From Schizochytrium sp. TIO01 (taxonomy: Eukaryota > Protista > Bigyra: Labyrinthulomycetes), in contig SMSO01000037.1 of NCBI GenBank assembly GCA_004764695.1, forward strand, positions 4,316,747 through 4,380,746: 64,000 bases of DNA, written 5' to 3'. Below the pieces are notes generated by a model that was not told the origin of the DNA, did not search any database, and saw only the letters and a list, made by a program, of their open reading frames with translations. The number at the start of each line of letters is the position of its first letter. Within the stretch, counting starts at the first letter, position 1. The translations under genes and the position numbers were made by a program. Shown here piece after piece: positions 1 to 64,000 of this stretch.

Positions 1-1448
1 TTGCAAATCCTACGCATCAGCAGATATTTTAACAAGACGCCATAGTTTGTATTTTTTAAACAGATGCTAGATTGTTATTCCAAAGGAAATCCCCGTTCTC
101 CGTTCTCCAGATAAAAAGAAGATGGCCTACAAAAGAAGTAGATTCTTCAAATACGAGTTATTGACATGAATTATGAATCATACTGTGGTCCTGTTAAACT
201 GGGCTCACCTATTAGCTGCACGTTCAGTGTAATATGCTATTACGGGGTTTTGCAACATTACAAAGGAATTTCCAATTATCAATTCTATCAAAGAAGAGAA
301 ATCTTTAGATTATGAAATAAAGCTGGAAAGCCTCCGCATGGTTTATGCAATCCTATCAACCTGTCCGACAAACTTCTTAGAGTGCAGTGAGCTAGACAGT
401 TCTAGAATATTCACAGACAGTCCTCATACGATTTTTTACTCACATCCAGAAGTGTTAATGGTGAACTCTTTACCTCTTTTGTAGATTAGGCATCAGAGAA
501 TTTAGCGTTAGGCAAAGTATGCGAAGCAATAAAATCTATTTTGCTATCATCATCTAAAGATATTGTGCTCAGAAGTAATAGGAGCATTGTATCGTAGCCA
601 CCAAAATGAAAACTTCGAAAATATGATAATATAATTTGGCAAGTGGAGTGGTTATATTTCTATCAATCAGGTGAGCTTTCAAGTAATCGACGATGCCAAA
701 AAACGAACAATCATAATGTACATGATGGTTAGAATGCATTTAATCACATATCGCTGCTGCATATCAAGTAGGAGATTGATCAACCATCTGGGGTCAGCCG
801 AGTGTGCTAAATTGCTCTAAGATTACCTACCCTGAAGTCTGACTGCAAAGTTTTGTGTCAGGTCTCTCTCTTGTATTAAACAATGTATATAGGTATCACT
901 ATTTAAAACTTCATTCTGGTAAAGTGATAGGATAAAACTTAAAATAGTATATATAACACCACACAATGATCTTTGTTTGATTAAAAGATAAATAACGTGT
1001 ACTAGTTACTCAATATCCCAGATACTAGTAGTACTTGTTTTCTAAAAGTATTACAGGTTGCTCAGTTTACTCATTAGCTTCTTAGGCTTTTTGAAGGAAC
1101 TTAATGTATGTATTCGAGTAAGGCGTAATAGGTACATAACTAATTCCTAATAAAGGAACTTTTAGTTAAAAGAAAGAGAAAAAGAAAAAAGATTTTATCC
1201 TGGTACGAATCTGCTCAGAAGGCAACCTAGTCGCAAATCATCAGCCAGCAATCAGGCACTCTATCCACCACAATTGCATGAGGTGTACTGGCCAGACAGA
1301 CTTTACATCCAGCGGCGAATCGTGTACGCATTTTTACTTGCTTTCCCCTGCCTCCGGCAAAATCCAGAAAACCACACACCGAAGCTAATCTTTAGTTAGA
1401 GCCTCTTGCTGGCAAACTCTCAAATCTTTCACGAGCGCTCGTATCACT

Positions 1449-2120
1449 ATGGACTGTCGCGAGGAAGCAGAAGAGCACGGCCACAGCCACAACAGTGGCC
1501 ATGGACATTCTCATGGAGGGCACGGGCATTCTCATGGCACTCCGGACGACCCCGAGGGCAACTCGCTCCTCAAATACATTGACACAGAGCATGTCACGTG
1601 CCTGAACGAGCAAGAGGAAGACTCAGGGAAAACTGTTCTGAAGCACATGAATGAGAAGCTCGATGATTCTCGCTTTGTTTTGAGTGAGGAAGATGATCCT
1701 GAATTGATCTTTTTTATCCCTTTTACAGTTGCTGTCAAGCTCAAGTCATTCTGTATCATTGGTGGTGCACATGGTGAGGCCCCAGCACGTGCTAAGCTTT
1801 TCGTTAACCGGGATGACGTTGACTTTGAGCTTGCACATGACCTAACTCCTGTTCAGGAATTTGAATTAACTGAAGACTTTAGTGGGGAGGTGGACTATGC
1901 GGTGAAGGCCGCTAAATTTTCTAACATCACCTCCTTAACTATCTTCATTCCAGAAAATCATGGTGCTGATTCAACTCGAGTAACCTTTATTGGTCTCAAA
2001 GGTGAGGGCACAACCGCGCGTCGTGGGGTCGTCGAATGCACCTATGAAGCTCGAGCACAGCTCAAGGATCATGAAAAAACAAGAGGAGATGTAAAGGATG
2101 CTCGTGGAGAACTTCTTTAA
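1449..2120 (+). CDS. PITHD1: PITH domain-containing protein (PITHD1-like) with His-rich N-terminus
   Basis: ATG-started 223-aa ORF. PITH motifs CLNE, SEEDDPELIFFIPFT, KLFVNRDDVDF, KFSNITSLTIF, TRVTFIGLKGE, YEARAQLKDH. N-terminal GHSH repeats as in PITHD1. Confidence 0.9.
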   Translation: MDCREEAEEHGHSHNSGHGHSHGGHGHSHGTPDDPEGNSLLKYIDTEHVTCLNEQEEDSGKTVLKHMNEKLDDSRFVLSEEDDPELIFFIPFTVAVKLKSFCIIGGAHGEAPARAKLFVNRDDVDFELAHDLTPVQEFELTEDFSGEVDYAVKAAKFSNITSLTIFIPENHGADSTRVTFIGLKGEGTTARRGVVECTYEARAQLKDHEKTRGDVKDARGELL

Positions 2121-3279
2121 TAGATAATTACTGCTCCCTCATACTCAAGAAGTAGCTGTCCAAATTAATAAAGATAGCCTTTATAAAGCAAGATACCTCA
2201 TCAATATTTTTGGCTGCATGGCAAAAATGTACGAGCATCATATTTGTGCACTTTATTGAAAGTAAAATCTTTAACACCTTCCCTTGTGTATTATCTTCCT
2301 TTAGTATATTGTTTGAATTGATAATGACGTCGATTCCTCCACTCCGTTTTCTCCATTTGCTTCTCAGGTCCAAAATATCTTGAGACAAGGAAGAGCCTCA
2401 TACAAGGCCATTGCTGAAATTTTCTTACACTTCAATAGATAAAAATGATTTCCAATCTGATAGATCCCAATCTTATTTGTCAAAGATTTGCAGTGCGAGT
2501 GCTGTAAATGCGTTATAGAACTGGTTATGTCAGAGACGGCACGGTAGGAAGGGAGTGAAATATCTCATAATAATGAGTTCTTTTTTGTAATGTTCAGACT
2601 CAACATCATTTTTCAAATATGTAAGAAACTTTTTTTTTGCTTAGGAAGCGCAGATATGTAATTTGTGTTGGGGGGAAGGTAACGACAGCCCTCTTTGGGA
2701 ACTGTCAAGTTGTTTTTCATTTCATGTAGTATAAGTGCGGCGCCACGAGCCTGTTGTTTGTGCAACAGGCCCGAATGGATTCGGGAAAATATGAACGCCA
2801 GGGATTATTGCTTATGCAACCTGGCCCACTGTACACGTTTGGTGCATCAACATTAAGATCTGGTTGTACATATGGCGAAAATAGACAGCATCTCGTATGA
2901 AGCAGAGCGAACCATGACCTGCGGGAATAGCAACTCAATCTTTTTGACTGCGAGTTAGCGACACAGATATCCAGCAATTGGTAAATCTTAAAATGGTTGC
3001 ACAATGCGAGTGTGACGTGGCACACGATCCTCTGTGCAATTAGGTTGCCTGTCTTGTAATGAGAAGCCTATATTCTCGTAGCTGAAGCGAGTATTCGCAC
3101 TCAAGGAGGGTTAAAAGTCCGCTTCAGTGGTGTATAAACAACCCTTGGCCCACGAAGCCCTTCATCTAGGAAGCTAACACCAGCGTCCATCCTGGTGGTC
3201 GGCATACATGGGGCCAGTGCCAGATGCAGCAGCGCTCGCGCCAGCGCCTGATCCACGAGCAGAGCCAGTCATGTCAGCA

Positions 3280-4332
3280 TTAGTCGAACGAACCAGTTGG
3301 CTGATAGCTTTGTGCATTAGTTCGGGGTTGTTCAAATGCTGCAGGGGCACGCTGCTGATGCTGGTGCTGGAAACCGAATCCAGTACCTGGCTGAGGATTG
3401 CCTGCACGGTGATTGCCGCGAGCTTGCAGGTGTTGATATTGTTCGCGAGGGTCAGTTCGACGAACGACATCAAAATAAGGATGTTCAAGAGCCTCCTTAG
3501 CTGTAATGCGACGACTTGGGTCATATTGAAGCATCCTCTGCAAAAGGTTTCGGCCCAAGGGGTCTACGACCCCATGCGCCCACTTTGCAATATCTCGCGC
3601 ACGCCATTTCGGAAAGATGGGCTGGTAATCTGGAAGAGATGTAACCCCAGGCCAGACAGAGTCATCCGGGGTACCCAAAGTACGGAAAATACGAAAAAGT
3701 TCATCGATCTCCGAATCTCCTGGGAAAAGAGCGTCACGGTTCGCCATTTCCGCAAAAATGACACCAACGCTCCAAATATCCACAGGAGTGGAGTAGTGGC
3801 GTGAATTGAGAAGAATTTCGGGAGCGCGGTACCAAAGCGTAACAACTTCGTGCGTGTACATACGAATTGGAATACCAAATGCCCGGGCCAAGCCAAAATC
3901 AGCTATCTTCAACTTGCCAGTTCGATCAATAAGCAAGTTTTGGGGCTTCAGATCGCGATGCAGAACACGGTGTGAGTGGCAGAAAGCGATACCTAGCAGC
4001 AGCTGGTATAAGTAGGACTTCACAAGGTCCGGGCTAAGACCTTCAGGACCGCACGTATCCATATACTTTTTGAGATCCTGGTCCAGGAATTCAAAAACTA
4101 GATAAAGCTTACTTTCGAAGTGAATCACGTCACGAAGCATAACGATGTTCTCGTGGGAAAGTTCCTTAAGTAGGCTAATCTCACGGATTGCAGTGCTAGG
4201 CACTCCCTCATCTTGCCCTTCAAGGGTAATCTTTTTGAGTGCATAGAAAGAACCATTCAGCCGGTCCCGCGCTTTGTAGACAATTCCATAGGTTCCCTCG
4301 CCAATCTTCTCCACTCTTTGGTATCGATCCAT
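3280..4332 (-). CDS. CDK1: Cyclin-dependent kinase 1/2 (cdc2/CDKA) with Q-rich C-terminal tail
   Basis: GEGTYG (T14/Y15), [62 protein letters not shown]. The true C-terminus may extend to 3174 (see findings). Confidence 0.97.
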
Positions 4333-6184
4333 TGTAAAGGTATATAGGAATGAAGCCGGGAAATCTCAGCAATGTCTCAATTTCTTATGGCCGAAGAAGA
4401 ATATTGAATATGCTCCTATTAAAGCTTCTGCGATTGGTCAGCCACCAAGATTAAGTGCTTGCCTAGTTTCTAGGATTGGCTTGGTTTGCCATATATTTCC
4501 TTCGTGAAATAAATGGAGTTGAAAAAAGAAGCCAATGACCTTACGTAAGACAAAGTGTTGATTCAAGAATCAGATTTCGTTGTTTTGATATGTATAATGC
4601 TTACGTTTTCAACGTTGTGCCTTGGTGTTGATATTTCTATACACCCCAAATGTTCTGCTAATATTGAAATCTTTGTGTGAGAGCGTTCTTGAACCACGAA
4701 TGCTGTCAGTTGGGATCTTACTCTGTCTTTCTGCTCCGAACGATTTGCCTCAGAAAGCCTGTGAATCAAAAAGCTTGCTTTTTCGCACGTCGATAAGCTA
4801 AAGAGGGCCTGCAAACAAAGATGACGAGTAAGAGCGCAATGTCTCTGCCTCTGCTTTCTCTGGTGCTTGTGCTAGTCTCGTTACTGATTTAGAAATATAA
4901 TTCTTCTGTCTCTTTGGGGAAGGAATTAGCAGAAGAAGACTTGTAATATGGAGCTGACAATGGCGATAAAGAAGTCAAGAAGAAACAATCCACAAACTTC
5001 GTGCAAAAAAGGGTTGGGTTGAGTTGAGATAGGATGAGTAGATAGATGCTAGACAGTTAATCGATACAGATCGACGTGTTCTGTCAATCAAATAAACAAC
5101 CAAACAGTCTATCAATCAATCAATCACTCGAATACAGAGTAGGCAACTGACGGCGCTCTTGGCGACTCGGTTGGTCCAACCAGCCGAAACGCAAGAGAAC
5201 GCGCCGAAAGTGTTTTTGATGAGTGTAGGGGGATTTTGTTCTTGCTGTGCTCTACAACCTTCCAGCTCTTCTCTTACCCCGCGCTCTCGGCCCCTTGGCC
5301 GCACGTTTGAACTCTGTCTTGGTCTTGACCTTTCCTCCTCCTCCCCCTCCTCCTTCTATCCTCCTCACTCTTACTAACCAAACAGCTACTAGGCTAGCTA
5401 AGCAACTAACTAGTCAGCTAAACTACTACTAGACACAGTGGTAGTCGAAAGCTAAGTAGATAGTATAGATGCATACAGCTAGGTAGGTATTAGGGTACCT
5501 AGTGTATTTGTTCAACATAGAGAGGCCAAGTACCCAATGGTGCTGATTAGGTGCTTATTCATCTTATTCGATTATAAGAATAGCCTGGGTTGGTGATCAC
5601 TTCATATTTGTCCTTGCATGTTCAGGTTAGGAGGTGCAGCATACCAACCTTGGTTTCTTGAAGCTGCTTAGTACTACAATGATTGATTACTCTCGCCAAG
5701 TTGTTTAATTATTATTATTATTATTACATGACTTGGATACTACTACTAGAGAGAAGTAGCAGATATTTTTATGAAAGAAAAGAAAAGAAAAAAGGGAGGG
5801 GTTTGTTAGGAGTTTCCTCTGAAAGTTCGCTCAGCCCAACAAGTTTCTACCTAAGTAAAGGGGTCAAAAGGAGTACGTCTGACTTGCAAGAGTGCCAAGT
5901 AAAATGCCTTTTAGAAATGCCTGAGTAAACTCAAATCAGTGAGAATGGGTTTGCTAGCTTTAGTCTCTCGCTCATTCCGGTTTTCCCGTCATGATTATCT
6001 TCGGGTCTTCATCTTTCTATTTATTAAATAATAACAACAATAAATTTAAAACAAAAAATAAGCATAACCAGGAGAAGCTCATTTATTGGGCTGTTCACTG
6101 AGTGTAAGACTTGGAAAAGAAGATAAAACTCCAAATCACATAATTAAGTTGGTGCGTAGCTACGTAGTAGTCTCTATTATTACC

Positions 6185-6252
6185 TACTACTCAGAGGTAG
6201 CTCCTTCAAATATTGAAGTTTGTTGGAAAACTCACAAAAAAGCAATCACTCG
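6185..6252 (-). repeat. Dispersed two-box element, degenerate copy
   Basis: Minus strand reads CGAGTGATTGCTTT...TACCTCTGAGTAGT, with 55 nt from box A start to box B CCTC. Confidence 0.55.
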
Positions 6253-8122
6253 TTACGATTGGTAGTCTACTAAAATAAATCTCTTGGCATGAACTCCATG
6301 CTTAACTACTTGAAAGTTATAAAAATCATTTGTTTCAAAGTAAAAAAAGGGACTAGTACTTTGGTAAATAAGTGAATAATACTAAGGCTATTTTAGTTTT
6401 AGTCTTTTGTCCATACAAGATTGACCCATTTTACCATTTATTTTAAAGTAGAAAAAGTAAGAAAAGAATACTAGCTATGATGCAGAGATTCTAGATAGTA
6501 ATTCGTGGGCAAGATACTCACAGCTTCAGAGAACACTCGTGACATTTTCAACGAATTAGAAAGTTCACACAGCATTTTTTTAAAATATTCGATTCTAAAT
6601 GCTCGCCAATTTGTCCATTGGATAAAAGACTCTGAAAATTTAATGGCATATAATCTTTCCTAAACACTCCCATATAATATCTCCAACCAAACTAATATAT
6701 TATCTTTCTCTCGTCTAGATGCTCACAGGCCTCGCTGTCTAGTTATCTTAGACGCTCTACAAGTCGATTAGTTTGCGAACTTGTAAAACACACGGAAGTT
6801 GGGTGGCCACAAAGATTTTGACGTGAAGATATTGCTCCTCTTAAATTTAGACTTATGGTAAATCAATGATGATTTGGGTGAATTGAATAGGAAAATCTTT
6901 GACCAAGATCGATCTCAGATTTCAAAATACATCCCAACAATTGGAAAACAAAAAATGAATGAAATAATAACCCCTTCCCCACACCCAAAAAAGCAACAGC
7001 GTGATAAGTTATAAAATGAAATGATGAAAATGCACAAATTTGTCTTTGTTTTAAAGGCAAAGGTGCTTTCCTACCATTTATATAGCATGGCGTGACTTCA
7101 TGAGTAAACTCCTTATAGAACGGTATATGCTTATTTGTTTCTATAGCAATTGTGTAAATTGCATGATACTCTGAATGAAACCTTTATCCATCACAGTAGT
7201 AGCAGATATGGTTGGCCAAAAGACATTATTCGTGTGAAATCGTGTTTCATGGCATCGAAAAATCTAGGTGGGTCTTCAAAATTTATCATTCAAAACATCG
7301 TTGTTCATTGTTTTACTCCAAGTCTACTACCTCCACTGCGCAAGTAGTTTTTTACGATTGGAAAAATTAAAATAATAAAGGACAAGACTCTGGAGAGGTA
7401 TTGCTATAAATATTAGTGCAAGTAGAAGGGTAGAGCAAATACTAACGAATTTTTATAAACAAAATAAAAACAACTAAAGACAGTAGCGTAGAGAAGCCCC
7501 GTGAGGCAGCAAAGAAGCAAAACGTCCAGAGCGTTAGCTTAACGTGCGCGTTGACATAAGTCTTGTGCGTAGACTCGCTTCTAACTCTTTGTCTCTCTAC
7601 ATAAGAGGGAATAAAGGCTTTCTCTTCCGCTCTTTGCTTCAGCAGAGCACAAGGAAATCCAACCATCCGTCAACGTTGGAAACTCACCGAAAGTTGCCCC
7701 TTAGAATATAAACCTGTTCGCCAAAGCAAAGCTTTGCAACAACAAAGAAGCTTGGTAGGTCTATAGGCTTCACTCTTCAGTCGTTGGTTATTCTCTTGTG
7801 ACTCGCTTTTATCCTGCAAGGCATATTTCATTCTACAAACGTTGCTAGCATAGCTAGTATCTCCTCGTTTGTTGTCTCGTACAATAACGCGATAGAGCAT
7901 TATTGGGATATTCCACTGCCTATAGTAGTCCTCAAATGAAAGATAGCCTGCCAGCATACTCGTGAACTGTTATTTGCTATCTTGTCACAGGCCACTACAA
8001 AAGCAACCATCTATAAGCTGTTTATCTTGCACTGTTTTTTTGAACTTATTATCCCAGCAACAGGATTTAATATCTGGGAATTGTTTTCAGAAATCCATCT
8101 CATCAAATCAGTCGAAAACTAG

Positions 8123-9009
8123 ATGTCCTGTGAAAACGACAAGCAACAAGTCAATCCAAATATTCAGACTTCGAGTATTCCCAGTGGCGAAAGCAACCCC
8201 ATGACTGACATGGCGAAACAGGGGGATTCATGTTTAACACCCGCAATTGCTGACACGCCTTCTAGAAAAATTGAAAACGGACAGATATTAAACCCAACTG
8301 TCTCGACTGTATCCGAATCAGTGAAAGAACTCGCTCAGATTAAAGCGCAAGATTTGCAACACCATAGTAACGGAACGGAAATCTTAATGAGTGAGCAACT
8401 AGAGCTTTCTAAATCCGAGGGAGGAAAGCCATCGTCTAATTCAGTCGTGACGAAGGAGATAACCGCTATTGTTCAACCAGCGTCCTCAGAGGACACACCT
8501 TCTAGCTTTTCAGTCGCAGATTCGACAGCAAATGCCAAAGAGACCGGTACTGGTGAAGTGACCAAATCCACTCACTTGGATAGCGTCCAGACCCACACGA
8601 ACACATCATCGACAGTATTATCAGCGCCACAGTCGGAAAAAGATCAACCGAATGAAATAGACACGAAACCTACCAAGGAAAGTCGTTCTCTTGAAGTCTG
8701 TGAGCAATCAAGTCTAGATCTAAGCCAACAACCATCTAAGGCTAAAATTGAAGAAGATAAAGCCGAGGCTAAATTAGATCCTATGAATATTGAAATAAGG
8801 GCAGCAAAAGTACAAACTACAAACACCAACAGTTTAAGTAAGTCTCCTCCGCCAGCTACACCGAATGTGCTTAACATCGAATCCATGGGAGAGGACGGAA
8901 AACAGACTGAAACTAAACATCCTGATGACGCTGGTATGGATCTTGTGGCCACATATCTTCGTCAGCTCCAAGGTTCAACAACAGAACTCTCCGCCCATCT
9001 GTTGCTACA

Positions 9010-9040
<31 letters not shown>

Positions 9041-9091
9041 CAACAACAACATCAACCGCCATCGCAACCGCCATCGCAATCGCAATCGCCA

Positions 9092-9127
<36 letters not shown>

Positions 9128-11935
9128 CCACACCCGCAATCGCAGTCGCAATCACAATCACAAGTACAACAACAAAGCCAGAAGCAAAGTGAGCCTTCCC
9201 AGACAATCTGTACAAGTACCATCGCAACAAATATAGCTTCCACCCCTCCAGTTCTTCAAATTCACCCTTCAAAAAATTCAGCATCCCAGACGCTCTCTTC
9301 TTCAGGCCTTCGACCGTCTTCTGCCACCATAAAAGCTGGTGTTGATCAGAATAAAATCAATATCCTGAAAAAGCTACGAGCTGAAGCTGCCGAATCAGTA
9401 CGGGGGTTTCAGGAACTCATCCAAATTGCATCATCACAAGGTAGTGGAATGGCATCTGTGATTTCGAATAGTACAACTGTTCCTTCTGATAAAAATAGCA
9501 GAAATCATCATGCTCCGCTTTCAATTGCTACCAACAAGTCGCGTATACTTTCAGTACAACCAATCGTGAGGCCAATGACGCAGATGGTTTCACCGACAGC
9601 TGCGCCACAGACTATGATTCCTCTATCCTCAATTCAAGTACCCTCAATGCTCCCTCCAAACCTAGGAGGCCCATATCAATTTGCATCCAATATCCCCGGA
9701 ATGTCTTCCATGCCAAGGAAGTATCCGGCAACACAAAAACCACCAAATAAGAAACTGCATGGCGCCTATTCATCATCCATGACCCCAAGTCAGGTTGCTT
9801 CCTCCTCCTCCTCCTCATCATCATCATCATCCTCATCAAGATCATTTCATACGTCGAACCAGGTCTTCCTGTCAGGTGCATCTTTAAAGAGGAAACTAGA
9901 ATCTGGACAAGGCAAACCTCTGCGCCGGAAAGAGCCTCGCCTTGTTCAAAAACGCGTGATGGTAAGTAAAGACTCTTGGCGCCGCTCACGTTGCTCGCAT
10001 GCAGGGTGCGAACGTATAGACCGTGGTCAGGGAGTCTGCTCATTTCATGGAGGGGGGTTGCGGTGCGAAGACCCAGGATGTAACAAGTTGGCCCGTGCTC
10101 GTCTCAAGTGTTTCGAGCACATGTCCGAGGATGCTCGAAAGCTTTGCCAAACAACTCGTGAATGGTTGATTAAGCCAGTATCACTAGAAAAAGTGCAATC
10201 TAGTGTTGAAGTTGTATCTCATGCTGCGACTAGATTTCCTTCATCTGGCTGTCCTCAATCCACCACTACTTACTCCAAGGCTCCAAATACTGCAACTCCA
10301 GCTACTTCTGCGAAGGTCCCTGTAGACCCTGTAAGCATGAGTGCTACTCCCGTTGCTGCCCCGACTCTACCTGTACCTAATGTTGTAGCTAACGAAGCTC
10401 TTCCCACAGTTAGTAAAGCTCATGCTACAGCTGATCTCGCTACTCCTGTAAATAGCTTGACGACCTCTGCGACCGCTTCACCTATTGTCGGTAGCAGCCC
10501 TTCACGTATTAAGTCCGATGCAGAATCAACAGGTTATTCTGGTTCAAACGTTTCCATTTCTACATCAAAATCTGACGGACCAATGGGAGTAGACGAAGCT
10601 CAATCATGTAGCGCATCGAAATCTTCTTCTAGTGTTCCTTCTAATACTGGCGCGGTTGCTTGTACTGACGTTGCAGTCATACCCAACAACTCAGTTTCGA
10701 CATCTCACGTCAGCCAGAATATTTCTAGAATTCCAATGAGCTCTCTCGATACCTCTGCTGAAGCATCCTCTTTTCCTATGCAAAGCCTTGATGTGGTGCT
10801 CGCACAGAAGCAACTACCCTCCAAACAACTTGCCTTAGGGAAAGGTAAGCCAATTCCTCTGTCAGCAGGCACTGTTTCAAAACACCAAGTAAATACAGAT
10901 AAAACTGTCAGGACTTCAACGGAATCCACTAATTCTAAAGAAACTGTGGAAAAAGGCAACAAGGGCTATAGTACTCATGAACCTGAGTCCCAACAACCTT
11001 CGCAACACGAAGCTCAAAATCAAGAGGATGAAAATAATCACTTGTCATACTTTGCACCTCTCGCTTCTCGTAATTTGCGGGACAATGGGAATGAAGGTGG
11101 GTCATTTCAAGGTAAAGCATTATCAATGTCTTTTTCACAATTGCTTGCAACTTCTCGCCAGAACTCAGTGTTTCAAAGGTCTGAACCAGGATCTAAACCT
11201 CAGGCAGAGTCGATGGATTTAGATGATGAATATGCATTCGGTGCTGGCCGTGCTATTCCAGATGTGGAAGCGAAGCGTCGTGATGTCAGTAGCTTAGTTA
11301 TGGTTTACAAGCGAGTCATTGGAAAGGGCTTTCAACGAGGAATGGATGTGGACCACGTCAAAGTACCAGAGGAAGATCCTGGCGCTGGAGTTGATGAGGA
11401 CTTGCAATGTCTACCAGTCGGTTGGGTGAAGCACCAAACCTCTGCTAAATCGAAAAAGAAAATTATGGCGCCTAATGGGGTAAAGTTTAATAGCTTAGTG
11501 GAGGTTCTTCGTCGTATGATGCCAACTAAAATTGGTTTTCGACACTACATGCCTCTTCAAGACTACTATTGGATGTTCAGAGAACTATTGACTACGGCAG
11601 AGCAACGCAGTTGGGTAGAGAACATTCGTAATGAGAATCGAAAGTTTCCACTCTCAATACGGATCACTGATTACAAGCAGTTGAAGAAGTCTCTCGGGCT
11701 TAATGCCTGCCGTATCAAGGTCACTACAACCACTTATGTTGTTATTGCTTTGCCAGTTGTGATAACGTATTCCTACGAGGATGAGTGTGCCGAATTTCAT
11801 TTTGAGTCAAAACTCACCTCCTTTGATAAGCTTCCTAAAGAACTTGTGAAATTGCTGCCAGCTAGCACAGGTATACCAACTATTATGCCTGACTCACCCT
11901 CGGCACAACCAAACAAAAAGGCCAAACAAGAGTAA
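8123..11935 (+). CDS. Large low-complexity nuclear protein with polyQ, two C-x4-C-x9-C-x2-H zinc-finger repeats (WRKY19-type) and a putative MBD-like domain
   Basis: 1270-aa ATG ORF. CSHAGCERIDRGQGVCSFHGGG and CEDPGCNKLARARLKCFEH at ~9990-10120; LPVGWVK...APNGVKFNSLVEV at ~11410-11520; basic NLS-like LKRK and PNKKAK. Confidence 0.8.
9008..9130 (+). repeat. Coding (CAG/CAA)n polyglutamine tracts
   Basis: Two CAG/CAA runs encoding polyQ inside the 8123-11935 ORF. Confidence 0.95.
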
Positions 11936-13227
11936 ATATATGGAGTTCATGTGCATGAATTTAGAAAATGGAAACAGCCTTGGCCAACAAGCTTTATATT
12001 ATTAGAAATTGTGAGTCGCGCGAAAATGCAAAACTTGTTAAAATTGTGAAGAAATGCGCTAAACATATCTAAAGTGTTTCTAGAATTCATCATTTCTTCA
12101 TGCTGAAGGTCATTCTTGCTGCTTTGGGGAAATGATCTGCAAGACTATTCAATACAAGAAAATGCAACAAACTCACTCTCTTAGGCAGGCACTGAGAACA
12201 TCCATTCACCAAAATCAAAATATCACGAAGAGAACCAAGGGCCTTATGGCGATCAAACTAGTTTGTACTTTAATAACTCAACTCCTGTGAAAGACTGTCT
12301 GCTTCCAATCTTTGCCAGACTAGTAGCTACCTCTGAGTCCTGCCGGTGGTAGTCAGTGCAGATCCGATTCTGGGGCATTTGCATACTTGAGATTTCCTAA
12401 TTGTAGGTACGAGCAAAACTCCCGGATCAGAATGATGTTTTGACTAAATATTTTACAGGTACAAAAAGACTGTTTCAATTAATTAAAAAAAATAATCGCA
12501 CCTCACTGGTGGGAGTATCCAGCATAAAAAATACAGCGTTCCATCCTACCTACCTACTAAACTCTGCATTTGAGTGTACCTTCTAATTTTAGAGCCGTGC
12601 ATAATAGCAGAAGAAATTGCTTGCTGTCTGCAGCCAAAGGTGGCAAACTAGATTACTTGAAAAAAAAAGAAAAAAAAGAGGAGAAAACGACAAGAATCTA
12701 ATTCATTATCATCAACTCGTACTACTAGTCTGGTAGGTAGCAGAATATCAACTTGAAGGACTGACTCTCCATCTTGTGGGTTCGTTAAAAAAAAGAAAGA
12801 AAGAAAACTAACTAGCAAAATGAGGAGCAGCATAGACCTACCCTTCGAATCAGAGACTAGTCATGACTGATTGTTTTTATAAATTAATATCCAACTTATT
12901 CTTAAGAGTATCGATCTTGACTTATACCGACTGATATGAAGAGCAGGCTTATTCAAACTTATTCATGAGATAAAGGCAATTCATGAAGGGCAGCAAGACG
13001 AGGTACAAGGTCGAGCAACTCTTGTGTTTAAGTGACTAATTCGTGGAAGACTCGCGAGTAGAACGGATTCTGTGGTGCCTTGCTTGATTGCAATGCGACA
13101 AGGTTTTTAGAACTAAAATAAAGTAGGAGGTAGGTCCCTATCAATAACTAGGTGGTAGAAGAGTGGGTATGTAGGCCATCGGGACTGGTTTATGGTGATG
13201 TCTTAGTTTGTGATGCATCATATTTAT

Positions 13228-13302
13228 CCACTCTCACTAGTCGGAGGTACGAGTTAAAATGTTTAACTTGGGTAAAAAGCTTATAATATAAACAATCACT
13301 CA
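13228..13302 (-). repeat. Dispersed two-box element copy
   Basis: Minus strand reads TGAGTGATTGTTT...ACCCAAGTTAAA...TTTAACTC.TACCTCCGACTAGTGAGAGTGG. Confidence 0.75.
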
Positions 13303-14426
13303 ATGATAATTGTCCTGTCTGCAGGCTTCAATATCTAGGTACAACTCCGATGGCCTGAAAGAAGACTCTTGCAGCAAAAAGAAAACTATGCTTGAAGAAC
13401 AAGAGCAAACAGGCCAACGGAAATCAACAAAAGGCACTGAGGACGCGTAGTTGATATGATTTTACATAGCTCAGATACCAGCATAATGCCATGAACTTGA
13501 AGTGTCTATTATCGTGGCTAGATGTGATTCTCTCAGGCTCATTCCTTTTCTGAAGGAGCATCTGGGGAGTCGAATAATCCGGGACTTGAGCCGACCCAAC
13601 CTACGATCTGTCCACGCACTTTAAAAATTTTAATTAACATATCAAAAAAATATCAAAAAATTCTTGTAATACTACTTCCAAGCAACGGTGTAGGCATTGC
13701 CTATTTAAAAACATATCTTTTAAAGTTACTGCCTTATATTGTAGTATATGAAATTTAGTTTTTAATTTAAAAAAAGTTCCGCCAACAATTCGAGAAACTG
13801 AGTTAATCACGCGTCAATCACTGGTGCGTACTAAGAGTTGATGTTTAGTAAATAAAGTTAAGTTTCTTAGTATAAGGAAGAAGAGGTTGACCACTTGAGC
13901 AACAAGTGAAATTCTTGTAGCTATAGATACCTACAGTTAATGCTAATACTGTGCTATCACTGAGTACTACTGACACCGAATACAAATGCTTTAGAAAAGT
14001 TATACAAACCCAGCTGGTATTTCACAAACCTTGTGTTGCAAGGAGTGATCTCATCTTCTCATTTTGAGTCATTCATACATAAATACTCTCGCAGATTCAT
14101 ATATGCAGGGTACTCCTTAGTTTTTCGAGGCTTAAGAGTTGAGATCCTCAATCGTGCGCGTGCCAAACCCTGATTAGGCCTTGAGTCCATTATTGTTGGA
14201 CCCGAATCCTCAAAGCCTTAGCACGCATCTCTCAGCGCCTTCGCTCTTCGGGCAAAATCAAACAGGAATAGATATTTCCTGTCGTCAACTTTAAGGCTCG
14301 TATCTAGTAATAGAGTGCACCACAGCACCTTGCGACCTAGCAAGCTGCCCCAGTGAACTTATTTCTACGATTCTTATATATTGCCACAATCAGGTTGTTG
14401 AGTAAATCTGGTATTCTAGGGGCAAC

Positions 14427-15980
14427 ATGCAAACAGATCTATTACGTTGGACAATAATTTTAGGTTCGGCATTCACATTTCTACTTACCTACCAGTATTT
14501 ATCAAATGAGCGCTCTTATGATGGCCATCTCGTAGCTGTCGTCTTCCAGGCCAGCCCACACGATTCAGAAGCACAGTTAGTGGTAAAAACTCCAACAACG
14601 GACTTTTCACAAATCGCAATACCTGAACTAGGTATTGATACACAAAATCACTCTAAAAGCATAACTACTCTGGTGAAAGATAAAGGTGAAGTACTCCCTA
14701 ATGACAACTCTTCAGTGAAGATCCCAGATCCAAATGAGTTTGTGGAGCACAATAGTCCTGTAGAACCTTTCACATACGATCGTGAGCAACTGTTGTCAGA
14801 CAAAACAATTCCTGTTCTCGTGGACACAAGCTCATCGGCAACCCGAGATATCCCTCAGAATTTGACTCGTCGTCTGGGCTACTTTTTACACATCCATAAG
14901 GGCGGTGGTACTTCTGTGTGTAAGTCTATGAAAGCATATGGAGAGAATACATACAAAGGAAATTGTAATATGGGAGAGCCACATAGCCGCGCCAACCTAG
15001 CTTCCGGTTCTCTTGCTACTCAGAAGAAGCTTTTCGATCGCATGCTTGGAATTGGTCGAACCTTTGTTGCAAACGAATGGATGTTGCCATCGCAGATCCT
15101 GAAGCAGCCCGGTTTAGTCTACATAACGCTTCTTCGCAATCCCTTAGCGCGGACAGAGTCACATTATGCAATGGCGATGAAGCAAGCAATTTCAAAAATT
15201 GAAAGCGACAGTCTTTACGCATCTTGTCTTTGGGGACCTCAACTTCCTGACTACAAAACTATTTCCTCGAAGAGGCCGAGGGAGTCTTCGAGAAATAGGA
15301 TCTATTTTGCGCGCAATTCACCTGATAATTGGCAAACACGGGCACTCTGTGGTACGCCTTGCGCTGCTGTGCCTTTTGGAGCCCTGCGAAAGAAACATCT
15401 TACAATTGCAAAGAAAAATCTTGTCCGCGTCTTTGATGCAGTTGGAATTCTTGAGCAGTATAGTGAATCCATGAATCTTTTTCGGAATGTGCTTCAGATC
15501 GAGGTAAACAACACAGAGGATCTCCATCTTGGAACTCACCACTCTGGTGAAAGCTTCGTTGACGCGGCTATTGGCAAGGCGGTAAACTCGACCTCTGTAG
15601 TCAATTTCCTACAGTGGTTCTATGCTGTCAATCTTCTTGATATTCAATTGTACAACTTTGGGCGGATCTTATTCAAGCAGCAAATGATGTACTACCTCAA
15701 TAAAGATGTTGACACTGGGCCAAGTCTATCGTCGAACCTTACGCTTCCAAATGGCGTCACCTACTCGAATCAGTTCTTGAGTCGACTACTGCAGAATTAT
15801 GTAAAGAAATCGAAGTGTACGACTACGTGCTGCGGTCTTTGTGCACCAATCGGACACTTCTGGCGTGGTGTTGCATATCGAATCGACATGATTCCAACTC
15901 CTCCTGAATGCTATCCTACGACAGAACCCCCTGTCATGGATCCTGAAGACCCGGAGCCTCACGTATCCTCGTTTGTCTAA
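14427..15980 (+). CDS. Golgi-type (type II membrane) carbohydrate sulfotransferase
   Basis: N-terminal TM WTIILGSAFTFLLTY; 5'-PSB motif FLHIHKGGGTS; 3'-PB motif ITLLRNPLARTESHY; later FDAVGILEQYSES and NLLDIQLYNFG motifs. Confidence 0.85.
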   Translation: MQTDLLRWTIILGSAFTFLLTYQYLSNERSYDGHLVAVVFQASPHDSEAQLVVKTPTTDFSQIAIPELGIDTQNHSKSITTLVKDKGEVLPNDNSSVKIPDPNEFVEHNSPVEPFTYDREQLLSDKTIPVLVDTSSSATRDIPQNLTRRLGYFLHIHKGGGTSVCKSMKAYGENTYKGNCNMGEPHSRANLASGSLATQKKLFDRMLGIGRTFVANEWMLPSQILKQPGLVYITLLRNPLARTESHYAMAMKQAISKIESDSLYASCLWGPQLPDYKTISSKRPRESSRNRIYFARNSPDNWQTRALCGTPCAAVPFGALRKKHLTIAKKNLVRVFDAVGILEQYSESMNLFRNVLQIEVNNTEDLHLGTHHSGESFVDAAIGKAVNSTSVVNFLQWFYAVNLLDIQLYNFGRILFKQQMMYYLNKDVDTGPSLSSNLTLPNGVTYSNQFLSRLLQNYVKKSKCTTTCCGLCAPIGHFWRGVAYRIDMIPTPPECYPTTEPPVMDPEDPEPHVSSFV

Positions 15981-16768
15981 TATGGTGACTGTGAACTCTG
16001 AGCTGCTCCATTTTTTTTTGCAACTCGATCAGGTCGTCTCAGAATATGCTATTTCAACAACTCATGTGTAAATTGCGGTCTGTTTTCAATCTTCATAAAA
16101 GAAAAAAGAAACTCTACTTCCCATGAAATCGTATTTTGAGTGAAAAATTGCGTGTAAGCTCTGTAACCCAACAGACTCGCCTGCAAGGTTAGAATATTTA
16201 GCCAGTTGAACTTTTGTCGATTACGACAGTATAGAACTGGGCATCAAAAGCTTGTCCAAGCAGTCGAGCCATAAGAAGCATGTCACTGTGACTTGGGGAA
16301 GAAATAATCAAGTATCACCAATAACAGAGCTTTAGTTGATCAAACTTAGGCTGGCCAATTTAGGAGCAAAGAATTAGGGTAGCCTTCCTTTACCTAGCTA
16401 TGAGCAGACAACATAAAGAATGGTTTATTATTACTAACAAGTAGGTGATGGTATAAAATAAAAAAATTAAAATTAAAATTATATAGGATACATAGGTAGC
16501 CTTGGTGCACCTACTTGAAAAAAGAGAGAACTCTGTTCATGGAGTTGCTATCATGTCAATAATGAGTGGGACTGGTTGGCTGGCTGGGATGAGCTCTCTA
16601 GTATTTGATGGTGATCCAAGGTCTCAAATTTGTTGGACCTCAGCATACAACATACAAAGAAACAATAAAAAGTTCTACAGTCAGAGGTATTGAGTGTTGA
16701 GTCTGTAAGAAAAGTCAAGCCTTACTCTCTCGCTCTAAACATACAGACTCACCCACGGCCATCTACAT

Positions 16769-16815
16769 ATTCATTCATTCATTCATTCATTCATTCATTC
16801 ATTCATTCATTCATT
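16769..16815. repeat. (ATTC)11 microsatellite upstream of TSR1
   Basis: Directly visible perfect tetranucleotide run. Confidence 0.95.
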
Positions 16816-17174
16816 TTTCGCTAATAATTGGAGGCAAGCAGAACTCCTTGTGTTACTCGTTCGAAGCGGTCATTCTGGAGGACCGTGTCGAGTAGCGCAG
16901 AGGAGTAACACGCAGAACGGAAGAACGCAGTGCGAGCGTAGAGACATTTTGCTTGTACTCTGAGCTTTCATTTCTCACGCTCCTTTGGCTTCTGCAACCC
17001 AGACGAGTCAATTGTATTGCTCTGGTCTCTACTCCAGTGCAATCCATTCCACTCCCTTCTTCAGCCTATAAGAATACAGAGACGGACGACCACAGGTGAA
17101 AGCGCAAACGTCAGGAACTCAGGCAGTCAGACAGAGAGGAGGCTAGACAGTCCATTGAAGGCCGACAGGGGAAA

Positions 17175-19682
17175 ATGTCTCAGCATCGTTCTGGTTGGCA
17201 AAAGCAGAGCAACAAGACGCACAAAACTGTCAAGCGTAGCAAACGCACTCTTGACAAAGCCAATGCGGGCCGCATTCTCGGTGGCACTTCCGTTGGAGGT
17301 GGTTATGGTGGTGCAGGAGGCCGTAGCGTTTTCTCTTCTGCCACTTCATCCACCTTTGGAGGACGAGTTGAACGCGCCAACCGCGCTGCTATGATCCGCA
17401 AGAACAAACGCCAAGCAACTCTTCTGGCCAGACGCCAAGGCGGGTCCAGTGTTGGTCACTTGGCTGGCGGCGCACCGCGCACGGTCGGCATTGTGCAGCT
17501 TTCCCCCACAGGAGGTCTCCCGGCAGTACTTGGAGAAGAGGCTGCTAAGCACCTCAAACGCGGCGGAGACATGTTCACGGAGGTGCATGCTAAGGACAAA
17601 TTCCGGACTACGTATATTCTGGCAGAGCGCAATACATTGAGTGTCCTGGATGTAGCTAAGGTAAGCGATATCCTTATCTTCGTGCTACCACTGCGCATCC
17701 CCGATGGCCAGAGTATGATTTCTGCAGCCAGTATGAAGCGTGGCGGCACTATGGAGCTCTACCTCGGAGACGCTATCGACGAGGTCGGTCGCAAATTTAT
17801 CTCTGTGGCCAAAGCACAGGGACTTCCCACTGTCTTGGGAATTCTTCAAAACCTCGATCAAGTTCCGAACAAATACCAGCCAAGCATCAAGAAACAAGCG
17901 GCCAATTTCTTTGAGGAGGAGTTCGGTGACTCTGCAAAGGTGGTTGTGGACGCTCCTGTGGTCTACGATACACAAATGTCTACTGACGAGACCTCTGCTT
18001 CCTCGACTTCAAGTCCTGCAAACGTGGCAAGAGTCCACTTCATGCGCGCTTTGATGGAGTCCAAGCTTCGCCGTATCGCGTGGCGCTCCGAGCGCTCCTA
18101 CATGCTCGGGTACTCTTCATCATATGATGCTACTTCGCAAACCCTCAAGGTCTCTGGCTACCTTCGCGGACGTCCTCTCAGTGTGAATCAGCTTGTGCAC
18201 ATTACTGGACATGGGACTTACAAAATGAGCAAGATTGAGGCTTCTCCTGATCCTTACCCGGAGCGCTCGCACCGCGCCAAGTCCAGCGACATGGGAATTG
18301 AGGACTCTACTCTCGCTGTTGTAGATGAAAGTAAGGTCCCAAGCCTGCAAGAGGAGGCCACACCGGATCTCCTTGCTGGAGAACAAACCTGGCCTACGAA
18401 CGAGGAGATGGGTGAGGCATCCGGCAACCCTCAGGCTGACGATGAAAGCAAATTGAAGAAGCAAATGCGTTCACTCAAACAAAAGGGTACCTCAGACTAC
18501 CAGGCGGCTTGGCTTCTCGGTATGAGCGATGATGAGGAAGAAGCTGAAGATGGAGATGCTCTTGAAGACGATGACGACGGTAAGGATATTGGTGGCGATC
18601 TTGACGAGGCCGACCAAGGACTTTCTCTCGAAGAGTGGAAACGAAAGCACCTCAAGGAAAAGGAACAGGAGGAGCTAGAGTTCCCTGATGAGGTTGACAC
18701 CCCTCGCGACATCTCCGCTCGCGAGCGTTTCACTAAATACCGCGGTCTTAAGTCATTTCGTGCCAGTCCGTGGCACCCCAAGGAGTCTCTCCCGCAAGAA
18801 TACGCTCGTATCTTCCAAATCGAGAACTCCAAAGCACTCGAGAATCAAATTCTTCAGGACGGTGATGAGATTGAGCGCACTTGGCTTGCAGCTTCGCTTT
18901 CCCCTGACGTTGGTGCTGTTGGAAAGGAGGGCGCCATTGAAGGCCTTATTCTTCCGGGCAACTACATCACACTCACCATCAACGGTGTAGAATCTGACAT
19001 CGCCTCCGCTACTAAGGAATCTGGCTTACCTCTTGTTGTTGGTGCCCTTCTTCCCAATGAGCAGAAACTTAGTATAATGAACTGCAACATTCAGAAGAAC
19101 CCTGAATACACGGAGTCTGTCAAGTCGCGCACCCCGTTGCTCATGAGCTGCGGCCTCTGGCGCCGCATGGTGCGGCCTGCGTTTTCCGAGAACACTGTGA
19201 ATTGTGATAAGCACAAGTTCGAGCGCTTCCTGCACGCTGGTCGCTGGTCTGTTGCATCAGTCTATGCTCCGCTTACTTTTGGTTCCAATGTTCCTGTGCT
19301 TCTTTTGGAGAATGAAGGCCAAGACATGGTTGCAAGTGGTACTGTTCTTGACATGAACCCGGACCGCATTGTGTTAAAGAAGATCTGCCTCTCGGGTCAT
19401 CCTGTTCGTGTGAAGAAATCGTGGGCTGTGATTCGCTACATGTTCTTTACCCCCGAAGATGTGCGCTGGTTTAAACCTGTGGATTTGTGGACCAAGTATG
19501 GTATGTCTGGTCGGATTGTGGAACCTCTCGGTACCCACGGTCTGTACAAGTGTACCTTCAACAAGCCTATCAAGCAGCATGACACTGTGATGATGTCCTT
19601 GTACAAACGTGTCTTTCCCAAGCCCGTTGAAGAGTTCAAAGATCTTCAAGCTGCGGCTCTAGAAGACAGAATGGAGGCATAG
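17175..19682 (+). CDS. TSR1: Pre-rRNA-processing protein TSR1 (40S biogenesis)
   Basis: HRSGWQKQSNKTHK N-terminus; LDVAKVSD; GYLRGRPLSVNQLVHITGHG; EQTWPT; FPDEVDTP; ARERFTKYRGLKSFR; RYMFFTPEDVRWFKPV; EPLGTHG; LYKRVFPK. Confidence 0.97.
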   Translation: MSQHRSGWQKQSNKTHKTVKRSKRTLDKANAGRILGGTSVGGGYGGAGGRSVFSSATSSTFGGRVERANRAAMIRKNKRQATLLARRQGGSSVGHLAGGAPRTVGIVQLSPTGGLPAVLGEEAAKHLKRGGDMFTEVHAKDKFRTTYILAERNTLSVLDVAKVSDILIFVLPLRIPDGQSMISAASMKRGGTMELYLGDAIDEVGRKFISVAKAQGLPTVLGILQNLDQVPNKYQPSIKKQAANFFEEEFGDSAKVVVDAPVVYDTQMSTDETSASSTSSPANVARVHFMRALMESKLRRIAWRSERSYMLGYSSSYDATSQTLKVSGYLRGRPLSVNQLVHITGHGTYKMSKIEASPDPYPERSHRAKSSDMGIEDSTLAVVDESKVPSLQEEATPDLLAGEQTWPTNEEMGEASGNPQADDESKLKKQMRSLKQKGTSDYQAAWLLGMSDDEEEAEDGDALEDDDDGKDIGGDLDEADQGLSLEEWKRKHLKEKEQEELEFPDEVDTPRDISARERFTKYRGLKSFRASPWHPKESLPQEYARIFQIENSKALENQILQDGDEIERTWLAASLSPDVGAVGKEGAIEGLILPGNYITLTINGVESDIASATKESGLPLVVGALLPNEQKLSIMNCNIQKNPEYTESVKSRTPLLMSCGLWRRMVRPAFSENTVNCDKHKFERFLHAGRWSVASVYAPLTFGSNVPVLLLENEGQDMVASGTVLDMNPDRIVLKKICLSGHPVRVKKSWAVIRYMFFTPEDVRWFKPVDLWTKYGMSGRIVEPLGTHGLYKCTFNKPIKQHDTVMMSLYKRVFPKPVEEFKDLQAAALEDRMEA

Positions 19683-20299
19683 ATATACGCACGATTATGT
19701 GGTTTTCTTATTAGGCATTCAAGGCTGTAACTCTTTTTCATTTTCCTCATATGTCAAATTTCAGATCAGGGAATGGAGTGTTGAGAATGAGCTTTATCTA
19801 TGCGATGAGATTTGATTCCATGCATTCTTGTTATTTCCAATTCCTTTTTGTCCATTTCTCTGGCTTTGACCCGTTCTACTGTGAAGCATTCTTATTTTAT
19901 GTTATCGCAACTGATTGTGTTTCTTCTTAAATACCAAGGGCTGATTCGTTCATCTAGTCTTTTTTCTTTTGCAAAGGAGAAAACCTTAAATAAAAATTAA
20001 ATCTAATTGCTTACTCTTCACTAATCTTACTCCCAGACGTTGATGACCCATATCTCCTTTAGCACACTTCCCACAAACACAGTTTTGCTCGCCTGAAGAA
20101 ACCGAAGCAGGGTTTAAAAAGAAAATATGGCCAAAGATGACCAATATGATGAACTTCCTTGACATGCATCACTTAAAGCCTATTCCGAAACAACTCCTAA
20201 TTTTTTCTAACTTTTTTTTTTTGTTGTTGTTTCTTTTGGGTTGGGGGTTGGGCGGTCACATCCTGAGAAGGATAGAAATTTACGACTTGGGGGTTAAAA

Positions 20300-21265
20300 T
20301 TATGAAGTGATTCGCAGGCCACTATGCTCAATCGTAAAGTCAAACACTCTTCCTTCTGCTGTTCCGATGTGTGAAAGCCTGAATTGCGATTGGCCATCAA
20401 GGCATTCAGTATAAAGTTTTAGTGTAACAAGTTTCTGCCAAGTCTGTGAAAGGTACTCTGGGCTTCTGTTCGACCCTCGAGGCCTATACAAGCAAGGCTT
20501 AACGCACATAATTGATGCAATGTGCCGTTTCGCTAGTTGCTGAATAGCCAGAGGAATAGAAACATGGAAGCCAGCGGAGACAGGGTCAGTCTCAAGATCT
20601 TGCCAATAAAATGTCGATATTGAATCAAAAATGATGAGCTTCACGTTTTCATGTCGAAGAAACTCTGTGGTGAGAGAGTGAATAGTAGCTAGGACCTGAA
20701 GGCTCCCTGGACAGCGGTAGATCAAAACCTTCTCGAGGCAAGCCTGAGCCACCTCGGTAGCCTTATCCTGACTTAGAAGACCATTCTTGCATGCTCGTTC
20801 GAGTGGAGCAGCAATGATACCTGCTAAGCGTATAGAGTTAAGTCTCAGATCGCTATCAAAGAAAACTACACTACCATCTTCACCGCCCAGCTGTAAGACC
20901 TGTCCATCTTCGAGCTCTAGAGACCTTGGCAGAACGCAAGTTGCAACGGCACGCAAAACCAGCTCAGTTTTGCCAGACTGTGAGAGGCCTGAGACCTCAA
21001 TGATATCTCTCAGGCTATCATTTTTCAATTGAGAAGGTGTGATTGTGCTAGCATTTGTTTGTTGATGAGTGACTGAGTTTGTAGCTGAGCCTATCTTTGT
21101 TTGGTTTTTGCTGTTGTTGCGTTGGTTCTCTCGAAGTAGATCAAGAGGTGGCATCCCGGTTAGAGGGAACAGGGACCCACCGCCTCGTGCTCGAGAGAAG
21201 ATTTCGTAAGCTGTTTCCTCAGCGACACCTCCGCTTTCATCTGAGAGACCTACTGTTTTCATCAC
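20300..21265 (-). CDS. XRCC2: RAD51 paralog, XRCC2-like
   Basis: Walker A GLSQSGKT; CVLP...GG..GSVVFFDSDLR; Walker B LIIFDSISTFYWQD (XRCC2: LILDSLSAFYWID); YLSQTWQKLVT. The listed start is GTG; the next codon is ATG. Confidence 0.85.
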   Translation of the reverse strand: MMKTVGLSDESGGVAEETAYEIFSRARGGGSLFPLTGMPPLDLLRENQRNNSKNQTKIGSATNSVTHQQTNASTITPSQLKNDSLRDIIEVSGLSQSGKTELVLRAVATCVLPRSLELEDGQVLQLGGEDGSVVFFDSDLRLNSIRLAGIIAAPLERACKNGLLSQDKATEVAQACLEKVLIYRCPGSLQVLATIHSLTTEFLRHENVKLIIFDSISTFYWQDLETDPVSAGFHVSIPLAIQQLAKRHIASIMCVKPCLYRPRGSNRSPEYLSQTWQKLVTLKLYTECLDGQSQFRLSHIGTAEGRVFDFTIEHSGLRITS

Positions 21266-22278
21266 AGTTTTCGTCGTTCCTTCTAGCCAGATACCTTGCT
21301 ATAAAAGTTTGCAGACAATAATATATTGATGTTGGCAAGCTCCTCGAGAGTCTTTTGCCGTGACCTAGTTAAGTAGATAGTACCTAGTATCTAGTAATAA
21401 TTAGTTACTGGTGGTAGTTTGGTTCTGCTAGGATGCATAAGCCGTCGTGTTCGTGCTAGGTAGGTAGGTAGGTAGGAAGGTACTATTCTTATAATTAGAG
21501 GAAGAAAGCTTGCTTATTATGCAACTAGAAACAAGCAAAACTCAGACGTCTTTAGTTTAGGTCACCTTTGAGCAACCCTCCGGATCGTGTTCTAAGAGGT
21601 ATTGTCTAGCGCTTGCTACAGATAACCGAAAAGTTATTAGCACATCTACCACATAAGGTTCATAATTTCTAAAACATTAAGTATATGAGGTATTTTGGCC
21701 CCAACACATCTACAAAATAATTTCAGAAAAGACAATTGCTCAATTTACTTTCTTGAAGTTCCAAATAGCTCACAAATAATTGTGCGCCTTGATATATAGA
21801 TTCAATACAAGAGAAACAGTTTGGAGTATCTAGAGGTACTTTGATTTAGGTGGAGGTAATACTGTATATATGCCCTTGAACGTAAAAGGAGTAAAATGGT
21901 ATCATTGGATTTGTTTGGCGTACAAATGTCTTCAGTGAGGCTTTACCACGATTTAAGTCCCAGAATACAGGTCAAGGTCTGTTTACCACAATTGCAATCT
22001 CAATTTTTCGCAAAATTCAGAGCTTTCCCGATGTTTGGCTAATTATAGTGTTGATGGACATGTTCTATCTTGAGATTTCACAGACTTCATTTTAACAAAT
22101 TGAGTTAAAGGATAACTTGATGTCAAAACACAAGGCTGGGATCATACCCTTCGAGAATGAGGTGAGGAAATAATCAAAGGCCAGGCAATACCCCAGCACT
22201 TATAACGTAATAATACTGTTGATGAGACTGTTCAACAGTGGATGTATCCAAGAGTTAAATAGGATTGGCAATCAAACG

Positions 22279-23634
22279 TCAATCTTCATCCTCGTCATCC
22301 AGGGCAGGGAGATGCAAGGCAGCTTCTCTACGAGCTTGTGCTTTAACCGATGCTGGGGCAGTGGACGCTTCCCGAATAGCATGGTTTGCAACATCCGACG
22401 ATTTAGAGGCTAGATTTGGATTCTCCTTTCCTTTGTAAATAGTGCGAAAATCAACAGCGTGACTTAACATAGCTTCGGCTCGCTTCTGCGGCTGTTTTGA
22501 AAGGTGCCTAGTTCGTCCCTGATTAGCCCTGGTGTTTTCATCGGCCTTGCCTTTCTGTTGGGCAAGAGTCCCTGACGATGGTGGGGCCAAAGTTAGATCT
22601 GCATTAGGTGATAGTTTTGGCATAGTGACCTTGAGCTCGCCTGTCGCCTTGGATCTCTCACACTTTGCATCATCAGCCCGAACTTCCTCAAACGCTCCAC
22701 CAGGAAATCCGAGGCGAAGGGTCTTGTCTCTAAAGATTACTTCTACAAACCTTGGATAAACCTGGCAATCAATCAGGGAGGTATCTACGTAGCGTGGAAG
22801 CTGAACTCTAAGGTAATAATTTTCATTATCCTCCTCAAATGCGAAATCAAGCTCACCCTCGTTGCATTGACGGACCCTTCCATCGGGGAAAAATTGCTTT
22901 GTTCTTGCTTTTGCAACGGCTTCATAATGTTCTTTTTCGTAATTCCTTTCTTTAGGCATACGTGCCTTTTCCCGAGCCTCTTTCTCGGCCTTCTCCTCCG
23001 CCATTTCCCTATACATCTCAGTGCGAAGCTCTGGAGTATACGGAGCATGGTCACTAGTTGTTTCCTCATTTGAAGGTGCTTGCGCCTTTGTTTCCAATTC
23101 TTCACGAATGCGTTCCGCGAGTTCCCGTTTAACTTCTTCGAAGCGTTGTGTTGCGCGAATGCGGTCAGATTTTGTGATAGACATGCCATCAAGTTTAACC
23201 AGCTTAGGAAGGTGCATGATGATGAAATCCTTGTGTCCTTCCCAATCTGCGAAAGGGTTACCAACTACGTAAAGCTCTCGTAAATTTTTGTTGTATTGTA
23301 AATTTGCAATACTCTCTTCAAGTGCGGAGCATTGAACAAAGTTGAGCATAATGTCAAGCTTGTTGAGGAACTCACAAGAAGCTAACCCCTCAATTTTAGT
23401 AATGTTGTTCTGGGAGACGTTGAGATACTCCAGCTCCTTGAGATGCTGCAGATTCTCAAGTTTTCCAATAATATTGTTTTGTAAGTAGAGAATCTTGAGT
23501 TTTCTGCACAGGGTGCCAATGTTTTCAATTTTCTCAATCTCTAGCTGATGAAGTGCAATCTCCTCAAGATCTGCCATGGTACCCTCATTATGTTCTGACT
23601 TTCGTCGGATCAGCTCAGCGTCGATGCGCACCAT
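22279..23634 (-). CDS. LRRC6: Dynein axonemal assembly factor LRRC6/DNAAF11 (TilB)
   Basis: MVRIDAELIRRKSEHNEG, LHQLEIEKIE, ILYLQNNIIGKLENL, LRELYVVGNP, LRRcap, CS-like C-terminal domain. Start set at ATG 23634, matching the family N-terminus. Confidence 0.95.
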   Translation of the reverse strand: MVRIDAELIRRKSEHNEGTMADLEEIALHQLEIEKIENIGTLCRKLKILYLQNNIIGKLENLQHLKELEYLNVSQNNITKIEGLASCEFLNKLDIMLNFVQCSALEESIANLQYNKNLRELYVVGNPFADWEGHKDFIIMHLPKLVKLDGMSITKSDRIRATQRFEEVKRELAERIREELETKAQAPSNEETTSDHAPYTPELRTEMYREMAEEKAEKEAREKARMPKERNYEKEHYEAVAKARTKQFFPDGRVRQCNEGELDFAFEEDNENYYLRVQLPRYVDTSLIDCQVYPRFVEVIFRDKTLRLGFPGGAFEEVRADDAKCERSKATGELKVTMPKLSPNADLTLAPPSSGTLAQQKGKADENTRANQGRTRHLSKQPQKRAEAMLSHAVDFRTIYKGKENPNLASKSSDVANHAIREASTAPASVKAQARREAALHLPALDDEDED

Positions 23635-24631
23635 TGTACCAGTCAGTGCACCCAAGCTAGTAAGCGACTCTGCCAGACTAAGAAGCACAGAGATACAAAG
23701 ACGCGACAAGGGTTCTTGAACAAAGGACACGCGTGGTGAGCTGACCTAGATTAGCACGACCCCGAGCCCTCGCGACCGATATGCTGTTTACTACCTAGCT
23801 CGTCTCACTATCCCCTAGTTGACTCTCTTCCTCCTCTTTCATTAGTTTTGACTGTTGCAATCATCTAGAAAGAGTCTATTTTTCCGTTTACCTTCTGTTT
23901 TAAAAAGTAATAATTTCAAATTAAAAATAATAGTACTCATAAGAAATAATAACAAAGAATAATATAAATTAAATAATAGAAGCGGAACCCCTAGTAGTGT
24001 GCAGTCTTCTACCCTCTGAAAAGCCCTCAAGAAGTAGTATTCAGAAGAATGAGACGCTTCGAATACTGCGTAACTTACTTTGTGAAATATACAGGTCAAC
24101 ATAGCTGCACGATTACATTACTTTAAATATAAAAATTGGCTGGAATAGTGAAAAGATAGGTACCATTTGACTGCTAATCAATTTTTAAACTAAAACTAAA
24201 CACCAGAACCTAGCAGGAGTAGGAGTAGATACTTACATTCTTAGTACTTATCGGGATAGCAAGAATCAACCCTTCGAAGTATAGAAACGGATCCTTTGAA
24301 ACTGGGCAACATGCATATTACCTTCGGTTTGGATTGTATTCGAGCACCCAGCGCTAAGAAGATCTGCAAATACTGAGGGACGCATGCCTCAAGAGATTCA
24401 TCAGTCTTCCCTAGTTAAACTTCCTTCGCGGAAAAGTGCTTCAATTTAAGTAATAGGTAGGGAGAACTGGGCTTTTGGGCAAAACAAGCATACCGGACAA
24501 ACCAGAACTCTTCTACAATAACTCTGCGAGCATATCTCAGTTTGTTTCTCTCGATGCAGCGGCCGAGGTTTTGCTCCAATGAGAGAAAAGTTAGCGAAAA
24601 TAAATTAATTACGGAGCAGCACTCCGACAAG

Positions 24632-27460
24632 ATGTGGCGGAAACAATTTTTAGGCGTGCAACTGCGCGCGGGCTGTCACATATTATCAGCACTGATCAAA
24701 ACGATTCTGCTTATACAGTGCTGCGATATAAGTTTTATTCAGAAAGCAAATGCGATCGATGCAATGTGGAAACATTGCCTACACGGAACATGCTTTCGTA
24801 CGCTTGGACCGTTTGAATCCTATACGGAAATTGAAGAAAAATGTCTAAGCTTTGGAGGAAAGCTTTTCTCTGCCTCTGACCATCTCACTATGACACACGT
24901 ACAGGAAGTGTTTGAAAATGCCACGAAAGATGCTACCTCACCAATTCTGTTCGTCGGTGGTTTAATCGATCACGATGTTCCTGGTGGTTTATCCTTTGAT
25001 GACGGGGCAGAAACAAACGAAACATTTGTGAACGAGATGCTTCGAAACACTTCAACACTTGAGATTTCAGAAGGTTCTTGTCTCCGCTCAAAGAGAATAT
25101 CAGATGATTTGTCTGACATTGCGTGGTTCGTTGAAAGCTGCAGCCCTCAGTCTGCAGCATACTCGGTGTGTAAGCATGACTCTCCTGAATACGGATTCTG
25201 TTATGAAGTCCGTTGGCAAGATGAACAGGATAGGCCCCGAAAAAAGGTACTTGAACCAGTGACGAAGTTTCCATTAGGTCACCCTAAACTATCCAGAAAG
25301 GTTTGTGGAGGTGCAGACATTGCGTATATCCCTCCTACTGGTTTATGGTCAAAGGCTGGAGCTACAGACGAGAGTGCTGACACCTGTAAATCTATTACAG
25401 GTGGGGAACTATTTTATGCTTATGGCTACCCTGAATATTCGAGCTCAAATACGGGATATTCGACAGATAATGCACTATCTATGTTTTTCGTCGTAGACAC
25501 AGAGTATCGCGGCTATTTGGTTCTGACAATTGACAAACCACACGGCGTAGACTCAGACAGTGGGTATCTAGGACTAGAAATCAATAGCACTGGAATGGAG
25601 ACTTCCGATGTGATAGTAGAGCTACATGATGATCCTGCGATGGTAATATCTGGTGATGAGTGTACAGAAAACGATGTGAAGGGTAAAACCTACTCTAAGG
25701 ACTGCTATGCATGGAATGGTTCAAACGGATCCTTCATTTGGAGATGGCATCCATGCTGCACAGATGGTATGGTCCTTGGTCGACTCCCGTCCTCAGAATT
25801 TGGTCTCTCACTAGAGATAGTTAAGAAGATAGGCCTGTCTAAGATGCTTCTTGGTAATTTCATACCAGATAAGTCAGACATTGAGCTTTTGGAAATCCCC
25901 TTTAGCAGTAGCTTAACAGTCTCTGGGTATGAGTGCCCTGCCTTTTGTAGTGCCATAAATAACTGTGGAGAGTGCTCGAATACTGAAGGTTGCGGATGGT
26001 GTCCAGAAACTGGCTGTGAAGCAACAGGGGCTAAAGGTGGTTGCTCATCGGGGTGGCTTGACATGGACTCAGACGGTTGCTGTGAAGACTGTGCGAATTC
26101 TACTTCTTGCGATGACTGTGTTGCAATTGATGGCTGCGGCTGGAACTGGAAAGACCGCACTTGCAAATCAGGTAACTCTTATTCCCGTCGCATGTGTAAA
26201 ACCTCAACTTTCTTAGAAGATTACTTTGCATTTTCGGCAAGTGAGTGCACAACGAAGGCACCAACCATTTCACAATCTACTACGGAGTCACCAACTATAA
26301 GTCCATCAATAACCCCAGCCCCATCAACAAGCAGTATTACGGATTTTTATTCTCTGACAGATGCTTCAAGTAATACTCCAAGTAATGCTCCAAGCGATGC
26401 TCCAAGTGATGCTCCAAGCGATGCTCCAAGCGATGCTCCAAGCCGAGGACGGAGTTTAGAACCGACGTTTCACCCTACCCTTACTCCTTCCGAAGGGACT
26501 ACTAGCTGGACAAGTAGCCCAACCCAGGTTCCAATAGATAACAGAGATGATTCTGATGACGACGATACTGAGTATACGCCAAATAATACTGATATTGGTT
26601 CTGACCAGTACGATGCATCCTTGCCTTCGTCGTCGGATGGTGAAAATAAAAAGACATGGATATTACCCCTTGTAGGAAGCCTAGGTGGTCTCTTGGCTCT
26701 TGGTATACTTCTGCTAGCAGGGCGTGCATTTAAGCAACGCTGGGGACGACACGGCGGAGGAGCAGCTGAAAAGGTATTTGCAGCCGGGATAGGAGGACCT
26801 ACACTAACAGTATCATCAGTGGCCAATGTGTATAAGCAGTCAAACCCGATGTTTGATCATCTTAGCCTTGCTGATAGTGAATCAATTGAATTACCGAAGA
26901 GAAGACGGTATCCTAAGAATGATCTTATCTGCGCTCTTCTGGCCCAAAAAGAAGAAGATCTACAATTTCGTTTGTATACAAATAATCCAGCTATTGCAAT
27001 GCGCCTTTCAAAAGAAAGCAAATGCTTCGTCAAATGTACGGAAGATGATGGAGATATTTTAGATAGTATGGAACGCAGCGGAGCATTTGGCACACTCATG
27101 GACTTAGCTACTAGTGGCCGAACAAAACTGTCTAATTCTCGTGTAAAAACTCATTTACGAATTAAAAAACGTGATGAATGGACTAGGCATGTAGATCCTG
27201 CATCTCAATCGGAGTTCTACTACAATGGGAAATTAAATGAAGTAATTCATAATAAAGCAGGTATTCGAGAGGCAGCGTCTTCTGCAAAATCTGATGAAGT
27301 GGACCCCTTACGCTGGGAATTTGCGCCCGATGAGTTTGATGATTTTGAAAAAGTTATTGATGTTCTTGCAGGTGCAAATTGGATATTAAAAAAGGACTTA
27401 CACTTGGATTACTACTCAAACCCAGAAACCAAGGAGAGAATGTGGATTGAAAATACATAA
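24632..27460 (+). CDS. Single-pass cell-surface receptor: signal peptide, C-type-lectin-like domain, two PSI-like repeats, Ser/Thr/Pro stalk, TM, cytoplasmic WW-like domains
   Basis: CLHGTCF...EEKCLSFGGKLFS...WFVESC...VCK (CTL-like); CGECSNTEGCGWC and CDDCVAIDGCGWNW (PSI); TM WILPLVGSLGGLLALGILLLAG; EWTRHVDPASQSEFYYN (WW). Start could be ATG 24554 or 24632. Confidence 0.8.
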   Translation: MWRKQFLGVQLRAGCHILSALIKTILLIQCCDISFIQKANAIDAMWKHCLHGTCFRTLGPFESYTEIEEKCLSFGGKLFSASDHLTMTHVQEVFENATKDATSPILFVGGLIDHDVPGGLSFDDGAETNETFVNEMLRNTSTLEISEGSCLRSKRISDDLSDIAWFVESCSPQSAAYSVCKHDSPEYGFCYEVRWQDEQDRPRKKVLEPVTKFPLGHPKLSRKVCGGADIAYIPPTGLWSKAGATDESADTCKSITGGELFYAYGYPEYSSSNTGYSTDNALSMFFVVDTEYRGYLVLTIDKPHGVDSDSGYLGLEINSTGMETSDVIVELHDDPAMVISGDECTENDVKGKTYSKDCYAWNGSNGSFIWRWHPCCTDGMVLGRLPSSEFGLSLEIVKKIGLSKMLLGNFIPDKSDIELLEIPFSSSLTVSGYECPAFCSAINNCGECSNTEGCGWCPETGCEATGAKGGCSSGWLDMDSDGCCEDCANSTSCDDCVAIDGCGWNWKDRTCKSGNSYSRRMCKTSTFLEDYFAFSASECTTKAPTISQSTTESPTISPSITPAPSTSSITDFYSLTDASSNTPSNAPSDAPSDAPSDAPSDAPSRGRSLEPTFHPTLTPSEGTTSWTSSPTQVPIDNRDDSDDDDTEYTPNNTDIGSDQYDASLPSSSDGENKKTWILPLVGSLGGLLALGILLLAGRAFKQRWGRHGGGAAEKVFAAGIGGPTLTVSSVANVYKQSNPMFDHLSLADSESIELPKRRRYPKNDLICALLAQKEEDLQFRLYTNNPAIAMRLSKESKCFVKCTEDDGDILDSMERSGAFGTLMDLATSGRTKLSNSRVKTHLRIKKRDEWTRHVDPASQSEFYYNGKLNEVIHNKAGIREAASSAKSDEVDPLRWEFAPDEFDDFEKVIDVLAGANWILKKDLHLDYYSNPETKERMWIENT
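26378..26443 (+). repeat. 12-nt coding tandem repeat (CCAAGYGATGCT) encoding PSDA stalk repeats
   Basis: About 5.5 units encoding PSNA-PSDA-PSDA-PSDA-PSDA-PS. Confidence 0.9.
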
Positions 27461-27686
27461 ATAACTCTAACGAACAGTTTATGATTTCTCTCAGAACCCT
27501 GATAGCAAAAACCATTATCTTTCTTTTAGTCGAACAAAGTACAAAGAAATTAGGTTACATTGTCCAGTCTTACCAAACTCGTTTTCTTGTAAAATAGAAA
27601 AATAAAAAGCACACAGAAGAGGAGGAGGGATACACGTCTCACTAGTATATGCGGAATATTTAAGAGGTGATTGCCATCTGCGCAGT

Positions 27687-28745
27687 TCACTTTCTTACGA
27701 CCACACGTAATTTCGCACTTCTTGAGCGAGGGTTTTTCTCACACTCCGTAGTAGTTGCTTTAATCGCACCTCTGTGAAGAGCCATAAATTCTTTGTGAGA
27801 CTTAAAAGACCTTTTCACTAAGCGGTCCTCAAGGCTATGAAAGGATATGATAGCAAGCACGCCGCCAGGGTTCAGTAAACCAGACGCATGCTCTAAAAAT
27901 CTCTCAATGTGGTCGAGCTCGCCGTTCACAGCTATCCGAAGGGCCTGAAACGTCCTTGCTGCCGGATGCGATTTGGCTGATTTCCAGTCTACCATTGGCG
28001 CAATAGCTTGGACAAGGTCATAGGTAGTGTCAATAGGAGTCTTCTTTCGAGCACGCACGATCTGTGCCGCAAGCCGGCGCCAGTTGCGCTCTTCGCCATA
28101 GTCACGGATTATGGTTTCTAAAAGTTTTTGAGGGCCATGGTTGACCAAAGTCCATGCATCGACTGAGGTGCTGGGATCCATGCGCATATCTAGCCGCCCT
28201 TCATTTCGGAAGCTAAATCCTCGAGCACCTTGATCAAGCTGCATTGAGGAAACGCCAAGGTCAAGTAGAATACCGTCTACTGGTAGAGGAATATGTTCAC
28301 GGAGACTTGTGTCAAAATCAGCAAAGTTGCCTGCCACGGCATGAAAGTTTGACCATTGTTCAAGACGTTTTTGTGCAATCTGAAGCGCAGCAGGGTCACG
28401 ATCTACACCAAAGACTTCCAAATTAGTGCAAGCAATGTCGTCGTCAGAAAATCGTTTCAAAAGAGCTTCGCTATGGCCGCCAGCTCCCAGAGTACCATCC
28501 ACGATAACAGCCTTTTCGCGCTGTCCGAGATTTTGAGCAAACACATCAACAATCTCATCTCTCAGAACACTAACATGTGGCACTGCTGCCTCTCTGGAAA
28601 CTTCAGAACCACTTGAGAGCGCGCGTTTAGGAGTTGACGGTGCAATAACACTATTCCAATGGGTTTCGGCAATAGGCAATGAATGTTTCCGTGCTGCAAC
28701 AAGCTGCAACAGTTTACTATAGCAGCGCATTGTCTTTGCCATCAC
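27687..28745 (-). CDS. rsmH: SSU rRNA m4C methyltransferase RsmH/MraW (METTL15-like), probably mitochondrial
   Basis: HVSVL, VDGTLGAGGHS, DRDP, LLDLGVSSMQLD, RGFSF, LDMRMD, YGEE, TFQALRIAVNGEL, ISFHSLEDRLVK, NPRSRSAKLR; basic presequence-like N-terminus. Confidence 0.96.
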   Translation of the reverse strand: MMAKTMRCYSKLLQLVAARKHSLPIAETHWNSVIAPSTPKRALSSGSEVSREAAVPHVSVLRDEIVDVFAQNLGQREKAVIVDGTLGAGGHSEALLKRFSDDDIACTNLEVFGVDRDPAALQIAQKRLEQWSNFHAVAGNFADFDTSLREHIPLPVDGILLDLGVSSMQLDQGARGFSFRNEGRLDMRMDPSTSVDAWTLVNHGPQKLLETIIRDYGEERNWRRLAAQIVRARKKTPIDTTYDLVQAIAPMVDWKSAKSHPAARTFQALRIAVNGELDHIERFLEHASGLLNPGGVLAIISFHSLEDRLVKRSFKSHKEFMALHRGAIKATTTECEKNPRSRSAKLRVVVRK

Positions 28746-29284
28746 CAGGACATAGAACGGTTTTCAATTGTAAACGCGATGAGAGCGTTATGGCGATTCA
28801 AAGCATTGAATTTCTATTCGAGTTCTCTTTCGTCACTAAAAACACCAATCACAGGCTACTACAATCATCCCATTAACTTTGATGCTCCTTCTCACCAGTC
28901 AGTAAGTACCTAGGTACAAGATGTAGGTAGTATTCTTAAGTTAAATCATAGTAGCAACTAGCTAAGAGAGCAATTAAAAAAAGAAAAAGAACATTTAACT
29001 AACAAAGTTCAAAGGGGTACGTAGTGTTACCTACTCCTACCAGCCCAGTAAACCGTTGAGACTTCCATGGAAAACAAAATGCAACGCAGCATTCATCTCC
29101 TTGGACTAGGTATTTTGCGCTTGCAGAGCCACAATACATGAACAAATTGGCAGGTGGAGTTCTTGGTTTGCCTGCTGTAGACAGAGCTTGCCCGTTTGTT
29201 TTGGGGAAAAGGCTTACATTTGCCGTGGAGCTTTCCTTCTGGGCTTTTTTGGACAATTTTTTTCATCTGTGAACAATAAGAAAG

Positions 29285-30469
29285 ATGACCAATGTCGATG
29301 ATAAGCGAGTTGGCGAGTTTGTTGACCACCAACGTGTAGAAGATAGTACAGTGAAAACGACTCAGAGCTCCAAAAAAGCTGATTTTAGTTATAGCGAGAA
29401 AGACTTGTTGCCGGAGGTAAATAAAGGCTTGCAATCACTGCTGCGCGATTTCTGTTTGGTACAAACAGACAGAGAGACCATTCATGTAACACTTGTTCGT
29501 GCGTATGGTGAGGCATTTGAGAGCTCTGCAAAGGTTCCAAAATATAATGGAGAAGCGCATCAAAAACTAGCATACTCTATCCGTGTCGAGGTGAGCTGGG
29601 CTGGGCGCATCTTTTTAGGAGATTCCACGCTTGGAAGTGCATCTGGAAAGGTCAAAATTGGAGAGATAGATTTCGAGAATATTTTCTGCTCTTCAGAATG
29701 GCAAGTGCAGACAAAGCTTGATATAGAATGCGTACCTGGTATGCCAAGTGGTGCTGCAGGAGTTCCCGTCCCAGATGCTTCTGAGGTCGAGGATCGATTA
29801 CGCAGTTTAGTCCGTTGTCAAGGTGAAGCCAAACTTGTAGATAGCATTCAAGTCGCCTTAAAGCGAATGTTAGTCGATAAAGATTTTTCATTCCTGAAAG
29901 GTCCTGTCAAAGATGTATCTAGCATCAATGGCAACAACCAGTATGGAGACGATAGCAATAATGTTATTTTGGTGGGAGATATTGAAACCAGTTCCTTCCC
30001 TACAGTACACGATGACTCCTTTGCGTCTTGCGACGACTTACGAAAGCAGCTTCTTGGGAAAGAGTTCCTACGCATCATTGACACAGAAGATCTGGAATCG
30101 ATCCGTGAGCCAGGCTGGAAATTGCGAATCTGCACCATTCATGATCGTGACATACCCGCCCTGTGTGAAAAGCTACGTTTGCATTCAAAACTTAAAAGTT
30201 TGGATCTTTACTTTAATTACATCAGTGATGCAGGCATGGCTCTCCTTGCAGATGCACTCTTGCAACATAATGAACTGGAGCGGATAGACCTGCGGCGAAA
30301 TCGCATAGGGGATCTTGGTGTTCAAGGGATTCTTGCACGTCTGGGGTCTGGGCAAATGAAGAGCCTGAAGGAAATCGACCTGCGGGAAAATGAAGGAATC
30401 TCAAGTCTGGGTCATACCATGGTAAACGCTCTTGGGTTGATGAGACCTGAAATCAAAATTCATTTGTGA
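29285..30469 (+). CDS. Protein with putative Aha1-N-like domain and C-terminal RNI-type leucine-rich repeats
   Basis: C-terminal LRRs LKSLDLYFNYISDAG, LERIDLRRNRIGDLG, LKEIDLRENEGI. N-terminal YSEKDLL...GEA...YSIRVEVSWAG...SGKVKIGEID resembles the Hsp90-activator Aha1 N domain (weaker call). Confidence 0.75.
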   Translation: MTNVDDKRVGEFVDHQRVEDSTVKTTQSSKKADFSYSEKDLLPEVNKGLQSLLRDFCLVQTDRETIHVTLVRAYGEAFESSAKVPKYNGEAHQKLAYSIRVEVSWAGRIFLGDSTLGSASGKVKIGEIDFENIFCSSEWQVQTKLDIECVPGMPSGAAGVPVPDASEVEDRLRSLVRCQGEAKLVDSIQVALKRMLVDKDFSFLKGPVKDVSSINGNNQYGDDSNNVILVGDIETSSFPTVHDDSFASCDDLRKQLLGKEFLRIIDTEDLESIREPGWKLRICTIHDRDIPALCEKLRLHSKLKSLDLYFNYISDAGMALLADALLQHNELERIDLRRNRIGDLGVQGILARLGSGQMKSLKEIDLRENEGISSLGHTMVNALGLMRPEIKIHL

Positions 30470-30834
30470 TTCATCAGGTAATTGTGATGAAAAAATCGTT
30501 GCGTTGCATGATTCTTTAAACATTAATATTGAATAGCCATTCTGTCGCCTTCGCCAGCCAAGTTACTCCAGATAAAAAGCAAAGAACGAAGAAGAAGAAA
30601 TAATAAAATAAGAGTCGTTCAAGTTTCATTTGATACCTGTTAGGATGAGTAGTTATAGGGGGGTGTATCAACCATGATAAATTAGATGGAACGCCTGAAT
30701 GTTTCTTACTGGGCTGCAAAGGCAATGCCAAGACATCCAGAGCTTCATTGATCGTCTATTAATTAAGCAGGAAAGTCTTCGGACGGATTTGGTGAGAGCG
30801 GGAAGGAGAGGCTAGAGTTATTGGGAGGTTGGAT

Positions 30835-31608
30835 TTAAAGATTGAGCTTGGACTGGACAAGAGCCTTGAGGTCAGTATAAATAGCATCACTACGGCGGTT
30901 CTGGCGAACAAGCTCAGGGTGGTTCTCGCCACTAAATGAGTACAGGGAGTCTTTCTCCTTGTAATGGTTGAGAAGGGGGAAGGTCAGGTCCATGTACATG
31001 TCAAGGCGGTGGCGGACCTTATCCGGCTCATCATCAGCGCGGCGGGTGAGAGGCTCTCCAGTCTCATCATCCTTGCCTTGCTCCTTGGGGGGGTTGAACG
31101 CATATGAGTACATACGGCCAGACGGCTGGTGAATCCAGCGATCACTGATACGCTCGATGATCTCATCGTGGGGGACCTCAAGGTTGAGAACGTAGTCAAT
31201 TGAGAACTCCGATTCCAGAGCCTTTGCCTGAGGCAAAGTACGCGGGAAGCCGTCGAGGAGAACCCGGCCCGACTCCTCAAGAATCTCGAGTTCGTGGAGA
31301 ATAAGGCCGACCATGAGGTCGTCCGGGACCAAGTCTCCATTCGTGACAAAAGACTCAGCTTTCAGTCCAAGAGGAGTCTTCTTTTCCATATGGGAACGAA
31401 GAAGATCACCGCTAGACAGGTGGATAAAGTCGAACTCCTTCTTGAGACGCTTGCTAATCGTACCTTTACCACCACCGGGAGGGCCGGTAATGAGCACAAC
31501 ATGATGCTCAGCAGGGTTGTGGTTGAGCGTAAAGGCCCGCACCTGAGTACGCTGCAGATTGCGCATAGAAGTGAGGCCAAAAGCCCGGGCACGAAGAGCA
31601 GCCTGCAT
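30835..31608 (-). CDS. AK3: Mitochondrial GTP:AMP phosphotransferase (adenylate kinase 3)
   Basis: P-loop GPPGGGKGT; HLSSGDLLR; LLDGFPRTLPQA; AK3-type LID RWIHQPSGRMYSYAFNPPK...DDETGEPL; Arg-rich presequence. Confidence 0.93.
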   Translation of the reverse strand: MQAALRARAFGLTSMRNLQRTQVRAFTLNHNPAEHHVVLITGPPGGGKGTISKRLKKEFDFIHLSSGDLLRSHMEKKTPLGLKAESFVTNGDLVPDDLMVGLILHELEILEESGRVLLDGFPRTLPQAKALESEFSIDYVLNLEVPHDEIIERISDRWIHQPSGRMYSYAFNPPKEQGKDDETGEPLTRRADDEPDKVRHRLDMYMDLTFPLLNHYKEKDSLYSFSGENHPELVRQNRRSDAIYTDLKALVQSKLNL

Positions 31609-32296
31609 TGTGTTTGTGGCTTGTAAATACCTCGTCCGTGGAGAGACTCTGTGTCACAAATAGTTGTTTGTGTGATGGATACAGAGAGAAGCAAGAATTA
31701 GCATTTGAGACGAAACAATGTGTTGAAGCACAAGTACAATGCAGAAAAGTGGTGTTGTTGTGTTGAGCGTGTTGAACAAGTTGGACTGGTTAGTCTACCA
31801 CACAGATTTGCTTTTGGGTTTTTACTTCTTCTGCTATTTTGCACAACTAGAGGGCGATGGTTGTCGTCGTTCTTATCAACCTCGCTGTGCGCCACTAGGA
31901 AGAGCAATGATCATATTCATACTTGCTTACTTGCTCGTTCATGCACAAAGAAGATTGATTCACATACCTTAGTTAAGTGTTTGTTTGCTGCTCTGTCTCT
32001 CTCTGTCTCTATTTACCAATCTGTCTCTTCTGTCACAGTGTGTGTCTGAATGTTTCTAATCTCTCATTCATCCATTCATGGAAAACGTCATAGCTAGGCT
32101 ACCATATCATCATATTAGGTAGATATATCTACGCGACCTTCTACAAGTTCCATTTCGATTTTGAGCTAACTTTTTATAAGTCGAGTAGAGGGATGTATAC
32201 TTCTAGTATAAATCATAGATAGATAATAGCCGTATCTATTACAAAGGCTGCTATTCAAGTACTATGTAGATGTAGACTAGCTTTGCCTACTACTTC

Positions 32297-32392
32297 TATT
32301 ATTATTATTACTATTGTTACTATTATTATTATTGCTATTATTACTATTACTACTATTACTACTATTACTATTATTACTACTACTCCTACTAT
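32297..32392. repeat. (TAT/TAC)n compound trinucleotide microsatellite
   Basis: Visible run; it generates the spurious poly-Leu ORF 32314-32592. Confidence 0.9.
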
Positions 32393-35300
32393 TCAGTGCC
32401 TGTGTAGAAGAGAAAGTAGGTAAGATAAAGCTCTGGATGGCAAGGATTCATCCTTTCTCCTGCTTTGCCGCTGGGATTTTGCATGCTACCACTCACTCTG
32501 AAGCCTCAACATTTCCGATTCGCAGGTCTTTCTCGCTATATCTTTTAGCAATTATCAATCTCCTGAAGCATGGTGTCTACCGAGCTCTCTGAAGAAGTTC
32601 ATGCCATATTAGGTACTAGATAGGAATCTATAAAGTTTAGGAGTAGGAAATTAACATCAGGCTAGTCCTACTTGTATTTTTTCAGCGAGCTACGAAGCAT
32701 GGAATAAGTAAGCAAGTAATCAAGGCGTGAGTAATATTAAACTCGAGCACAAAGAAAGCATTCATACCAAGAACCATGCATAGCTATTAGGTAGCTACTT
32801 ACCTACCTACAAACTACCTCGTGCCATCTTACCATAGATTACTTACGATGGATCGCACTCCCATTCTACATTCACAATGCCTGGCTTGCTCCTGTAAAAT
32901 CTTAAGGGGGGTAGTCTTATGATGAGCTGAAAATCTTGCGCTTCTCCGTCAACCGTGTTGAGGCTGTCCAAGTGTCTATGATTCAGACCTCAAGCTGCGC
33001 TGTCAACAAAAACAACAATTATACATCAACTATGCTCAGCTTAGCTTGAATGACGGAAAGATCCAAAGGCAGTGCAAAGATCGTTTGGGAGAACTTGAAA
33101 GCATGCCCTTCTCTGTCCTGATTCTAAATATATATATATATATACTGACTAGCTCATTTGCCTCTTGAGTCATCATCTAAGTATATAAACATGACAGAGG
33201 GAGATCATAACTCGGCATGGTTGGTAAAGAAAGCTTCAGCGACGTTCACTGTCATTCCATTCTGCACAAAACTCTGCCAACCTACATAGTAAGACGAGCC
33301 ATGGTAGGAAACACTGAATGAAAATTGCAATTTGAGTCAAGGAGCTTTGCACACTAGACATGTTTGGCGACTGGGATACCGCGAACTTTGTTGAACGATT
33401 TCACACTCAATTTGAAACCTTTATGACCATCTTTGAGAACCTTCGAAGTTTCCAACTTAGCTTGAGTTACCCGTAGCGACTGATTTTTGAGGGTAGGAGT
33501 ATATTAGATCTTTTTTGCTTGAAAAGGCCGAAAACAAGACGGTTCCAAGATTTACTCTCCTGATCCAACTTCGAGCTGGTAAACCTAATGGTCCTGATAA
33601 ACCTAAATGGCCTATCTTAGCTGTCATAATCAAGCTTCCTCAAGGCGTGTTGATGGTTGGTCCATTCTCAACAATGTATCCTTGACTTAAACTATATCTA
33701 TTTCGTCGAATATGATACTTTAAAACTGCTCCTGCTTCCTCATTCTATTTCTCCGCTGGGAGAGCTCCACGTTGTCTTCGCAATTACTAAAGAAGCACAT
33801 CTGAGAGATTTGTCCTTCGAAATGGCGATTTATTTTCCATTGGTGAAGCTGTATGCCTCAATTACAGCAACTATTATGACTGCACACAGTCAGGTTACAT
33901 CAGGAGGTTTTGCCAAGACTTCTCAATGCAAGAAACGTACTCGCCTAGCCTCAGTGGACATTGTATAGCTTATGGCACCAACAATTGAGGATCCTAGTCC
34001 TTCGTGAAATGCCAGCTATTTCTGACAGGGCAGTGGCGTTCTTCAGTATGCGTCTATTTATAGTCTGAGCGTCGAGCTCAACTACAAGTATTCAATATAG
34101 TAGCCTCTAACTCTTAAGAGTGTTTTCTTAGCGCTCTCACAACTCAGATCTAAAAAATGTGGTCTGTTTTGGAAAAACTTAAAAAAAGAAAAACTCACTC
34201 GAAAAGAAACCAAATTTTGGCCGTTTGATCGTCTCAAGCTTCGCAGAGATACTACTTCTGAGACATCCGGGCGTATACATACCGCTTGCAACTGGACATT
34301 TCCAGCCTTAAAAAAAAGTAAAGGCTTTTCTTTGCTTTACTTTTCTCCACATCATGAGGAAGAGCTTCGCAAATTCCACTGACCAAGCAGGTCGTAAAAC
34401 TTTAACAGAGCAGATAAGAACACCAATTATTTTGTGATCATCGCCATATATAAATATAAGAAATATAGACAAATCAGTGGTTTGACATGCTCTTATAGTA
34501 CTAAAGTTCAGAGTGCACCCTTCAGGACACGAGCATTCCGTGGGGAGGAAAGCTGACCTCATAAATTAGATTTTGTCTATTGTATTGAATATTCATACAT
34601 GTTTCAATAATGTGGGCAAAAAAAGTAAGCGTGCTTTTGCATCATTAGTCCAATGGCCCAAACATACAAATGGAAACAAAGAGCTTAAAAAAGAAGCTAG
34701 ATACCTCGTCCAGGTACCTCAGCGTAGCAACAGCTTCTGGATTGTGAAGCGACACATTACAGCAAGACCTGGTATCCAATCCAAGTATAGGGGTTAATGA
34801 AAGGGAGCTCTGACCTCATCAGAAAGACTGCAACTTGAAGTTTACGGAGAAAAGTTACCAATGACAACTGAAATTGTTACCCTTGCAGATGTGTGGTAGA
34901 TATGGGTTGAGCGCTATATCCTAAGAACAGATGACATGACAATGGAATTCTTCAACTATTCCGCCCAGATGTTTCTCTTCCTGTTTAAGTCTATCTGCTT
35001 AGACACCTAGTTGTAGGTGGCTATTGTAATTGGTCCACATCCCCATCCATCTACACGTCTATAGACTATTTGTTGTGTTGTAGCTATATCATCCTATCTT
35101 CAAGACCACATCCGGGGTAAATCTTAATTCTTCCGCCAAGGCTACATCTTGGGTATCTTGGGGGTAAAACTCAAGTCAAATAAAACCTCAAACCCCAATT
35201 TGAAATTAAGACACCATATCTACTCACTAAGCATAGCACTCCTACTATGTAGTTAGGCAATAGCTATTAACTATCTATCAAAAAGTTACTTGACAAAACG

Positions 35301-35663
35301 ACGAGAACAAAGAGGAAAACAGCTCTGAGGGTAAGGGAGACTCAGCACCTGTTCCCTTCTACCTTGGTAACACCTCTCGTGAGCAGGGAAGCAGACAGGG
35401 GCTTCTTTTTCCCTTCGTTGATTCTTGGAAGGACTTTACTGTCCACGTCTACAATCAACCAAGTCTACAGCCATCTTCATCGAAGTTGTTCATTCCTTCG
35501 TTATTAGGCGTCCTCCTTGTGGCACCAACTTCTCCTTCCTCTGCGCAGCCAGCCACCTGATCGTCTGGTAGGATTCCATACTGCCGAAAGCGATTGAGTA
35601 GCTTCACTGTTCTATTTCCTTGCTAGTCAGGCCTCGGAAGGTTGATCAGGGAAATATTTCACT

Positions 35664-37505
35664 ATGACAGACCCAGATAGTCGTATCAATGATTACGTGA
35701 ACAGGATTCGGGCCATGGGCCACCACCCAGACAAAATCACTATCAACACTCTTACGATGGTGGCAGGCGACGTTAAAAAGGGCAATGTCAGTGGTGTAAC
35801 ACCTGAAAATATTGTAAGAGCTATTGAGGCAAGACTTCTTCGGGCGCCGCCTAGAGAAAAACTGACTCCAATGTATCTGATGGACTCCATCATGTACAAC
35901 GTTCAGGATCCATACCCTGAGCTTTTTGCACGAGGTTTACCTAACCTTTTTATGGATACTTTTAGGTCTGTTGATGATAATGGAAAGGCCCAACTTCGTA
36001 AGCTTTTAGATGCCTGGCCTCGTCGGAGGCCAGATCAAGGAGCCCTTCCACCGCGGGTCTTGGCCGATATTTTTGGACGCCTTGACCGGAGATTTGACGT
36101 TGAAGGTTTCGTTCGTAAACAAGAACAAATGTTTCCTCAGTTTCTGTCGAGTCAGCCGCACCAGCAGCCGCACCAGCAGCCGCACCAACAACAACAACAA
36201 CAGCACCAGCACCAGCAACAAGTACAAGGTCACAACTACCCCAGTCACCAATCATATGGGCACCATCCACAGTACCCCCAGCATCACCATCATGGTGGAC
36301 CTCCACAACGTAGTGTTACTCCCCCCCAAGGAGGAGAACACGCCATGCCAGCTCCTTTGAGCACGACTGTTACGCAAGACCAATATGACCAAATGCTGGT
36401 CGAGCGGGCGACCAAAATCCTAGCTAATTTGCAAGATACACTTGAGGTGTCTGAGGCTGAACGAATCCAGTTGAACGATCTGCCAGACCGCCCGGAGTTA
36501 TGGCAACAAGTCTACGATATTGCTCGAGCAGAACTTAGCGCTGCGGGTATCACTGTGCATACTGGGCCAACAGCAAACACCCGTCTTGCCCCAACCTATG
36601 TTTCAAGTTCCCAACCTTCCGCATTCCAGCCCCACCGAGAGTTGCACTATGGACAGGGGTCATTCCCTTCACACGTTGGAGGGCCTAACATGAGTCAACC
36701 CCCCCCGGCAATGGCTCAACCCCCCCAACAACCAGTCCATCAACATCAAGCTCCGCAACAACCATCTCAACATGAAACTCATTATTCGCAGGCACCCCGT
36801 ACTCCTCCGCTGGCGCCAAGTCCAAAGCCTCGCCAGGCATGGGATATCGAGTCTTTACGCGATACAACACAAGCAGTACAAATTGCCACAACATTGTACC
36901 AAATGTGTCAGCCAGATGGGTCTTATTTAGACTCGATCTCAGGTCTTCGGTTTGCTGATGAAGATAAATTGCAAAAGTACAAAAACGAGCGTGAAACGAT
37001 TGAAAAGGAACTTCATGCTGCTAGCAAAGAGCCTCCGGCAAACAAAATGCTTCGTCGTGCTTGGTTCAATACCTTAAGTGCGTGGCAGAAGGGTTCAGCT
37101 CAAGAAACTCGTATTGAACAGTCAGGCTTTGATGTGAGCGGTGACGATTTGGATGACCTGGATGACGCTGAGGGTGCAGAGGGTGCAAACTCAGCATTTA
37201 ACAAACAAACTAGCAACCTTTCTTTGGAGAGTGATACGTTTGGGGCCGGAGTGGCTATTGATGAATCTCAAACGCATTGCGCCTTGACCGGGGAAGAGTT
37301 CGAAAAGACGCTTGATGAGGATTCTGGCCAATGGGTTTATAAAGATACGACCCGGGATTCACAAGGCCGCATTGTCATTGCCTCTGCTTACTATGAGCAG
37401 CAAGCAAAGAAACGACAACGTGAAGATAGTCAATCAGGTCAGCACGGGGATGCTGCTGATAAAGAAATCGCAGAACCCAGTTCTAAACAACAGAGACATT
37501 CATGA
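35664..37505 (+). CDS. PCF11: Pre-mRNA cleavage factor PCF11 (CID domain), zinc fingers degenerate
   Basis: CID: KITINTLTMVA, KLTPMYLMDSIMYNV, YPELF, LRKLLDAW. GLRF, RAWF and CALTGEEFE...GQWVYKD segments match PCF11 C-terminal motifs; Q/H/P-rich linker. Confidence 0.88.
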   Translation: MTDPDSRINDYVNRIRAMGHHPDKITINTLTMVAGDVKKGNVSGVTPENIVRAIEARLLRAPPREKLTPMYLMDSIMYNVQDPYPELFARGLPNLFMDTFRSVDDNGKAQLRKLLDAWPRRRPDQGALPPRVLADIFGRLDRRFDVEGFVRKQEQMFPQFLSSQPHQQPHQQPHQQQQQQHQHQQQVQGHNYPSHQSYGHHPQYPQHHHHGGPPQRSVTPPQGGEHAMPAPLSTTVTQDQYDQMLVERATKILANLQDTLEVSEAERIQLNDLPDRPELWQQVYDIARAELSAAGITVHTGPTANTRLAPTYVSSSQPSAFQPHRELHYGQGSFPSHVGGPNMSQPPPAMAQPPQQPVHQHQAPQQPSQHETHYSQAPRTPPLAPSPKPRQAWDIESLRDTTQAVQIATTLYQMCQPDGSYLDSISGLRFADEDKLQKYKNERETIEKELHAASKEPPANKMLRRAWFNTLSAWQKGSAQETRIEQSGFDVSGDDLDDLDDAEGAEGANSAFNKQTSNLSLESDTFGAGVAIDESQTHCALTGEEFEKTLDEDSGQWVYKDTTRDSQGRIVIASAYYEQQAKKRQREDSQSGQHGDAADKEIAEPSSKQQRHS

Positions 37506-38384
37506 AGCAAACTACTAATCATTTCTTTTTCTTTTTCTTCCTGGCCAGAGAGATGCGGCAGTGTGTCTTTAGCTGACTTCTCTAACATTTAACTTGACCT
37601 AAAGTATGAGCAGTTTTAATCCTGAACGACTAAATGAAGCTACCAGTGTTGGGACTATTGGTTCGAGGAGGTCGTGTTAAGGATCTACCTAGAGTTCTCT
37701 GTTTCGTTGTTGATCCCCCTAATTGATTGATCCTTGTTTTAAGAATTGCACCAAGAAAGTAGAACAAAAACAGTTTTAGTTAAGTGACAACTCTATATAG
37801 ACCAAATCTGACCGCTGTTTAATGAATTTCCTTCGTAATACAGAATTTAAAATATAGAAATTGTAATAAAAAATGAGGCAAACACCCAGGCCTCCTCATG
37901 ATATGGCGAAGCTTGTGCACTCTTCAAGCTCTAATGCTATGGTTATAATTATAAAAGCAGGAAAACTAGATGTTTTCTGCGAAATACAATTTCCTTTGCT
38001 CGCTTGACCCCTTCGTGTGTATCACAGTGATTCAATTCAATATGCATGTACCTGCAGTTTATTTACTTCTGAATTCGTCTTTGGTTCCGAGTCGGTTCCG
38101 TGCTTATATCCGTTCGGTGTACTTAATGAACCATTTTATGGTGGTTTTCTAGCAGATTTTTAAAAGAATGAGATAAACAAGACATTTATTAATTCATAGG
38201 ACTAGAATTTAATATAAACTACTTGAAGAAGATATGCAACATATTTTATGGTTATCTAAAAGGGGTGCTAATGAAAAGGTCGTTTCCTGAGGGAGTTCGA
38301 TTGAATGGGATGAGCCTGGCAGCAAGCAGTCACTTAGGGCCTGCGTCGGCTGTAGCATCCGGCACAGGATAAAGCGGCGTAGCA

Positions 38385-39875
38385 ATGGCTGCTGAGTACA
38401 CTGCCTGGGTTGCACGTGAAGTGCATTTTGCTGCTCTTACGTGGTTCTTTGCAAGTCTTTCTCGCGCTCTGTGCTTCGGAATTAGTGATGAAGATGCAAG
38501 AGCATGGGCAGACAGTGAGGACTCGCCTATATTTTCGAGTGCTTTCAACTTAGAGTGGCTAGTTGTGACCGTCGTTAAGAATCTTGTTTGTTTACTCTTA
38601 CTCTCGTTCGAAGCCGCTCTTGTCACGAAGTTCTACAAACTATTTGTGTTCACAGATGACGAGCTCGACACTAGTTTTTCTGAACGTTACCTTGGCGTTA
38701 TTATCACGACAGCGTTTTTAGTTGTATTCGGCATTCTTTCCATACCATTATTAGCAAAGTCCCTTGATCAGGTACAGGCTAGTGGAGGGCTTATACTTAT
38801 GGCAATCATTGATTGGCTTTGGATACTGTCCACTTTCTGGATAGTTCGGGGACTCGTGTTCGCTGTACAGAGACATATTCAAGGTAAAGTTAAAAATAGA
38901 GCGTCAAAATATGAACGCTCTAGTGCAAACCACACATCACCACCTGCTGGATCTGATGATTTAGGTTTTTTTTTTCCACGAAAGCAAAGTGAAATTGACA
39001 ATTTCTCAGCCGGGCGAAGTACCGATACTAGTCAATCTTCTGCAGGTAGTAGAGGTCATATATACTTAAATCCTACTCCACTCAATACACACAAAGATAT
39101 AGAGGTTGTTGTATTTCAAGATCAGCCGTCGGTCAAGAAATTGCCTCCCGGGCTTTTCAAGAACTCTTCAGTGCGTACCCCCCCCCCTCCACCTCCCAAG
39201 CTGAAGGAACATGAAAAACAAAGTCTAGGATTTATACAATCCAAAACTTCGACTAGCTCTAAAGAAGATCCAGGATACAGTAATACTAAACAAGAAAATG
39301 CTCGTGAGGGTTTTGCAGAGCGCGTACGAAACAAGAATCCGCACACGCATTCTTCAACCGGTGGGGTGGCTGTTAAAAGATATAAGAACCTGGATTCGGT
39401 TTTTACAAAGCCTGGAACTGAACAATCCACCAGTGTAGATGCCAAAATAAAATCAGATGATGTTGAGGAAACAATCCCCTTCAACATTGAAACAATTAAA
39501 GATTTCGATCACCTGATGGAATCCGGCTTCTGCTGTACACACATCAACACTCCTGTTCAGAGCGTCGAAAATGATGTTGAAATTTACCCCACTTCCGTCG
39601 TAGACCTAGCCGTTGCGACGTACTTATGGGATGCTCCGCATTCGCTTGCCCGATTGCAAACCGCTCATGAAAACATCACGATAGCTGTTGCTCAGCCAGA
39701 GAAGCATGGGTTTCCCATTTCTCTCTCCAGAGCGCTACTTGGACTTGTACGAGGAAGTACGGCATCTATTGTTGTCGCACAGTTACCCGGGGAGAGCAAG
39801 AAAAAGGTTGCCAAAATTGAAGAAAGCGACCCAGAGTGGTTAATATTTCAGGTGACAGTCAAACGTGTGCAGTGA
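38385..39875 (+). CDS. Multi-pass membrane protein with poly-Pro segment and divergent C-terminal FKBP-like domain
   Basis: About 4 hydrophobic helices in aa 15-160; TPPPPPPKL; C-terminal LSRALLGLVRGSTASIVV...WLIFQVTVKRV resembles FKBP 'al.gm..Ge.a.i...LiFeVell'. Confidence 0.7.
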   Translation: MAAEYTAWVAREVHFAALTWFFASLSRALCFGISDEDARAWADSEDSPIFSSAFNLEWLVVTVVKNLVCLLLLSFEAALVTKFYKLFVFTDDELDTSFSERYLGVIITTAFLVVFGILSIPLLAKSLDQVQASGGLILMAIIDWLWILSTFWIVRGLVFAVQRHIQGKVKNRASKYERSSANHTSPPAGSDDLGFFFPRKQSEIDNFSAGRSTDTSQSSAGSRGHIYLNPTPLNTHKDIEVVVFQDQPSVKKLPPGLFKNSSVRTPPPPPPKLKEHEKQSLGFIQSKTSTSSKEDPGYSNTKQENAREGFAERVRNKNPHTHSSTGGVAVKRYKNLDSVFTKPGTEQSTSVDAKIKSDDVEETIPFNIETIKDFDHLMESGFCCTHINTPVQSVENDVEIYPTSVVDLAVATYLWDAPHSLARLQTAHENITIAVAQPEKHGFPISLSRALLGLVRGSTASIVVAQLPGESKKKVAKIEESDPEWLIFQVTVKRVQ

Positions 39876-40130
39876 TGTTTTGTCTTGTCTTTATATCAAA
39901 AGGTGCATACATTTTTGAAATAATTTTTTTTTAAGCAGAGGAAAGTCTACGGACTGAGCTATCCTGAAAAGCACCAAACATAATATTAATCACTGAACTT
40001 GACTGAGACCTTTAACCCAGGTTTGTGGCACGTTGCAATGCAAAGAGCCTGTGCAATACATTAAAACTAATTCTAAAAAGAAAAATTGAAATTCTTTCTC
40101 GAAACAAAGCATCACCTTCATACGTAATAA

Positions 40131-41754
40131 TTAGAAAGGCGGTAGCCTAGCGAACTTTATTCTGTGCTTCAGCAATGTTTTTGGCAAAGGCTTGGGGGTT
40201 TTACGAGGATAGTCTGTTTGGTACTGGAACTGCATCGTCATGTTAGGATCGTCCAAAGCATTTCTGCGGGTTTTCTCCGAGTAGTTCTCAAAAAAACCTG
40301 TAAAACACGGATGGCTAAGAGCCTCACTTGCAGAAATTCGATCCTTTGAGTTAAGCTTCAGTATTTGCTCAAGGAGGTTCTGAAGACCAGGGTTTGGTGA
40401 AGACTCAGCGTGACGTGTCACAATTGTTCCTAATTGTTCTGTCGAAGGCCAGTTATGTGGGGAAGGCTTGTACTTTAAAAGTGATTTGTAGTGTGGCAAG
40501 CTCTCTACATTGGGCCAGTTTTCATTTGTGGAAATGCCTAGAACAGTAAACACTTGTTTACACTGGTCAGCTTCGAAATGTGTATCCTTCCCTTCATTCT
40601 GCCGTCCATCAAAAAGTGCCGAAGGAGCACGATAATCATGGGCAAATAACAGTTCTGCGAAAATATATCCGAAGGATCATACATCGACTGCAGTAGTATA
40701 ATGTTTCGCTCCAAGCGAAAGCTCAGGAGCACGGTACCAAAGAGTCACGACAGTCTTGTCAACAGTTCCGAGGGCAGCTGTGGGGCTTCGAAAGACTCGT
40801 GCAAGACCCATATCAGCCAGCTGCAAAGTTCTGCGTTTCTTTCCATCATCAATGACCAGAATATTATGGGGTTTAAAATCGCGGTGAAGAACCCAGTTTC
40901 GATGCATGTACTCTAAACCTTTAAGCATTTGACACATCATTGCTTTGCACATATAGTCGGAATATTTTCCTTACCATTGCGGTGTTTCCCCAATACATTG
41001 TCCAAAGTACATGCAGTAAAGTCCATCACAAGGGCGGCATCTCTCTCATTGTGATCGATCACAACATCAGTGAGCTGGACAATGTTTTCATGGTTCAGCT
41101 CGCGAAGAGGTTTGATTTCTCGTAGAGTACTAATGGATGTTACAGAAGGGCACTCCATTTCAACATTGCTACGCTTGATCATTTTAATTGCATACGCAGT
41201 TTCATCGCTATCATGTCCGGGGTTTCTCCACCTTTTAGCGCGGTAACTGAATTATGAGAAGTAAGTCCACAAAACACATCGTAGAGAAAGCCAAATTAGA
41301 TACCAAAGTTAGCCAACTTCCAACGTCCTCCAAATGTAAAATCTCTTTTTTCTCTGTGCACGGTTCGTATGAGTCCCATCACTACCACTGATGTCATTCT
41401 TGTACTCTGTATATCTTATCCAGATGCATAGGAATTGTATTTGAGGATTGAGGAAGGACGTCCCTTTTGAGTCAAAGCCGAAACTCTTTCAGTTATTTAT
41501 GGCAAAGGTGGATGCAATTAGACAGAGCAAAACATGGCACAAGATAGTGCACTTGAAAAGGGCGATCAAGGTTCACCGTCAGATTTGAAGAGCAAAGGGA
41601 AGCGCAGCCATGAACGTTTTGCTCCAAAGGGTTCAACTGACTGCGATCTGAACTCGGCCAAAAAATAAGTGGTACAAATAACTTTTACGTGACCATAAGT
41701 TCCCTCGCCAATCTCTCCTTCGAGTTCATATCGTGACAATAGCTCAGGACTCAT
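40131..41754 (-). pseudogene. CDK8: CDK8/CDK19-like kinase pseudogene (two exons, about 41754-41689 and 41246-40131)
   Basis: [60 protein letters not shown] (CDK8-type DMG). Lesions: out-of-phase splice junction, frameshift at ~40958, TGA replacing conserved Trp at 40677-40679. Confidence 0.85.
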
Positions 41755-43108
41755 CTTTTCCTCAGGGGCCAAAAGATGGCGCTCCGGGACAGTATTGGTA
41801 GCTCGGTCGATGTTGGGCCTCTTTCTTTGACTACTGCTATTACTACTGCTGCTGGTAATATGCACATACCAGTACCTAGATAGATTAGTGCTCCTCAATG
41901 GAGTAAGAGATACTAATGCTTTGTTTATCTCTTGACAGGCTATTTGTCTAGGGTCACTATTGCAACCAACATTCTTTTCTTCAGTAATACAACGCTGATA
42001 AGAATATCAAAGTGGCGAGATTCATACCACGTGTCCCACATGTACACAGAACAAAAGAACCAACGAAACCCTGCGTCGAGTTTTTTCACATTGTTTACAA
42101 AAAGACCCATAGAACAATTTGTTCTCACTTTTTCCTTCTGTTTAAGAAAGAATTCAAGCCTCAGTGGCTCATGTTTCTTCATTCCACCGGCAGGTTGTAG
42201 AAAAAGGGACAATTCATATCTTTGCGACGCATATTATCTAGGTACTTTTCATTGAAATAATGATGGCATTGATGCGTCGAACACACCAGACTCTTCTAAA
42301 AAATAGATGCACTCTTTCTATGATTGTTAGAACTTAGATCTCTCAGGTAGAAAATTCTTCGCTGGCTGCTTTAAAACAGCTTTCACCATTCAGGAACTGT
42401 CAGAAATTCTCTTTGCATTGTAAAAGTCAAGTTATTAAACAGTGATAAATGGTGAGCATATTCGAAATTGGTATATTATACTGATTTTCTACCAAGAAAT
42501 TTCGTCCTGGTCAGCTTGAAGGCCTCCGAGCACATTTAAATGGTACACTGTTGATAGAAATGTGAGGTGCAGTAAATGAACCACTATTAGTTTTCTGATA
42601 ATAAATAACCTTCAGATGATGTCCATTTGAGCTCGGCGTGCTATATGAAAGGTTCCACTGACAATCTGGAAATATATTTCTGCAAGGGGAATATACAAAA
42701 GGCAATCCCCTAGTGTGGTTTGCACTCGTCCATTGCGTTCAAAAAGTCTCCTTTTCTCTTTTTGTAAAAACTGAGTGTAGGAATTCTGGTGCATTTCTTT
42801 CAGATAATGCATGCTCACATTATGATCGTGATGAGTAGCAAGGGATTACTGGAATGAATCCTAGAAAATATCCTTATGCATGATTATGGAGTGTTAAAGG
42901 CAAAGGGGAAATACGAAGGAAATAAGTTTATTGATGGGACACTTTGCTTAGGTGGGCGCAGAAACTAAACTTATTTTTCTTGTACCTTGGGACTCTTCTC
43001 TCAATTGGTACCAGCAGACAACTTTGGGATTGACCAGTGTCTTAGTTTGACATCGGGCTCTACACAGAAAGGCTTTTTTTTTTTTTTGCTCTATAGCCTC
43101 CAGCGTAT

Positions 43109-43591
43109 TCACTTCTCGAGGGCAATGGCCTCGATCTCCACGACGGCATTGACTGGGAGAGTCTTGACGGCGTAAGCAGCACGCGCCGGCTTGTGGTTTC
43201 CAAATGCCTCAGCGTAAACCTCGTTGACCTTGGCGTAGTCGTTAATGTCAGTGAGCAGGACAGTGGTCTTGAGCACACGGTCCATAGAGGATCCAGCTGC
43301 CTCGAGGATGGCCTTAATGTTAGCGAGGGAGCGACGAGCCTGGCTCACAGCATCTGGGCCGTCAAATTTGTTGCTGCCAGGGATGAAGCCAACCTGGCCA
43401 GAGACGAAGATAAAGCCTCTGCCATCCTTGGTGGCCTGAACATACGGGCCAACCGCAGCGGGAGCCTTGTCAGTAACAACAACACTCACGCCAGGAGACT
43501 TACGGGCACGAACGAAAGCAAGGACTGCTACGCCGAGAGCAGCAGCAGCAGCAGCGAGAGCAGTGCCGCCGAAGGTGCCGTCAGAGACCAT
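43109..43591 (-). CDS. ridA: RidA (YjgF/YER057c/UK114) enamine/imine deaminase with N-terminal hydrophobic anchor
   Basis: APAAVGPYVQA, FVSGQVG, NIKAILEAAGSS, KTTVLLTDINDYAKVNEVY, KPARAA (catalytic Arg), LP...VEIEAIA. Confidence 0.95.
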   Translation of the reverse strand: MVSDGTFGGTALAAAAAALGVAVLAFVRARKSPGVSVVVTDKAPAAVGPYVQATKDGRGFIFVSGQVGFIPGSNKFDGPDAVSQARRSLANIKAILEAAGSSMDRVLKTTVLLTDINDYAKVNEVYAEAFGNHKPARAAYAVKTLPVNAVVEIEAIALEK

Positions 43592-44217
43592 CTTTAGACT
43601 TGGAGTGTTTTACTTGTGGGCTTGAGTTGAACTAAGAGCCTCAATGAGGAGCTTGGTTTCGAAGTTAAGGCGTTTGGGGTTTGCTGCAAAGTGGAGATCT
43701 GTCTTAGAATTGCTGATGGTTCTACCTAATCAATCAATTTCCAGAGATTATAACTCACCATCATAGGGTAACAGGTTTTATTTAGTATTCCCCTAGGTAA
43801 TTCTGATTAGGTACTCTGAAGTATTACTATTATCCTCATTATTATTTTTTGTTGTTGGTAGTAGCAGTATTGTTATTATTATTATTAGTAGTAGTAGTAT
43901 TGTAGGTTGTATCATCGATTAGGGATCGATCTATGATGATCAGGGATAGCGAAGGCCATGATAGATCACAAAAGATAATTCATGGCAAGTTGAATAAGCT
44001 ACTTTACTACACACAACCTTCTACCAGGGCCTAATAGATTGCTTGAGTGTAAATGCTCTCTCGGGGCCTTCAAGTTGTCAAACTTTTCTTCTTTTCTTCT
44101 TTCCGAATGGTCTTCTTCTTTTCTTCGAATGGTCTTGACTTGAAGAAGGCTGCGAACAGACAGTTCGGTAGTCAGTGAAGCTAGGCAGGTAGGTGGTACC
44201 TATCTACCTGCCTAACT

Positions 44218-44293
44218 TGAGTGATTGTTTTGGCTTGAGTTTGACCTTCAAAAGCTGAAGATTTAACTCATTGCCTCTGACTAGTGAGAGTGG
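44218..44293 (+). repeat. Dispersed two-box element copy
   Basis: TGAGTGATTGTTTTGG...TTTAACTC..TGCCTCTGACTAGTGAGAGTGG. Confidence 0.8.
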
Positions 44294-45807
44294 ACCTTCT
44301 ACAATTGATGGAGTGGGCGCGTTAAATGTGACATTCAACCGAATATCTAACACTAAGGCCTAGAGAATTTCTGATACATCTTTGTATATTTCGTCTAAAA
44401 AGTGAAGAAGACCAAGAAGAAATAAAGCCTGAGGTACCAAGGTAGTGAGCAGTGAGTGAGTGAGTGAGTGAGAGCGTGAGTGCCCTCTATTCTGACGAGG
44501 TGGTGCCAATAAGAATGATCTGATGAAGTTATCAATGGCGGGATAGATGCACAAAATTCCCGGCGCCGACCTGGTCGATGACGCTTCTCGCGCTTTCGGA
44601 TGCCCAAGATCTGAGCTGCGAACCCTTTCATCTGTGAGAAGATTGAGTTGTCAGGCAAAGAAGAAACCGGGAATACTCCAGAGATTGATAGAAATTTAGT
44701 TAGGCAGGTAGGCTAGAATCACTACTATAGCAGTGGTACCTACTAATAATAAGTAGAGAGAGAGGCTAGTAATTGACTTGTTTGTTTGCTACCCACGGGA
44801 TTACAAGATAAAAGTCGCGATACTTTGAGGTGCTTCCATCGGCACCGAGCGCTACTTGGCCCAATTTATAAGTCAGCTTAAACCGCAGGGTGATGATTTG
44901 TGACTTGAAGATCACAGAAGTTGAAAGGAGGGCTTCAATGCCTCCCAATCTTCAACTTCTGAACCCATTCACTGTTTCTTTCTCAAGAGCTCGAAGCTGG
45001 ACTAAGCTGGATAGTTCAATATTAGCTACACTAATCTCATATCACTTGCATTTACCTCTGTCTATGAGCAACCCAACATCCCAGAAGGACCAAAACGCGC
45101 AGAACGCAGTGAAGTCCTACCAGCACCTTATGCCCTGCAACTTGTTTGAGCTACGACGATTATGGGCTTTTAAAAGTTGTTCTTCAGAAAAGGATCAGGT
45201 AGCAGCTCTTGCTTAAACTTAGGCAAGGATTCACAATTTGACTTAGCGCTTGAAAGTATGTCAAGGTAAACGAAGCAAACCACGCCCATAGCTTACCCTT
45301 ACAGTAATCACGAGTCCCCCTTAATGCGTTTAGATGCGAAGTGGTAACTAAATAAAAAATTAAATAAAAGAAACCAGACCCGAAGGGGAGTGCTACTGAT
45401 TTGTGAGATTAGTTAGGTTGAAAGCAATCCTGCGCTCATGATGGTTTTGAGAAATAGCTGTGATGTTGCTTCTGCTGGTACTATTCTGAATATTCAACTA
45501 TTAGTAACTAGGCCTATTCTTTGAACTTTATGTTTTTTAATTTTAATTATACTTTTTTAAAAACATAAATAAATGTCATACTTCTCTTAGAAAATGGCTC
45601 TAAAATCTTTCAGTTATTCTCGAGATGAAAGCAATGTCCCCTGAGAAAAAATTCGAGACTTTTTGTATTACCATGACCCTTGCCCTAGTTGAGATGGGTC
45701 GTGTTTTACAGCGAATGAGCAAAACAGAAGACGAGTTTAAAACTAGAAATTATTGTTGATATTTGAAGCTAAGAGTTTTGACAACGATACCCACCATTAC
45801 TGATTGA

Positions 45808-48720
45808 TTAAAAAACTTCTTGATTCAAAGTATATTTACACTCTGGGCCGGAGAAGCGGTTGCAATTGTCACGTACTGCACGGGCTACAGCAGGGGCGCC
45901 ACAATATGTAACACCAATCTCACTAACATTATGAAGCCGCGTGTCACGATTAATTTGAAATATCTGTTCCCAAACTGGCCGACCATTCCAAATCCAGATG
46001 TCGCCAAGTCGATTTGGTTCATCAAATTCATTAAATTTTTCAAATTGAAGCTTTCTTTGCTCTTGGGAAGATACAGTGGGGTTCTTCAAAAGTGTCTTCA
46101 GTGTATCCATGTTGAAACCAAGATCATCTGTATCCATAGTGCCAGCTTCTCTGGTGCCAGTGGCATTTCGCTGTCGCTCGCGTAGTAAATTGCGTTGCGA
46201 GCGTTGCACAGAAGGCTTTTCTACTTGCGTAGTTGACGGTACACTAGTTACATAGACATTGATAGATAGTCTATTATGCCCAGTAATGGCGCCTGCATTG
46301 CGATCAGACATTACACGCTTGCTGATATCTACGAGAGTTTCAACAAACCAATCAAAACTTTCCAGCTCGCTGTGACGCACAATCCAATAAAGACGAAGTG
46401 TTTCGGGAGAGAAACCTTTCCTCCACTTGTGCCTTGTTACATCTGATAAAATGGCAGCTGCTGGAGTTAGACCAATGCCCAATCCAATCACCATAACATC
46501 CTGGTATGAAGAATAGAGCTGCGCAGGCGCAGAATGGGGTCCATCAATCCGTAAAAGAGGCTTACCATCAGGGCCCATGTATTTACCGCGCTGTACAACT
46601 CCTGAATTGTCGAAGTGTGCGAAGTACTTCTCAAATGGAGCTGGCTTACCGTTTATTTCATCTGTGGAGGCCCCGGCAAGCAACCGAAAGTACTCCATTA
46701 CATTATAGGTCCACGAACCTTTGCTCTGAATCCGAATGTGCACACTAACGTATCCATCTCGCTCCAGGTCTCCCCAAGATGAAGATATCGTAAAAGGGTG
46801 ACTTTCATTCTCACTAATATGTGGCACTATCAGACGGAGATACTGACCTGCTTGGAACTGGAATTGATCTAGACGCTCAGGGAAGAAGTTTAGACGCAAT
46901 ACTGGGTGCGAGAATCGTACATAGTCAACATAAAATCGATGTGTTCCGCGTTTTGTACGAATGATTCGGTCGATAGCATACGCAGGAAATGTAACTATCG
47001 CAAAATACCATACTTTTGGACCATGGGCGAGGAGAAGAGGAAATGCAATCAAAAAAACATGGTGACTCCACCAAAATGCTTCGTAGTTTGATCTACGTAC
47101 CGAACTGTGTGCCGCGCAGAATAAAATTACAAAGGCTAGTGTGATACCGCCACCTGTCCAAAGGGCAGTGGCACCAAATTTGTTGATAGATGCTTGAGGC
47201 GCAAGAGCAAAGTTAGCATAATGGAACGCAATGTGCCCTACACTACCGATAAATATGGCATACGCAACAACTTTGTGAAAGGCAATGCTCTTCTTAAGAG
47301 GAACAACAGATGCGAGAGTCTTGTTTGGGCTAACTTCAATTTTGGAGATGCGGTTTAACGCCGCTCGAAGAACTGGGATAAGAACTAAAGCACACGTGAA
47401 ATCTAAGGAAGTTCCAAAGCCTTTAGCGACTGGTGCAAGAGCACTAAGACAATCCTCGGTCAAAGATGACCTAAGACAGGCTTGACGATCGCTTTCTACG
47501 ATGTAGTATCGAAGTCCGAAAAGAAACAAATTTACGAACAAAAATCCTCCCATAATGACGATCTCTGTCCATGTCCAGGTGGACATCTTTGTAAGAGATA
47601 CCTGAGGAATAAAGCCTTGGGGCTGACCTACCCCTTCTTCGTTATTCATGAACATGACAAAGTTTAGAATTGCTGTGAAACATCCAACAACACCGGTTAT
47701 GATCGTGGCATAGCTTGTAAAACAAGGTGCGCTAAGTCCAACATATAAAATACTACGTAAAGGAATAGAGGAGAGTCCGTCTCTGTTTCGCCTTTTTAGT
47801 CCCCAAAAATATTCAAAAACAAACGAGACAACACCCATGCATATTACAACTGGGGCTGTCCAGCTATGATAGGTTCCAAGCATCTGCTTCTTTGTAGAGT
47901 TACCAAGCTCTTGGGAAGATTCTGAATACCAAAGAATCGTGAACGCACCGGTGATTAATGCAAATAAAGCGAATGCATAACCCCATGTATGACAAAGGTA
48001 AAGCCATTTAAGGGGCTTACCTGTGGAGGTTCTTTTTTCATCTCGAATTTGTGCACGCAGATCACGAGGAACTTGCTTCCCTGCAAGGTACGCAGGTTTT
48101 GGTGGCCTTTTGGGCGCTTCTTCAGCCTGAGCCTGATACCATCCACTGGGGGAAGCTCCATAGTTTGCATCCTTTTTGGGGCGGCCCTCTTCATCCCTTT
48201 CAACCACTTCAACATAATTTGCAGGAATATGTCCACGCTTTCCATTGAGCTCTGCAATCCACCACGCGCCACCTTCTACTTGTTCAATGCCGATTAGAGT
48301 CTGACCAGGTCGAACTGTTAATTCATCCTCATATCGCGCGACGTGTCCATAGAGGGCACGTAATACAGTCCCGCGTTTTTCACCAATACCAAGTTCAGGA
48401 GCAAATGGATTTAGCCAATTCACAACGCTCATGCCACGCCTCTGGATAGTGCCTGACACACCTGGGCGAGGGTTATTGCTTTGCGGTTCGAGACGAATAT
48501 TTGGCTGATTACCAAAGAAGCTTGTTTTGCGAGTAGCCAAACGACGCTGCTGTTCTGGCGAAGGACCTTTGAACCCAGGAGGCGGGGTTGTACTTGTATC
48601 ACCTTTCTGATTATAATAGTATGGTTCATTCGTTTTTTTATCAATTGCCATGAACCATTGTTCAACAAGAGCTTCTTCGCCCTCGTCTTGATCTGACTTG
48701 TTGCCTTTTTCCTGGCTCAT
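45808..48720 (-). CDS. NADPH oxidase (NOX) fusion: WW - SH3 - Pro-rich motif - p22phox-like 4-TM domain - NOX catalytic core
   Basis: Heme His pairs H482/H496 (FHKVVAY...GHIAFH) and H553/H566 (WSHH...AHG) with NOX2 spacing; FAD site GQY...HPFT; IDGP; GLGIGLTP; LYWIVR; GRPVW; CGA; terminal EVF. SH3 ALY...DELT...WW...GHIPANYV; WW W...YYYN. Confidence 0.95.
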   Translation of the reverse strand: MSQEKGNKSDQDEGEEALVEQWFMAIDKKTNEPYYYNQKGDTSTTPPPGFKGPSPEQQRRLATRKTSFFGNQPNIRLEPQSNNPRPGVSGTIQRRGMSVVNWLNPFAPELGIGEKRGTVLRALYGHVARYEDELTVRPGQTLIGIEQVEGGAWWIAELNGKRGHIPANYVEVVERDEEGRPKKDANYGASPSGWYQAQAEEAPKRPPKPAYLAGKQVPRDLRAQIRDEKRTSTGKPLKWLYLCHTWGYAFALFALITGAFTILWYSESSQELGNSTKKQMLGTYHSWTAPVVICMGVVSFVFEYFWGLKRRNRDGLSSIPLRSILYVGLSAPCFTSYATIITGVVGCFTAILNFVMFMNNEEGVGQPQGFIPQVSLTKMSTWTWTEIVIMGGFLFVNLFLFGLRYYIVESDRQACLRSSLTEDCLSALAPVAKGFGTSLDFTCALVLIPVLRAALNRISKIEVSPNKTLASVVPLKKSIAFHKVVAYAIFIGSVGHIAFHYANFALAPQASINKFGATALWTGGGITLAFVILFCAAHSSVRRSNYEAFWWSHHVFLIAFPLLLAHGPKVWYFAIVTFPAYAIDRIIRTKRGTHRFYVDYVRFSHPVLRLNFFPERLDQFQFQAGQYLRLIVPHISENESHPFTISSSWGDLERDGYVSVHIRIQSKGSWTYNVMEYFRLLAGASTDEINGKPAPFEKYFAHFDNSGVVQRGKYMGPDGKPLLRIDGPHSAPAQLYSSYQDVMVIGLGIGLTPAAAILSDVTRHKWRKGFSPETLRLYWIVRHSELESFDWFVETLVDISKRVMSDRNAGAITGHNRLSINVYVTSVPSTTQVEKPSVQRSQRNLLRERQRNATGTREAGTMDTDDLGFNMDTLKTLLKNPTVSSQEQRKLQFEKFNEFDEPNRLGDIWIWNGRPVWEQIFQINRDTRLHNVSEIGVTYCGAPAVARAVRDNCNRFSGPECKYTLNQEVF

Positions 48721-50325
48721 TTTGAGTCTTGAGGTTTTCTTTATTCGAGGAATCTACTTTTTACAATAAATGAAGATGTACCTCATACGTGCTGGTAAAT
48801 AGTCTGGCAGCTCTCACTGCACCAATATATTTAACGAAGTATAAAGTGACTTCGAATACAATAGTCTACTGCCAACGTATAGCTATCACTTCAGCGAAGA
48901 GGCTTCAAACCAATGTGTACAATGGTGAGCTACAATCCAGCTCAACGTACTCTGATGGGAGAATAAACTCTCAACAGTACAATGATTAAACTATGATAAG
49001 CTTCCGTAGAGAATTACTTTGCTGGAGCTATAGAGCGAGTCAACCTGCAGAGGCCAATGCTATTCGTCTCACGAAGAGACATACACAGGAGAAGTCAAAC
49101 GACGAATGAGGAATGGACTAAAAGACTCAGAAGCGAGTTCGCACGAGAAAAAGAATAACCTTTGCCCTCGCCAGTGTCTCCACACAGTTTGAAGGCAAAT
49201 TAGTTGCAGTGACGCGCGTTCCTAAAACACGTTCGTTTCAATTGATGGCAATCGAAGCGCCAACAAGGTATGTCTTGTCGCGCGTGCACAGTTTCGGAAA
49301 TGCCTGTACTTATAATTTTTTCTATAATGTGGAGATAAAGGTAAAAGTTCTATTCTTCTAGGTAACAAGTCCTATGCTCATCATCTCTCTTTATATATTA
49401 GAACAAAGGGAAGGAGAACTAGGCCTTTCAGTAGAAAAAATCATAAAATTCAGATTGATCTGGAGTCCAAAACGCAGAGTTCGGACGCACGCTATGCACA
49501 AAGAAATGTGGGGGAGAATGAAACTTGAGCCGACTGAGTCTAATGCTACTACTCTAACAAAACTCGTGAAATTCTTGTACAGCAATCAATTTATCTCTCT
49601 TTCTGATAAGGGTCATTGGTCAGGGACAAAGTCAGTGCCTCCGAACGAGTGAATTATTGATTGATTGACAGGAAGGTTGTGTTCAATGAATAATTTATCT
49701 ATTGATAACTACTAGTAGCTATTAGGTATATCTTTTAGCTCGAGGTTGAAAGCGAGCGTCTTGGAGTGTGCACGTGCACAGAGTGTGCACTAACCCTTGC
49801 CTAATATTAACTATCCATATGCAGTTTCGAAAGATTTGATGAGTTGAAACGGAGCTTTCATATGAGCGTGCTAATTGACTCGAAACCACCTATTCCAGAA
49901 AGAGATAGTTTGAATGAACTAAACAGTACTTATTGAGGCAGTTTGCCAGATTAAAAAAGAGGGTTATGGCATCGCAATAAGTGTTCACCTTAGATAGTAC
50001 ATCCTATCAGGTAAGGCTTAAATAGACGTGCTAAATTGCTTCCGCAGACGAAATATATCATGGCACAGTCGCAGAATTGCAGGAACAGGAAATTAAAAAG
50101 AAGTAAATTGTGATACCCGGAGAAAACAGAAGCGAAAGGGACCTTTCAAAGACTCGATTTAAGGAGTTTACCTTCTTCTACTTAATTCCATTCAAGTCAT
50201 GAAAAGTACCTCAAGCTTGACTTTCTACTTAAATCAAAGGTTTGATAGGAGACGCCTCTAATGGTGAGAGTGCCGTTCTTGAAAAGTTGCGTTCTGTACG
50301 CTATGATTGCTCGAAGTCGAGAATA

Positions 50326-53118
50326 TTACATTTCATGTTTGACTAGGGTAGTATTAAGCACATGGGCTATGCCAAGTCGAGCAGCTCTATTCGCAGACCG
50401 GATGGAGACATTTGCAGATCCTTGTACTAGAGCAATTTGAACCAGGCAACCAACAATTGTTGGCTTTTGTGTTCTGGCGTTGACAGTTGCCGTTTCTAAA
50501 GTACCTGCTGCGAAAACTGAAATCGCATCAGCTCCTTTCCATGCGCCAAAGTGTAGAGCCTCGAGAATATTTAAAACTTCATCAATTTGCTCTATTCCAA
50601 TCGTTGAGATAGCAAATGTATGTTGAGACCCTTCGCCCATTGAATCCCACCTGGAGGTAAAATCGGCATTGGTGAATTTAACAGGTTTCAAAAAAGAAGT
50701 TACAGCTGTAGGTAGTCGCAGGTCTACGAAGTACAGCAACCCATTGCAGGAATACGAAAGCTTGATGTCGTGCGGCTTCTCAAATGGTACCATGCATGTT
50801 AAAAGGAGCTGCTGCCGGACCTGCGATCGAGGTCCAATGAAAGGCTCAATGAAAGAAGCTTGAACAGAGAGATTTTGATCGCCCGGCACAGTGCAGATAA
50901 CTTCTTGGCAAGGCAAATTTGTCTTGTTACCAATGAAAAGTACTACCTTTCCTGAAGCATGCTGATACTGATGCTGGATGCCCACTTGAATGATTGTATC
51001 TTCATGAAGCAACCCTTTTGTATTCATAAGGGATTTTCGGTAAAGGTCAAGGCTAATGTCTTTGGCGAGGCGAATCGTGGGGGCTGAAACAGAGTAATCC
51101 CCAGTCCCAAGATCTAAGAGATCTCCAGTACTGGAGTCGCAGGTTTCATTTTCTTCTTCTTCTACTTCAGTTTGATTTTGGTGCTGTAATTCTTTTTTTT
51201 CAGAGTGAACTGTATGATGATTCGAGCCCGTATCTGTTATTTTAGAAGTATCGGATTTGTTTTCATGGCCCTGAAAGATGTCTCGTTCACCTGCTGCTAT
51301 ATGCTTAGTAGAAAACTCTGGCATTGGCTCTAGCACTTTGCTTCGGCTTGTTGAATCTAGGCTCGCGAGCATAAAGTATTCACATGCACGCTGTTGAAGT
51401 TCGAGGTCACTTGAATCGCGGTAGGCATCAAAAAGCAAGCTGATTTCCTCATTGAGATCTTGAGTGTATAGTACGGATAGTTTTGCATAGGCGTGGAAAA
51501 ACATGCGACGTGACTGGCTAGACGCAGTACTAAAATGTTGATTGATCGTCTCAAAGAGACCCACCGGATCTGCATAGCCTTGCTCAACAAGAATATTGCC
51601 AAATTCCCCCAGGAGATATGCAGATAGCACAAGGCCAATCTCATGAACATGAGGGGATTGAAGCATCCCTAGAGCAGCCTTGGCTGCGTATTCTTGAACT
51701 TCTGGAGTGTTTATTACAATTTTCACAGTGCGATACCAGATATCCTCTGAAACAAATTCTCCAGCGCTTTCAACTAAGTGGAATATTGTATCCAAATACC
51801 ATTGACGGTCCACGGCAAAACGTTCGGTGAGAATAGCGATTTTTAGAACGACCTCTGGCTTCATTGCATAGTTAGCTGTCGCGAGATATTTAAGAAGACG
51901 CTGCACTACCTCACGAGCATTTGCGACATTGCACATAGCGAAGACTAAATCGAGCGATCGTTTGCGAATCGAGTCGTCCTTTTCATCAAGGGAAGCAAGG
52001 ATCACTTCTTCATGCTCACGAAGCTGCAAGAGAACACGTGCCATACCCTCACGATTGGCTAGTTGTGCAAGACGTGTCATTCCTGAGAGTCCCAGATATC
52101 TAACATTGGCCTCGTTGAGGACAATAAGGTGCGCGAGTAAGCGAACAGTAGAGTGCAAAAGCTCAGGTGGAGCACGGGCACCATAGTGCAGAACCAGGTT
52201 TACAGTCTCCATGCGCACTGCATGCATGACAGTAGCCTTGGTGATTGTGGTAGCCTCAGTGCCAAATGCGAGGAGCTTTTGCATAATTTCAATTAAATTT
52301 GCGCCAGACGCTGGATCAGAAGGGGGCGGGAACCGTTGCAAATACTGAAGAGTTCGAATCTGCAAGATTGGACAGGGGATATCATGGTACATGTAGTCTT
52401 CGGGTACGGATTTCGACAAAACAATGGTTTCTAGTAGTTGAATGGCCAAAGGAACAGATGCGAGGAGTAAATTTTCTTGATCAGGAGTTGCGGATAGCAG
52501 CTCGATCATTGCTAGAGTAAGTTCATGGGTGTGGCTAAGCCCCGGTTTAGCAAGTTTAACCACCATCTCTGCATCTAGTAGGCTCTCATTAAATTCAGCC
52601 AGGCATGCTGCACATATTGCTGCCTTCTTTCGTATGGCTAAAGGAGTTTCATCAGATACAAGAAAGCGCATTATGTCAGGTCCCAAAACACTGGCAATCT
52701 CACGCCCGCCAATATTTCCGCAAAAGTTCAAAGCCAAAGCTTGTGCAAAAGGTTTATCACTCTGCAAATCATTTCGTAACGAGTTGATTGCAAGTCGTAC
52801 GAGATCTTTATCGTTGCCAATAAGTACTCCAAGTGCGAGGTAACCAACTTGTTTTTCAGCCGGAACGGGCGAACTGGCAAGGTTAACGGCTTCAATATGA
52901 CCGAACTCAACCTCGTATCCTAGCATGCGAATATATACAAGCTTCCATATGTATTTCTTACGGTCATAGCTCTTGAGCTGCTTGCTACTCGCAAACTTGG
53001 CGCGAATCTTCGCCAGTTCCTTCCTTACTCGCGAAATCTCGGCTTCGTGACTTGTGCACATGCGAATGTCACTTATAAACTTGCGCAGTCCTCGCTTACT
53101 TGTGGGAAGGAGGTCCAT
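50326..53118 (-). CDS. AP2A: AP-2 adaptor complex subunit alpha
   Basis: RGLRKFISDIR, ELAKIRAKF, YDRKKYIWKLVYIRMLGY, EKQVGYL, NVRYLGL, LKIAILTERFA, ELQQRACEY, and appendage domain GLLHEDTIIQVG. Confidence 0.96.
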   Translation of the reverse strand: MDLLPTSKRGLRKFISDIRMCTSHEAEISRVRKELAKIRAKFASSKQLKSYDRKKYIWKLVYIRMLGYEVEFGHIEAVNLASSPVPAEKQVGYLALGVLIGNDKDLVRLAINSLRNDLQSDKPFAQALALNFCGNIGGREIASVLGPDIMRFLVSDETPLAIRKKAAICAACLAEFNESLLDAEMVVKLAKPGLSHTHELTLAMIELLSATPDQENLLLASVPLAIQLLETIVLSKSVPEDYMYHDIPCPILQIRTLQYLQRFPPPSDPASGANLIEIMQKLLAFGTEATTITKATVMHAVRMETVNLVLHYGARAPPELLHSTVRLLAHLIVLNEANVRYLGLSGMTRLAQLANREGMARVLLQLREHEEVILASLDEKDDSIRKRSLDLVFAMCNVANAREVVQRLLKYLATANYAMKPEVVLKIAILTERFAVDRQWYLDTIFHLVESAGEFVSEDIWYRTVKIVINTPEVQEYAAKAALGMLQSPHVHEIGLVLSAYLLGEFGNILVEQGYADPVGLFETINQHFSTASSQSRRMFFHAYAKLSVLYTQDLNEEISLLFDAYRDSSDLELQQRACEYFMLASLDSTSRSKVLEPMPEFSTKHIAAGERDIFQGHENKSDTSKITDTGSNHHTVHSEKKELQHQNQTEVEEEENETCDSSTGDLLDLGTGDYSVSAPTIRLAKDISLDLYRKSLMNTKGLLHEDTIIQVGIQHQYQHASGKVVLFIGNKTNLPCQEVICTVPGDQNLSVQASFIEPFIGPRSQVRQQLLLTCMVPFEKPHDIKLSYSCNGLLYFVDLRLPTAVTSFLKPVKFTNADFTSRWDSMGEGSQHTFAISTIGIEQIDEVLNILEALHFGAWKGADAISVFAAGTLETATVNARTQKPTIVGCLVQIALVQGSANVSIRSANRAARLGIAHVLNTTLVKHEM

Positions 53119-53422
53119 CTTGATCTACCTTCCTTAGTTCGTAAGACGCCCCGTGCCTCCAACAACTTATATTGCACCAATTAGCCAGGGCACTTTACCT
53201 GCGTCTCGATGCGTCTCGTCAAGACAACGCTACTACGAGGACGGAGTTCTCCTAATTATCATAGGAAAACTGACAGTTCTTAACTACGATTTTTCTTTTT
53301 TCTTTTTTAAAGGTAAAAAAGAAAGAAAGATACCTAGGTAGACTAGAGTCTACTCTCTCACTACTAATCCTACATAGGTACAGATATCTCTCTACCTACC
53401 TATTGGCAATAACCAGCTCGAA

Positions 53423-53484
53423 TGAGTGATTGTTTTGGAAGCGAAAATAATCTCTTTCTTACTGCCTCTGACTAGTGAGAGTGG
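53423..53484 (+). repeat. Dispersed two-box element copy
   Basis: TGAGTGATTGTTTTGG and TGCCTCTGACTAGTGAGAGTGG, both identical to the 44218 copy, with a shorter spacer. Confidence 0.8.
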
Positions 53485-53623
53485 CGCAACTTTTTCGCTA
53501 AAGGTTTGCTTCGGCTTGTTTTTTTTCATAAAATAACCGCAACCCTCAATCATGAGAGATTGATCGACTTAAGATTCTTCCAATAGTATCCAACTTGAAG
53601 TCAAAGCATTGATAGTATTCGAA

Positions 53624-53684
53624 GTGAGTTTTTGACTTGAGTTTTTTAACCCAAGTTAAAAGATCTCTTTGACTAGTGAGAGTG
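53624..53684 (+). repeat. Dispersed two-box element, partial copy
   Basis: CTTGAGTTT...ACCCAAGTTAAA...TGACTAGTGAGAGTG; shares internal words with the 13228 and 44218 copies. Confidence 0.65.
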
Positions 53685-54225
53685 CTGAGAAGTAGCCATA
53701 ACTGATGAGAGTAGTACCTTCCTAGGTAGTGGAATCTCACACAGTTGGAACAGTCAGTGTGAAAGTTGGCATTCTCCAACATCATAATGTTCTCAATGGA
53801 GAACCTAAAATCTAAGTTAAGCCTAGCTTTCATCTCCTTTGCAAACAAGTCGCTAACTAGGTAGATGCACCTTTACACGCCTTTTTAAAACTCGAATTAT
53901 TTAAAATTCTGTAGGACAGGGAAGTGGCGGAATATGCCTTCGAGTATTCATTCAGTTCCGTGGATTATTTCTCAACCTGAAGGGTAGTGGACACATCATA
54001 GTTGTTGAAATCAAGTTGGGTGGCGGACTGAGTTTAGGTATGGCCACTCCCCCTGAACGAGATCGTAAAAGTGACCAGTAAACTCGAAACTCGTTGCAAC
54101 AAGCATAGCAGGGTTCAACGCTATATAAGCGCCACACTCTCAAGCTATATTATAGCTGCAGCACCCTGGGTCAAGCGGTAACTCAAAAATCTGTTTGACT
54201 GTTTGTATCTGTGATTCCACAAAAT

Positions 54226-55056
54226 ATGGCTGCGCTACAGGATCGTTTTCAATGGCAGGCAGAGCCAGATAAATCAAAATTGCTTGAACTAGTCTGTGCA
54301 AGCCTTGATGAAAATGGATATGCAATCGTTGAGGGGATCCTTGATCCTGTACGAACCGCAGCAATGAAAAAGGAGATCACAGACATCCTTGATACTACGC
54401 CTCGTGGTCGCAACTCGTTTGAGGGTTTCAAAACCCGACGAATGTATGCTGTCTTTGCAAAGACGCGGAGCTTTGACGACCTTGCGATAGACTCTTTCGT
54501 ACTTGACGTTGTTACTCGAGGGTTGGAGACTAAAGAAATCTTGCTTTCCAGCCCGACTGGAATCGAGATTCTACCGGGAGAAGTTGAGCAGCTTGCGCAC
54601 CGAGATGATGGAAAGTATCCTATTGTCAAGCTCAAGGTGCAGGATATCATCATGAACACAATGTGGTCATTTGATGATTTTACGGATACGAATGGGAGTA
54701 CAGTAATCTATCCAGGGTCACACAAGCTTGATAAGGAGGCTCAGTTACAAAAGCTGGGCGAGGAGCCATGCCCACTTCGGAAAGTCAACGCCACTATGCC
54801 AAAAGGGTCGGTAATGTTTTACCGTGGAAGCATGCTACACGGAGGAGGTGCAAACAAATCTGATAATGCACGTCTAGGTGTGATTTTGGAATACTGCGCA
54901 GCTTGGGTCCGTCCTCAAGAAAACCACATTCTTGCTGTCCCAAAAGAAGTGGTTCGAACGCTGCCTGATACCCTTCAAGAACTTTTGGGCTACTCTGTAG
55001 CTTTACCTTTCATTGGTTATGTCGACGGACGACACCCAAAGAAGAGTTTGCTCTGA
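54226..55056 (+). CDS. Phytanoyl-CoA dioxygenase (PhyH) family Fe(II)/2-oxoglutarate oxygenase
   Basis: HRDD (HxD), WSFDDFTDTNGST.IYPGSH, LHGGGAN (third His), RLG (2OG Arg), RPQEN, LLGY. First ATG at 54226. Confidence 0.93.
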   Translation: MAALQDRFQWQAEPDKSKLLELVCASLDENGYAIVEGILDPVRTAAMKKEITDILDTTPRGRNSFEGFKTRRMYAVFAKTRSFDDLAIDSFVLDVVTRGLETKEILLSSPTGIEILPGEVEQLAHRDDGKYPIVKLKVQDIIMNTMWSFDDFTDTNGSTVIYPGSHKLDKEAQLQKLGEEPCPLRKVNATMPKGSVMFYRGSMLHGGGANKSDNARLGVILEYCAAWVRPQENHILAVPKEVVRTLPDTLQELLGYSVALPFIGYVDGRHPKKSLL

Positions 55057-55711
55057 TCTCTACTAATCCATGCACTCAATCATCCAGCAGATTTATGCAT
55101 CAGAATGACCTAACTTTAAATATAAATTATAATTTTATAAACGACAAGACTATGCGCGAATAAAATAGACTTGATTTGGCTTCTAATCCATGCACTGGTT
55201 TGTATGGTTTGATGCTGCAGGATCTATAAAACGGGAAAACCCCAACTGTTTGGAAAAACAAAAAAACAAAAACAAAAAGTACAAAAGGAAAACTTGAATT
55301 TATAACATCAATACTGTGAGGAAAGAATTGTACATATTATACTTGCGCTCATCAGATAATATGCGGCATCTCTTCACTAGGTTAGATATACACGAAGAGA
55401 TGGTGTCATAGCTGAAAGTTCTGCGACGTATAACATTTTATAATTTAATTGGAATGTCGCTGAATTCTTCGTCATGCCATCATATATATTTCAACACACG
55501 TAAATGTACTGAATGAAAAAATTAAGATTGGGACAATGTGCTTTTGTGATCTTGTTTTCTAGGTGTCTCATCAGCACGTATGCATGACTATCATAATTTG
55601 CACAGGACAGAAGTGCTTACCTTTAAAGAAACCATAAGAGTCGAAAGAATTGGCAAAGCTACCAGGCATCAAGAGATAAACCAGGACTTCCTACATTCCA
55701 AATGCAATGCA

Positions 55712-58700
55712 TCATAGCAAAGTAGCAAATGGCTGGAAGCCAAAACCGGGAGGGCTATATCGCATAGGTTGCTGACCAAAATTAACGTGTAAAATGGTTC
55801 CCTGACTTGCTGATATGGCGGGTGCAATACCCTCACAGAATCCAAGCGAGCTCTCGCGCAGACCGGTAAATGCAACTCCCATGGGAGAAGAGAAGTCTCC
55901 GTTTAAACCAAAGATAATTTTCCCGGATTCTAGATCAGCCCCGACAGTGAGAATATCCCCATCTTTCCACTTGAGTCCAAATGGAGATTTTCCAGGCCAT
56001 GTGCGACAATTAACGCCGTCAATAGCCCAACTATCCTGAATGCATGTAGGGTATCCAACACCAAAGTCTGACAAATAGTTTTTGTACATTGCAAACCTTG
56101 AAGAAATCCAGCCAAATGAGGGGGAGTCTGAACTCTTTACAATTTCAATCTCATAAAAAACTTTGCCTTGGGTAGCGAATCGGCCAACAGCGGCAGCAGT
56201 AGCATAGCTGTGAAAGTGAAGAGTCCCTCTGCCAAATACGTTTAGACGGAGGTCACCTGGAACTCCTCGAATTCGTCTCATTTGCAGACATCCTGCCTGA
56301 ATCTGCTGCAGTATAGTTTCATTTTCATCACGTAATGAAATGTCACGTGCAACTTTGGGTGCAACACCAAGCATTGCAATACGTTGTAGGATGTATCCGA
56401 CATCCTCACGTACCAGGGCAGGCGAAGTTGACATAGGAGCAGCTAGGGGAAATTCAGAACTCTTCTGCACGAGAGAATTGTGAGCAATTGTTTCCTCCGT
56501 TGAATGCCTAGAAGCTTCTGTGTACAACTCTAACAGACGAGATATGGGGATGCAATCCACAATCTCCTTGGCATGCATTGGAGCTAGGTGTGTCAAGGTG
56601 CTCAGAGCAAGGTAAATAGCTTCATTGCTCCCGTTGGCTAAGACCTGTGCAAGTTGAGCAATGGCACCGGCCTGGACAATGGCTGTCCGAACCTCATCTG
56701 GTCCACTCGCAACAAGACGAAGTGCAGCGATAACTTGGATAAGAGATTTGGAGCATGGCAGCTTAATATGTTTAACAAGCTTAATCACGCCACCATGCAA
56801 GACAATAACTTTCTTCTGCGTCTCCTGGCATGCCAAAGTGCGCAAAGGTGCCGGCCACTCTGCAGACAATTTCAACGTTGTCAGAGTCAAGACAGCGGAT
56901 TAAGGCGGGGATTGCTAGATGATTGCCTGAAATAATGCGCTCTCCGCCGTCGTGCATGGCTAAATTCCAAAGGCATCCAACAGCAGAGATAATCATGGAG
57001 TCATTATGGCTTGCATCAATGATTCGGACGAGGTGATCAATTGCACCCGCAGCAACCATAAGACTGCGAATTCCATCGTGGAAGCTAAGGGCGAGCAAGG
57101 CCCCACATACTTGGCGACGAAGGACTGCGTCTCGGTCTGTAAGGAGCGAAACCAGACTGGCAACAGCTCCAAGGCTAGTTAAGCCAGATTGAACACTCTC
57201 CTTGGTTGACAAAATACGAATTGTGGCAGCAGCTTTCACAACCAGCATTGTTTCGTCTTCATTAAATTCGACCATAGTTCGCACAAGACTAGGATTTCGG
57301 ATCAATGAAGCGTTTGCAAGAGCACGTACCTTCAGTATACTCACTAAAGGATCTAAAACATCACTCGTGGACAGGATGTCCTTGTTAGAATCGAGGATTG
57401 CAAGATTCCGAAGAGCACCTGAAGCTTGAAGCTTTGCGGTGATTGTCCCAGTCTTCAAAACACCAGCAAGTGCTACCACTGCCCCTGGCGTGATGGCAAT
57501 GATGCTTCCAATATCTAAGCTTGCAGCTAGATTCCACAGAGCTCCAGCTGCTTCAGCTACTGTTTCCGGTGTACCAATCTCTACTAGACGTACGAGGCAT
57601 GGGATGACTTGTGGTGTCTCCTGTACAAGGCGCTCACGCTGGCCCTCCACTGCGGCGAGGAAGAGTATTGTTGACGCACAGTATTGCACAATATCAAGTT
57701 GAGTTGGGTCCCGAGAGTGATACAAGCTAAGAGTGCGACACAATTCATTTACGACAACATGCCCGGTCCCATGGCGGGCGACTTCGGAAACTGATTCACG
57801 AGTTTGCGATATCCGAGCAATCACTTCATATGCAAGACGTCGCGCAGATGCGGAAGTACATGTCTCTCCAGCGATGCGCAGTAGGACAGCTATTGCACCA
57901 CTCTGTGCTAAGGCAGTAGAGGAACGTAGCCCCTCACGAAAAGCGAAAGCTGACAATACAATAAGAACGTCTTCTACGACTCGTCGTTGATAAACAGCTT
58001 CCACACTCAGTGTTTCTACAAATAAGGAACGTAATCTGTCCAAGAGTTGGGGAAGGATTTCGTCTACTTCGCCAATACGGTAAGTGAGGAGGTTTGCTTT
58101 TGCTTCAAGGGCAATCGTTAAGTTCTCGCTACTAAGCAGAGTTTCAGTAGCGTAAACATCGCAGCGTTTGAGTTTGAGTTTTGAAAGTGCATGTAGTGTT
58201 TCTAGTGGTTGGAGGTCCTGAACACGAAAGCAACCACTAATATCAAGATGGAACAACCGTTCATGACATGCCAACGAAGCAATGTCCGTGACGCGTGCAC
58301 AATCCGCAATTGAAAGTTTCTCTAGTGATGTACAGTCAATCAAAGCGGTGATATCACGCAACTGGTGACACCCACCTAGGTCCAGTACAGTAAGGTTAGC
58401 ACAGGCTGATAATGCGTCAATATTCTGCAAATTTTTGCACATGTACAAGGACAATTCTTCCAAGCGATTCGAAGTAGGAAGAAAATCCACAGAGAGTAGA
58501 TTTTGTGTGCTTCGCAGATACACGTGAGAGAGTTTAGATAAGCTTTGGAGAACGTGAGAATTTTCGAGTTGATGGCAAGAGACTCCCGCGTCGAAGCATT
58601 CAAGCTGCTTGTGATGAATCATATCGGTGGCGTCAATACACTGTACGTCCCCAGTAAGAATAAGTCGGCGAAGATTGTTGGCTCCTAATACATCCCAAAC

Positions 58701-59855
58701 CTGTTGTTTATCTTGTTCAGATGTGAAGCGGATACGCACACCAGAAATGTCCCAGTGTACGAGACGTTTTCCCAGAGAGATTCGCTCAGTACTTTCCATT
58801 TGAGCACATTCTTCATTACCTTCCTCGCAGACTGGCGTCATCTCCTCGTCATCAGGGTGAGCATATTCATAGTCTGCGTCCATGAAAGTGTGAGAGTGGG
58901 AGTTAGCGAGGGGGATTCCAACGACAGAGTCTGCAAGCTCGTGCAGGTCAAAGACGTGACTTAAACGGTCCAGTCGCAAAGGGAAATTTTGCAAAGCATG
59001 TAGAAAGGCAGGGCAGACGAGCGTCAAGTGAACAGTCTCTGGCACAGGCAAGAATCTTGCAATTTTACGAAGAATTCCAGGTTCACTAAGAGAGAGAATT
59101 TGGATAGGGCCTAAATTTGGCTTTTGGTTCTGGAGAAAAGCATCCTTTAACCCGTGGAGTGCGGGTCGGCGTTCGTGACTTGGGAAACAATTTTCAACCT
59201 GAGTTTGGTCTGGGAGCATGTAATCAAAGTGCATGTTCTCAATTTCGTGCGCAACATGACGCATTAAGGTGTTGTCTTCACCATCGGGATCAACATCAGC
59301 ACGAGACTCATCGTCATCTTGATTATATGCGTGCTCTGTTTCCTGTAGAAATTCTTCATAGCATCCAAGCATACTCGGGGCTGAAGCATTGCTGCAATTC
59401 CGTCTGTGTTCTGTTGCTTTGAAAATAATGTCCTGCAGAGTGTCACCTGTGGATGAGGATTCGCTGGTTGTCACGTTGTTGCTTCTTTGTGTGTTTGCAT
59501 TTGCATTTGCATACATGTCTCCTGTTCTCACTGCGCTGCTACAAGCGCCAGAACTCTGTTCTTGCATAAAGTCTCGCATCTCTCGGTTTGGATGTGCGTT
59601 GTGTTCTAGATCTCCGTACCATTTAGAATGATCTCTTTTGGAGGATAAGTCATGGTCGTTGTTTTTCCTGTGTTTCCGGGGTCGTTTAGAGCCTGTTTGT
59701 TGCAGAGCAACAGGAGGAACAGATTGCGCTCTGCGTTTGCTGGCATGACTTGCGTCCTCTTCCTCTTCTTCTTCTTCTCCATCAGTACGAGCGTCCACAT
59801 AAGCTGGACCAGCAACAGCAATGAAAGATTGGTTTTCACGCAAGCGGCGAGCCAT
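55712..59855 (-). CDS. F-box / LRR / armadillo / SPRY protein, split by a +1 frameshift at ~56845
   Basis: F-box ILSLSEPGILRKIARFL...VCPAF; Cys-containing LRRs; ARM repeats (AAGALWNLA, ASGALRNLA); SPRY GKVFYEIEI...SWAIDG...WKDGDI...VNFGQQP. ORFs 56781-59882 and 55712-56890 join within one ARM repeat. Confidence 0.85.
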
Positions 59856-60295
59856 GGTAGGATGATCTGTAATTCCTCTCAAAGAGAACTTTAGCGACCG
59901 AGGCTCAAGGGAATGTCAACTTCACCTCCGCAGTGCCAAAACTCAAATACAACGCGGTAGCTGCACTTTCTGAAGGTTTTAATTGCTCCTCGCAACAGCA
60001 ATGGCCTGAGGAGGCAGAATCGACCTTTGCTTTTGCGTCTCACTGCTGAAGGTTTCTAAAGCACTTTTTTCAAAATCCGCCGCCACTACTCTAAACGCTC
60101 GCAAGGAGATGCGGTGGTCTGCCTTCCTTTCTGGGAACCACAAGCGACGAAGGAGTGAGCAAGTCAACTGGACGGTGTTCGGGTATTCTTGTTCTAGCTT
60201 CTTCGCACCTCAAGGAGTCCAAGTTCTCGAGAGCAGAGGCGGTTTGAGGAGAACCAGCAATCGGGACTGGCCGCCTTCTGCTTTATTTCGCTTTT

Positions 60296-61551
60296 GCTTG
60301 TTTGCTTGTTTGTTTGTTTGTTTGTTTGCTTGTTTGCTTGTTTGCTTAAGTCCCGTCTTCCAGATAGATAAAAGAGAACGAAATTGAAAGAGAAAGAGAA
60401 AGACGAGAGTGGCAGATAGTAATAACTTTCAAGGCCTTTCTAAATAGTAGTCATCCATCTATATATACATATATTATATTTTAAATAATTACTTTTTAAA
60501 TTTTAAAATGAACAAAATAAAGAACAATTTTGATAAATACAATAAATAAACAGGTAATACCAGTAAATAGAATAGAATAAAATAAAGAACCCCCCCCCCA
60601 AAAAAGTAGTAAAATAAAGAATCGAGAACCGGATTTTTTCAAAGAAAGAGCCAAAGTAGAGATATAGAGGAGGAACAAAGCGCTGACTATTTCTTTCAAA
60701 GGTGGTCCGAGAGAAAGAAATAACTATCCATGCTCTGCTCCGAAGGAGCGAAGAGAGGCAGGGGCGGAGGTAGTAGGGCCTCCAACTGATGTGCCTATAT
60801 GCCCATATCTGTCTGTTCATACTTTTTATTATGTTTTAATTTTTTTTTGAAATGTAGATTATTTTGAATCTCTCTTTCTCTCTTCTGCTGCTCTTCTATT
60901 GAAAGAATTGAGGAGACTTTAAACTTTTTTATTTTGCTTTAAAAAAAATACAACATTCCAATCGATCTATTTATATTTCATTTTCATACAAAGTTTCATT
61001 TCTATGAATAGATAAATCAATGAATGAATGAACATATTTAGTGCCTATTATATTCCATGCTTCTGTTACCACGCCTGTTACTACTGCGCTAACAATACTG
61101 TTGATAGTCGCTGATCCTACCGCTGCTTACTACTTACTACTTACTAGTCAGTCTTCTGAAAGAGTCGCTCTCACTCCCTCTCTCTCCTCACTCAGACAGA
61201 CAGAGCCTACTCCTCCTTTCAGCGATCGCACTCGGCAGAGCGCTCGAGTCGAAGAACTGCAGCACCTAATTGTTTAGCAGTAAGTAGCCTGCTGCCTGCC
61301 CAACAATGCACTGCCTGCCCAGCCTATCGTGTGGTGTTTCTCTTCTTTCTCTTCTTGCTCATCCTCGCATCGATTGATGAGACTCGCATCAATCTTCGTC
61401 CCTCATTCACTCACTGTTGGCCTCGTCCATTCCCGAGCGTGCTCTCATTTAGGCATCGCATATCAATATCTCACATTCATACATACATACATTCATACAT
61501 ACATACATTCATACCTGTAAACCAAAGTCGTCCTTACTCTACTAGTGGAGC

Positions 61552-61582
<31 letters not shown>

Positions 61583-63590
61583 AATAGCTATATAGCTATC
61601 TATCTATAAATAGCTAGATAACAGCTATCTATTATCACCCTCTGGGCGCTCACTACTCTCCCCGAAAAGGCCTCCGTGGTCGACGCAGAGCAGGTCTTTA
61701 AATCGGCCTTATACGATGCACAAAGAACGCAGAACAGGACCACATGCGCGTGCCACAGCCATAGGTAGCTAGCTAGCTAGCTACTTATGCGCCCAATCTG
61801 CTGCCACATCTTTGGAGAGACCGGCGCCCAGGAGGTGGTCCGTTTTGATGTTCACTCGAGGTGGGCTTTGGTGCTCATCACACACACACTCACGCACTCT
61901 CAAAGAACATCCATGTCAATATGTTGTATTTCTTCTGTGATAGCAATAATGGCAATAACAGCAATAACAGCAATAACAGCAATAATGGCAATAATGGCGA
62001 TGGAGAAGAAAGAGGGAGGGAGCCTTAGTGCCTAGCTAGGGAGGGCCTACGTGCTTCAAGTTCGCAAAAGGTGCGTTTTACTGGGCTTTCTTTGGGACTT
62101 CAAGGTTAGGCATGCGAGGATGTGGTAGCGCGAATGCATCCCATCGGGTGGGTAGGTGCTACGTGTGGTTTGCTGTGCTGGTTTCTTTCACCGTCTTCAA
62201 TTTGCGCTACGAGTCCGCGTGCGTGTCCTTTCGGCGTTCTTTCTGCATTCTCGAAGGACGCCTCGAGGCTGTTTCTTATTGGTGCTGCGCCCGCCTTCTT
62301 TTCCCGAGAGTTCGAAAGCATTTGTTTAGCTCAGACTCGTGCTCCAGCGATCGAGCCTCCATTGTCTCCTCTACATACATACACACTCACAAAAAGAACA
62401 CACCCACGCACCTCAAAGAAGGTTCAGGAAAAGAAACACTCAGGAGGATATACATACATACATACATACATACATACATTTCACGTACATACATACATAC
62501 AGACAAACCCACTACTACTACTGCTACTGCTAGAGAGACCACCTCCTTCCTTCTCTCTCTCTTCTTTTCTTGTACATCATTAGAATAAGAACGCTAATAA
62601 GAACCAATAATAAAACAATAAAACGAAGACAATTAATCGCCATGCAGGCCTCTCGATGCGTCGTACGTATGAGAGCATACTTATCGCAGCGAGTGCGTGT
62701 TTTCGCGAGGCCTCGTTTCTCGTGTTTGCATCTCGAGCAGCGAACGTTCTCGGTTGTCGATCGCCATCGGGTTTGGCTTCGTCAGAGGTGGTTACTGACA
62801 CGTGCAGAGGCGGCGCTGCCAGCTGCTCCAGCTTCTTCAGGCTTCTCCAGAGCCTGAAATCTGCTGAAAGCACCGCAGAACTGGGCACGCCCTCCTTGCT
62901 TGCTTTGCTTGCTTTGCTTGCTTTGCTTGCGTTGCTTGCGTTGCTTGCGTTGCTTGCGTTGTTGCTTGTTTGCTTGCTTTCGTAGTCTTTGCGGGCTCGC
63001 GTGCTTGCCTCATCGTCGGCCTGTTTGTTCGCCTGCGTGCTTGTCCTGTCTCTGGTTCAGGTTGTTCAGGTTGCTTTCTCGATGCTGCGAGCATGCGCTT
63101 GGAGCCAGGAGAACAGGGTTCTGGACGATGCGGAGTCCAGGACTCTCGCTGGAAACGTGGTCAAGCCTGCATTTTAAGCCGCTCCGCTTCTTTTCCTTGC
63201 GCTTGTGGAGGTTCTCAACTCTGAGGCGAATGCTTTTGGCGTCTAGCCCAGCCTAGCACTGTCCTACGCCCTCTGTTTACTTGCAAGTGTTCTGTTCATG
63301 TCGGGAGCCTGAGGTTTCTTCATCTTCTTTGAAGAGGACAAAACGAAGAGATAAAATCGAGCCTCTGAGGCGTAGCATGTATTTCTATGTATTTCTATGT
63401 ACAACTATTCATTTTTAATTAATTATTTAATTAATTAATTAATTAAATAAATAAATAAAATAAAAGGGTAGAAACATAAAAATAAAGAGTGATGGAAAAG
63501 GGGTGTTACACTCCATCAATATCTAGCTTTTTATTTTTATTTTTATTTTTATTTTTATTTTTATTTTTATTTTTATTTTTATTTTTATTT
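60296..63590. repeat. Microsatellite-rich non-coding region
   Basis: (TTTG/CTTG)n 60296-60346; (CATA)n ~61480-61510; (CTAT)n 61552-61580; 9-mer GCAATAA(CA/TG) 61941-62000; (TACA)n 62449-62500; (TTGCT/TTGCTTGCG)n 62895-62980; (TTTTTA)n 63528-63590. Confidence 0.9.
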
Positions 63591-64000
63591 AAAAAATTAA
63601 AAAAAATTAAAGTTTCGAAATTTTATAACTCGAACCCTTTTAGAATGGAAAATAGGCCCTATATTTCCATTCAATCAATTTTAAGTTTTGCTTAATTTAA
63701 TTTTGAAAAAGGTGGAAAGAAACAAAGACTTGTCCTCGTAGAGCGAGAGAGTGAAGAAGACAAAAGAGAGTGCGGTGCTCGTTCAGTCAGACGAAGTGCC
63801 GCCAAAGCGGACTAAATGCCATCATCGATAGGCTTAGTATCCAACTTTAACTCTGGGCAGTGATAATGAAAATGACCTTGTGAATGCTTGCTTGAAGCGA
63901 TCGCGCTCGCAAGCTTCAAAACCGAGAGAGTTCGAACGGCGTGCGTGCGTCAGAACCCAAGGCAGGCTGAAAACCTGGAACCTGGTGGGACTGTTCAGAC

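Follow-up and report, generated by a model that had tools for sequence, protein, structure and literature searches.

The 64,000-nucleotide stretch of Schizochytrium sp. TIO01 DNA analysed here (the window) raises the question of whether a NADPH oxidase (NOX) and p22phox can be encoded as one polypeptide. Human NOX1-4 all require p22phox as a partner, and where it is lost, chronic granulomatous disease results. The original prediction, made from the sequence alone, described one continuous 970-residue frame containing WW and SH3 modules, a four-helix membrane block that could be aligned by eye with p22phox, and a complete six-helix NOX with its dehydrogenase, devoid of EF-hands and with the extra helices placed N-terminally instead of inside the dehydrogenase. 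It also held this architecture to be undescribed and the lineage to be an unexpected one for p22phox. Our main reading, to which we assign a probability of roughly 75%, is that the frame represents a real, expressed gene, free of introns, whose product is a single-chain flavocytochrome b558 with ten helices, made up of a p22phox-homologous domain, a linker and a complete NOX core (Table 1).

Reading frame, transcript and N-terminal modules

In the ORF list of the window, the 970-residue frame runs uninterrupted from an ATG, and no second ORF of similar size overlaps it. From the N- to the C-terminus the parts follow each other as a WW-like motif, an SH3 domain, a PxxPxK motif, the p22phox-like four-helix block and the NOX core. 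Public contigs coming from two different studies (X5, 3565 nt, and X7, 3555 nt) span the entire ORF without joints, beginning some 560 nt before the ATG and ending some 83 nt past the stop; we call them transcript-like, the RNA nature of the runs behind them being presumed only. The intergenic DNA flanking them shows zero depth in these runs, and the neighbouring gene is recovered as a separate contig with a different depth. A merged gene model was discarded because the frame is continuous, the order of parts is conserved among homologues and the contigs span the whole ORF. Thus, the single frame proposed at the outset stands, and the check for one gene and one transcript that had been suggested with it finds the ORF unsplit.

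Table 1. Features of the p22phox-NOX fusion gene; positions are those of the window.
Feature	Residues (aa)	Position	Strand	Evidence
Transcript-like public contigs, extent, unspliced		45725..49284	-	contigs X5, X7
Complete ORF	970 aa	45808..48720	-	ORF list, Pfam; order of parts common to homologues
WW-like motif, degenerate	20-50	48571..48663	-	PF00397 below cut-off
SH3 domain	117-174	48199..48372	-	SH3_9, SH3_1, SH3_2 above cut-offs
Class II SH3-ligand-like motif PKRPPK	203-208	48097..48114	-	regex scan
p22phox-like four-helix membrane domain	235-362	47635..48018	-	profiles, VIA-align, conservation
Predicted cytosolic linker, p22-like TM4 to NOX TM1	363-384	47569..47634	-	AlphaFold, hydropathy
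NOX six-helix haem domain	385-591	46948..47568	-	PF01794, NOX2 alignment, VIA-align
FAD-binding lobe	604-720	46561..46911	-	PF08022, alignment to NOX2 HPFTLTS
NADPH-binding lobe	721-970	45811..46560	-	PF08030, 60.7 bits; NOX5/NOX2 alignments
Stop codon of the ORF		45808-45810	-	

Of the two N-terminal modules predicted, the SH3 domain is the clear one, with three Pfam profiles above their cut-offs at residues 121-173 (SH3_9, 38.9 bits; SH3_1, 31.5 bits; SH3_2, 27.0 bits) and many SH3 structures retrieved in a PDB sequence search at E-values of 1e-10 to 1e-5, the SH3 domain of p47phox among them. The WW module survives in part. When the N-terminus was scanned alone, PF00397 scored 21.4 bits (E 2.6e-4) against a cut-off of 26.9 bits, and the first Trp and the YYYN stretch are kept in the relatives P0002, P0003 and P0008 (alignment A1). 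The second signature Trp is absent: in the same alignment the window protein has Thr at this position, and the relatives nearest to it have Glu or Thr. Because of this loss and the score below the cut-off we refer to it as WW-like. In a single-sequence model the region forms short strands at a pLDDT of about 50. PKRPPK follows the SH3 domain and precedes the membrane block; a regex scan located a PxxPx[KR] motif N-terminal to the block in 10 of the 18 full-length family members. From its sequence and position, we infer that PKRPPK could serve as an SH3 ligand.

The NOX core

The C-terminal part of the protein contains everything expected from a NOX. Ferric_reduct (PF01794, residues 471-563), FAD_binding_8 (PF08022, 618-680) and NAD_binding_6 (PF08030, 739-954) all score above their cut-offs, and the key residues of NOX2 compared here all have an equivalent, which bears out the complete six-helix NOX plus dehydrogenase of the original prediction. 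The histidines of the two haem pairs are invariant in alignment A1 and lie 14 (H482/H496) and 13 (H553/H566) residues apart; in NOX2 numbering they correspond to H101/H115 in TM3 and H209/H222 in TM5. Further equivalents are R452 (R54, the Arg of the O2 site), H500 (H119) and T522-G523 (T178-G179). The FAD motif HPFT is found at 641-644. The NADPH lobe displays GLGIGLTP at 746-753, CGAP at 940-943, the equivalent of NOX2 C537 and a C-terminal phenylalanine (F970), together with some 80 inserted residues at 826-905, which are specific to the family and conserved in A1. The best PDB sequence matches were NOX5 (3e-36) and NOX2 (1e-29), and the NOX transmembrane domain superposed with VIA-align on csNOX5 (Z 19.0) and NOX2 (Z 15.9).

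Two other identities could be set aside. No EF-hand family appeared at E <= 1 in a Pfam scan of the protein, in agreement with the prediction, and for this reason an EF-hand NOX was rejected. Similarly, the extra helices precede the NOX core, as had been described, so that helices of the red-algal type, located inside the dehydrogenase, do not apply here.

Given that the Pfam domains of the core carry the name ferric reductase, the protein might be a ferric or cupric metalloreductase with p22-like and SH3 domains devoted to localisation and no generation of reactive oxygen species (ROS). Across the whole family, the assignment to NOX is a prediction from sequence signatures. We nevertheless regard a metalloreductase as very unlikely. 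H101, H119, T178 and G179 of NOX2 have been described as the positions that separate ROS-producing NOX from ferric reductases (Zhang et al. 2013, PMC3591440), and the window protein has the NOX-type residue at four of the four (H482, H500, T522-G523), to which the Arg54 equivalent is added. Its best matches in both structure and sequence are NOX5 and NOX2 and not STEAP or FRE. To our knowledge, p22phox partners are known for NOX enzymes only. A superoxide-producing activity would be the expected one for this protein.

Homology of the membrane block to p22phox

Hydropathy peaks at residues 245-267, 284-309 and 327-359, the last one corresponding to two helices, already suggest four transmembrane segments. 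AlphaFold run on the entire protein from its single sequence gave an unusable model (pLDDT 37). When an alignment was supplied, the model reached a pLDDT of 77 and a pTM of 0.75, with values of 81-95 within the block, and placed its helices at 238-269, 288-306, 321-335 and 337-358, in keeping with the four-helix membrane block claimed originally. A comparison with cryo-EM p22phox had been suggested at that stage. Among 48,161 chains searched with VIA-align, the best match of the modelled block was the p22phox chain 8kei_A (113 of 133 residues superposed at an rmsd of 3.3 A, with Z 12.0 and 17% identity), with generic four-helix bundles at Z <= 9.0, although a Z of 12 is indecisive alone for a helical bundle. 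The model thus supports a p22phox-type four-helix membrane fold.

Sequence evidence for the relationship had to be sought at the level of the family. The block of the window protein taken alone (residues 225-375, single sequence) retrieved nothing relevant from Pfam or PDB, neither PF05038 (Cytochrom_B558a) nor p22phox, so its membership in p22phox is established by family profile and not by the single sequence. A homologue search with the block only returned the window protein alone, and one with block alignment A3 returned P0025 alone. Profiles built from several members performed very differently. The stricter one (A4), which combines the window block, the paralogue from its own genome and three relatives, and includes no member that matches Pfam individually, found only human p22phox among 177,635 PDB sequences (E 1e-7), the runner-up being at E 0.1. 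The broader profile A2 matched three p22phox sequences and nothing else in PDB, at E-values of 5e-9 to 1e-8 and over p22phox residues 2-131. The match to p22phox takes in all four helices. On PF05038 itself, 6 of 22 members match individually, and P0018, P0019 and P0044 score 27-28 bits for a cut-off of 25; P0044 shows the complete series SH3, PF05038, Ferric_reduct, FAD_binding_8 and NAD_binding_6. The profile matches of A2 and A4 place the resemblance far beyond chance and confirm the by-eye alignment to p22phox. Of the proposed comparison with the p22phox profile, what held was the match of family profiles and of three relatives, while the window block on its own failed to match.

Conservation adds a second line of evidence. 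Every one of the 32 family sequences carries G258 and E303, and 30 of them carry R322; in the alignment to p22phox these residues correspond to G25, E53 and R90. Substitutions E53V and R90Q in p22phox abolish both Nox2 binding and superoxide production (PMC9486109). Downstream of the fourth helix, the protein lacks the proline-rich C-terminal tail that p22phox has around Pro156, and in its place stands the linker to NOX, which covers about 22 residues between the hydrophobic segments and is modelled as a short helix at a pLDDT of about 64-76.

The extra helices could also be an unrelated membrane anchor, similar to the transmembrane segments that extend ferric reductases of fungi and plants at the N-terminus, with a likeness to p22phox that reflects compositional chance. 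Proteins of the FRD group with two or six additional N-terminal helices of unassigned function do exist (Zhang et al. 2013, PMC3591440), the window block alone has no Pfam or PDB match, and helical bundles easily attain middling Z scores. Against this, the profiles match p22phox and only p22phox, at E-values of 1e-7 to 5e-9 that lie six orders below the next match, and they do so along all four helices; three relatives exceed the curated PF05038 cut-off of Pfam; and the invariant residues fall on positions that p22phox requires for binding Nox2. An unrelated anchor is, in our opinion, already largely refuted and the least probable of the explanations considered here. The profiles, together with the predicted structure, show the block to be a homologue of p22phox, and we proceed on the reading of a fused p22phox-NOX protein.

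It is evident that this fusion is not a peculiarity of one gene. Of the 18 full-length homologues, 17 have the parts in the same order, with the block ahead of the NOX core, among them a protein of the labyrinthulomycete Mucochytrium quahogii. A second fusion gene, encoding 871 residues with its parts again in this order, was found in the same genome (L003:1318-3933) and appears in the tree as sister to the Mucochytrium protein, with the EF-hand NOX P0014 as a distant outgroup. Taken together, the homologues show the predicted fusion to be conserved across a family of protist proteins. Neither PF05038 nor profile A2 found a stand-alone p22-like gene in the genome; a six-frame scan with PF05038 gave one chance-level match (E 0.13), on another contig and with the model's proline-rich tail.

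Significance, mechanism and known systems

According to Massari et al. (2022, PMC9421330), p22phox is confined to opisthokonts, as are p47phox and p67phox, which agrees with the prediction that it would be unexpected in this lineage. Likewise, no earlier description of a p22phox-NOX fusion was found in the literature searched, so the architecture remains as novel there as had been supposed. A clearly p22phox-homologous domain joined to NOX, in a family with a labyrinthulomycete stramenopile among its sources, shows the partnership of NOX and p22phox to be older or wider than the 2022 survey states, and p22phox itself to be older and more widespread than published surveys have it. The fusion can also be considered a natural "Rosetta stone", in which evolutionary evidence alone supports a functional link between p22phox and NOX, and it marks the p22phox residues kept over this distance, i.e., the equivalents of G25, E53 and R90. 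From a practical point of view, a single-chain cytochrome b558 with a fixed 1:1 stoichiometry could ease expression, purification and structural work compared with the human heterodimer, and the built-in SH3 domain and proline motif offer a testable minimal model of the control of NOX by SH3-PRR contacts.

Regarding the mechanism, the p22-like bundle would pack in cis against the NOX haem domain and would stabilise and mature it, as p22phox does for NOX1-4, with the conserved Glu and Arg, needed by p22phox to bind Nox2, probably serving the contact between bundle and core. Electrons would travel from NADPH by way of FAD and the two haems to O2, releasing superoxide on the non-cytosolic side. 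The N-terminus, the basic loop between TM2 and TM3 (KRRNR) and the linker would all face the cytosol, and the topology fits this arrangement. More speculatively, the SH3 domain and the adjacent PxxPxK may replace the contact between the p47phox SH3 and the p22phox proline-rich region, serving either to latch the protein intramolecularly or to dock partners.

The domain might instead be homologous to p22phox and yet not serve its own chain, either pairing in trans (in a domain-swapped dimer or with another FRD protein) or persisting as a vestigial anchor with no role in maturation. Packing in cis is a prediction, and about five other NAD_binding_6 loci that lack the block exist in the genome. 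When the block and the NOX haem domain were given to ESMFold2 as two chains, the score was 0.00 without an alignment, which is evidence neither way. However, the block is always placed directly upstream of the NOX core, at the distance of a short linker, across a deep divergence; a pTM of 0.75 for the model with both domains points to a definite placement of one relative to the other; and the conserved Glu and Arg speak against a vestige. We consider a trans partner or a vestige unlikely, if somewhat less so than a metalloreductase, and keep to a domain that serves its own chain.

A broader and distinctly tentative reading, which we would judge improbable although better placed than any of the alternatives above, is that the fusion is the ancestral state, or the product of an ancient p22phox fused once, and that it constitutes a partner-independent, self-switching cytochrome b558. 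In the ancestral version, p22phox may have begun as the four N-terminal helices of a ten-helix NOX that may predate the divergence of stramenopiles and Amorphea, and may have become a separate subunit on the way to amoebozoans, fungi and animals. A course in the other direction is the alternative, with p22phox ancient and separate at first and joined to NOX in a single event. As for the self-switching part, the protein's own SH3 domain and proline motif may control a cytochrome b558 independent of partners. If either direction were true, opisthokonts would not have invented subunit-regulated NOX.

Among the known systems that come close is human cytochrome b558, formed by NOX2 (gp91phox) and p22phox (PDB 8gz3, 7u8g, 8kei); NOX1, NOX3 and NOX4 also pair with p22phox. 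Both share the four-helix p22phox fold, the six-helix two-haem NOX with an FAD/NADPH dehydrogenase, the equivalents of p22phox G25, E53 and R90 and of the key NOX2 residues, the absence of EF-hands and the presence of an SH3 and proline-motif pair within the system. The window protein differs in being one polypeptide instead of two, in its low identity to p22phox (about 17%) and in the dehydrogenase insert of about 80 residues. In addition, its PxxPxK is N-terminal of the block, whereas human p22phox docks the SH3 domains of p47phox or NOXO1 through a C-terminal proline-rich tail, and its SH3 domain belongs to the enzyme itself and not to p47phox or NOXO1.

NoxA of fungi with its partner NoxD/Pro41, and NoxA-C of Dictyostelium with the p22phox-like CybA, resemble it by description as non-animal NOX enzymes free of EF-hands that rely on a small membrane partner related to p22phox (cited in PMC9421330 and PMC2121648). 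In those systems the partner is a separate gene, whereas here it is fused, and these systems belong to Opisthokonta and Amoebozoa, whereas the present family includes P0023, from a labyrinthulomycete stramenopile. Another protist NOX with its own SH3 domain is architecture M17 of Naegleria gruberi (Zhang et al. 2013, PMC3591440), in which the SH3 is embedded in the NADPH-binding domain at the C-terminus and for which that study reports no p22phox-like block, while in our protein the SH3 is N-terminal and the p22-like domain comes next.

With NOX5, RBOH and DUOX the window protein shares a single chain and regulatory modules fused N-terminally, and its core has its best counterpart, in sequence and in structure, in NOX5, but those enzymes are regulated by EF-hands, which it lacks, and have no p22phox-like domain. 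DUOX possesses an extra helix before the six-helix domain and requires DUOXA. Lastly, the preNOX or FRO proteins of red algae, diatoms and plants (PMC3591440) also have more transmembrane helices than the six that make up the FRD; in them, the additional helices are either a set of four placed between the FAD and NADPH domains or N-terminal ones with unassigned kinship, and His119 is lacking, whereas the window protein has N-terminal helices akin to p22phox and retains His119.

A single reading frame with a NOX core

The ORF at 45808–48720 (-) is, as the original prediction had it, a single uninterrupted frame of 970 codons from an ATG, with no rival long ORF overlapping it in the ORF listing, and it lies in DNA of about 43% G+C with long intronless eukaryotic ORFs. 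Its product carries an SH3 domain, four extra hydrophobic helices and, downstream of them, a NOX core (six-helix haem domain plus FAD/NADPH dehydrogenase, aa 385–970), all of which had been claimed and are borne out by the features in the table, the core by its Pfam domains and by all the NOX2-equivalent residues. The Pfam scan also agreed with the claim that EF-hands are missing, as none appeared in the protein. The closest solved structures by sequence are NOX5 (3e-36) and NOX2 (1e-29), and the C-terminal residue is Phe, as in NOX2. Four positions, His101, His119, Thr178, and Gly179, separate ROS-producing NOX from presumptive metalloreductases (Zhang et al., 2013, PMC3591440), and all four are of the NOX type here. 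Judged by its residues, the core is complete and of NOX type, with activity predicted.

The WW domain proposed for the N-terminus stood only in part. When scanned alone this segment scores 21.4 bits, WW-like but below the Pfam cut-off of 26.9, and the second signature Trp is absent from the protein and its closest relatives; we would tentatively call the module WW-like rather than a full WW. In the NADPH-binding lobe there is an insert of ~80 residues (aa 826–905, window 46006–46245), far longer than the counterpart segment of NOX2, which holds family-conserved motifs (GF...L...L.NP...Q) and could be a regulatory surface.

Domains, helices and NOX2-equivalent residues of the 970-aa window protein
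Feature	Position (aa)	NOX2 equivalent	Basis
SH3	121–173		three Pfam SH3 models above cut-offs
Four hydrophobic helices between SH3 and NOX core	238–269, 288–306, 321–335, 337–358		model and hydropathy
Ferric_reduct	471–563		Pfam
FAD_binding_8	618–680		Pfam
NAD_binding_6	739–954		Pfam
Arg	R452	R54	alignment to NOX2
His	H482	H101	alignment to NOX2
His	H496	H115	alignment to NOX2
His	H500	H119	alignment to NOX2
Thr-Gly	T522-G523	T178-G179	alignment to NOX2
His pair	H553/H554	H209/H210	alignment to NOX2
His	H566	H222	alignment to NOX2
HPFT	641–644	HPFT	alignment to NOX2
GLGIGLTP	746–753	GAGIGVTP	alignment to NOX2
Cys	C940	C537	alignment to NOX2

Relationship of the four-helix block to p22phox

Taken alone (aa 225–375), the four-helix membrane block (aa 235–362) has no match in Pfam or among PDB sequences, and the p22phox model PF05038 (Cytochrom_B558a) misses it in a six-frame genome scan; its assignment to p22phox rests on a predicted structure and on what relatives and profiles show. 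When 1.84 billion representative proteins were searched exhaustively with phmmer, 13 relatives of the block came up, nearly all with a NOX core downstream. Three homologues (P0018, P0019, and P0044) individually reach the curated cut-off of PF05038 (27–28 bits vs 25), and P0044 (EukProt, full length, 907 aa) displays SH3, Cytochrom_B558a, Ferric_reduct, FAD_binding_8, and NAD_binding_6; in the family alignment A5, individual matches to PF05038 were found for 6 of the 22 members.

Run against the full set of 177,635 distinct PDB sequences, profile A2, made of eight block sequences, gave exactly three matches at E <= 10, all of them human cytochrome b-245 light chain (p22phox), at E 5e-9 to 1e-8 over p22phox residues 2–131, which comprise all four helices. 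To rule out the Pfam-positive clade as the driver of this result, profile A4 was restricted to the blocks of the window protein, its own-genome paralogue, P0020, P0022, and P0025; p22phox was still matched at E 1e-7, the next match being a GPCR at E 0.1, and that explanation was discarded. The likeness to p22phox first proposed by eye is thus recovered by both profiles.

AlphaFold2 was run on aa 225–600 with a 22-sequence alignment (pLDDT 77, pTM 0.75; pLDDT 81–95 across the block), and Foldseek matched the model to p22phox chain 8gz3_A with probability 0.97. Superposition by VIA-align of model residues 11–143 on p22phox 8kei_A gave Z 12.0 (rmsd 3.3 A, 113/133 residues, 17% identity), supporting evidence only because Z below about 13 is common among helical bundles. 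Compared without bias against 48,161 representative chains, the predicted block matched p22phox best, the runners-up being generic soluble four-helix bundles (Z <= 9.0, 6–7% identity). The argument for p22phox homology is carried by the sequence profiles, with the predicted fold in support.

Of 32 non-identical blocks of the family, every one has G258 and E303, 31 keep W264, and 30 each keep R322 and E361. The HMM alignment pairs G258, E303, R322, and E361 with p22phox G25, E53, R90, and E129, while W264 aligns with G31 and is not shared. Since E53V and R90Q abolish p22phox–Nox2 binding and superoxide production (Miyano et al., 2022, PMC9486109), the residues kept at this distance are those known to matter for NOX contact.

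Transcript-like contigs, neighbourhood and family of the fusion gene

The claim that block and core form one gene is backed by the continuous frame, the recurrent order of the parts and spanning transcript-like contigs. Scanned with the block profile, 17 of the 18 full-length homologues retrieved have the block directly before the NOX core, SH3-less forms included. Two public sequencing runs from different studies, X5 and X7, whose "RNA" label is a guess, each yielded a contig lying whole and without joints over the ORF (3565 nt on 45725–49281 and 3555 nt on 45732–49284, respectively), with zero depth in the flanking intergenic DNA and the adjacent adaptin gene on a separate contig of different depth, unlike run X1, in which one 16.5-kb genomic contig covers the region. 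This pattern is good evidence, if not proof, of assembled transcripts of the whole ORF.

These contigs imply a 5' leader of ~560 nt with several upstream ATGs (48721–49284, -), which could point to an alternative start site or to control at the level of translation. At the start codon (48718–48720) two extra bases (AT) relative to the window assembly appear in all four public runs, with ATG and frame kept; the stretch is A/T-rich, and the discrepancy is due either to a minor error of assembly or to variation between strains. The upstream neighbour (50326–53118, -) encodes a 930-aa adaptin large subunit (Adaptin_N 301 bits, Alpha_adaptinC2 30 bits) under its own transcript-like contigs of higher depth, and just downstream of it (~50054–50083) X5 and X7 have a 27-base deletion and a 5-base insertion.

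A second fusion gene lies on another contig of the genome (64.07 Mb, 37 contigs), at L003:1318-3933 (+) = G000:C34:3031390-3034005. Its 871-aa product has an N-terminus rich in proline, in which PxxPxK occurs several times, followed by the block and the NOX core, without SH3 or WW. PF05038 and A2 profile scans detected no stand-alone p22-like gene in the genome, and ~5 further NAD_binding_6 loci are without the block. In a quick maximum-likelihood tree (SH-aLRT support), the window protein clusters with homologues P0002, P0003, and P0004 (100), then with P0015 and P0008 (99), a group carrying SH3 except for P0008 (no Pfam SH3 match), and the own-genome paralogue is sister to P0023 (100), annotated as the labyrinthulomycete Mucochytrium quahogii. 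The two well-supported groupings indicate two paralogue lines older than the split of these organisms, and P0023 places the family in stramenopiles, the source organism of the window being probably a thraustochytrid-like labyrinthulomycete. The P0003 model (NCBI CAK9104160.1, 1452 aa; 50% identity) has PhyH before and Roblox/LC7 after its p22-NOX part; the annotation has probably joined three adjacent genes here.

Proposed mechanism and comparison with known systems

The evidence supports a NOX that incorporates its p22phox subunit as well as an SH3 module. The p22phox homologue and the complete NOX core stand on a single chain with consistent topology, the N-terminus with SH3, the basic TM2–TM3 loop, the linker, the NOX N-terminus and the dehydrogenase all lying on the cytosolic side. 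The uncertainty left concerns function rather than the nature of the sequence. With a probability of roughly 0.7, the block would pack in cis against the haem domain, stabilising it as p22phox does, and electrons would pass from NADPH to FAD, the two haems and O2. More speculative, and in our view rather doubtful, is that SH3 and the class II motif PKRPPK (aa 203–208) act as a latch or docking site; of the 18 full-length members, 10 have PxxPx[KR] ahead of the block, the SH3-less paralogue among them. The family alters the phyletic range given for p22phox, backs the NOX–p22phox partnership by evolutionary evidence alone, and puts a single-chain cytochrome b558 on offer for experiments.

Among the architectures catalogued by Zhang et al. 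(2013), SH3 occurs solely within the dehydrogenase of Naegleria NOX. Kawahara et al. (2007) found p22phox in metazoans and one choanoflagellate, the Dictyostelium homologue being doubtful, and p22phox, p47phox, and p67phox have been described as restricted to opisthokonts (Massari et al., 2022, PMC9421330), in line with the view that p22phox is unexpected in this lineage. The fusion is absent from these three surveys, and a natural p22phox–NOX fusion was not found in the full-text literature searched (most subscription journals lying outside its scope), which agrees with the expectation of an undescribed architecture; some members, P0044 among them, are Pfam-positive, so that the domain pair may already be on show, uncommented, in databases. 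The nearest system is human NOX2–p22phox, from which the window protein differs in that the two parts are covalently fused, the proline-rich tail at the p22phox C-terminus has been lost and an SH3 is part of the chain. PxxPx[KR] echoes the contact between the p47phox SH3 and the p22phox PRR, here with the proline motif N-terminal rather than C-terminal to the block.
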